Shown: positions 1-64,000 of the stretch, piece after piece | How the letters are laid out: each line of letters starts with the position of its first letter | Position numbering within the stretch: the stretch's first letter is position 1 | Assembly: GCA_002269645.1 (NCBI GenBank) | Contig: NIVC01000262.1 | Span: 310,001 to 374,000 of the forward strand | Direction: 5' to 3' | DNA length: 64,000 nt | Source: Macrostomum lignano | Taxonomy: Eukaryota | Position numbers and translations under genes: made by a program | The notes under the pieces: generated by a model | Database searches by the model: none | What the model was told of the DNA's origin: nothing | What the model saw: only the letters and a program-made list of their open reading frames with translations

Positions 1-12423: not shown

Positions 12424-14805
12424 CTTCTATTTCACAAACGTTTGAGCTTTATTCAAATTGGCGCACTTTTTGTTTGTTATAATGATTGTCGTTTGGCTCT
12501 GTGGAGATATCATATGATTAGACATTGTTTTAAAAAGTGTTTCTGAACAACTAGATGATATCATGATGGGTTCTTAGCATAAAATTTTTAATTTGGTTGT
12601 ATAATATGAACAAATTCTGCTATAAAACTTGTATGAATTTGTTAATTCAAGGATAAGGTAACTTTTTGCCATAAGCACTGGATAGAAAACCCAAAGTATG
12701 ACTACAGGTTGGAGAAAGGGGGTGAGGGAATAAAGAAGAAAAGAGGAGAGAGGAGAAAGGAAATTAGAGATGAGAGAGAAAAGCACTAAAAAGAGATATA
12801 CACATTAATTGGGCTATATTGCTTTTTAAAGTTTTAAAAGACCTGTCAACTCTTAGGTTAAATGCTTACATTATTAGTGATTAGTCTATATTTTGGCTAA
12901 AACTTATTTGATAGGCTTGTAGTGCTGTATAGGCTATAGCTTTGCTTTATAAAATATGAAATATCAGTGTAACAGCAAAAAAATAGTTTTATATAATGAG
13001 GGCATTTTGACATTGCTATATAATCTATAATAATACAAAACCTATATAAATAGACTAGGTTCTATAAGTTATAATTTTATAAGCTATATAAAAATTCATT
13101 TTCATTGTGGCAACTTGAACTGTAACCCTCTTTTATACCAAATTTTATATTATGTTTTAAAGCTAAATACTAAATATTTTAATAATTTTATCATAGTAAT
13201 TATAATTATATTAAGTAATGACTACATTCTACAATTTTATTAATATAAACACAATTTTTTACACACAAATTTAGCTTCTTATTGCCTTAAGCTTATTTTA
13301 CCAACTTTCCAGTTTATTTTGATAGTATTTTTGTATTGTATGTCTTTATAGTATAAAGAGATTAAATTTATATATTTTGCATAAAGAATTATATGCTTTA
13401 TTCTACTTTTAAGGACCAAGTATGATTTTTAAAAGACATTTAAATAGACTATATTTTCACAAAGTCGTTTTATGCCATTATCATAATTTCAAAAAAATAA
13501 GTATTATATTTTTGAACATTGACACTCACAATCATACTGCGCTAAAAATATGTTTGGCTTCTACTTTCATATATATTTAAAAGCATTAAACGTGGAATAT
13601 ACTTTGCTTTCACTTTCACAATAGCAATTTAGATTTTAAACCATAGTCTATGTTATTAATATAAGAAGGCGCCTATCGACATGCAATTTTAGTTTCAGGA
13701 TAAGAATTATGATTTAGATAGAACATTAGGAGATGATGTGTCTAGGAAATGTTTATTAGCTTTTAATGTCAAAAGTTAACACGATAAACGATGCTACAAA
13801 ATATTAATCTAATCAGTGTTTAGGTTTTTTGTTAAATAGCTAGTCTTTTTCTTTATTTATCTTGAATTTTAAAAATATAAAGTAAGAAACTTAGGTAATT
13901 AATAAATTTGTTTTAAACTACAAACTTTTATTACTACCGGAGTTCTCTTTTTCTGCTAGAGATACTCGTTCACTTAAATCCTTAAGAAACTTTTTTCCAT
14001 CGTTATATATTCACTCGTTAAGTAATAGATCTTTGGCTTCGCTTTGTGGTTTCCATCATTAAAATGTAAATTTAAATGTATAGTGAGTATGTACATGTAC
14101 AGCTAGCTATATAATAGTATATTTTTTAGTTCGACAATATACATTGTGTTTTATATTGTCAAAGTTACATATGTGTAACTTTGCGTTCTTAAACAGTGAC
14201 ACTGCAGTGAGCCACGTTTTCCGAGAAGATTCAAAGGTCCACATGGTATAGGTATTGATGAGGACGCACTTTTTTTCAAATCCCGCGCTAGCACTGGGCT
14301 CTAAACTTACTAGCCTATACTAACAGTGGGCAATGGGCATTTTTATCTTTTTTTCTGCAAATTGTCATAGAATCTATACTAGATATAATGTTTGGTCATA
14401 CTAGTAGTCATAATAACATAGGCGCAGCTTTTTGGGTCATAAATCATCGCTTTCGAAGCTGGTCTGACAGCCACCTGCTGCGCCTCACTCAGTGTTGAAG
14501 CGGGCGCCAGATGGTCTGAGAGGATGCGGGCGGTAGCTTTTTTCTCATCATTTTGACAGGCCATCAAGATTTATGAGGTCAGAGCCTATTGTTCGGGTTC
14601 ACTCAAGCGTGTGACAGCTAGCTTTGACAGCTATGCATTTTACCCCTAAAAATACTTTGGGATTAGCGATTAGTGATTTCTCTTCATTATCTTCTCTTTC
14701 TATTTAATAAGAGCTTTCTAATGTATATTTTTCCATTTTTTGTCAATTCTACGCGAAAAGTCATAAATCATTTTGTTGCGATTTTGATTGATTTATGACA
14801 GCACC

Positions 14806-16166
14806 TGTCATGTTTTTACGACCCCGAGGGAACTGATAGGATCTCCCGGTCACGTGATTCTGGGTAGCAACAAGTTTAGCCAATCAGAAAATTCGACGCT
14901 CATTTTAACAAATCGGCTCAGCCAATCAGAATCGACGTGTTCCATTATAACAAACTGCGGTCCAGTTGGCGGCTATTTAAGCCGGTGTTTTTGGCCCGCT
15001 CGGACCAACTCCCCTGGGAACTTAGCCTAGATTGAGACATCCCGGAGCGCGACCGTTGTTTCTTGATCCCCGGATTGCGACTTCCCCCATCATCATCAAG
15101 GACAAGTCCCCCCCCGGTCATCAGCAGCTAACATCAAAGTTAAGAGCATCACCTGCTAGCTATCTGCGAAGACCGTGACATCAGCACCGGCCATCCCGGG
15201 TCTACAGCTGCGAAGCACTAAGCCGATTCAGTCACTGTGTATTACCTGGTCTCCGGCTGTTGAGTTTCTGATTGGTTGGGTGAGAGGCTGCCTAGACTTG
15301 CTTGATTGGGTGATTCCTTATCTGTCCCCTGTTTCAGTAGCTGGATTAGGCGCACACTTTTGCTCTTTTTGTTCAGTAGTGCTGTTGCTGAGGCAGAAAT
15401 CATTCAATAATACTGCTAGTAGTCTAGAACTCCAATTCAATCTGAAGTGTGAAGTGATTTGAGGAGAAGGTTAAATCTACAGTTATTTTTAGCGGTTTTA
15501 TTTATTTGTTCGCCGATGGCTCAGATGAGTAGCTAAGCTAGTAGGCGCCGGTCACAGTGGACCAATGGCAAGGCAGATCTCAGTCGATCAATCTATCAAA
15601 TCAGTGAGAAAATCAGCCAGTAGTGCAGAATCGGCGCCAGAGATGTACTTTGTGCACTCTAGGTTCGCCAAGCGGCTCGGGTAAATGAATCATGCGGTCT
15701 CTGAAGTTCGAGTTAGCCTATTATCAGCGCTATGAGAGGCTAGTTGGCGCGTTGAAGGCTAAAAGTACAATTCTTCGTATTTAGCAATGTAATAGTACAT
15801 GTAGCTACCCCATAGACTCGCCACTGCAAGAATCCCCTGCACAAGTCCCCTCTGTACCTGCATGACCAATGCGATCTAGTCCCAGCAGTGTCCCTTATTA
15901 TCGGCTATGACTTCGAGATTGACATCAAAAAGACACTGGTTGGCAGGTAAGTGCAAAGCCCGTTCTAGTCGGAAGCCCGATTTCGAGAGTCCCGGTGTGG
16001 TGTGTCAGGACGCACGGGCTGGTGGCAGCGAGTTAGCTCAGTCTGCGGATTAACTGATCTCTACCTTCAAAATTCTCCCTGCTTGTCTCTCGCTGTCCCT
16101 CTCTTAGCTATAGGACCTAGACTGCTCGCCACACGATCAAGCTACCATGGGGCTGACCATCTGACA
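14806..16166 (+). mobile_element. Possible LTR-like/promoter-bearing repeat remnant
   Basis: TGTCA...TGACA ends, two CCAAT boxes (14880, 14922), CTATTTAAG at ~14973, and higher GC than the flanks. No TSD (GCACC vs GGAGT) and no ORF. Confidence 0.25.
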
Positions 16167-17295
16167 GGAGTGGGGGGCCAGGACTCTAATTGATTTATTT
16201 CTGAGGCCTGAGGCCCGAAGGCTTCTCCACAAGGGGGCCCGAAGGTTGAAACCCATCAGTATATTGTACGACAAAATCAACAAAAGTGACTCTACTAGTC
16301 CTAGTTTACTGCAATAATGCGCATTCAGTGGAAGTCGGTAAAAAGTTTGAGCGAAGCCGCCGTGCTTGTCTCTCGCTTACTAAAAAATAAATGCTAGGAA
16401 GCAGCACAAGATGCCCACAGTATCTCTGTCTCTTAGATGCATGGGCGCTCCTCTCTCACTTAGGTGGAGTCCCGGTCTCCTATATGGGCGTCAATCATGT
16501 CTCATGATAATTATGCAGATCGCTTTTCGATTAGTGGGACAGTGAATCACTTGACAATCATTTGAGCCTGTTTGCCGATCACGTTTCGTTTCTAGCAGCG
16601 AGACGCACGACAGGTGCCAGATGCACCCCTCAAACCTACATGTACAGAAATTTAATAGCACATGTAACTGCAATAAATGTTTAACAACGTCGCCAACTAA
16701 CCTCAGTAAGCCCCATGAAGCTTTTGTTACTTGGAAAGTGGTTCTTAGGGAACTTTGCACTTGTAGGGAAATCAATTTACAATGGAAGCAGCTGGATTGA
16801 AGCGAATTTTCCATCATCAATTTTAGCAAGAGGCCGGGTCACGCCTAATATTGACAATAAACAAAGGATCACCAGGAGAGTGAATGATTAATTGCTTCTT
16901 GTTTCCATTGGCAACGGCAATGCCGTTGTCAGTGTAGAAACGGATACAATTTCCACACAGTAAGTCTTTTAAGGGCAAAGTCTCCACCAATTGCAATTAT
17001 GAAGAGATAAAAAGCTTGCAATGCTGTGCAAACATGCCCTCAATTAGCGTTATTGTCAGTGCAATTTGCTCGCTTTGTTCTGTTAATAATCATGCAGAAT
17101 ATCGCTACATCCAGAAAAACAAGGGTGCATCGCGTTCTTGGTGGGTTAATTTTGGTTACTGCGTGGGTTAACGATGTCCTGCTGTCGAGGGCGCCCAGCG
17201 ACAACTTGATAAGCTGGTTAGCGTTGCCGGGAGTGTTGGCCTGGGTGGTCAACGTGCAGAGACCGTCGTGCGCCTGTGTGCTGGACGAAGTCAAG

Positions 17296-17493
17296 GCAAG
17301 GACCACTAGGAACACTTCGTTATAGAAGAACGTTTCACTCTCGATTCGTGTAAAATATTAGAAGGCCGATTTTTGTTGTCGCAAGGACCACTAGGAGCAC
17401 TTCGTTATAGAAGGACGTTTCACTCTCGATTCGTGTAAAATAGTAGAAGGCCGATTTTTGTTGTCGCAAGAACCACTAGGAACACTTCGTTAT
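17296..17493. repeat. 85-bp tandem duplication, ~2.3 copies
   Basis: GCAAG(G/A)ACCACTAGG begins at 17296, 17381 and 17466. Confidence 0.88.
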
Positions 17494-18082
17494 ATAGTCT
17501 AGTAGTCCTTGTGTTGTCGTACGTATGCATTCGCGAGATAAATAAACTGCACGATTTTCAACATAATATGTGCTGATTGCAGTAGCTCCAGGCTATTTAT
17601 TTCAGAAATTTTGCTGTGTATAACCAGAAACACGCTATATGTATTATATTACTTTGTGGTTTAGTCGTATTATTAGGTTGTTAACAGTATCTTAAACATT
17701 CCAATGTCTCCATTGTACAGTATTTTCTCTTAATGAGAAAATATACTCATTAATACTCGTGCGCTGATTTGAGCGCACGAGTGCCATAGACTATTTTATC
17801 ACGGGGCATCGTTATATTAACATTCCATTTCAATTTTTCAATTTTGACTTTTCAGTTAAAATAGTTTATGGCCATAGACGACTCCCAATCCTAGATTTTC
17901 TACTAAATTAGCATATGAACATACTACAGTAGCGGGACCAGCGAATAACGACGAATTACTAAGGGCATAGAAGCAACACAAACCTCAGAACGCATTGGCT
18001 TTTGTTTTAAATCGTCATCGATCAAAGATAGTCTCAATTTTCGAATAATTTTGAAAGCTTCCCTGGAGGCAGGTTTGCACCA

Positions 18083-19729
18083 TCACTGCACGTTGGGCAT
18101 TTTCGATGCATCGTCCGACGCCACTTGCTTGACGCCTCGAAGCTCCGACGATGGAACTTCAGCTTCTACAGTTTTCTGCTCGTCTTTGTAACGATGGTAA
18201 CCAGCTAACACGCAGTCGTGCAGCAGTTCCACTAGCTCCATCACTGACAGAAGCGACATGCCCAGGAACAGGCCGAGAAGGCCGCCAATATCAGCTGTCA
18301 ACGAGTTGATCGTGTAGGAGACGGCCAGCTGCGTCTCTGAACATTTATCATCGTCTGCTGACAGAGTCATCTGCATGAGCGACCTGCTCGCCTCGCTTCC
18401 CGACGCGTTATTGAACAAGTATTGAATGCCTGGCAGAGGCTTTATATCGCTGGTCACCCGGCTAGTGACCAACTTGTAGTTGATAAAGCCTTTCAGGTAC
18501 TCGTTGTACAGTCTCGGGGAAGGCCAGGGTGAAGAGGATGGCTTGAACGAGTAGAACCTTCGTTTGCAGGGCTTTTGGCCGCGACAATTTCTGAGCGCAG
18601 TGATAGAAATCAAGCTGCGAAGCGTGTCATAGCTGGACATCTGGCTGCTCTGATTGGGGAAGGCCGTCATGTTGAAGCAGGACTGGAGGTCGCGGTACTC
18701 CCACGGTGTTGGAGTTCGCAGCAGCGAGCAGTTCAGCATGGACTTCGAGACCTTGTGAACCTCCCTGTGCAAGCAGGCGTAGTACTCGTACTGGAAAGTC
18801 TCTCTCTCCCCAGTGTACGGATTCCAGTAGTCAACTCCTTCTGTGCCCTCTACATCGAGACACTGTCCGACAAAGTCATTCGGCTTCATGATGACATCCT
18901 CCATTCCTAGCTCTAGCTCAAGCTTCTGGCCGCCACCAAGTACAAACTGAGTGCTAAAGTCGTTGGGTAGCATGCCTCTAGGTGTAATAAAGGTCCGAAA
19001 GCCGTCCGTTCTCGTGTAATCGAAGCCATAGTTGAAATCCCAATCGCTCGGCTTGAGGTTGGTTCTGCCGGCGTAGCCTTCGAACACGTCCTGACGGGTG
19101 TTGTTTTCGATCGGTGCCGACACCTGGGGATCGGAGAACAGCGTGACAGTCAGCCTGCTAGCTGGGGCACTTAGACTAATCCTATCAGCGTCTGATAGAT
19201 TCAATAGGAAGCAGTTCAGGTAGATGTTGCTGTGATGCAAGATGACCTTATTTCGCATGTCGACGTCGTTAATGGTCAGATCAATGATGGATTGCCAAGT
19301 CTGGCGGCCCAAAACGTCCGACAGGAACTTGAATGGCAGGCTGTTGATCATTCTCACTGCGTACTCCTCCATTTGACTGTCCGGAGGTGCGTATTTCAGA
19401 ACGGTGTCGTTAATCATGTCCCTGTACCGGTTGATAAACTGGTCATTTTCACGGCTCAAAGACACGGAATAGCTCCCCGAAATGGGGCTCTCGTTGCAGA
19501 TGTACAAATCAGGAAACTCAAAGTCGACAGCGCCTTCCTTTACCATGGTGGTCACTTCCCCTCCGAAGAACTTATTGAAAGCTTCCGCTATTCGCAAGCC
19601 GCAGAATGCAAAGGAAACCGCGAAAGCTGCAAACCAAATCAGCTTCACGTAGAGCCTGCGCTGGCCAGTGAAGTGAACCAGCGCGTGAACTGTGCTCTCG
19701 TTAAAGAACTTTTCGATCGGCTGAAGCAT
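18083..19729 (-). CDS. Amiloride-sensitive DEG/ENaC (ASIC/FaNaC-like) cation channel, single-exon, 548 aa
   Basis: Uninterrupted ORF. N-terminal FxxxSTVHA motif, hydrophobic TM1, FPDLYICN post-TM1 motif, Cys-containing ectodomain, and TM2 SLTADIGGLLGLFLGMSLLSVMELVEL with a GxS filter. Confidence 0.92.
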   Translation of the reverse strand: MLQPIEKFFNESTVHALVHFTGQRRLYVKLIWFAAFAVSFAFCGLRIAEAFNKFFGGEVTTMVKEGAVDFEFPDLYICNESPISGSYSVSLSRENDQFINRYRDMINDTVLKYAPPDSQMEEYAVRMINSLPFKFLSDVLGRQTWQSIIDLTINDVDMRNKVILHHSNIYLNCFLLNLSDADRISLSAPASRLTVTLFSDPQVSAPIENNTRQDVFEGYAGRTNLKPSDWDFNYGFDYTRTDGFRTFITPRGMLPNDFSTQFVLGGGQKLELELGMEDVIMKPNDFVGQCLDVEGTEGVDYWNPYTGERETFQYEYYACLHREVHKVSKSMLNCSLLRTPTPWEYRDLQSCFNMTAFPNQSSQMSSYDTLRSLISITALRNCRGQKPCKRRFYSFKPSSSPWPSPRLYNEYLKGFINYKLVTSRVTSDIKPLPGIQYLFNNASGSEASRSLMQMTLSADDDKCSETQLAVSYTINSLTADIGGLLGLFLGMSLLSVMELVELLHDCVLAGYHRYKDEQKTVEAEVPSSELRGVKQVASDDASKMPNVQ

Positions 19730-20710
19730 TGTTGGAGCTATCAGAACTCAGATTTTTTAGGCGGTTAAACTTGGCATCCACTCACAAGTCCTTGATTTAT
19801 AGCTTCACAGTGCAGTTACTGGATGCACAGATATTCCGCTCTGATCTGATTGGTTAATCCATGAGGGATGGAGAAGCTGACGGTTCAATTACTCTCCTAT
19901 GCAGTTGAAACACAGTTTTGCCTCAAAGTTTTTACAGATTTAGGAAACTTTTTTTCAGAGCTCAAATATTGATTCCTCCTGCTCTTCTGTCTGTGCTCAG
20001 AACTTATATACTCAACGATATATAAGTTCTGAGCACAGTCCCCCCAGTCCACTTTCTATATAATAGTAATATTTAGTTAGCTGAGCAAACTGACTCTCCC
20101 CAGCGGTTTAGCAAAGTGTTTAAGTTTACATAAACCGTGAGAACTTTTAAATTTAGAACTTTTAAGTGAGGGTTTCGCCAAGAATTAAAATAAAGTACGG
20201 TACTAATGCCGCTGAAGATTATCAATTAACATAACACTGAGTGAATTTTGTAGTGGTTTATATAATACGCTTGTAGTTTATATCAAACTACATGTATTTG
20301 GTTAGCTATAAAAATTGTATGAGCACACATCACTACAATGTGGATCCCGGGTCCCGACTGCTTACTGATGCATGTTTAATGTGTCTTGATAGCTTAGTGT
20401 GCCCAAGTGTGTGTCCTGACTGGTGTGTCTTAGTGTATTTCGATGGGAGTTCCTCAATGTGTCCTGGTGTGCCTAAATGTTTTCTCAAAACCACAACTTC
20501 ATTCAACATGTTTCGTCTATGGTAATTTCAGACTGTTCCGCTTAACTTTTCGTTCCAGATGTTTAGTCTATGGCCATCACTTGGCTTGCGCCAAGTAAAA
20601 AATGCCTATGACACAAATCTCTAGAATCACTTAGTGAACAATTCCCGTCTGGGAAGTTGTGTCCTAGCCGTTTTGAATTGGTTTTTTGACGAAAATAAAC
20701 ACAATTCCAC

Positions 20711-20828
20711 TATTGAGAGGTCACGCTTCACATACAACTGCCATAGCGTCGAGGCCGGTAGGTCGAGACGCGGTAAGGCCTCAACCTCGACGCTATGGCA
20801 GTTGTGTGTGAAGCGTGACCTCTCGATA
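20711..20828. repeat. Inverted repeat: 44-bp arms, 30-nt loop
   Basis: 20711-20754 pairs with 20785-20828; the only two non-Watson-Crick positions are G-U pairs on the plus strand. Confidence 0.9.
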
Positions 20829-21619
20829 ATAATACATTGCTAACTGGCGCATGGAGTGGCGACTTTTCAATGTTTCTGAGTATATTTAATAAAATAACTT
20901 TGAAATTTCTAGCCAACTTGAAAAAAATCCTTGTCCAAGCGAAAGATGAAATGCTAGCAATTTTGCATCTACGCATTCATGCAGGGAATTAGAGTACCTG
21001 ATATCTTTTAGAGGACATCAATCACTGCAGCTGGAAGCTGTATAAGTGACTGGGAGAAGAGGAGATGCAGCTTAATGCCAATAAAACCCTAAAGACTTTT
21101 GTCAATGTCTGTGGCTATGCAGCCCAACTTACTTGATGCATCGATTTATGAAGTCCATTAAAAAGTAGCCCTTTCTTCAACTTGGCTGTTCAACTGTCTA
21201 CTCGCATCATTGTCCTGTCAAAATCTTAGCTATGAGATATGTATGAAAATGTGGGCGTGAAATGTTTTCTCTATCTTTTGTTTCAGAATAGTCCAAGAGA
21301 AATTGCTCACTGGCGTATAGAGTGGCGACTTTTCAATGTTGCTGAGTACACAAGCATGCACGAGTAGCGCTCTTAAATGTATTTTCTCAACTTTCGAAAC
21401 TGAAAATCAAATAGCGGCAAGCACTCTTCACCTCCACGTAGGTAAAGTTAAATATATTGACTAGAAAGAAACAGATAAAGATATTTCTGTTTGTCGAGGA
21501 CAAATGCTCAAACAAACCCATTCACCATTCGACATCCGTTAATCTGAATCAACAGATTAACTAATTGATAACAGTGGAGCCAAATGCTGTTCCATTGCAT
21601 TGCAGACAGCAGCTCAGGC

Positions 21620-21895
21620 AGAAACGGACCAATCAAAGCTATCCTGATTGCTTCAAGCGGCTGCTACCTGATTGAGGCTGCCGGAGCCAGAGGAGGCAGC
21701 AACACCTTGACGAGCACCACAGGTGGCCCAGGAGCCCAGGTGAGCGCCAGAGTCAACCTAGCTGACAGCCGACACCCAACTGTGCACCGTTGGGGGCCAG
21801 ACGGCCGGGCGGCTCGACCTCCCTGGACTACGAAGTCGGCGGCGGAAGCGGCCGCAGTTTCGTGTATCGGACGAACAACCAGGCAACTCCTTAGG
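21620..21895 (+). pseudogene. Frameshifted fragment of an ALK/LTK-type glycine-rich domain gene
   Basis: SSGCYLIEAAGARGGSNTLTSTTGGPGAQVSARVNL, continuing in other frames as TQLCTVGGQ and DYEVGGGSGRSFVYRT, then TAG. At least two frameshifts. Confidence 0.6.
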
Positions 21896-21914
21896 TGAAG
21901 TTTACTAGAATCGT

Positions 21915-22410
21915 GTCGCGGGAGGGTGAAAGTCGCTGGAGGGTGAGTGTCGCGGAAGGGTGAGTGTCGCAGGAGGGTGAGTGTCGCGGGAGGGTGAGTG
22001 CATGTCGCGGGAGGGTGAGTGTCGCAGGAGGGTGAGTGTCACGGATTTAAGGGTGAGTGTCGCGGGAGGGTGAGTGTCGCGGGAGGGTGAGTGTCGCGGG
22101 AGGGTGAGTGTTGCGGGAGGGTGAGTGTCGCGGGAGGGCGAGTGTCGCGGTAGGGTGAGTGTCGCAGGAGGGTGAATGTCGCGGAAAGGTGAGTGTCGCG
22201 GAAGGGTGAGTGTCGCGGCAAGGGTGAGTGTTGCGGGAGGGTGAATGTCGCGGAAAGGTGAGTGTCGCGGAAGGGTGAGTGTCGCGGCAAGGGTGAGTGT
22301 CGCGGAAGGGTGAGTGTCATAGGAGGGTGAGTGTCGCGGAAGGGTGAATGGCGCAGGAGCGTGCAGACTGAGGGTGAGTAGCGCAGAAGGGTGAGTGTCG
22401 CGGTAGGATG
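21915..22410. repeat. 17-bp minisatellite GGGTGAGTGTCGCGGGA
   Basis: Direct reading. Confidence 0.9.
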
Positions 22411-23699
22411 AGTGACGAATCGTACGTACATGTACTTCATTGGCATGGGTTCGATCATGTATAGAATCCGCTGTGTGGGTGGGATCTAGATGGGATAAAA
22501 CTAAAACTATATTGTTCGACAAAATTTTTAGAATCGGTGTTGTCAGCGCTCATTTTAGCTCTCCAGGCACTGTAGAATTTTCTTTAATTGATTATTGAAT
22601 AAGAGCAAGGCGGTGGTTCATTTAGTTATTTACCAACGTAACTTAGATCAAAGAGAAAACAAGGGGAGAGTGAGTGATTTGTTTCACTGCCGCCGCCGTG
22701 TATTTATAGCTTTGTTATTGCCTTCCGGAAATTTCTAGAAAGATTCAGCTAATTTTAACAAAGCGAAATAACTCTTTAATTATATACATTACGTAAATAT
22801 AATTAGAACATTAATACTTAAGTGATAATTAATTATTTACTATTTATATGCGTATGTTATAGATTAGCTGCTAACTCAAAGAAGTTTCTGGAAATAGTTT
22901 TTGACTTTTAGAATATCTGAAGAAATTGATCGGGAAAGTTATTAAAGTACGCTACAGCACACATTCGCCGCAGGCACTCATTTTGGCGCCGCAAGCACCG
23001 ATCATTTTGGCGCCACAGGCACTCCTTTCAGCGCTACAGACACTCATTTTGGCTTAACTTGTAATTATGATTATGTCGCCGAATTTGTTTGTCGCCGAAT
23101 TTGTTTATCGCCGAATTTGCATGCATCCGTTTTTTTCATACCGGAATTTTTAGAAAATTTTTTATGGTAAGACAAAAAAGTTATGATTTAATAAAGAAAA
23201 GCATGAAAAATTTAAAAGGTTGTGCAAATTTTAAAATAAATTTAGTTTTAACGTTATTTTATGCTGCTTTATTGCAATCCATTATTAAAATTATTATGGT
23301 TTCTGGAAAAGAAAAAAGGTTCAAACTTAAAATTACACTAATGGAATTAATAACTGCTTGTGAATCATCATGACATATGCCTAAAGTCTATATATGCATG
23401 ACTGCACTTCAGAGTTAGTACTACATCAAGATTAAAGAATGAATTGAAAAGCTAAATTCTTCTGTCTTATATAATTATAAGTACTACAAGCTGTTGAAAC
23501 CCGCGGATTTTGAACCCGGGGAATTCTAATCTCCGGAACTACTTTTGCATGTATTCTGAAATCTAAGGCCATACACTAACAAATTAATAGTAGGATAGAG
23601 GTAGACATAAAATGGAGCACATTTGTGTAAAATTAGGGTTTGAGGCAAACGTTGATATTGTTGGCTGGGGTACTGCGCAGAATGTCAGGCAATGTCTGT

Positions 23700-24192
23700 C
23701 TGACTCTAAAACATATATTGCTAAACTCTGGTCTCTCCCTGACTCTCCCTACGTCCCTTGGATCCTTTAAAATTTCTATCGTCTCTTTGTTTCCTTTCTT
23801 CTCTCTCATCCCTCGTCTCTCCTCTCTCTTCTCTCCTCTCTTCTCTTGTATCTTCCCTCATCTCTCTTCTGTTTCATCTCTCTTCCCTATTCTTTTCTCT
23901 CTCCTCTTCTCTCTCCTTTCTACTTTTCGTTTTCTCTCTGCTCTTCTCTCTCCTCTCTACTCTTTCGTTTTCTCTCTCCTCTCCTCTCTCCTCTCTCCCC
24001 TCTTCTCTCGTCTCTCCCCTCACATCTTTCCTCTCTCTCTTTCCACTCATCTCTTTTCTTGTTTTATATCTTCTCTCTCCCCTCGTCGCCCGTCTCTTCC
24101 CTCACCTCTCTTCTCTCTCGTCTGCTCTTTCATCTCTCCTTTCTCTTCTTTTATCTTTTCTCTCTTATCTCTTCTCGTTTCTATCTGCTCTG

Positions 24193-24265
<73 letters not shown>

Positions 24266-25265
24266 TTTATTCTCCTATTTCCTCTTCTCTCTCCCTGTCT
24301 CTCCTCTCTCCTCTAGTCTCTGTAATCTCTTCTCTCCCATCTTTCTTCTCCTCTCTACTCTCTCCCCTCCATTCTCCTCTTTTCTCTCCTCTCGCCTCAC
24401 TCACTTCTCTCTCCCTTTGTCTCTCCTCTCGTCTCTGTAATCTCTTCTCTCTTATCTCTCTTCTGTTCTCTCTATTCTCCCATCTCTCGTCTGTTCATTT
24501 TCGTCTCTGCTCTCAGCTCATCCCCCCTCTTTCATCTGTCATCTTTACTGTCTTAATGTTCTTTCATTTTGTCCTCTGTACTCTTTTCTTTCACCTCTTT
24601 TGTCTCCTCACTTTCCTTTCTCCTTTCTTCTCTTCTCTTCTCTTCCCTCTTCTATATACTCTCTCCATCTCTTGTCTCGTCTCTTCTCTCTCCACTCTCC
24701 TCCTTTATCTCTCATCTCTCATTTCTCATCTCTCCTTACACCTCTCTCATCTGTACAACTTTATCTCTTCTCTCTTCCATTCTCTCTCTTATCTCTCCTT
24801 TCTCCTCTTTACTAACTCCTCTCTACTCGCTCCTCTACACTCTCCTCTCCACTCGCTACTCTACTGTCTACTCTCTCCTATCTACTCTACTGTCTACTCT
24901 CTCCTATCTACTCGCTCCTCTACTCGCTCCTCTACTCTCTCCTCTCTACTCGCCCCTCTACTCGCTCTTCTACTCTCTCCTCTCTACTCGCTCCTCTCTA
25001 CTCTTTCCTCTCCACTCGCTACTCTACTCTCTACTCTCTCCTCTCTACTCGCTACTCTACTCTCTCCTCTCTACTCGCTCCTCTCTACTCTTTCCTCTCT
25101 ACTCGCTCCTCTACTCTCTCCTCTCTACTCGCTCCTCTACTCTCTCCTCTCTACTCTCTCCTCTCATCGTCCTCACTCCCTCATCTCTCCTATTATCTTT
25201 TATCTTTTCTCTTATTCCCTCTCTCACCTCTCCTCTCTTTTCGAATAGTCTATTCCTTCTTCTCC
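23700..25265. repeat. CT-rich low-complexity tract including (CT)n and CTCTACTCG-type repeats
   Basis: Direct reading; source of the long Leu/Ser pseudo-ORFs. Confidence 0.9.
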
Positions 25266-25959
25266 CCACTCTCAACTGCCCCTCAGCCATAAGCTGGATT
25301 CTTTTCTGGACTTAGAGGTAAAAGTCTGCCCATTCCTGCTTAGAAAGCCAGTTTGTGGGACGTAGTACTCTCATGGCTGTTCTCATGCTTTGATCATGTC
25401 ACCTTTCTTGCCAATTTGCAAGCCCTGAAAAGAATTTTTGTATCTTCAGCTCCACTGCAGTCTGCATCAGTCTAACAACCAAGGAAATACGCATTTCTTA
25501 GGAGGCCATTTAAAATTTACACAGTACCTTTAAAAGAAACCTAAAATTTCCATGGTGTGCCTAATTTAGTAGGGTTATATTGCATTGCATCGCATCGCCT
25601 TTTCATAAATCTTTCGCTTTTACAAACCATGCTGGATTCCCTCGATTTGCCAATTGCCATCCAGTGTTAAACTGCTGCAGAGTTTGCCAATACAGAGGGG
25701 AGGGCAGTGGTTAGAATTCTCACTAAACTGTTATGGCTAAACGTAGCCTCTCCACTCTCGGGGTGCAGAGAAGGTTATAAATAAAGCTATTCCAAAACAC
25801 TGTACATTCGCTATGTACATTGAGCCCTATCGCCTGACCCTTCGTCTGGACTGCGGGAATGAGTGAGTTGAGCGCCACAAACAACAGAAAAAGCAGACAA
25901 ACTTCACATGCTTACAGTTTCTGTTCTGATTGAGTTACAGAGTTAAGACTTAACATTTA

Positions 25960-26449
25960 GACAGAGAATGAGTCAATGAAGAATTGTGTCAAGTTTGAAG
26001 TCAATCGCTTCACGTGGAGCAAACTTATGGCAGCCGAAAGTTAGTCATTTTAAACCCCTTTTTCACATCTGGGCCCAGATCGGGAAAGAGAGGCAGGCGG
26101 GCGGAGGTTGGGGTGGCTGCCTCGCTGAAAAAACAGCCTAACTTTAAAAGTGCACAGCGGCTTTCAGGAGTAACTTTGAGATTTGAAATTTTACACGATT
26201 GTGTCAAAATAGTTGAAAATTGCCTGTGTCAAATTTGAAGAGAATCGGTAGAAGTGGAGCGGCGCTATGGAGGATTTAGTTAAAAAATCGCGCATTTTGA
26301 GCAGTTTTTTGTACTTTTAGGTAGGAAGACTTGAGTCTAGGAAATTAAAAGGTAGCCTAAGACATTCTCCGTAGTAAGTTTAGGGTGGGTGTAAAGTTTG
26401 GTGTAATTTGGTTGAGCGGTTTGGGAGTCCATAGCGAAGTAATTTGTCC

Positions 26450-26494
<45 letters not shown>

Positions 26495-26520
26495 GTTTTG
26501 ATTTTTATAGGTAGAGATTG
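25960..26520 (+). mobile_element. Helentron-associated non-autonomous element (HINE/DINE-1-like)
   Basis: Internal GTGTCAAATTTGAAG..AATCGG blocks, a (GACA)n microsatellite at ~26450-26493 and terminal TTTTATAGGTAGAGATT. About 230 bp is homologous to 31064-31310. Left boundary uncertain. Confidence 0.55.
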
Positions 26521-29500
26521 CACTAAAAGTTTTTACTAGAATCTTTAACACATTTTAATTTTTTATTTAAAACTGACACCCAAATCTTATTGCGATTTTA
26601 TTGAGTTTATTGCTACAAAAATATTTAAATATAAAAAGAAAAGGCAAAACAAAAGCTTTTTGCCAAAACATTGATTACCAAAATAACTTTTTGCCAACAT
26701 TTTTTGCCAATATTATTTTGCTAAAATGACTGGTTATTAGGCCTAGGCCATGCCCATATGTGATCATCAATAGCAAATTATATACATTCGTCATTGGGTA
26801 GAACAATTGCTATGCTATGGTCAACTTATATTTATATTTACATTATACATTATATTTATATTTACAACTTATATTTTACTATTTTAATTAATAAACCATT
26901 AATCTATTATAGGCCTAATATGTGCCATTAACTTAACTGTATTGGGTAGGCCTATATATAATAAGGTTTACAAACTAGTATAAAAATAAGTTTTCTAGAT
27001 ATAATATATGCCTCAAGTTGAGACTTGAGTCAAGTAATAGTGATGCAGGCCTCTTTCTTGTATTACAAGTTAGGCACCAATGTTGTTGTAGGCTAGGGGT
27101 TACTTCTGCCTTTTAGAATGCTATTACCAAGTTGATATAAAGGTCAAACTTCTCTTCAAATCTCATTTTTTTGCCATTAAAAGTTTTAAAAAGGTTTCTA
27201 ATGTTCCTATTACTTATATACTTTTACTGATATTTAATGTAGAAATCTAACAAAGACTAACTTTATAAAATAACTTATTGCTAAAAATTAACAATTTTAA
27301 AAAATGTATATTCATTCTAAATAATACATTTGATACTGATAGTAGGCCCTATGATCTAGCTATAAGGCTAGATCATTTAGCTAACTTTTTGACACTAAGT
27401 GCCAATTGTTCTATAAATGTTATATGAAAGTTTAGTATAAATAATTGATTTGGCCTATTTTCAATTTTATGTGGCAGTGGGATACCACTGATCAGTGGAA
27501 AACATTATCTGAAATTTATGTAACATCCCCGGGATTTTACCCCCCTACAAACCCGGGATTTTTGTCATCATTTCTTCCAACCTCCAGTGTGAGTTCTCCC
27601 TCTCCTGTCCCTGGCCCTGTTTGTCTTGTCAATGTTTTTGCATTTTCTTCCCATTTGTCCTTGTGCTTTTCTGTCTGGTCCATTCCCGGTGTCCTGCCCT
27701 TGTCACCTTTTCTCCTCTCGCTACCCTTCTCAACGTACTACTTAAACATTGTGCTCAGTGCATTTTTTGCATGCCTTTCCTCTTTCCCCTTCTTCCCTCC
27801 CTTTTCCACTTTTACTACTATTCTCTTGGCTTGATTCTCCGTTTTAACAGCCTTGCATTTAATAGTCATTTTGCGTGAATAGTTAAAATTCATTAGTGCA
27901 TGAGTAGTTTAGTTGCCAAGTAACAGTTTTTTTTCTTTCTTTTAATAGCCTATGCCTCCGGCACCCGTGGAGAAACCTCGTCAGTTATTCAGCCTGCAAA
28001 TTTAACAATAATAATAACTGAAGTAAACTGCAACTTAATAATTCTATTAATATTTCCGTTGACTTTAAGCCATAGTCTCTCTTGAGTCATTGCCTGTGGG
28101 GCGTAAAATAACCAAGTTCTCATCTCAAAGAAAGCTCTGAGACTTACTCGTTTCGTAATACATAAATTATGGTGGTGGCAGCAACTACCCTATTGAAAGC
28201 AACAAGCTCAGCAAATTGACACATTAATTTACGGTGTCAACAATCTCCGGTGTTTCATCACTTTGAACAACCGCGCCACTACACGGCCGCTCTGCTACGA
28301 TTACGACTACCCTCCCCCCGGACTTGAGAACCCGGCAGTCGGAGTAAAAGGAGAAGAAATTCGTTGTGATTTGTCTGCGCGATTTTCTAGAGTTAATTTG
28401 TGTGAACTCAACGCCGCTTGGGTTTTTGAAGAAACCCAACATTTCAAACCCACCAACTTTCAAATTTTTCATTCTTCTCCACCCCCACCTCATATATAAG
28501 CCCTATTAATAACCTTTTCCTAATATTAATATATAGAAAATTGACTAATTTAGTTTGATCTTCTTAATATGGTTTTACAGAAAGTGATAAGTATATACTA
28601 GAATAAATTTTAAGAACAATCTATGTACTATGTATAAATCATTTATATGTTTTATTAGCTACTGCTAGTGTTCCGCCATAAGGAGGGTCTATGTACTATA
28701 GCCATAGCTATAAGCAAAACTATGGCTTATTCCAATATTTTGTATTCCGCAGCCACAGGGACCCTAATATTATCATACTCCTGTAGTTCTCGTAGCTATA
28801 GCCATAGTTTTAACAATAAGTCTAAAAAACAAAATATTTTGATTCAAAAAGATAACCTAGTGCCTAAACAACTGCAAATTAAGTTAAAAAATAAAAGAAA
28901 CATTCAATTGCCTTTGTAAGATTATATTTTGTCTTTTTTCAGAGCAATAATACTTAATTGTGACTGAAAATACTAATGTTGAACTTTTTCACATTTATAA
29001 AAATTAGAGTTTGCTAGAGTTTTATTGTACTTTTTAAGTATATTTTATAAATTTCTAAGTTGACAATATAGTTTACTAAAGTATTATTTTTTATTCTACC
29101 TGTTCTAATATTTTTTTTAATTTAAAAAAATTAAAATTATTAGTTCTACAGCTGCAGGAATCTATGGAATATGACAGCAACTACCATATTTCTATAGTTA
29201 TAGCTGTAAGAGCAGCTAGCTACTATAGGCATATCTGTAGCTGCCATAGGCACCTGGGTCATTCCATATAATGACGGTTGTAACATTCTTACATACAAGC
29301 TCATGAATTAGTCCCTGTAATAAGCTAAAATCGTTTATATTTGAGTCATTCTAAAAGCAAAATATGTCTGTTACACTAAAAAAAAATTGTTTTACTCATT
29401 TGACTAATGATAACAAAATAAATTGAAGGCTAAGTTACATGATGGTCGTAACAAGAGAAATCGAAACAGTTGAAGGATGTCTTTTGTATTTGTGAATTTA

Positions 29501-31063
29501 CTCAATCTACAAATCTTAGAGGCACTGTAATGAATAATAATGTGTTGAAATGTTATTACAACAAGAAAAAATAGTGCACATAATAATTGCATAACAACTC
29601 TTTGAACTATTAAATTTGTTTTAAACCTTGCGGTCGTAACATTGCGGTCGTAACAAATTTCAAACTACTGACTTCTAATTTTTTTCATTTCAGATCAACA
29701 AAGTACTATCCCTTGGCAAATTTCTACCTTTGAATAATAAATGAATAATAGAATAGCTATTTTTTGTGTTATCAACCATTTCAGACCAATATTTTCATCA
29801 CTGAATAGTCAGAAGTTGTGGCAAGCATAAGAAGCATAAGTTGGAAGAATAAGTTCATGGAAGACCATCAAAACGGAAGTGGCCCCGCCTGTCGACAGGA
29901 GTTGGTGGGCTAATTTCCTGAATTATATCTATTTGATAATAATAAATTTCGTCCTTCTTCTTAGGCCACATGAAATGGCGGTCACCAGACATATGCAGAA
30001 TACTAGCTACTGCTATAATCCAAAATTATATTAAAGATCTAGTTTTAAAATATGATTTCTGATTCAACAATGCAAGTTGAAAGGAAATTGATTAAGCATT
30101 TTTGTTAAAATCAATCATATACCTAGATACCTAGATAAATATCTACCAATATACCATTTTTAGTATATAGATTTGAAAGAAAATGCATTTGAATAAAGCA
30201 AGTTGGAAAAATGGTTTATGCATTTAGGATATAAAACTGAAATACTAGTCAGACAAACCTTAAAGATTTGGTATTTTGTGAATATTATAACTTAAAAAAT
30301 TTAGCATTGTAATTTATCCCTTATTGTATTAAATAAATGTATAAGTATTCACCTTTTATAATTCTATTATAAAGTATTATGAAGTACTATGCCACTTTAT
30401 ATATTGTACAAAATATATTATCTATAGAGGTTTCATAAAAATATAGATAATAAATTGCCCCCTAGCTTTGAATATAAATTGTTTTAATTTAAATTTTAAA
30501 TCTTAACTTAGACCTACTACCTACCAAACTCCAATTATACCTTATAGTCCTAGGACCTAAGGATTATTAGAACAAGAATTATTTTTTAGGTTACCAAGGC
30601 TAAAAAATTTATATTTTAAAATTAGGCCCCATAGTTCTATAATAAAACTAAAGAATGTCTTAGAATCTTATCATAACTTCCTCCCAGCCACTCATACAAA
30701 TAATTCTCATTATAAATTATAATATATATATATAAGGCTTTATTAAATAACATTTTTACTAAATAGCTTATAGAAATTTTATAGGGCAAATATTTGCTTT
30801 CAATGTCTTTAAAATTAACTTTATCTAGTCTATAATTAGGTAAAAGGAGGATTTTAACAAAATTAACAAAATTAACAATTTGTTACTAACAAAATGCTAG
30901 CCTGACAAAGTATTAAAAACCAATTCATAAATGAAAAACAGCAAAGTGGAAAGGTAAATAACAACTCAGATTGTATGAACTATTCAAGGTACCTATTGTA
31001 AATCATAATTGTATCTAGCCTGATGTGGAATACAAGAACTTCTTGCAACCAGTGTCAAAAAAG

Positions 31064-31310
31064 ACCCCTTTCACATATCTCTCCAGTGGTCAGGAAGGAG
31101 AGAGGCGGAGGTTGGGGTGGCTGTCTCGTTGACAAAAAGCAGACAAACTTTAAAAGTACACAGTGGCTTTCAGAATTAACTTCGAGACTCGAAACTTTAT
31201 ACACGATTGTGTCAAAATAGTTGAAAACTGATTGTGTCCAATTTGAAGAGGATTGGTAAAGGTAAAATTGGAGCGACGCTATGCAGGACTTAGTGAAAAT
31301 CTTGCTTAAC
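31064..31310 (+). mobile_element. Partial second copy of the 26.0-26.3 kb dispersed element
   Basis: GGCGGAGGTTGGGGTGGCTG, AACTTTAAAAGT.CACAG.GGCTTTCAG and TACACGATTGTGTCAAAATAGTTGAAAA are shared with 26100-26290. Confidence 0.7.
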
Positions 31311-31565
31311 TGGACAAGCAATTGTCTCTAGCTAATTACAACTTCCTGAGTTCGGCTAGCCAAATTGCTGCTTGCCGGTTTTGGTTGGATTCTCGCTAGC
31401 AGATTTCGGCTAGCAAACTTCGGTTGGCCTGATGACTTGGTACTTAAAAGTACATGTTAGTGATTTAAAAAATCATAAATATTATTCGGCTTTGGTTTTA
31501 ACATTTTGCTTACAGCTGACACTAATTGACAATTTTCATAGCAACAATAATCAGCATCATAAATC

Positions 31566-32871
31566 ATGACAAATCGCTCTCGAGATGCTAATTTCCGTCG
31601 CGTCGATGTTGACCAGTACACTGGCGACGATGGTGGCTTCGCAGCAGCTGACGCCGCTGAACTGGATGACGCCGTGTCGCTAGCGATGTCGGATGCTGAA
31701 CTGGCCGACTTGCTGGCTTCCAATGAGGCCACGGCGGCTCTGGCTGCACTGCTGGCTAAGGCGCCTGTGAATGCGCGAAGTCAGGCTGTGAAAGATCAGG
31801 CATTGGGACAGGTTGGTGTTGTTGGATTGTTGCTGATTCTCAGTGCCCCTTCAGGTGATTCTCAGTGCCCCTTCAGGTGATTCTCAGTGCTCCTTCAGGT
31901 GATTCTCAGTGCCCCTTCAGGTAATTCTTAGTGCTCCTTCAAGTGATTCTCAGTGCCCCTTCAGGTGATCTCAGTGCCTCTTCAGGTGATTCTCAGCTGC
32001 TCCTTCAGTTGATTCTCAGCTGCCCCTTCAGGTGATTCTCAGTGCCCCTTCAGGTGATTCTCAGTGCTCCTTCAGGTGATTCTCAGTGCCCCTTTAGGTG
32101 ATTCTCAGTGCCCCTTCAGGTGATTCTCAGTGCCCCTTCAGGTAATTCTCAGTGCCCCTTCAGGTGATTCTCAGTGCCCCTTCAGGTGATTCTCAGCTGC
32201 TCCTTCAGGTGATCTCAGTGCCCCTTCAGGTGATTCTCAGTGCCCCTTCAGGTGATTCTCAGCTGCTCCTTCAGGTGATTCTCAGTGCCCCTTCAGGTGA
32301 TTCTCAGCTGCTCTTTCAGGTGATCTCAGTGCCCCTTCAGGTGATTCTCAGTGCCCCTTCAGGTGATTCTCAGCTGCTCCTTCAGGTGATCTCAGTGCCC
32401 TTCAGGTGATTCTCAGTGCCCCTTCAGGTGATTCTCAGCTGCTCCTTCAGGTGATCTTAGTGCTCCTTCAGGTGATTCTCAGCTGCTCCTTTAGGTGATT
32501 CTCAGTGCCCCTTCAGGTGATTCTCAGTGCCCCTTCAGGTGATTGTCAGTGCCCCTTCAGGTGATTCTCCCCTCTTGAATTCGCACCCGTCTTGAATGGT
32601 TTTTTGAGTTCTTCCTTAAGGCTTTCACATCTCACATCATCCCTCACAGGTGCTCCGAGTCCTGATGCACGTTCGCGGCGCCAATGGCATTGAAAGCTGC
32701 ATCGCCGCTCTGCCGGAGCCCCTGCTGGACCCCCTGATGAAGTACATCTATCGCGGCTTTGAGGTCATCCAGGACAATCACGCGCACCTGTTGACTTGGC
32801 ACGAGAAGGCGGTGGCTAAGGGTCAGATTGGCTGCGTTGTACGGGCGCTCACTGACAGGAAGCGAGTGTAG
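31566..32871 (+). CDS. ARPC5: Actin-related protein 2/3 complex subunit 5 (p16-Arc)
   Basis: Exons 31566-31811 (CAG|GTTGGT) and 32650-32871 (CACAG|G). Motifs FRRVDVDQY, LMKYIYRGFE, LLTWHEKAV and the C-terminal IGCVVRALTDRKRV. Confidence 0.95.
31836..32567. repeat. 21-23-bp minisatellite TTCTCAGTGCCCCTTCAGGTGA, ~30 copies (ARPC5 intron)
   Basis: Direct reading. Confidence 0.93.
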
Positions 32872-33039
32872 CTGGGGCTGGCTGCGAGCTACCCCACTGT
32901 CTATTTAACCATTGTGTGCCCCTTGTAGTGCGCTGGTTTTATTGATAGTTCAACTAGTATTTCTATTGAGTTATTTCATTATCTGCTTATAGTATGAGGG
33001 ACCAAATTAGCATATGACAGTGAATATGCCTACACTGAC

Positions 33040-33570
33040 ACACGCTGGTTCCTATCTGACAACCCTATAACCCATCTGACACCCCTATTATCTCTCTGAC
33101 ACCCGCTTGTTCCTATCTGACAACCCTATAACCTATCTGACACCCGCTGGTTCCTATCTGACAACCCTATAACCCATCTGACACCCGCTGGTTCCTATCT
33201 GACAACCCAGTTACCTATCTGACACCCGCTGGTTCCTATCTGATAACTCTATAACCCATCTGACACCCCAATTACCTATCTGACATCCTCTATTACCTTT
33301 CTGACACCCTTATTAACTAGATGACACCCTCTATTACCTATCTGACACCCGCTGGTTCCAATTACCTATCTGACATCCTCTATTACCTTTCTGACACCCT
33401 TATTAACTAGATGACACCCTCTATTACCTATCTGACACCCGCTGGCTGACAACCCTATTACCTATCTGACACCCTCTATTACCTATCTGACACCCGCTGG
33501 TTCCTATCTGCCGCCCCTATTAGCTATCTGACACCCTCTATTACCTATCTAACATCTGACAACCCCGTTA
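33040..33570. repeat. Degenerate CCTATCTGACACCC repeat between ARPC5 and CEP85
   Basis: Direct reading. Confidence 0.8.
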
Positions 33571-34267
33571 ATTACCCTGACACCTCTACACTTAGCACCT
33601 TGTTCCCTACACAACATATATACTTATAGTAAATACAAGTGTTGCTTTATGTAAACAGTTATTAAATGCCTGGGTATCTGGTTTAGATATTAAATTATTA
33701 TATGCTATATATGCATTAATGCTTAAGTCCTATCATGTTAATTAATTGTTTATTTTGTTATACTAATGCTAATACTGCAATCATGTAGCCATTTCAACTG
33801 ATTCAAAAATGAACGTTCGAGTTATAGAAGCGATCTATGATTTACACCAAGTGATTGCTCATTCCCAATCATCGTTATGTTTGTACACAAAATCAACTTC
33901 TAATTTAATACTGTGTGCATGCTTTATCTGTGCGCTTGACGATTTCTTCTTACAAGCTATATCTAAATTTAGTTACATATATAAGGACTCAGTGTAATCT
34001 GTGTAAGGACCCTGAATGAGTTCGTCTTAATTTCTGCTTGAACAAAAAATTATTGCTCACTTGTGCATTGCTGCTTTCCTTTTAATAATAATTCAACTGA
34101 AACCCTATTAATGAGTGAGCACTTTTGAGTCTGTTGATTTTTTTGTTGGTTTTTTAATTTGTTGTTTTTAGCTGTTAAATTTTAGATTTTTAGAATTTTA
34201 GAAATTTTGGCGCATTACAGCACTGTGCTAGACCACTGGATTACATGTTTAAATGTCAGTTTTAAAC

Positions 34268-34900
34268 GGATGTCAGGTTTCAAGGATGTCAGGTTTCAAG
34301 GATGTCAGGTTTCAAGGATGTCAGGTTTCAAGGATGTCAGGTTTCAAGGATGTCAGGTTTCAAGGATGTCAGGTTTCAAGGATGTCAGGTTTCAAGGATG
34401 TCAGGTTTCAAGGATGTCAGGTTTCAAGGATGTCAGGTTTCAAGGATGTCAGGTTTCAAGGATGTCAGATTTCAGGGATGTCGGTTTCAAGGATGTCAAA
34501 TTTCAAGAATGTCAGGTTTCAGGGATGTCAGGTTTCAGGGATGTCAGGTTTTAAGGATGTCAGACTGTAAGGATGTCAGGTTTCAAGGAGTTCAGGTTTC
34601 AAGGATGTCAGATTTTAAGGGTGTCAGGTTTCAAGGATGCCAGGATTCAAGGATGTCAGATTTCAAGGATGTCAGGTTTCAGGGATGTCAGGTTTCAGGG
34701 ATGTCAGGTTTCAGGGATGTCAGATTTCAAGGATGTCAGGTTTCAAGGATGTCAGGTTTCAAGGATGTCAGGTTTCAAGAATGCTAGATTTAAATGGATG
34801 TCAGATTTCAAGGGTGTCAGGTTTCAAGGATGTCAGGTTTCAGGGATGTCAGTTTTCAAGGATGTCAGGTTTCAAGGATGTCAGGTTTCAGGGATGTCAG
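34268..34900. repeat. 16-bp minisatellite GGATGTCAGGTTTCAA, ~39 copies, upstream of the first detected CEP85 coding exon
   Basis: Direct reading. Confidence 0.93.
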
Positions 34901-34922
34901 ACTTGAGCCTATCAATCATTTC

Positions 34923-37900
34923 ATGATCACCGCTACGGCAGCAACGGACTCGCCAACAGAAATTGCCGGCGGCGGCTGCGGCGCCGACCCGCTAGCTGAT
35001 ATTCTCAATCGACAGCGTCGGCACGAACAGCTGATGTCGCAGAAGCGACTGGCTGCCGCTCCGATGCTTGGCTACAGCTCAGCTGATCAGCCAGAAGTTG
35101 ATTGCAGTGGGCCTTCCAATCAGCTGATGGACCGACAGAAAGCTCAGATCTTGCATCTGGAGGAGGCAAACAGGCGCCTGCTGGCAATGCGCTTAGCTGG
35201 GAATAATCATAATCATCATCATCATGTTGCTGCTGATGAAGCGTCTGCTAACTCGGCAGCTGGAACATTTTTAAGGCAACACGCTAGAGATTTGGCCTAC
35301 GAGAATGCCGCCCTGCGAAGTCGGATAGACAGTCTGACTGCCGAGCTGGCCAGGTAGTTTAATGTTGGCTGCAAAACCGTTTATAACCTGTTGGTTGCGG
35401 TCACGACTGTTCACTGACTGCTATGACCCTTTACTGACAGATTACTTTGAACTGACTCATGACTCTTAAATGACTGCTATGACTCTTGAATGACTACTAT
35501 GGCTCTTAATGACTATTATGACCGCTCACTGACTGCTATGACTGTTCACTGACTGCTATGACTCTTGAATCATTGCTATGACTCTTAAATGACTGCTATG
35601 ACTCTTGAATGACTACTATGGCTCTTAATGACTATTATGACCGCTCACTGACTGCTATGACTGTTCACTGACTGATATGACTCTTGAATGACTGCTATGA
35701 CTGCTTACTGACGGCTATCACTATTCACTGACCGCCATGACCGCTCACTGACTTATGACTCTCATTGTCTTCTGTAACTCTGAACTGACTCCCTAACGAC
35801 CACCATAGCTCCGATCCATGATTGCCCGCTCACTCCATCATTCCAATTGCAAAATCCGGTATTCCCGCCATCTTCATCACGCCAGACAAAGCGCCGAGTT
35901 CGAGCAGAAACTCGCAGCAGCCGAATACGCCGCGGCTCAAGCCGAAGAGGCTGCAACTGTCGCAGCCTCCAAAGCCAACAAAAAACTAGCAAAAGAAGCC
36001 GCCACCGCGTCGGACCTGGAGTCCCAATTTGCCGCCGAAACTGATCGCCGAGAAACTGCCGAACGCGAGCTGGCTAAGTGCAGACGGGAGCAGCGGGATC
36101 TGGAAGACTTTCTGGCCCAATTTCCCACCTTGGAGGAGGTGGCTAAATTGAAATCGGATCGCGCCAGGCTGCTCGCCAGGTCCAGGAAGTATAAGCAGCG
36201 ATGCGCCACGCAGAATCAGCGCCTGGATGAGCAGGTTTGTACTTGCTGACTCTGCACTGAGTCATGTGACACCTTACTGACTCATAGCATATGACACCTC
36301 ATTAACTCATATCATATTAAACCTCACTGACTCATAGCATATGACACCTCACTGACTCATAGCATATGACACCTCACTGACTCATATCATGTGACACCTC
36401 ACTGACTCATAGCATATGACACCTCACTGACTCATCATATGACACCTCACTGACTCATAGCATATGACACCTCACTGACTCATAGCATATGACACCTCAC
36501 TGACTCATAGCATATGACACCTCACTGACTCATAGCATATGACACCTCACTGACTCAAATCATGACACCTCACTGACTCATATCATGTGACACCTCACTG
36601 ACTCATAGCATATGACACCTCACTGACTCAAATCATGACACCTCACTGACTCATATCATGTGACTCCTCACTGACTCATATCATATGACTCCTCACTGAC
36701 TCATATCATTTGACTCCTCACTGACTCATATCATTTGACTCCTCACTGACTCATATCATGACTCCTCACTGACTCATATCATGACTCCTCACTGACTCAT
36801 ATCATGTGACACCTCACTGACTCATGACACCTGTCTGACTTTCTATGACTCGTGTGGCACTTAGCTTGTAAATGGCACCATGACTCATCACACTAATAAC
36901 ACATTACTGACTAATAGGACATCTTATTTATGGTCTTATTTAATGCCTTTTCAGGCCAAGCAGCTCTCGGAGCAGCAAGTAGCCAACGAGAGACTCACGG
37001 ACACTGTTGCCGAGTTGCGTCAGCACGTCAGCGTCCTTAGCAACCGTTTACAATCGCCCGCTGCTGTCGACGACCAATCAGCTGAGCCTCGTGACTTAAT
37101 TGCCGATTTGAAGGCCGAAGCAGCTCGGCACAGTCGAAGATACGACGATTGTCGGCGAGTGCTGGCTGACCGGCAGGCTCAGCTGGCCTCGGTCAAAGCT
37201 GAGCTGGAGCGATGTCGGACTGACTGCTCAGCTAGGCTGGCCGAGAAGGAGGCTGCGCTCAGCTCTGCGCGAGGCGCGACATCGGAATTGCAACGGGATC
37301 TGGGAAAATTGCAACGCCAATTGCTGGACTGCATGGCGGAGAAACAGGTTGGAGAGCTGGATGAGACTATGACAGACTCTGGTTCCATGACTGACTCTAT
37401 GACTGATTTCATGACTGGTTCTATGACCCATTCCATGACTGAGACTATGACTGATTCTGTGACTGATTCCATGACTGATTATATGACGGAATTTATAATT
37501 TATTATTTGACTGAATTTACGACTGATTCCATGACTGACTCTATGACTGATCCTATGACTGATTCTATGTATGCTTAAATAACTGACTCCATGACTGTGA
37601 CTCCATGACTCCACGACTATTTAGATGACCGACGGCTCCATTACTGTTTAGATAACCGAATCTATCTATGACTGTTTATATGACCAACTCTATGACTGTT
37701 TATGTGACCGAATCTATGACTGTTTATGTGACCGAATCTATGACTGTTTATATGACCGAATCTATGACTGTTTATGTGACCGAATCTATGACTGTTTATG
37801 TGACCGAATCTATGACTGTTTATATGACCGAATCTATGACTGTTTATGTGACCGAATCTATGACTGTTTATATGACCAACTCTATGACTGTTTATGTGAC

Positions 37901-39110
37901 CGAATCTATGACTGTTTATGTGACCGAATCTATGACTGTTTATGTGACCGAATCTATGACTGTTTATGTGACCGAATCTATGACTGTTTATATGACCAAC
38001 TCTATGACTGTTTATGTGACCGAATCTATGACTGTTTATATGACCGAATCTATGACTGTTTATGTGACCGAATCTATGACTGTTTATATGACCAACTCTA
38101 TGACTGTTTATGTGACCGAATATATGACTGTTTATGTGACCGAATCTATGACTGTTTATATGACCAACTCTATGACTGTTTATGTGACCGAATATATGAC
38201 TGTTTATATGACCAACTCTATGACTGTTTATGTGACCGAATCTATGACTGTTTATATGACCGAATCTATGACTGTTTATATGACCAACTCTATGACTGTT
38301 TATGTGACCGAATATATGACTGTTTTTATGACCAACTCTATGACTGTTTAGTTTGTGACCGAATCTATGACTGTTTATATGACATGCTCTATGACTGTTT
38401 AAATGACCTACTTTATGACTGTGTGCATGACTGACTCCATGACTTTTTAGATGATCGACTCTATGACTGTATTTAAGACCGAATTTATGACTGTGTTTAT
38501 GACCGACTTTATGACTGTGTTTATGACCGACTTTATGACTGTGTTTATGACCGACTTTATGACTGAATCCATGACTGTTCATATAAACGAATATGACTGT
38601 TTATATGACCAAATGTATCACTCTTTATATGACCGACTCTTTTGTAAATAATCAATCCCCTTGACCCCGCGCCAGTCGCTCCTATCTGAGCTGGTCTCGG
38701 CCAGAGCCAAAGCCAATCGGCTCGACCAGCTCACCGACGCCGGCTGGCGACGAGCCCGACAACGGCTGGCTCGCGAGACAGGCTCAGCCGTTGACGAGTT
38801 GACAAGTTTTGTTGAACTGTGCAGCCAGCTAGCGGACGGTCGGGAGCCGGACCTGGGCCTGCTGTTCCTGCCTGGCAGCTCTGCTGAGGACGGTGTCGCA
38901 GGTGGCAAGCAGTGCGAATCTGCTGACGAGATCGAAGATCAACAACAACAGCAGCAGCAGGTCGACGCTCAGGCTGGAACTGCCGCTGTTTTAGCCGAGA
39001 TGGAGCGAGTTCGAGCTTTGCGGCGGAGGCTGGATGCGGCCAGACGGGCTGTGGCTGCCCGGTATGCAGATCAGCTCAGCGGCCAGCTGCAGAGCTGCCT
39101 GGTGCAGTAA
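34923..39110 (+). CDS. CEP85: CEP85/CEP85L-like centrosomal coiled-coil protein
   Basis: Exons 34923-35353 (start uncertain), 35886-36234, 36955-37347, 38676-39110 with consistent phases. Family-like motifs LEDFLAQFPTLEE and GREPDLGLLF, and C-terminus RYADQLSGQLQSCLVQ (human: RYAQDMGENCVTQ). Confidence 0.75.
35400..35760. repeat. TGACT-rich degenerate repeat (CEP85 intron 1)
   Basis: Units such as GACTGCTATGACTCTTGAAT. Confidence 0.8.
36255..36835. repeat. 23-25-bp minisatellite ATGACACCTCACTGACTCATAGCAT (CEP85 intron 2)
   Basis: Direct reading. Confidence 0.9.
37365..38640. repeat. 24-bp minisatellite TCTATGACTGTTTATGTGACCGAA with degenerate flanks (CEP85 intron 3)
   Basis: Direct reading. 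Confidence 0.92.
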
Positions 39111-39179
39111 CTGGGCAGCGGCTGCGTGTGTAAATATTCACTCCAGCTTTGCTCCATTCTAAAATAGACATTCCGAATT

Positions 39180-39782
39180 CGGATCCAGATCCTCGGTTGC
39201 TAAGCCGCCAGCCTCTCAGATCCCCAGTTGCTGGGCTACCAGCCTCCCAGATCCTCGGTTGCTAAGCCGCCAGCCTCCCAGATCCTCAGTTGCTGGGTCA
39301 TCAGCCTTCCAGATCCTCAGTTGCTGGGCCACCAGCCTCCCAGATCCCCAGTTGCTGGGCCACCAGCCTCCCAGCCTCCCAGATCCTCAGTTGCTGGGCC
39401 AGCCCCCCAGATCCCCAGTTGCTGGGCCACCAGCCTCCCAGATCCTCGGTTGCTGGGCCACCAGCCTCCCAGATCCTCAGTTGCTGGGCCAGCCTCCCAG
39501 ATCCCCAGTTGCTGGGCCACCAGCCTCCCAGATCCCCAGTTGCTGGGCCACCAGCCTCCCAGATCCTCGGTTGCTGGGCCACCAGCCTCCCAGATCCTCA
39601 GTTGCTGGGCCAGCCTCCCAGATTCTCAGTTGCTGGGCCACCAGCTTCCCAGATCCCCAGTTGCTGGGCCACCAGCCTCCCAGATCCTCAGTTGCTGGGC
39701 CACCAGCCTCCCAGATCCTCAGTTGCTGGGCCACCAGCCTCCCAGATCCTCGGTTGCTGGGCCAACAGCCTCCCAGATCCTG
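39180..39782 (+). repeat. 28-31-bp minisatellite CCACCAGCCTCCCAGATCCTCAGTTGCTGGG just downstream of the CEP85 stop
   Basis: Direct reading. Confidence 0.92.
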
Positions 39783-40384
39783 GGCTTTATCGCATCTGAA
39801 GTTTATGCTCCTGCTGCTGCTGTAATATAGCAGTTTTTATTAACGTTTTGCTCTGTACATATGCTACTTACTGAGCGCCTCAGTATTTCAGTAGTAACTG
39901 CTGCGTAATACAGAGCCACATCTTCTCAATTCGCTTTTAAAGTGTGCCGGTCGCGTGCGTATTTCATATTTAATTAGCACCCTCCTGTCTGAGACTTGGC
40001 TGCTAGTTTATGATTTATTGCCGTCCTCAAAATGAACTTCAAAGTCAGGTAAATTAAATAAAAATCTTCACAGTTTTACAAAGAATACTGCATCCATTCA
40101 AATATCACCGATGTTACTATTGCAGTGTCTGCAGTGCTACACTTGATTTTGCCTGACAAATCAATCAATCAATCAATCAATACACCAAATCAGTCAATTA
40201 ATTGTCTATTGACATAAACTAGCAAATAAAGCACTGTGTTTCTGTCGATGATTTCAAATTTCTTTTTTGTTCGCTGCTTTGTCATAGCGTTTTTATTTAT
40301 TTATGAAATTTTGAAATTTTTATAATAAAACTGGTGTGTAGGATATGAATAAATTGAAACGATTTTAAGGGTTTTTAAATTTCT

Positions 40385-40900
40385 CGAGCTCAAAATCTTC
40401 TTAAGCTTAAAACTTCTCAAGCTCGAAGCTTCTAAAGCTCAAAACTTCTTAAGCTCAAAAATTCTTAAGCTCAACACTTCTCAAGCTCAAAACCTTCTCA
40501 AGCTCAAAACCTTCTCAAGCTCAAAACCTTCTCAAGCTTGAAGCTTCTAAAGCTCAAAACCTTCTCAAGCTTGAAGCTTCTAAAGCTCAAAACCTTCTCA
40601 AGCTCAAAACCTTCTCAAGCTCAAAACTTCTCAAGCTCAAAACTTCTCAAGCTCAAAACCTTCTCAAGCTCAAAACTTCTCAAGCTCAAAACCTTCTCAA
40701 GCTCAAAACCTTCTCAAGCTCTAAACTCATCAAGCTCAAAACCTGAAGTTCAAAACCTTCTCAATCTCAAAACTCATCAAGCTCAAAACTCATCAAGCTC
40801 AAAACAAAACTCATCAAGCTCAAAACCTGAAGTTCAAAACCTTCTCAAGCTCTAAGCTCTCAAGCTCAAAACTTCTCAAACTCGATGCTTGACAAGCTAA
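40385..40900. repeat. 16-17-bp minisatellite TCAAGCTCAAAA(C)CTTC between CEP85 and BRCA2
   Basis: Direct reading. Confidence 0.88.
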
Positions 40901-41372
40901 AAAAATTCTTGAGTTCGATAATAAACATCGTCAAAAAATCTTCCTAGGCACTGTCACTAGCCCAATTTGCTAAAAAGCTTCACGATTTCGACAATGCAAA
41001 ATTATTGTAAAAGGGACTGCAAGTTTATTACCATGCACTACAGTGTTGTCTGGCACAACTGGCATTAATTGACTTCAGCTGTCTATTTGCACTCGCATAG
41101 CAACAATCTACGAGTAGATAATATGACTTATGCAATGTAGGATTAACAGAAAAGTAATTAAAACACCGAGCACAACTCAGATCAGAATATAATTACCTCA
41201 CGGATACATCTTCAGTCATATTTTTTTGAGGAAATTCAATGGCACTCGTGTGTACTTATCGTACTTATATACTACTTTCAGCGACCAAGAATCAATCTCT
41301 AACAAGTACCAGACTGCCTACTAACCCGCACCGATCTCTAAAAATAGTGCATAGCAACTAAATAGCAATCGA

Positions 41373-44300
41373 ATGTCGATACCCATCGGGCACAATGTCG
41401 AATTGAAAGCCAGCGTGGCCAGTCTGATCGAATTCGTACACGACAGTTTGCACCGGGACGACCTGGGCGACACCGGCGACTCAGCTGGGCAGCAGAATGA
41501 CTTCTGGGCGTTGGTCACGCCCGAGATTGCTCAGTCGCGTGAGTGGGGATTTACCGAACGTACTGAACTACTTTGTCAAGTTAGTAGCATCTTTAGGGTT
41601 TTACATTTACCCTTCTAGAAATCAACAAATCCTCTAGCAAAATACGTCTCTAATGCATACAATGTAGTTTACAAGTTCAGTGTTGAAGCCTTCTGGACCC
41701 TCATTTGCTGGGCGACCGCTAAGCCTCCCAGATCCTCAGTTGCTAGGCAAGCTTACCAGATACTCAGTTGCTAGGCGAGCTTACCAGATCCTCAGTTGCT
41801 AGGCAAGCTTACCAGATCCTCAGTTGCTAGGCAAGCTTACCAGATACTCAGTTGCTAGGCGAGCTTACCAGATCCTCAGTTGCTAGGCAAGCTTACCAGA
41901 TCCTCAGTTGCTAGGCGAGCTTACCAGATACTCAGTTGCTAGGCGAGCTTACCAGATCCTCAGTTGCTAGGCAAGCTTACCAGATCCTCAGTTGCTAGGC
42001 GAGCTTACCAGATCCTTAGTTGCTAGGCAAGCTTACCAGATCCTCAGTTGCTAGGCAAGCTTACCAGATCCTCAGTTGCTAGGCAAGCTTACCAGATCCT
42101 CAGTTGCTAGGCGAGCTTACCAGATCCTTAGTTGCTAGGCAAGCTTACCAGATCCTCAGTTGCTAGGCAAGCTTACCAGATCCTCAGTTGCTAGGCAAGC
42201 TTACTAGATCCTCAGTTGCTAGGCAAGCTTACCAGATCCTCAGTTGCTAGGCAAGCTTACCAGATCCTCAGTTGCTAGGCAAGCTTACCAGATCCTCAGT
42301 TGCTAGGCAAGCTTACCAGATCCTCAGTTGCTAGGCAAGCTTACCAGATCCTCAGTTGCTAGGCAAGCTTACCAGATCTCATGTTGATAAAAATCTCTCC
42401 ATCCCGCAGTCTCAAAGCCGGCAACCCCCGAGCCGACAGCTGCAGCTGCTCCAGCAGCAACATCAGCAGCAGCTGTCAATCAGCAGTGCGCTGCCTCGCT
42501 TGATGACGATCTGGACTGTTGCGATCCAGCGCTACGGCCCGCCACTGCCACAGCTGCTGCTGCTGCCGAGACCACCGTAGCTTTCGAGGTTCGTGTACAC
42601 CCTGTGTGAGCGTGTGCATGAGTGCCTGCAGTACTGTGTTGGCTCGCTTGTGTGCTCAGTAGTCAGGCGCCGGGGTACAAATGCTAACTGGAGTAACAGT
42701 AGCAAAGTGCATTCTCCCGCAGCCATTCTATCTGGACAACATTCCATCGTTGCGGCCACATCGAGACCTTCTGAAACTCTTGGCCCACTGGTCGGTGCCT
42801 CTGGTTTATCCTACTGACGCCGAGACGCGCCAAGATGTCGCCATTGTCACCGCGGAAGCTCGCGAGGCTTTGGACTGTCGGATTGCATCCAGGCGGCGCA
42901 CCAGCCCACCAGAGCCGCGTAGCAACTGTCCTGACCCAGTTCCACCTGTCCAACTGACAGACGAAGCACAAAATAAGCCAGCAGCAACCGACTCGAACTC
43001 AGTAGGCGAAATGGATTACGGCGATTTGACTGCTACGCAAATTCGCGACGTGAAAGAAGGCGTCGAGGCTCTTCTAGCCGACTGCAGCTTGAACTTTACA
43101 CAGAATGTGCTGGCTGAAAGTGCAGCTAGGCTGGACAGGGACAAAGACCTAACGGATAATGATCTTAGAGACAAAGACCTCGAAGAGGAGGACGAGGACA
43201 CTAGCTGGCTGCGAAGTAACATTGGTAAACCTTCCAGCGGTGTGAACAGTGCTTTGAAAAATCCTGCTGGGTTCTGTACAGCCTCAGGCAGATTGGTCAG
43301 CTTCTCAGCTGAGGCCATGCGAAAAGCCAAACAATTGGAGGATGAGGCGGCCAACCATCGGAGCAACGAGAATCTTGCCGAATCTGGTAGGAAATTGTCG
43401 CCAGAAAGCGTCGATATGAAGGGTGGGTTTTCAACCGCCGGTGGTAAATCTTTGCAAGTATCGACGTCCGCTCTGCGTAAGGCGCGGCAGCTAGCCGAGG
43501 ACGCGGAACTGGAACCCGTTAGTAACAACAGGCCTGTCAATCAGGGTCCGGCCGGCTTCTCCACCGCAGGCGGGCGTTCGGTTGGCGTTTCAGCTTCGGC
43601 GTTGAAGCGAGCGCAGAAACTGCTTGATGAAGCCGATAAAGACAGTCCCAGATGCAGCTCGGCTGCCACAGCTTCAAGTACTTCTAGTGGCGGGGCTGGC
43701 GGCGGCTTCTCCACAGCGGGCGGTCGGGCTGTGCAGGTATCGGCCAGCGCCATGGCTCGGGCCAAAGCCCTGGCTGCGGCTGCTGAGAATGAGGATTCCG
43801 CTCCGGCAAATCCTTCGACCAAAGCTGCTCAACCAAGTCCGCAGACTCCGAATGCCATGTCCACTCCCAGACAGCAGATGCCGAGGCCACGGACCACCCC
43901 CATGCTGGTGCAGCATCGGACGCCTCGGCTGAGCACGCCAGTGGGTGGGGCTGCTTCGGCGTCTTCGGCGACTCCGGCTACTAAGGGTGCGTTCTACCGG
44001 TTCAAGCCCGCGCCCTCGCCTGCCGCTGCTCCTCGGCGACAGTTGCAGCCGCAGACTCCGACTGCTCCGACTGCTGCTGCGGTTTGTGTGAACTGCGGGT
44101 TACAGATTCTGTGTTGCTGGGCCTCCATTCTCAGATCCCCAATTGCTGGGCCTCCATTCTCAGGTCCCCAGTTGCTGGGCCCCCATTCTCAGATCCCCAG
44201 TTGCTAGGCCCCCATTCTCAGATCCCCAGTTGCTAGGCCCCCATTCTCAGATCCCCAGTTGCTGGGCCTCCATTCTCAGATCCCTCCAGTTGCTGGGCCT

Positions 44301-44852
44301 CCATTCTCAGATCCCTCCAGTTGCTGGGCCTCCATTCTCAGATCCCTCCAGTTGCTGGGCCAGCCTCCCAGATCCTCAGATGATGGCCCACCAGCCTCCC
44401 AGATCCAGCGCAGACGTCCGTCAAAGGTGAATGCAGTTCAATCATGTTTTTGCGCCCCCTCAGCAGGCCACGGAGAAGGGCCTGGGCGAACTCAGCCTGG
44501 CCAGACTCCGCCTTGCCGCATCGGGCGAGCGAGTCAGCCTGTCTGCCTCCCCGATTCCCGACTCCGCCGGTCTCCAGCCGACCATGGACTTCGAATTGGC
44601 CGGCGATTTTCGTTTCTCTGACGGCACTGGTTGGTCGGATCTGCTCACGAAGTTGCGCTCTCAGCCTGGGATTCGAGCCCCGGCCCTCACAGAGGCTTGG
44701 TTTCGCAATCATTACCGGTTGCTGGTATGGCGAATGTCGGCCAGAGGCGCAGCTGCCCCCGATGAAGATTTTGGGGTGAAATATTTCAGCCCGGAACACC
44801 TGCTGCACCAGCTGAGGTATCGCTATGATAGAGAGTTCGTTTTGGGACACCG
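41373..44852 (+). CDS. BRCA2: BRCA2 homolog: N-terminus, 4 BRC repeats and helical domain; downstream OB-fold exons not found in window
   Basis: Exons 41373-41538, 42410-42588, 42723-44081, 44464-44852 (CG|GTAAGT). BRC repeats at ~43270-43790: GFCTASGRLVSFS, GFSTAGGKSLQVS, GFSTAGGRSVGVS, GFSTAGGRAVQVS. Helical domain WFRNHYRLLVWRM...FSPEHLLHQLRYRYDRE. Confidence 0.9.
41700..42376 (+). repeat. 28-bp minisatellite GATCCTCAGTTGCTAGGCAAGCTTACCA (BRCA2 intron 1)
   Basis: Direct reading; shares the CAGATCCTCAGTTGCT core with the family above. Confidence 0.93.
44104..44404 (+). repeat. 28-29-bp minisatellite CCCATTCTCAGATCCCCAGTTGCTGGGC (BRCA2 intron 3)
   Basis: Direct reading; same core family. 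Confidence 0.9.
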
Positions 44853-44934
44853 GTAAGTGCTTTAACTAGTGGATACTGTTGTTGTCTTGCTTATGTGGGA
44901 TTGACCGCTTCTTATATTGTGCGAGCAGATTTAA

Positions 44935-47290
44935 AATTTGTGTCAGTAGATTAATAACTTGTGTCAGTAGATTAATGATTTGTGTCAGTGGGTTTATGAT
45001 TTGTGTCAGTAGATTTTTATTTGTGTCAGTAGGTTTATGATTTGTGTTAGTAAAGTAATGATTTATGTCAGTAGGTTTATGAATTGTGTCAGTAAATTAA
45101 TGATTTGTGTCAGTAGGTTTATGAATTGTGTCAGTAAAGTAATGATTTGTGTCAGTAGGTTTATGAATTGTGTCAGTAAATTAATGATTTGTGTCAGTAG
45201 GTTTATGATTTGTGTCAGTAAAGTAATGATTTGTGTCAGTAGGTTTATGAATTGTGTCAGTAAATTAATGATTTGTGTCAGTAAAGTAATGATTTGTGTC
45301 AGTAGGTTTATGAATTGTGTCAGTAAATTAATGATTTGTGTCAGTAAAGTAATGATTTGCGTCAGTAGTTTATGATTTGTGTCAGTAAAGTAAGGATTTA
45401 TGTCAGTAAAGTAATGGTTTGTGTCAGTAAGTTTATGATTTGTGTCAGTAAAGTAATTATTTGTGTCAGTAGGTTTATGAATTGTGTCAGTAAAGTAATG
45501 ATTTGTGTCAGTAAAGTAATGATTTGTGTCAGTAAAGTAATGATTTGTGTCAGTAAAGTAATTATTTGTGTCAGTAGGTTTATGAATTGTGTCAGTAAAT
45601 TAATGATTTGTGTCAGTAGGTTTATGATTTGTGTCAGTAAAGTAATGATTTGCGTCAGTAGTTTATGATTTGTGTCAGTAAAGTAATGATTTGTGTCAGT
45701 AAGTTTATGATTTGTGTCAGTAAAGTAATTATTTGTGTCAGTAGGTTTATGAATTGTGTCAGTAAATTAATGATTTGTGTCAGTAGGTTTATGATTTGTG
45801 TCAGTAAAGTAATGATTTGTGTCAGTAGGTTTATGAATTGTGTCAGTAAATTAATGATTTGTGTCAGTAGGTTTATGAATTGTGTCAGTAAATTAATGAT
45901 TTGTGTCAGTAGGTTTATGAATTGTGTCAGTAAATTAATGATTTGTGTCAGTAAAGTAATGATTTGTGTCAGTTGTTTATGATTTGTGTCAGTAAAGTAA
46001 GTATTTATGTCAGTAGGTTTATGATTTGTGTCAGTAAAGTAATGATTTGTGTCAGTAGGTTTATGAATTGTGTCAGTAAATTAATGATTTGTGTCAGTAA
46101 AGTAATGATTTGTGTCAGTAGTTTATGATTTGTGTCAGTAAAGTAATGATTTGTGTCAGTAAAGTAAGGATTTATGCCAGTAAAGTAATGGTTTGTGTCA
46201 GTAAATTAATGATTTGTGTCAGTAGGTTTATGATTTGTGTCAGTAAAGTAATGATTTGTGTCAGTAGGTTTATGATTTGTGTCAGTAAAGTAATGATTTG
46301 TGTCAGTAGGTTTATGAATTGTGTCAGTAAATTAATGATTTGTGTCAGTAAAGTAATGATTTGTGTCAGTTGTTTATGATTTGTGTCAGTAAAGTAAGGA
46401 TTTGTGTCAGTAAAGTAATGATTTGTGTCAGTAAAGTAAGGATTTATGTCAGCAAAGTAATGATTTGTGTCAGTAAAGTAATGATTTATGTCAGTAAAGT
46501 AATGATTTGTGTCAGTAAAGTAATGATTTGTGTCAGTAGTTTATGATTTGTGTCAGTAAAGTAATGATTTGTGTCAGTAGGTTTATGAATTGTGTCAGTA
46601 AATTAATGATTTGTGTCAGTAAATTAATGATTTGTGTCAGTAAAGTAATGATTTGCGTCAGTAGTTTATGATTTGTGTCAGTAAAGTAAGGATTTATGTC
46701 AGTAAAGTAATGGTTTGTGTCAGTAAGTTTATGATTTGTGTCAGTAAAGTAATTATTTGTGTCAGTAGGTTTATGAATTGTGTCAGTAAAGTAATGATTT
46801 GTGTCAGTAAAGTAATGATTTGTGTCAGTAAAGTAATGATTTGTGTCAGTAAAGTAATTATTTGTGTCAGTAGGTTTATGAATTGTGTCAGTAAATTAAT
46901 GATTTGTGTCAGTAGGTTTATGATTTGTGTCAGTAAAGTAATGATTTGTGTCAGTAGGTTTATGAATTGTGTCAGTAAATTAATGATTTGTGTCAGTAAA
47001 GTAATGATTTGTGTCAGTTGTTTATGATTTGTGTCAGTAAAGTAATAATTTATGTCAGTAAAGTAATGATTTGTGTCAGTAAAGTAATGATTTGTGTCAG
47101 TAGTTTATGATTTGTGTCAGTAAAGTAATGATTTGTGTCAGTAAAGTAAGGATTTATGTCAGTAAAGTAATGATTTGTGTCAGTAAAGTAATAATTTGTG
47201 TCAGTAAAGTAATAATTTATGTCAGTAGAGTAATGATTTGTGTTATTAGAGTAATGATTTGTGTTATTAGAGTAATGGTTTGTGTCAATC
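44935..47290. repeat. 21-bp minisatellite ATGATTTGTGTCAGTAAAGTA, >100 copies, after the last BRCA2 exon
   Basis: Direct reading. Confidence 0.95.
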
Positions 47291-47491
47291 GATTGTTTGT
47301 TTGTGTCACTATCTATGTATTTATTAGTGTTTAGTTACATTTATACAAAGTCGCAACAATTTGATTTCGCATTGTCCAGTTTACATGGTGCAAGGTACTG
47401 TTGCGTATAATAAGCCTGTTTGATCCCTTTGGTGACAAAAGTACATAAGTTAGTAATTTGACTGTTTAGTTCATAGAATTTGCAAGCTAGA

Positions 47492-50400
47492 CTAAAAAAT
47501 CGTGATGCTCTTCTTCAAGTTCGCCTCAGCGATTCGATGCAGCACTTCTTTGAACAGGGGCTTCATGCTGTCAATGTCTATGGCCGTGATGAGGTGCGTG
47601 TAGATTCTCTTGGACTTTGGCATGTTCTTCGGTATGAGGCTGGTGAACTTCTCTTTGATGTACTGCGCGCACTGGTTCACCTCGTCGTGGCCTGGAGATT
47701 GAGGACGATTGAGGAGGATCAAACTTGATGTCTCGATTCTGTTTGTTCGTTGTTCCCTATATTAAGGCGATTTTCTCATATATTCAGGGCGATTTTCTTA
47801 GATAATCAGGGCGATTTTGATGGATAATCAGGGCGATTTTGATGGATAATCAGGGCGATTTTGATGGATAATCAGGGCGATTTTGATGGATAATCAGGGC
47901 GATTTGCTTGGATAATCAGGGCGATTTTGATGGATAATCAGGGCGATTTTGATGGATAATCAGGGCGATTTTGATGGATAATCAGGGCGATTTTGATGGA
48001 TAATCAGGGCGATTTGCTTGGATAATCAGGGCGATTTTGATGGATAATCAGGGCGATTTTGATGGATAATCAGGGCGATTTTGATGGATAATCAGGGCGA
48101 TTTTGATGGATAATCAGGGCGATTTTGATGGATAATCAGGGCGATTTTGATGGATAATCAGGGCGATTTTGATGGATAATCAGGGCGATTTTGATGGATA
48201 ATCAGGGCGATTTGCTTGGATAATCAGGGCGATTTTGATGGATAATCAGGGCGATTTTGATGGATAATCAGGGTGATTTGCTTGGATAATCAGGTCGATT
48301 TTCCTGGATAATCAAGGTGATTTGCTTGGATAACCAGGGGCGATTTCTCTGAAACATCTCACCTCGATAGTCCGGAAACAGTCCTGTAATACTCTTGGAC
48401 TTCAACTTCTGCTCGAACACGTCCAATTTGTTTAAGAACAGAAAGAAATCCTTCTTCCACAGGTACTTGTTGCTGATGATCTCGCTGAATGTTGATAGAC
48501 AGTCGGACATTTTAATTGTCTGGAGAATGTACAGATGGATTGTCTGTTTATGACATGATTTATGATGATCAATGATTTAGAAAGACGTGCGTGGTTTCTC
48601 ACCGTTCTGTCCTCCTCTTCGACAAGCTCGCCGAAGCCAGACAGAGAGCTGACGAATAGCACTGCGTTGACGTCTTCGAAATAGTGAATCCACTTGTGCC
48701 GCTGGCTTCTCTGGCCTGCCAGATCGATCATGCTGTCGTTTTGAATGAAAATTGGGCGGATTTTTATTGCAGATAAATTGATTGACTTGGCTGATGATAT
48801 CCAGATGTGATGAAAAAGCCAAGGAGGTCGGACACAGATAGACAGGGGGTGCGCACAGATAGGGGTGTACACAGATAGACAGGAGGTGTACACAGATAGA
48901 CAGGGGTGTACACAGATAGACAGGGGGTGTACACAGATAGACAGGGGGTGTACACAGATAGACAGGGATGTACACAGATAGACAGGGGTGTACACAGATA
49001 GACAGGGGTGTACACAGATAGGGGGTGTACACAGATAGGGGGTGTACACAGATAGACAGGGGGTGTACACAGATAGACAGGGGGTGTACACAGATGATTC
49101 AGATTCAAGGAGGTGGACACAAAACATTTTAGGGAGTTGAATTTAGGGAATTTAGGGAAACAGACACATTGGAGGCTGGGAGGTGGACACAGCGGATGCA
49201 AAAAGGTGGACTCAACAGCGACCGGGAAATGGACACAACAGCGACAGAGAGCCGGACACACACAGCGACAGAGAGCTGGACACACACAGCGACAGAGAGC
49301 TGGACACACACAGCGACAGGAAGATGGACATAACAGCGACAGAGAGGTAGAAACACACAGCGACAGGAAGATGAACACAACAGTGACAGGAAGATGGACA
49401 CAACAGTGACAGGAAGATGGACACAACAGTGACAGGAAGATGGACACAACAGTGACAGGAAGATGGACATAACAGCGACAGGAAGATTGACATAACAGCG
49501 ACAGAGAGGTGGACACACACAGCGACAGGAAGATGGACACAACAGTGACAGGAAGATGGACATAACAGCGACAGGAAGATGAACACAACAGTGACAGGAA
49601 GATGGACATAACAGCGACAGGAAGATGAACACAACAGTGACAGGAAGATGGACATAACAGCGACAGGAAGATGAACACAACAGTGACAGGAAGATGGACA
49701 CAACAGTGACAGGAAGATGGACACAACAGTGACAGGAAGATGGACATAACAGCGACAGGAAGATTGACATAACAGCGACAGAGAGGTGGACACACACAGC
49801 GACAGGAAGATGGACACAACAGTGACAGGAAGATGGACATAACAGCGACAGGAAGATGAACACAACAGTGACAGGAAGATGGACATAACAGCGACAGGAA
49901 GATGAACACAACAGTGACAGGAAGATGGACATAACAGCGACAGGAAGATGAACACAACAGTGACAGGAAGATGGACACAACAGTGACAGGAAGATGAACA
50001 CAACAGTGACAGGAAGATGGACACAACAGTGACAGGAAGATGGACATAACAGCGACAGGAAGATGGACATAACAGCGACAGAGAGGTGGACACAGCGGAT
50101 GCAAAGAGGTGGACACAACAGTGACAGGAAGGTGGACACAGCGGATGCAACGAGGTGGACACAGCAGCGACCAGTAAATGGACACTACAGCGACAGGGAG
50201 GTGGACAAAGCGAGTACAAAGAGGTGGACACAGAAGCGACAGGAAAGTAGACACAGAACATTCTGCATCCGCTTTAAGCTCACCGAAAAGTGGTGCCAGC
50301 AATTTGAAATTCGGTCTGTCTGACTGCGTCGCTCGGCTTGCGAATGGCCAAAATATCTTGCAGCGTTGGCACATAGTCCTCTTGAATGACGCGATCCACG

Positions 50401-53400
50401 TGTTGTATAAAGCTGTAGATTTATTTAGATTGGTGATCTTTATTTTACAGAGCCTTAAACATTTTAGTAAGTTTTTAGTGTTTTAAGTTAAAATTGTCGC
50501 TAACTTGAAAACTGTAATCAGACTGATGTTGAATCACCCTTTAGGGCAATGAGAATCACACTTTAGGGCAATGAGAATCACACTTTAGGGCAATGAGAAT
50601 CACACTTTATGACAATGAGAATTACATTTTATGGCAATGAGAATCACCCTTTAGGGCAATGAGAATCACACTTTAGGGCAATGAGAATCACACTTTATGA
50701 CAATGAGAATCACACTTTAGGGCAATGAGAATCACCCTTTAGGGCAATGAGAATCACACTTTAGGGCAATGAGAATCACACTTTATGACAATGAGAATCA
50801 CACTTTAGGGCAATGAGAATCACACTTTATGACAATGAGAATCACACTTTAGGGCAATGAGAATCACCCTTTAGGGCAATGAGAATCACACTTTAGGGCA
50901 ATGAGAATGACACTTTAGGGCAATGAGAATGACACTTTAGGGCAATGAGAATCACACTTTATGGCAATGAGAATCACACTTTAGGGCAATGAGAATGACA
51001 CTTTAGGGCAATGAGAATGACACTTTAGGGCAATGAGAATCACACTTTAGGGCAATGAGAATCACACTTTAGGGCAATGAGAATCACACTTTAGGGCAAT
51101 GAGAATCACACTTTAGGGCAATGAGAATCACACTTTATGGCAATGAGAATCACACTTTAGGGCAATGAGAATCACACTTCAGAGCAATGAGAATGACACT
51201 TTAGGGCAATGAGAATGACACTTTAGGGCAATGAGAATCACACTTTATGGCAATGAGAATCACACTTTAGGGCAATGAGAATGACACTTTAGGGCAATGA
51301 GAATCACACTTTAGGGCAATGAGAATGACACTTTAGGGCAATGAGAATGACACTTTAGGGCAATGAGAATGACACTTTAGGGCAATGAGAATCACACTTT
51401 AGGGCAATGAGAATCACACTTTAGGGCAATGAGAATCACACTTTATGGCAATGAGAATCACACTTTAGGGCAATGAGAATCACACTTTAGGGCAATGAGA
51501 ATCACACTTTAGGGCAATGAGAATCACACTTTAGGGCAATGAGAATCACACTTTAGGGCAATGAGAATCACACTTTAGGGCAATGAGAATCACACTTTAG
51601 GGCAATGAGAATCACATTTTATGGCAATGAGAATCACCCTTTAGGGCAATGAGAATCACACTTTAGGGCAATGAGAATCACACTTTATGACAATGAGAAT
51701 CACACTTTAGGGCAATGAGAATCACCCTTTAGGGCAATGAGAATCACACTTTAGGGCAATGAGAATCACACTTTATGACAATGAGAATCACACTTTAGGG
51801 CAATGAGAATCACACTTTATGACAATTAGAATCACACTTTAGGGCAATGAGAATCACCCTTTAGGGCAATGAGAATCACACTTTAGGGCAATGAGAATGA
51901 CACTTTAGGGCAATGAGAATGACACTTTAGGGCAATGAGAATCACACTTTATGGCAATGAGAATCACACTTTAGGGCAATGAGAATGACACTTTAGGGCA
52001 ATGAGAATGACACTTTAGGGCAATGAGAATCACACTTTAGGGCAATGAGAATCACACTTTATGGCAATGAGAATCACACTTTAGGGCAATGAGAATCACA
52101 CTTTAGGGCAATGAGAATCACACTTTATGGCAATGAGAATCACACTTTAGGGCAATGAGAATCACACTTCAGGGCAATGAGAATGACACTTTAGGGCAAT
52201 GAGAATGACACTTTAGGGCAATGAGAATCACACTTTAGGGCAATGAGAATGACACTTTAGGGCAATGAGAATGACACTTTAGGGCAATGAGAATCACACT
52301 TTATGGCAATGAGAATGACACTTTAGGGCAATGAGAATGACACTTTAGGGCAATGAGAATGACACTTTAGGGCAATGAGAATCACACTTTAGGGCAATGA
52401 GAATCACACTTTAGGGCAATGAGAATCACACTTTATGGCAATGAGAATCACACTTTAGGGCAATGAGAATCACACTTTAGGGCAATGAGAATCACACTTT
52501 AGGGCAATGAGAATCACACTTTAGGGCAATGAGAATCACACTTTAGGGCAATGAGAATCACACTTTAGGGCAATGAGAATCACACTTTAGGGCAATGAGA
52601 ATCACACTTTATGGCAATGAGAATCACACTTTAGGGCAATGAGAATCACACTTTAGGGCAATGAGAATCACACTTTATGGCAATGAGAATCACACTTTAG
52701 GGCAATGAGAATCACACTTTAGGGCAATGAGAATCACACTTTAGGGCAATGAGAATCACACTTTAGGGCAATGAGAATCACACTTTAGGGCAATGAGAAT
52801 CACACTTTAGGGCAATGAGAATCACACTTTAGGGCAATGAGAATCACACTTTAGGGCAATGAGAATCACACTTATGGCAATGAGAATCACACTTTAGGGC
52901 AATGAGAATCACACTTTAGGGCAATGAGAATCACACTTTATGGCAATGAGAATCACACTTTAGGGCAATGAGAATCACACTTTAGGGCAATGAGAATCAC
53001 ACTTTAGGGCAATGAGAATCGCTGCCCTACTGAACTAGTCACTATTGAATATAAAAAAACAGATTAACAATCAAGAGGACAGCTAGACTGTCGGTCAGAC
53101 CCTCTAAAAACAAACGAAGTAACTCACTACATCTCGGCGTAGGTAATCTCCGGCTTGAAGTACTCGTGATCAGCGAGGCACAATTCGAACTCCGGCTGCA
53201 CAATGCAGTTCTTTATGTGTCGCACGAAGCAGAACACGATTTCGTCGTGAGGCGGCAAGCCGTCCAGGGTTGACGAGGCGCGCCGACCTCCCGAGGAGCC
53301 GGTGTCGTGCGCGTCGCCTAGGTGAAGGTGCTCAACCAGCCTGGCGCAGCTGCTGTCGGAGCTGCCATCGTCCAGCTGGTTCAGTCCGGCATCCTCTCCG

Positions 53401-56400
53401 CTCAGGTTTTGCAGTTGTTGGCGTCTTTGACGTCTGGAGAATTTGCCAAATTCCAGACTGCTAATGTAGGTCCTGGCCGTGTGCGTCTCTCGCTCACGGT
53501 CTCGGTCGTCCGCTTCGGACTGGCTGTCCTCGAGGCCCTGCGGTGTTTTTATATATCGGATAGAAAGGACCTTGAGTTCAAATTTGTGTCCTTGAGCAAG
53601 ACACTTTACTCTGCATTGCTGCAGTTCACCCAGCTGTAAAATGGGTGCCAGTCCTTGGACTGAACAGCCGTACGCAGCCTTTAGAGGCGCCGGGCCGCGC
53701 TAAACAAGGACAAAAATGTGCATTCACATGCTTGAAATGACCTTATAGTTACATTAATTCACATTTATGAGGACCAAAATGTACTAAGATTTTAATGTGC
53801 GCTTGTACAATGACCTCATTTAACATGTAGAAGAAAACATGAAGTTCCATTTTTACAACTGAACAGATTGTAAACAGATTATCGATTTCGATTCTAACCT
53901 TCAACTATGCCTAATAAATTAAGTTGGTATGCAATTTATTAGATATTGATTTACGCTCGTAAAAGTTTAAGAGATGATGGATGTGATGAGAGAAGAGATG
54001 AGAAAGAAGATAAGAGGAGAGGAAATACTCGTAAGAAAGGAGATAAAAGGAGATAGGAGAGAGAATAGAAGAGGCTTTAAAGGAGAGATATGAGAAGACA
54101 CAAGGCTTGAGCCGGCCGAATTGCTATTTCAACCATCTCAAACTAAAACACATACTGGTTTTTTATAATCCCGTGGACTTCTTATTCTTTATCTATTTAA
54201 TACGATGCTCCAAAAAGACTCATCCGGTGAGACGCGTCTTTCTCACCTGCGTATTATAATAGATTATTAACGAAGCTGACGCCGTGTCGCCTCCGTTGCC
54301 GTCCCCACCCGAAGCCAGTCCGTCAAGTCCGTTCAAGTCTAAGTTGTTTCGCCTGGCCTCTCGGTAGCTAACATCGAATAACAGTAGTTCATGCGCGTTG
54401 TCGTGACCGCAACTGCTAGGCAGATCGGTGTCAGTCGGCGCCGATGCCAGCGTATCGTCGTCCACAAAATCAACGTGCGCGTAGTGAATGCTGTTCTCAA
54501 TGTCCACTTGTTTGCCGGAGTGGCGAAATATTTGACTGTTGAATTTCGGACAGTAGGCTTGGAATTCTTCAACCATGTCCTGGTTGGGTGCGCGATTAAC
54601 AATGGTCTTACATCTCCGTGTGAGTTGCATTCCATGCGGGGCCACAGAATTCGTGTCTGGTGTATGAATATTTGCCTGGGGCTTGTTCAAGAGAACCAAC
54701 TCCAAAACCCTGGCACTGAGGAAGTGAGCCCTTGAATTTTTGCGGTTCCCTAAAGCCACAGCTACACAAGTACAGAGACATGAGGGGCGCACTAAAGATG
54801 CACTGCAGCCCCGACTTTGTCTGCCATGGGTCGAGCAAAAATATCCCAATATGTGGATTCAAATTTGATGTAGCTACGCCTGGAATCGAGCGAAAGCCTT
54901 CTGGCCCAAGTCCTCTGATAGATAATTTCTAGAATTTCGAAAAAGTCCCTTTGACCAACAACAGCTGCAATCAAACTTTGATGTAGAATAAAAAACCGCT
55001 ACCTTCCTACCTTGATGTAGGGATCGTGAAACCAGATGTCCCTAGTGCGCATATTCTCCAGCACAATGTGCACCGCATCTGCTAGATTCTCCAGCACCTG
55101 ACCGATCAGCGCCTTGCGTTGCTCGTCCGGGAATGCGTCTCCGTAGTGAATTCGAAACTGTTTCACTAACGTACTCTTGCCGCATCCGTTGCCGCCTAAG
55201 TTAATGTCAAAAAGTGAAATCTGGATTAAACGTTAATATACGTTTTGGTTGAAAAAAACTTGGCAGTTAAAAAATCTAAAGGAATAGCGCTATGTAACGG
55301 ATAATATGAATGAATACTGTCATTTTAATTTCATAAAATTAAACTTAAATTAAACTTCAGCATAAACTTAAACTTAATAGTGAGACACTCTTTTATTGAT
55401 AGACACACTTATAGACTGTATACACATTTTAGCCTGTCGAGAGACGCACTACAGATGCCGTGAGACACGTTCCGAACTCTCAAAAGGGCACTTTAGACTG
55501 AGGTAAAAACACTTTGTCGAGAGACACACTTCAGATTGCGACAGACACACTTCATGCTGTGGTAGACACACTTCATGCTGTGGTAGACACACTTCAGGCT
55601 GTGGTAGACACACTTCAGGCTGTGGTAGACACACTTCAGGCTGTGGTAGACACTTCAGGATATGGTAATCACACTTCAGGATATGGTAGACACACTTCAG
55701 GATATGGTAGACACACTTCAGGCTGTGGTAGACACACTTCAGGCTGTGGTAGACACACTTCAGGCTGTGGTAGACACACTTCAGGCTGTGGTAGACACAC
55801 TTCAGGATATGGTAGACACACTTCAGGCTGTGGTAGACACACTTCAGGCTGTGGTAGACACACTTCAGGCTGTGGTAGACACACTTCAGGCTGTGGTAGA
55901 CACTTCAGGCTGTGGTAGACACACTTCAGGCTGTGGTAGACACACTTCAGGCTGTGGTAGACACACTTCAGGCTGTGGTAGACACACTTCAGGCTGTGGT
56001 AGACACACTTCAGGATATGGTAGACACACTTAAGACGTCGAGGTATTTGGAATTATTAGATGTTTAAGAAAGAAACTGTTTTAACGTGTGTCGTGTTGTA
56101 CTAGAGTAAAAAACAAACCAATCAGCAGCAGGTGAATCTCCTTGCGCTTGGCTTCCTGGTCAGTCAGCAACAGCTGGTCAATTTGCTTCGAACGCATCAG
56201 AGCCCTCTTCTGAGCCAGCTTGTTGATGCTGTTAAAATGATCCGATATCTGTAAGAAGTTTTGATGCGAGTTGAATAAGAGATCTCTAAGTCCTCAGCGG
56301 GTGTCTCTTGCGTGTACCCAGGTATCTGCCAACCAGACGTGAGTTGACGGGAGAAGGACTGTTTGGCGCTTTTTAAATCCTCTGCAGAAACCGGCTCGTA

Positions 56401-57798
56401 ACTCGAGCCGTCATCATTTCCTTAACACACTGAATTTGGCATTTCGCACTATAGATTGTTGGAATCGAAGAATAGGGAAGAAAACTACGAGCTAGTTGGT
56501 ATTCCCAACCACTACTCATTTTCCTAAGCACCCCACGCCGAATTTATTCCAATATATATTTGCTTATCTTCTAATCAAATATAGCTATAATGCGTGCCAT
56601 AACTCAAAATAGAAAATTTAGTACTGGATAATTGAATTTCAATCGCAATTAGGGAACAAGCGTTGTTATATGCTTATAAAAATATGCGCGTTTCCCATCC
56701 TTTTTTCATAGTCAATTTCTTTATCTCTTCTTCAGCATAATTGGGCGCCCCAATGTTCTATAGGGGAATTAATACGGCCGAGCAATTGATAGTTTTGAAA
56801 AAGAATTGTTTGATTGCAATCTTATTGACTTGTATTCATATTTGATCATTATTTATAGTTACAGTCGGCTACAGCTACCTACCAGTGATGAAATGACATT
56901 GAGAACTTATCCCTACTGACATCTCAACCTTCATCCCTAATGAAATCTCGTCTTTATTGATATTGAATCTCCACTGAGCTCTTATATTCACGGAAGTATA
57001 ATCTTTACCTTCACCTTAACTCTATTTCTTTCTCATGTTATCTACTAATATCTGATCTCTAGTGAGATCTCATCTCTACTATCATGGCATCTTCACTGAC
57101 AGCTTTTTATTACACCTGCCTTAATAGGCAGATGTAGCTCGTACAACCGGCCATTGTGGCACGCATCTGAAGGCTGTTTGCGGCTGTTGAGTCTAAAATC
57201 TGTGGTTTGCCATCGCCACACAAGCCCTCAATTACCCCAGGTAATGCTGTCATCCATTTTACAGCTGGGTGAACTGAAGCAATGCAGAGTTGAGGTGTCT
57301 TTCTCAAAGACACAAGTTGTTCCGAGTGGGTCGAGAACCGAATCCCCTAACCAGTAGGCTACAACCCCCCCCCCCTCTGCTTGATGCACATCTTGTGGCC
57401 TCCGATCTACTTACTTTTTTACTTGTGTGCCTCTTGGACGATGCGATAGCAACCAGACTGGCCTTCTTAGCCAGCACCCGTCTGCCTCCAGCCACTCCGC
57501 CGCTGCCGCTCCCGCCGCCACCATGGCTCGAAAATCTCTTGCTTCCGCCAATAACTGTACCGGCTCTTCTTAGCTTTCTCCTTCGCTTGTTGTTGCTGCT
57601 GCTGCTGTTTGAGGCTGCCGCTGGTGCCGATGCTGTTGCTGACAGTGCCGTAGTGACTGCAGCCGTCGATGAAGAAGTTGAAGCCTCCTCTACTATGGTA
57701 GCATCGATCGTGTCTCCTTGTGTCACCGTCGGCTTTTGCTGCTTCCATTCGTCGTCGTCTTTTGGTACGAGGCAGATTCGTTCCTCATTGTCGCTCAT
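47492..57798 (-). CDS. Atypical extra-large heterotrimeric G-protein alpha subunit (~750 aa)
   Basis: Exons 57798-57415, 56248-56119, 55195-55011, 54914-54816, 54675-54247, 53537-53128, 50412-50284, 48732-48603, 48519-48363, 47691-47492. Total 2253 nt with phases consistent; exons 1, 4 and 5 are less certain. Motifs RSKQID..KEIHLLLIG, GGNGCGKST, DYVPTLQDIL, DLAGQRSQRHKWIHYFEDV, LFLNKLD, FPDYRG, IYTHLITAID. AATAAA on minus at 47320-47325. Confidence 0.85.
47765..48345. repeat. 22-bp minisatellite GATAATCAGGGCGATTTTGATG (G-alpha last intron)
   Basis: Direct reading. Confidence 0.93.
48830..50240. repeat. Two adjacent minisatellites: 20-21-bp ACACAGATAGACAGGGGTGT (48830-49097) and 23-bp GACACAACAGTGACAGGAAGATG (49180-50240), G-alpha intron
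   Basis: Direct reading. Confidence 0.9.
50530..53020. repeat. 22-bp minisatellite GAGAATCACACTTTAGGGCAAT, ~110 copies (G-alpha intron)
   Basis: Direct reading. Confidence 0.95.
53568..53682 (+). mobile_element. CORE-SINE, 5'-truncated copy with internal deletion (in G-alpha intron)
   Basis: Shares TTTGTGTCCTT..CAAGACACTT..ACTCTGCATTGCT.CAGTTCACCCAGCTGTAAAATGGGTGCCAG and TCCTTGGACTGAACAGCCGTACGCA with the 58533 copy. Confidence 0.75.
55520..56030. repeat. 21-bp minisatellite GACACACTTCAGGCTGTGGTA (G-alpha intron)
   Basis: Direct reading. Confidence 0.92.
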
Positions 57799-58532
57799 CT
57801 TTGCGGAGGAAATCCGACAGCTGGTTTAGTGGGCTGGCCAGCTCTCGTTTGTAAACTGTATTGCCGGTGTCAGATTACAGCGGATTTTCCTGCCGCAATG
57901 CTAAAATATTAAAGGCCATTTGTTGGCTGCGTCTCAAGGCCTATCACACCAGCTTTCGATTTTATTCGCCCGTGCTCGACTGTGTGTACCTTCGACTGAC
58001 GCACCTCGTCCTTCCTTTTTTCCTTTTCTTCCCCTTTCTCCCTCGTGTCAAGGAGGCCCACAGCTAGAACTTGGCGTGCTAGGATTGAGTAAACAAATAA
58101 AAACGCAAAAAACAAGAACCTTCCTCTATCCCAGTCTGCGAGTTTCTGACTGTTTCGAGTCATTTTGTTTGAACTTTTAAGTATAAAGTACTTAAATCTG
58201 GAGGTGTAAAAATTGGATTGGTTCAGATTAGAAACTAAAGTGTGTAGAAAATCATGCCAAAAACACAGAGAAAACATTTTAAAATGACAGTGTGGTAATT
58301 GGGACATGCCAAGGTTCGTGTGGGAAATGCTGAGATGTCAAGGCTCATTGGGGGGAATTGCTGAAATTCTGTGGCTCTTGGTGGTTACTCAGATGTTTTG
58401 AGCCAAAAAAACTCATAGGGAATCTCATATCTTCAGCTAGATAGCTGTTTCTCAAGACTGATGCTGCTTTCCTTTAAACATCATTTTCCTGAAGAGATTA
58501 GCAATACGCTCGTACTGACTTGACTGTACTAC

Positions 58533-58755
58533 GGCTGTTGTAGCCTAGTGGTTAGAGCGTCGGACTCACAATTTGAAGGTCAGGGGTTCGATTTCCGATC
58601 CCACTGAAACAATTTGTGTCCTTAAACAAGACACTTAACTCTGCATTGCTTCAGTTCACCCAGCTGTAAAATGGGTGCCAGCATTAGCTGGGGTAATTGA
58701 GGCTGTGTGTGTGGCGACTCCCCAGTCCTTGGACTGAACAGCCGTACGCAACCTT
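58533..58755 (+). mobile_element. tRNA-derived CORE-SINE, near full length
   Basis: Pol III A box TAGCCTAGTGG and B box GGTTCGATTTCC, followed by a CORE-like segment TGTGTCCTTAAACAAGACACTTAAC..CAGTTCACCCAGCTGTAAAATGGG. A second copy lies at 53568. Confidence 0.8.
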
Positions 58756-60294
58756 CAAATGCGCCGCGAAATAGCTGCGGCTGAGCTGTCGGTTGCACAT
58801 CAAAATACTTACATGTAGTTACTTACATATAGTTTACTCAAAACTGTTATTCCTTTCTTTGTTGCGTCACCAACAGAAGGAGCGCAGATTGCTAGTTCCT
58901 TAAACACAATTAACTGCATTCTGAGCAATATAAATGCGACCTAGTAATAAAAGAGAAGTTAAAAGACACTAAGCTACAATCAAGTTTTATAGTTGTCCAA
59001 AAATGTAAGGCTTGAATAAGAGTTGTCAGTCCAAGTTCTGAGTCTCCTTGCCCTCTCCCAACCACCTCCTCATTCTTATGCACTGTCATTATCTCCCATT
59101 GAAAAGCAAACCGAACAAAATTCAATCCCAAGCCCCTGCAGTCTTCTCCCTTCTATGTATTATTATATACACGCTCGTATATAAATCAGTGCCTCTTTGC
59201 AACCAATCAACTCTTCGAACCGGTCGAAGCTCTGGAATTTGGTGCCTCCGCATTTTACTTTCTTCTATCTCTATCATTCCTATTCTATTTGAGTCTATAC
59301 TGCTCAGAATCCCTATATATCACCCCTCACCATTTGCCTCTGGCCTATTCATTTCCGCCTTATTCTCATTCGGAACTTCACATTCCCCAGTTTCTTATAA
59401 TTGCTCACTCGCTCTCTCTCTATCCGATCTAGCTCCTGTTGGTCTCTCTCTCTCTTTCTTTCCCATTTATGGCTCCCCCTCCCAACGATAAGATGGGACA
59501 GCGCGAGTTTGGTGGCTTCAACCTCTATAGCTATGGGCATTTTAATCAAACTGCCAATGCGCTCAAGACTTTCGAATATAGAATCTATATAGTTCTTATA
59601 GTATAAGTGTGAGCGCTATCGATGCCGCGATTGAATGGGTCCTATCTATCTCACTACTGTCTGACACTTTGCCTCCATTCGATTCATTAACCCCCCCTCC
59701 CCCATAGCAACCCCAAACTTCGTCGCTCGGCTTCTTATCGACAGGCAAATTAATCTTCTCCCTCTACGGCAAGAGAGAAGGACGATCGGTCTTATATGGA
59801 ACTGGAGCTGGGATTCTGTGTTTAGCGACTGGGGCCGCTTCATCATCATCTTGTTTAAAGTACCCACTGTCTTAAATTTTCATTTAAAACCAACCAAGTG
59901 TAAAAACTATTATTCACTTGTTTATATTTTTTCTAGAAAAATTGACAAGAACTTTTCCTGTTAGTCTGTTACAAAGCTGTCTGTTAAAAAATTGAAAATT
60001 ATATTGTATCATTTAGCTTAATGTTATTATAGAGAATAAATAAACTTAAAACAATACTGTATGTTTTACGTACAGTTTTTACTTTAGAAAAAATAATCTT
60101 TGTCTCAGTAAGATATCGCTTAAATTCTAGGATTTCTCGTTCTGTGCAAACAGTTACAAAGTTCTTGTGGGCCGTATTAACGAAGGAGGGCAGTGCTAAA
60201 CAAAAACTATTCACAACTTTTAAAAAGTTATTGAAATTCACTGTTATTTGATAATAATAGTTAGGATGCGTCTTCATCATCGGCCATGGTTTCC

Positions 60295-63200
60295 TCACTT
60301 GACTGACAGCGGGTTTCTCTTAGTATTGGCCCTCTCGTTCGTCGGTCTCTGCCGATACTCCACCCCGATGCCGTCCACGACCGCCCGATTCTTGCGCGTC
60401 TCCGTCTGGCTCTCCTCGCCCAGAACCCGGCGACCCTCCTCGCTGACGACCTCCTGCGTGACCGTGAGAAGTTTCAGCATCTTATTAATCTTTAGAATTC
60501 TAGCCACCTCTTTGCAAGCTCTCGTGTCCATTGGCACCTGGCGTAAGAATAGCTTCTCAAGCTTGTTATTAATTTTCAGCGCTTCGGATAGAGAGAAGAA
60601 GCAGACATTGTCCAGGCGGATTCCGCTCAAATCCAGCAGGACAATGGTCCGATTGCTAGAGAATGCGGCGATGAAAGTGTTAAAGGCCATCGCATCAATC
60701 TTGAGGTTAGCCAAGATCAGGCCTTCTAGACTCTTGCTCTCCATCAGCTTTCCGTTGAGATCCTGCGATGCCACTATGCTCATCTGGCAGCCAGAAAAGT
60801 CTAGAATGCGCAGGTTGTCCGCAAATTTAGTTGGCAAATTTTTTATTATGCTTCCAACCAGCGACATGTGGTGACAATTTTGAAATGCGAACGTTTCTAG
60901 TTTAGTCATGTTCGAGCAGGCTTCGCGCATGTTGTTTAGCATTTTTGGCGACAACTGGTCCAGCTTCTTTCCTGACTCGTCGATGCACTCAAGATTCTTC
61001 AGATGAAAGCCGGTCTGATCGGGCTTCTTACGCCTGATTTCCATCTGGCCTGTAGAATTGGCGGGGTCCTCTGGCTCCGGACAGCACACGGTTTGAAGGA
61101 AGTCTGCCATTAGATCCTTCTCTGTCCAGTAGATGCGGAGCGTCTTGATGTGAACGTTCGTTTTCATTGCGGTAGCCAGACTTTTGTATGCCTCAAGCGT
61201 CTCTTTGGCTAGCAGATCTAGGCGCAAGTCCACCTCTTGGATGGTCGTGTGGTTAAACTTGATCATCTTGGACAGGCCTGTAAGCGACAATCTCGGAATG
61301 ATGCCCTCGTGCTTCACGGTGAATCGCTCTGGCAGCGATTCAACAATTTTCTTGCCAAGATCTCTGCGGGCCATGTCCATGACCGCCACGCATTCCAGAC
61401 TGAGCTGGTAGTCCATGATCTTGCCCTCGACCAGTTGACTGTCTTCTGGCGACGTAGCCGCTGGCATTTTCATGCGACTCGCTTTGCCTCGCCGTTTGTT
61501 ATACTGCAGTATCTTTGCAAACAGTTCCCGGGTGGCCGGCGTGTCGTTGTCCGACTTGCGGATGCTGCAGTAGAACACAACAACATTGTAGGAGATCGGA
61601 GTCATACTCATGTTCTGGAAGAAGCGGCTAGCTTCATCTGTTCCACTAGTGTCTAGATTTTTCGCGGCGAGATACTCTTGAATAAGACGATTGCCAAACA
61701 TGTAGCGCTGGTTATCCTCTGCGGTGAGGTTTGTAGCCAGTTGAATCAGGCCGAACTTAGTCATCATGTGGTCCTCCTTGGCCAAAATGAAAGTTGCGCT
61801 GCCTTTCTTTATGGTGTCCATAGCGCGTTCGGACAGCATTGCGTAGGCGCGATTCGCTTCGAAGCGACTCTCCTTTTCGCGTTCGATCAGCTTCAACTTG
61901 ATGCAGGAGACAAACTGTTCCACAATTGTTGTCGGAGAGTTCAGATCGATACTCATGCGCATGTCGGTCAGCAGGCAGAAGAACGAACAGTACAAAGGCA
62001 CCTGTGAGTAATGTCGCAGGGACGCTATTTTGCTTTGATTTGAATTTTCACCGTTTGAATCCTGTTGTTGCTGCTGATCGTTTCCTTGACCCTTGCTAGA
62101 GCTGCGGCTTAGTTTTGTGCTGACTTTGTCCGTGTTTTCCCTCTCCAAAGGTCGCTCGTCTCTGGGCTTTGCCGAGGTCACAGATGTCGCCGATTCTGAC
62201 GACCCGCGTCGCCTCTGCGGCTCCTGCGACTTTTTCGCTGCATCCAGCAGCTTTTGAAGCTCAGTTGATTTTTTTGCCACTACTAGCTTGTTTAGAAACG
62301 AGGAAAAGTGTTCCCACGGCTTCTTAGCTAGTTTGACGTACTTCTGAACGTACTCCTCTGCCTGGGATTTGGCGAATCCGGTCAGAATTACCTTGCGCTG
62401 GTAGCGGTGCATCAGTCTGACTGTAAAGTTAGTCTGACTAAATACCAGAATGTGCAGTTCCGGCATGATGTTCTCAAATAGCAAACTCTTCATCTCATCA
62501 TTTAGATTGTCTTCGTAGCCATCTATGATGAGCAGTGTGCTCGCCTGGTGCATGTTCATCACCTCCCAAATTTCGCGTTCGGCCAGCTTGCAGTCGCCTC
62601 CGAAAAGCTGTTCCATCATCATCACTTTCACTGTGGGCGCTGTTACTTTAAGATCAAGCAAGATTAGCAGTTGGAAAGGCCGTCCGAATACGTTTTCGTC
62701 CAAAGACCATTTGTAGGCCATATACTTAGCCAGCGTACTCTTCCCTGTTCCAGGGTCACCCTCAATAACTACTGTATGCGGGTCTTTTTCGCCTTCCTTA
62801 TAATCAAAAACTTGGAAGGCGTTGACTGACTTTCTGCAATTTTAAATTGAGAAATCAAAGTTGAAAATTATGTCTTGCTTAATGATCTGATCTGTTTTCC
62901 TGCTACTTACCCATTCAAATTGAGCAGCTGCTGTTGGCAGTAGAATTCGGCAATGTCTGTTTCAACTTTAGTGTACCATGGAATCGGATTCCATTTGGCG
63001 TACGCGGTGGAGTACCGCTCTCGAAGAATGTTGTTACAGTAAGGTAGACCCTCTGAAGAAACAGAAGAAACAGAAAAATCCTGTGATCAACTCTTAGAAG
63101 AGGATTTACTAATTATTATAAATACTTACGTGGTTTATTAGCAAGGATGTCGGCCTTAGCGGCCTGGTAGTCCTGGTGCATCTGCTGGTACACCTGTTCG

Positions 63201-63490
63201 TTCTTGGGTTTCAGCGATTCAACGAACTCATCCAACACATTGCCAGATTTTGGCACTAGAAAGTCGATCAACGTCGACATCTGCTCGTTGTTGCGCAGAG
63301 TAGAAAATATTTCCGTGCTCTCGTCTTGGGTAATAATCTCCTTGTTCATCAGATGCTCAACCACTGTGTCCGCTTTTACATCGTTGAGCAGCTGTTCGTA
63401 GTACTTGTCGAGAATTAGGCGCTCCGCTAATACCATGCCAGTTTTGATATGAGCCCATCTATGACAGCGCGACTTGTCGCTCATGTCCAT
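60295..63490 (-). CDS. NLR-family protein: CARD - NACHT NTPase - LRR
   Basis: Exons (>=63490)-63130, 63052-62911, 62833-60295; both introns are 77 bp GTAAGT..CAG. CARD-like helices (LLNDVKADTVVEHLMNKEIIT..MSTLIDFL), Walker A GDPGTGKST (62734-62760), Walker B LLIIDG, HD1 VPLYC, WHD FGNRLIQEYLAA, and C-terminal RI-like LRRs (LRILDFSGC, LEGLILANL, IVLLDLSGI, LEKLFLRQV). Confidence 0.9.
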
Positions 63491-64000
63491 CGTCGCCTTT
63501 CCAACAACCGACTGGCGTTTTTCGTTTCCGACGTGTCCAAATCGCGCGTCTTGAGCCGTTTCTGCAGAATAGGAATCTCTTCGCGCTTCTTCTTTCGTTC
63601 TTGGTTTTCGATTTCTCTCTTCAACTGGCTGACCTCTTGGCGGTACCAGACGAGGAATTCGCCCAGAATGAAGCGCGATTCAGTCTCGTCCATGCTAGTG
63701 TCCTGCTTGTATGCGTTCATACAGTCTGCTGCACCCGAGTGTCCCAGTCGCTGGAGCTGCTCGGCAATGCGGCTAAACAGTCTGTTAGCCGCGCTCGCCT
63801 TTAAGGTCTGCAGCGAGGCGAGCTCGCGTTGAATGCCCAGTAGGCGTTGCAGCGCTGCGCCCTGGCTGTCATCGCGAGGTTCCGGATCTCCCATCCAGCC
63901 GTTTGGCTGCGGCTTCGTCACATCGCAGGTGTATTTTACTAACAGGAGCAGCAGACGCAGGTCGTAGTTGTCAGCGGACACGGAAGATTTCTCCTTCGGG
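63481..64000 (-). CDS. DZIP3/hRUL138-like HEPN domain plus coiled coil; probable N-terminal part of the NLR gene, open to window edge
   Basis: Reads SADNYDLRLLLLLVKYTCDVTKPQPNGWMGDPEPRDDSQGAALQRL...FSRIAEQLQRLG. This fits the FDITLL..LRNIC..P..GW..P..D.S..ADI.R...I..AL.RLG pattern of HEPN_DZIP3. It ends in TGA overlapping the CARD ORF in the -1 frame, with no good frame-restoring intron. Confidence 0.7.
   Translation of the reverse strand, partial: PKEKSSVSADNYDLRLLLLLVKYTCDVTKPQPNGWMGDPEPRDDSQGAALQRLLGIQRELASLQTLKASAANRLFSRIAEQLQRLGHSGAADCMNAYKQDTSMDETESRFILGEFLVWYRQEVSQLKREIENQERKKKREEIPILQKRLKTRDLDTSETKNASRLLERRRWT

What the first reader, a model, noticed from the sequence alone, without database searches (positions are those of the whole stretch)
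53128..57798. Extra-large G-alpha: ~130-aa N-terminal extension and ~240-aa insertion in the helical domain
Seen: the spliced model gives ~750 aa versus ~350-390 for typical G-alpha. Three in-phase exons insert acidic and Ser/Gly-rich sequence between DPYIK-RTWARRL and LPPHDEIV..EITYAEMYFIQHVDRV. The N-terminus lacks Gly2 and has a basic KRRRKLRR patch and Cys9. Established: yeast Gpa1 has a ~110-aa regulatory helical insert, and XLalphas and plant XLGs have N-terminal extensions. Inference: a new lineage-specific XL G-alpha class with a scaffold or regulatory insert, possibly nuclear.
Basis: partly seen in the sequence, partly recalled or inferred. Interest (0 to 1): 0.7.

Follow-up and report, generated by a model that had tools for sequence, protein, structure and literature searches.

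The report
Oversized divergent flatworm G-protein alpha gene
This is an intact but very divergent G-protein alpha-subunit gene of the flatworm Macrostomum lignano; it probably carries a lineage-specific, seemingly unstructured insert of about 175-245 residues (depending on the splice model) in its helical domain and perhaps a long N-terminal extension, but the exact exon boundaries and its expression still need RNA evidence.

Summary
The sequence facts hold. It is a G-alpha by Pfam (7.7e-79) and by PDB matches (Go/Gi/Gq, 2e-49).

Two UniProt fragments from Macrostomum lignano identify the organism. One is 100% identical to the window. Both contain the large insert exon E5 spliced to E6, so the core of the insert has independent support. 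They use other E6 acceptors (53519 and 53393, not 53537). One fragment starts at an AG inside E5 (54579).

Exon E4 (54914-54816) has no coding signal and no outside support. All splice variants stay in frame (568-750 aa), so the net insert is about 175-245 aa.

The insert has no homologue outside this species among 1.84 billion representative proteins, no Pfam domain and no confident fold.

The N-terminal extension rests on ORF and donor evidence only. A rival is spliced-leader trans-splicing onto E2, because the leader ends in AUG and would be in frame.

GTP-binding motifs are kept but atypical (P-loop GGNGCGKS, switch I RKPSDAV).

Verdict: a real, lineage-specific variant of a known family. 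"New class" and "nuclear" are unsupported.

The parts
57415..57798 (-). E1: putative first coding exon. It gives a 128-aa Ser/Ala/Gly-rich, basic N-terminal extension (MSDNEERIC...; KRRRKLRR at aa 71-78). Unverified.
   Evidence: An ATG with A at -3 opens 128 codons that end at a strong donor, AAA|GTAAGT. Codon bias is +0.35 bits/codon in aa 1-40 and drops to -0.60 just after the donor. No outside model covers it. The rival is SL trans-splicing at E2.
56119..56248 (-). E2: alphaN helix up to LLLIG. It corresponds to ancestral G-alpha exon 1 without its start codon.
   Evidence: tblastn to GNAI1 aa 10-40 and PDB alignments. The acceptor cTTACAG|ATA fits the M. lignano trans-splice motif YTNCAG. 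There is no in-frame ATG before M146.
55011..55195 (-). E3: P-loop (GGNGCGKS) and helix alphaA. Its 185 nt equals a fused Gi exon 2+3, as in the Gq-type structure.
   Evidence: This part scores best against Gq (49-50 bits) versus Gi (38-42 bits).
54816..54914 (-). Doubtful.
   Evidence: It is in phase (99 nt), but codon bias is -0.27 with no frame preference, the donor GTCGGG is weak and no public model contains it. The only hint is FESTYWD against Gq FENPYVD, p=0.03 uncorrected.
54247..54675 (-). E5: the main insert exon. Its 5' border is uncertain: 54675 (reader) or 54579 (where the public model starts, right after an AG).
   Evidence: It lies in a 212-codon open frame and ends at a strong donor, CAG|GTGAGA. 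P0003 is 100% identical over aa 33-143 and continues into E6; P0004 is 91% identical. Codon bias is +0.20 for aa 33-143 and -0.09 for aa 1-32.
53128..53537 (-). E6: the rest of the insert plus helices alphaC to alphaE. Candidate acceptors are 53537 (reader), 53519 (P0003) and 53393 (P0004).
   Evidence: The P0003 junction reads ...IIYYNTQ|SEADD and the P0004 junction ...IIYYNTQ|DAGLNQ. Codon bias in the insert part is 0.33-0.36. Pfam and PDB alignments resume at aa 515-519.
50284..50412 (-). E7: helices alphaE-alphaF and switch I (LAIRKPSDAV).
   Evidence: tblastn to GNAI1 155-197. Its 129 nt matches the Gi/Gq exon size (from my memory).
48603..48732 (-). E8: switch II (DLAGQRSQRHKWIHYFE).
   Evidence: tblastn E=3e-15; 130 nt.
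48363..48519 (-). E9: the NKLD (G4) region.
   Evidence: tblastn; model.
47492..47691 (-). E10: the G5 motif (ITAID), helix alpha5 and the stop codon TAG.
   Evidence: tblastn; model.

Best explanation
The locus is an intact, fast-evolved paralogue of a Gi/o/q-type heterotrimeric G-protein alpha subunit in the neopolyploid flatworm Macrostomum lignano.

It keeps the ancestral exon skeleton. E2 corresponds to old exon 1, E3 is a fused 185-nt exon, and E7-E10 are 129/130/157/200 nt. The one ancestral exon that encodes helices alphaB to alphaD (about 155-158 nt) has grown to about 600-940 nt. It is now split into at least two exons, E5 (or its shorter form E5') and E6.

This places a lineage-specific, acidic (net charge about -17), Asp/Ser/Gly-rich and probably disordered segment, about 175-245 aa in net length, between helix alphaA and helix alphaC.

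Inferred function. The Ras-like core can still bind guanine nucleotide: GxxxxGKS, the catalytic Arg and Gln, DxxGQ and NKxD are all present. Asn at the Gi Gly42 position, and Asp-Ala at the Thr182-Gly183 positions, predict slow hydrolysis and poor RGS sensitivity. The insert would hang as a flexible loop from the tip of the helical domain, near the RGS/GoLoco-facing surface. There it could act as a docking or modification platform, in the way the yeast Gpa1 insert does.

If exon E1 is used, the protein lacks the usual lipid-anchor motif. It might instead use its polybasic patch for membrane or nuclear targeting.
For: Shown:
- G-alpha identity.
- An intact 10-exon open reading frame with canonical splice sites.
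- Exon sizes and phases matching the Gi/Gq skeleton (the 8-versus-7-exon statement is from PMC5896119; the exon lengths are from my memory).
- Two public M. lignano gene models contain E5 spliced to E6.
- Frame-specific codon bias in E5 aa33-143 and in the E6 insert part.
- No canonical exon-4 copy hidden in the introns.
- No homologue of the insert outside M. lignano, no Pfam domain, and no repeat of it within the window.
- Single-sequence AlphaFold2 models of the two insert exons reach mean pLDDT of only 36.7 and 44.0.
- Motif states can be read directly from the alignments.

Inferred from the literature:
- The alphaA-alphaC region tolerates change. Gpa1 has a 109-aa insert (PMC10312744), EhGalpha1 lacks alphaB (PMC3499586), and Galpha-s has an alphaB-alphaC insert close to the RGS interface (PMC12505447).
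Against: - No transcript evidence was available. The two UniProt fragments come from annotation of the error-prone ML2 assembly (REAPR scores 31.9% of its bases error-free; PMC5730564). P0003 ends at an internal GT inside a clearly coding exon, so its borders are not trustworthy.
- No public protein in the searched collections covers the conserved exons E2-E4 or E7-E10. The gene may therefore be weakly expressed or unannotated.
- The low pLDDT values come from single sequences and isolated exons, so they are weak evidence of disorder.
- Helix alphaB could not be located, so the insertion point (alphaA-alphaB or alphaB-alphaC) is unresolved.
- All functional statements are inference.
Confidence: 0.6

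Rival explanations
1. The mRNA contains E4, the full 143-codon E5 and E6 starting at 53537, giving a 750-aa protein with a net insert of about 245-260 aa.
For: All pieces are in frame with AG/GT borders. The E5 reading frame stays open 93 codons upstream of the P0003 start. E4 begins exactly at the conserved intron position and shows FESTYWD against Gq FENPYVD. The well-supported E2 donor is just as weak as the E4 donor.
Against: E4 and E5 aa1-32 show no coding bias. Both public models use other E6 acceptors, and P0003 starts at the internal AG at 54579. No public model contains E4.
Confidence: 0.15
2. There is no extra-large N-terminus. The mRNA is SL trans-spliced at the E2 acceptor, and the leader's terminal AUG starts translation in frame (M-ISDHFNSINKLAQKRALMRSKQ...). 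This gives a near-canonical alphaN length. E1 would then be outron, or part of another transcript.
For: The M. lignano spliced leader ends in ...TTGCATG. About 30% of genes are trans-spliced (PMC8629364; 38.8% in the Mlig_RNA_3_7_DV1 annotation, PMC5730564), and the acceptor motif is YTNCAG (PMC8629364). The E2 acceptor is TTACAG and E2 starts in phase 0. E2 corresponds to ancestral exon 1 but has no ATG of its own before M146.
Against: E1 offers an ATG, 128 open codons and a near-consensus donor in the right phase. Its coding bias stops exactly at that donor. An upstream cis donor normally outcompetes trans-splicing (principle quoted in PMC8629364).
Confidence: 0.3
3. The insert exons are skipped. 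E3 splices directly to E6 (568 aa or fewer), or the main isoform is close to normal size.
For: E3-to-E6 is in frame. E6 alone contains everything that can be aligned to alphaC-alphaE. The P0004 model shows that acceptor choice within E6 is flexible.
Against: Both public models include E5. E5 aa33-143 has frame-specific coding bias and a consensus donor. Even the shortest variant keeps about 85 aa between alphaA and alphaC, where Gi has about 20-25.
Confidence: 0.1
4. The gene is a decaying or silent duplicate in a neopolyploid genome. The 'insert' would then be neutral expansion of a relaxed exon, not a functional module.
For: The genome is highly redundant (PMC5730564; PMC10733133). Catalytic motifs are atypical. 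No public protein model covers the conserved exons. The P0004 copy differs by what looks like a compensated frameshift.
Against: There is no stop codon or frameshift in any of the 10 exons, all splice sites are canonical, and core codon bias (0.45-0.48 bits/codon) equals that of a neighbouring gene. The key residues Lys/Ser (P-loop), Arg, Gln, NKxD and helix alpha5 are kept.
Confidence: 0.15

Closest known systems
Metazoan Gi/o and Gq/11 alpha subunits (GNAI/GNAO/GNAQ)
   Same: The Pfam G-alpha domain is present. PDB best hits are Go/Gi (172/168 bits) and Gq (165 bits). The N-terminal part is most Gq-like. The exon skeleton is 185/129/130/157 nt with conserved phases. GxxxxGKS, Arg, DxxGQ, NKxD and helix alpha5 are conserved.
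   Different: Identity over the alignable core is only about 30-40%. The P-loop is GGNGCGKS, switch I is RKPSDAV, and G5 is TAI instead of CAT. There is no MGxxxS lipidation motif. The segment between alphaA and alphaC is about 198-269 aa instead of about 20-25.
Yeast Gpa1 ubiquitination domain (109-110-aa insert in the helical domain)
   Same: It is a large, non-conserved insert in the N-terminal part of the helical domain of an otherwise normal G-alpha. It is the natural model for a regulatory or trafficking module.
   Different: No sequence similarity: the exhaustive search with E5 did not find fungal proteins. The present insert is about twice as long, it is split by at least one intron, and ubiquitination is untested. 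The Gpa1 insert is described as not found outside fungi (PMC10312744).
XL-alpha-s (GNAS XL exon) and plant extra-large G proteins (XLG)
   Same: A long N-terminal extension is joined to a G-alpha core. There is a basic, NLS-like patch, as in XLGs, and atypical catalytic residues, as in XLGs.
   Different: E1 has no Pfam domain apart from a sub-threshold low-complexity match and was not compared directly with XL-alpha-s or XLG sequences. There is no Cys-rich region (Cys9 is the only cysteine). E1 joins the equivalent of ancestral exon 1 rather than replacing it. The extension itself is unverified. XL-alpha-s and XLGs are known for N-terminal extensions, not for a large helical-domain insert.
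Planarian unclassified G-alpha-x1 and G-alpha-like genes (Schmidtea mediterranea)
   Same: These are flatworm G-alpha paralogues that fall outside the standard families (PMC10078920).
   Different: None is reported as extra-large. The motifs KWIHYFE, DLAGQ and GCGKS are absent from that paper's supplementary sequences, so no orthology is evident.

Membership tests
Heterotrimeric G-protein alpha subunit (Pfam PF00503) | Profile match above the curated threshold | tested here: met
   265.7 bits against a 48.8 cut-off, E=7.7e-79, in two stretches. 360 PDB G-alpha sequences match, the best at 2e-49.
Heterotrimeric G-protein alpha subunit (Pfam PF00503) | G1-G5 nucleotide-binding motifs plus the catalytic Arg (switch I) and Gln (switch II) | tested here: met
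   GGNGCGKS (172-179), R571 in AIRKPSDAV, DLAGQ (592-596), NKLD (662-665) and TAI in ITAID (719-723). Deviations, in Gi1 numbering: G42N, E43G, T181S, T182D, G183A, G202A, C325T.
Heterotrimeric G-protein alpha subunit (Pfam PF00503) | All-helical domain inserted between G1 and switch I | tested here: inconclusive
   Helices alphaA and alphaC-alphaF align. Helix alphaB could not be assigned to any segment (shuffle tests). A full-length structure prediction was not possible.
Heterotrimeric G-protein alpha subunit (Pfam PF00503) | N-terminal lipidation motif (Gly2 myristoylation and/or Cys palmitoylation near the N-terminus) | tested here: not met
   The E1 model starts MSDNEERIC and the SL-AUG model starts MISDHF; neither has Gly2. 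An unverified mini-exon, MAGCTSYICLLRQ, lies in intron 1.
Heterotrimeric G-protein alpha subunit (Pfam PF00503) | Binding to G-beta-gamma and coupling to GPCRs | not testable with these tools
   Only the conservation of alphaN, switch II and the alpha5 C-terminus (...ANLKKSITIF) can be noted.
Gq/11 class | Seven-coding-exon structure with exons 2 and 3 fused, and grouping with Gq in a phylogeny | tested here: inconclusive
   E3 is a single 185-nt exon, consistent with the 7-exon preGNAQ type against the 8-exon preGNAI type (PMC5896119). The N-terminal part scores best with Gq, but the whole protein scores slightly better with Go/Gi. No phylogeny was run.
Plant XLG-type extra-large G protein | N-terminal domain with an NLS and a Cys-rich region, fused to a G-alpha-like domain | tested here: not met
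   E1 has a basic patch but only one Cys, and no Pfam domain apart from a sub-threshold low-complexity match. The exon's use is unverified.
Gpa1-type helical-domain insert (ubiquitination domain) | Homologous insert of about 109 aa in the helical domain that is ubiquitinated | tested here: not met
   The position is analogous, between alphaA and alphaC. The exhaustive search with exon E5, the main insert exon, found only M. lignano proteins; the E6 part of the insert was scanned against Pfam only. Ubiquitination cannot be tested here.

The most novel reading that the evidence does not exclude
Macrostomum has evolved an animal counterpart of the plant XLG and yeast Gpa1 solutions. It would be a non-lipidated, slow-GTPase, RGS-insensitive G-alpha. 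A basic N-terminal extension and an acidic disordered module of about 200 aa in the helical domain would turn the switch into a scaffold, possibly independent of receptors or active in the nucleus. This would be the first large helical-domain insert described in a metazoan G-alpha.
Probability: 0.15. Interest if true: 0.65.

Novelty: new variant of a known kind. Interest (0 to 1): 0.45.

Why it matters
Animal G-alpha subunits are unusually uniform in size (about 350-390 aa). Their known helical-domain inserts are 20 aa or fewer (Galpha-s, PMC12505447), and the 109-aa Gpa1 insert is described as confined to fungi (PMC10312744). An expressed metazoan G-alpha with an insert of roughly 175-245 aa would show that the alphaA-alphaC region of the helical domain is a general evolutionary 'landing pad' for regulatory modules. 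M. lignano has working transgenesis (PMC5730564), which would make such a module testable in an animal. On a practical level, this gene appears to be unannotated as a G-alpha: the only public fragments carry unrelated automatic names. G-protein inventories of flatworms would therefore miss it.

Tried and rejected
1. The search for homologous proteins with the full 750-aa model returned nothing. The candidate list was swamped by low-complexity words, because the 100%-identical P0003 was missed. This result is uninformative rather than negative.
2. The same tool with the C-terminal 248 aa found only two distant G-alphas at 31-37% identity. With aa 106-171 plus 185-341 it found only P0003. So no public model covers the conserved exons or E4.
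I did not try to get round this and used single exons taken exactly from the window instead.
4. The metagenome scan found no relative. The look-up of encoding contigs had no record for P0003.
5. Rfam and tRNA scans of the window were empty.
6. I tried to place helix alphaB by local alignment with shuffling. No segment was significant after allowing for 20 tests. MAFFT and HMM alignments disagree on where alphaC lies (versus 8 and 9), and I followed the HMM alignments.
7. A 32-nt 'mini-intron' (GTAAGA...CAG) just upstream of 54579 was considered and rejected, because it breaks the frame.
8. A weak tblastn hit at 21640-21848 (+) was checked and is chance.
9. A transposon or repeat origin for the insert was rejected. 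There is no second copy in the window, no Pfam domain and no outside homologue.
10. The Wasik et al. 2015 genome paper was not available, so how the UniProt fragments were predicted remains unknown.
Full report
**Observation.** Ten exons with AG/GT borders give a 2253-nt coding sequence and a 750-aa protein with no internal stop.
- The finding's coordinates (53128-57798) cover only exons E1-E6. Four further exons (50412-50284, 48732-48603, 48519-48363, 47691-47492) complete the gene.
E4 (99 nt) and E5 (429 nt) are in phase. DPYIK is followed by RTWARRL. LPPHDEIV...EITYAEMY/FIQHVDRV is present. The N-terminus is MSDNEERIC with KRRRKLRR at aa 71-78.

**Identity.** Pfam G-alpha (PF00503) matches at 7.7e-79.
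- PDB sequences of Go, Gi, Gz and Gq match at 2e-49 to 4e-46. They match in two blocks: query 141-229 to Gi 9-97, and query 519/541-745 to Gi 128/149-350.
- About 290 residues of the model therefore stand where Gi has about 30.
- The N-terminal block alone scores best with Gq (49-50 bits against 38-42 for Gi). The whole protein scores marginally better with Go/Gi (172 against 165 bits).
- The gene is therefore Gi/o/q-like, and its class is unresolved.

**Gene skeleton.**
- E7-E10 measure 129, 130, 157 and 200 nt. E3 is 185 nt.
- From my memory of GNAI/GNAQ gene structure these correspond to the conserved 129/130/154/last exons, and to a fused 43+142-nt exon.
- Lokits et al. report eight coding exons for preGNAI and seven for preGNAQ, differing at exon 2/3 (PMC5896119).
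- The E3 donor falls at the position of the conserved intron before helix alphaB.
- tblastn with GNAI1, GNAQ and two distant homologues finds only E2, E3 and E7-E10. No canonical copy of that exon is hidden in the introns.

**Are the insert exons real?**

Intrinsic evidence:
- E5 lies in a 212-codon open frame and E6 in a 190-codon open frame.
- I trained a codon-usage score on the conserved core plus the neighbouring NACHT open frame. It gives 0.45-0.48 bits/codon for the core, 0.33-0.36 for the insert part of E6 and 0.20 for E5 aa33-143, always best in the proposed frame.
- The same score gives -0.09 for E5 aa1-32, -0.41 upstream of the E5 acceptor, and -0.27 for E4 with no frame preference.
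- Splice-site scores do not discriminate. Well-supported exons also have weak acceptors, and the secure E2 donor (GTTTGT) is as weak as the E4 donor (GTCGGG).

External evidence:
- An exhaustive phmmer search of 1.84 billion representative proteins with E5 found four hits. Two are real.
- P0003 (188 aa) is 100% identical to E5 aa33-143.
- P0004 (109 aa, 91% identical) joins ...IIYYNTQ|DAGLNQLDD, an acceptor at 53393.
- Both are UniProt entries of Macrostomum lignano (A0A1I8FYY4 and A0A1I8F7R4).
- So independent gene models contain E5 spliced to E6.

Caveats:
- These are annotation models, not transcripts.
- P0003 begins exactly after an AG (54579). It ends at a GT inside an exon that must continue, because alphaC to alphaE follow in the same frame.
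- The ML2 assembly they probably derive from is error-prone (PMC5730564).
- No public protein covers E2-E4 or E7-E10.
- Every combination of these borders is in frame, giving 750, 744, 712, 679, 637 or 568 aa.
- My best estimate is E3 to E5' (54579) to E6 (53519), giving 679 aa. E4 remains possible (712 aa).

**Organism and context.**
- The window is M. lignano, a neopolyploid flatworm. More than half of its genome is repetitive and 15% is simple and tandem repeats (PMC5730564; PMC10733133).
- This explains the 21-23-nt minisatellites that fill most introns of this gene. It also explains a 91%-identical second copy.

**N-terminus.**
- E1 offers an ATG with A at -3, then 128 open codons and a near-consensus donor (AAA|GTAAGT) in phase with E2. 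Its coding bias (+0.35 in aa 1-40) collapses to -0.60 immediately after the donor.
- E2, the equivalent of ancestral exon 1, has no ATG of its own before M146.
- There is a specific rival. The M. lignano spliced leader ends in ATG, about 30% of genes are trans-spliced, and the acceptor motif is YTNCAG (PMC8629364).
- The E2 acceptor is TTACAG and E2 begins in phase 0. SL-AUG plus E2 would encode M-ISDHFNSINKLAQKRALMRSKQ..., an alphaN of nearly canonical length.
- A 13-codon mini-exon, MAGCTSYICLLRQ with a CAG|GTGTAA donor, also lies in intron 1.
- Only reads can decide between these options.

**Nature of the insert.**
- It has no Pfam domain.
- E5, its main exon, has no homologue outside M. 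lignano.
- It has no second copy in the window.
- Its composition is D 12%, S 12%, L 10%, G 9%, with net charge -17.
- Single-sequence AlphaFold2 runs on E5 and on E6 from 53519 gave mean pLDDT of 36.7 and 44.0. They show only low-confidence helices, among them DMVEEFQAY at the P0003 start and PHDEIVFCFVRHIKNCI, which is alphaC.
- This is compatible with disorder but is weak evidence.
- Helix alphaB could not be assigned.

**Predicted biochemistry (inference).** Motif changes relative to Gi1:

| Motif | Gi1 | This protein |
|---|---|---|
| P-loop (G1) | GAGESGKS | GGNGCGKS |
| Switch I | RVKTTGI | RKPSDAV |
| Switch II | DVGGQ | DLAGQ |
| G4 | NKKD | NKLD |
| G5 | TCAT | ITAI |

- The Lys/Ser of the P-loop, the arginine finger, the catalytic Gln and the guanine-specificity Asp are kept. 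Nucleotide binding is therefore expected.
- A non-Gly residue at Gi Gly42 and the loss of Thr182-Gly183 predict slow hydrolysis and RGS insensitivity. This rests on established knowledge of G42 and G183 mutants; see also PMC3285607 (listed, abstract only).

**Comparison with what is known.**
- Gpa1 carries a 109-aa insert in the helical domain that directs ubiquitination and trafficking. It is described as absent outside fungi (PMC10312744).
- EhGalpha1 lacks alphaB altogether (PMC3499586).
- The helical-domain inserts of Galpha-s are 20 aa or fewer, and its alphaB-alphaC loop lies next to the RGS interface (PMC12505447).
- Planarians have an unclassified G-alpha-x1 and ten truncated G-alpha-like genes (PMC10078920). 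None is reported as extra-large, and the motifs of this protein are absent from that paper's supplements.
- XL-alpha-s and plant XLGs share only the idea of an N-terminal extension.

**Verdict.**
- This is a real, intact and very divergent G-alpha gene. A large lineage-specific insertion in its helical domain has partial independent support.
- The exact size (about 637-750 aa), exon E4, the N-terminal extension and any function remain open.
- It is a new variant of a known kind, not a demonstrated new class.
- I rate it of moderate interest.

Noticed in passing
window 60298-63999 (-): The upstream neighbour looks like an invertebrate NLR-type gene. It has a HEPN_DZIP3 domain (63484-63999), a CARD (63119-63679) and a NACHT domain inside an 848-codon single open frame (60298-62841).
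   Followed up: partly
window 9676-12426 (-): Exons encoding uDENN and DENN domains, from a MADD/DENND-like gene.
   Followed up: partly
window 44936-47287, 47780-48346, 48822-50207, 50531-53020, 55522-56031: Minisatellites with units of about 21-23 nt fill introns 2, 6, 7 and 9 of the G-alpha gene. A 2.35-kb array begins about 200 nt after its stop codon, and one array holds 113 copies at 95% identity. Similar arrays recur across the window.
   Followed up: partly
window 57215-57345 (-) and 53575-53705 (+): A SINE-like element with a core of about 70 nt occurs in intron 1 and, in the opposite orientation, in intron 5. The core is about 90% identical between the two copies.
   Followed up: partly
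P0003 / P0004 (UniProt A0A1I8FYY4, A0A1I8F7R4), corresponding to window 54579-53291: The public fragments are named 'TLDc domain-containing protein' and 'Peptidase_S8 domain-containing protein'. A Pfam scan of the same window sequence finds no domain, so the names look like annotation artefacts. P0004 differs from the window by HELLLFDVSY to HGTTNYSIY, which looks like a compensated frameshift or an assembly error.
   Followed up: partly
window 57116-57154 (-): Intron 1 contains a 13-codon open frame, MAGCTSYICLLRQ, ending at CAG|GTGTAA in phase with E2. It could be an alternative short first exon with a Gi-like Gly-Cys start, or it could be chance.
   Followed up: no
window 56249-56254 (-): The E2 acceptor TTACAG fits the M. 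lignano SL trans-splice acceptor motif. The leader's terminal ATG would be in frame with E2.
   Followed up: partly
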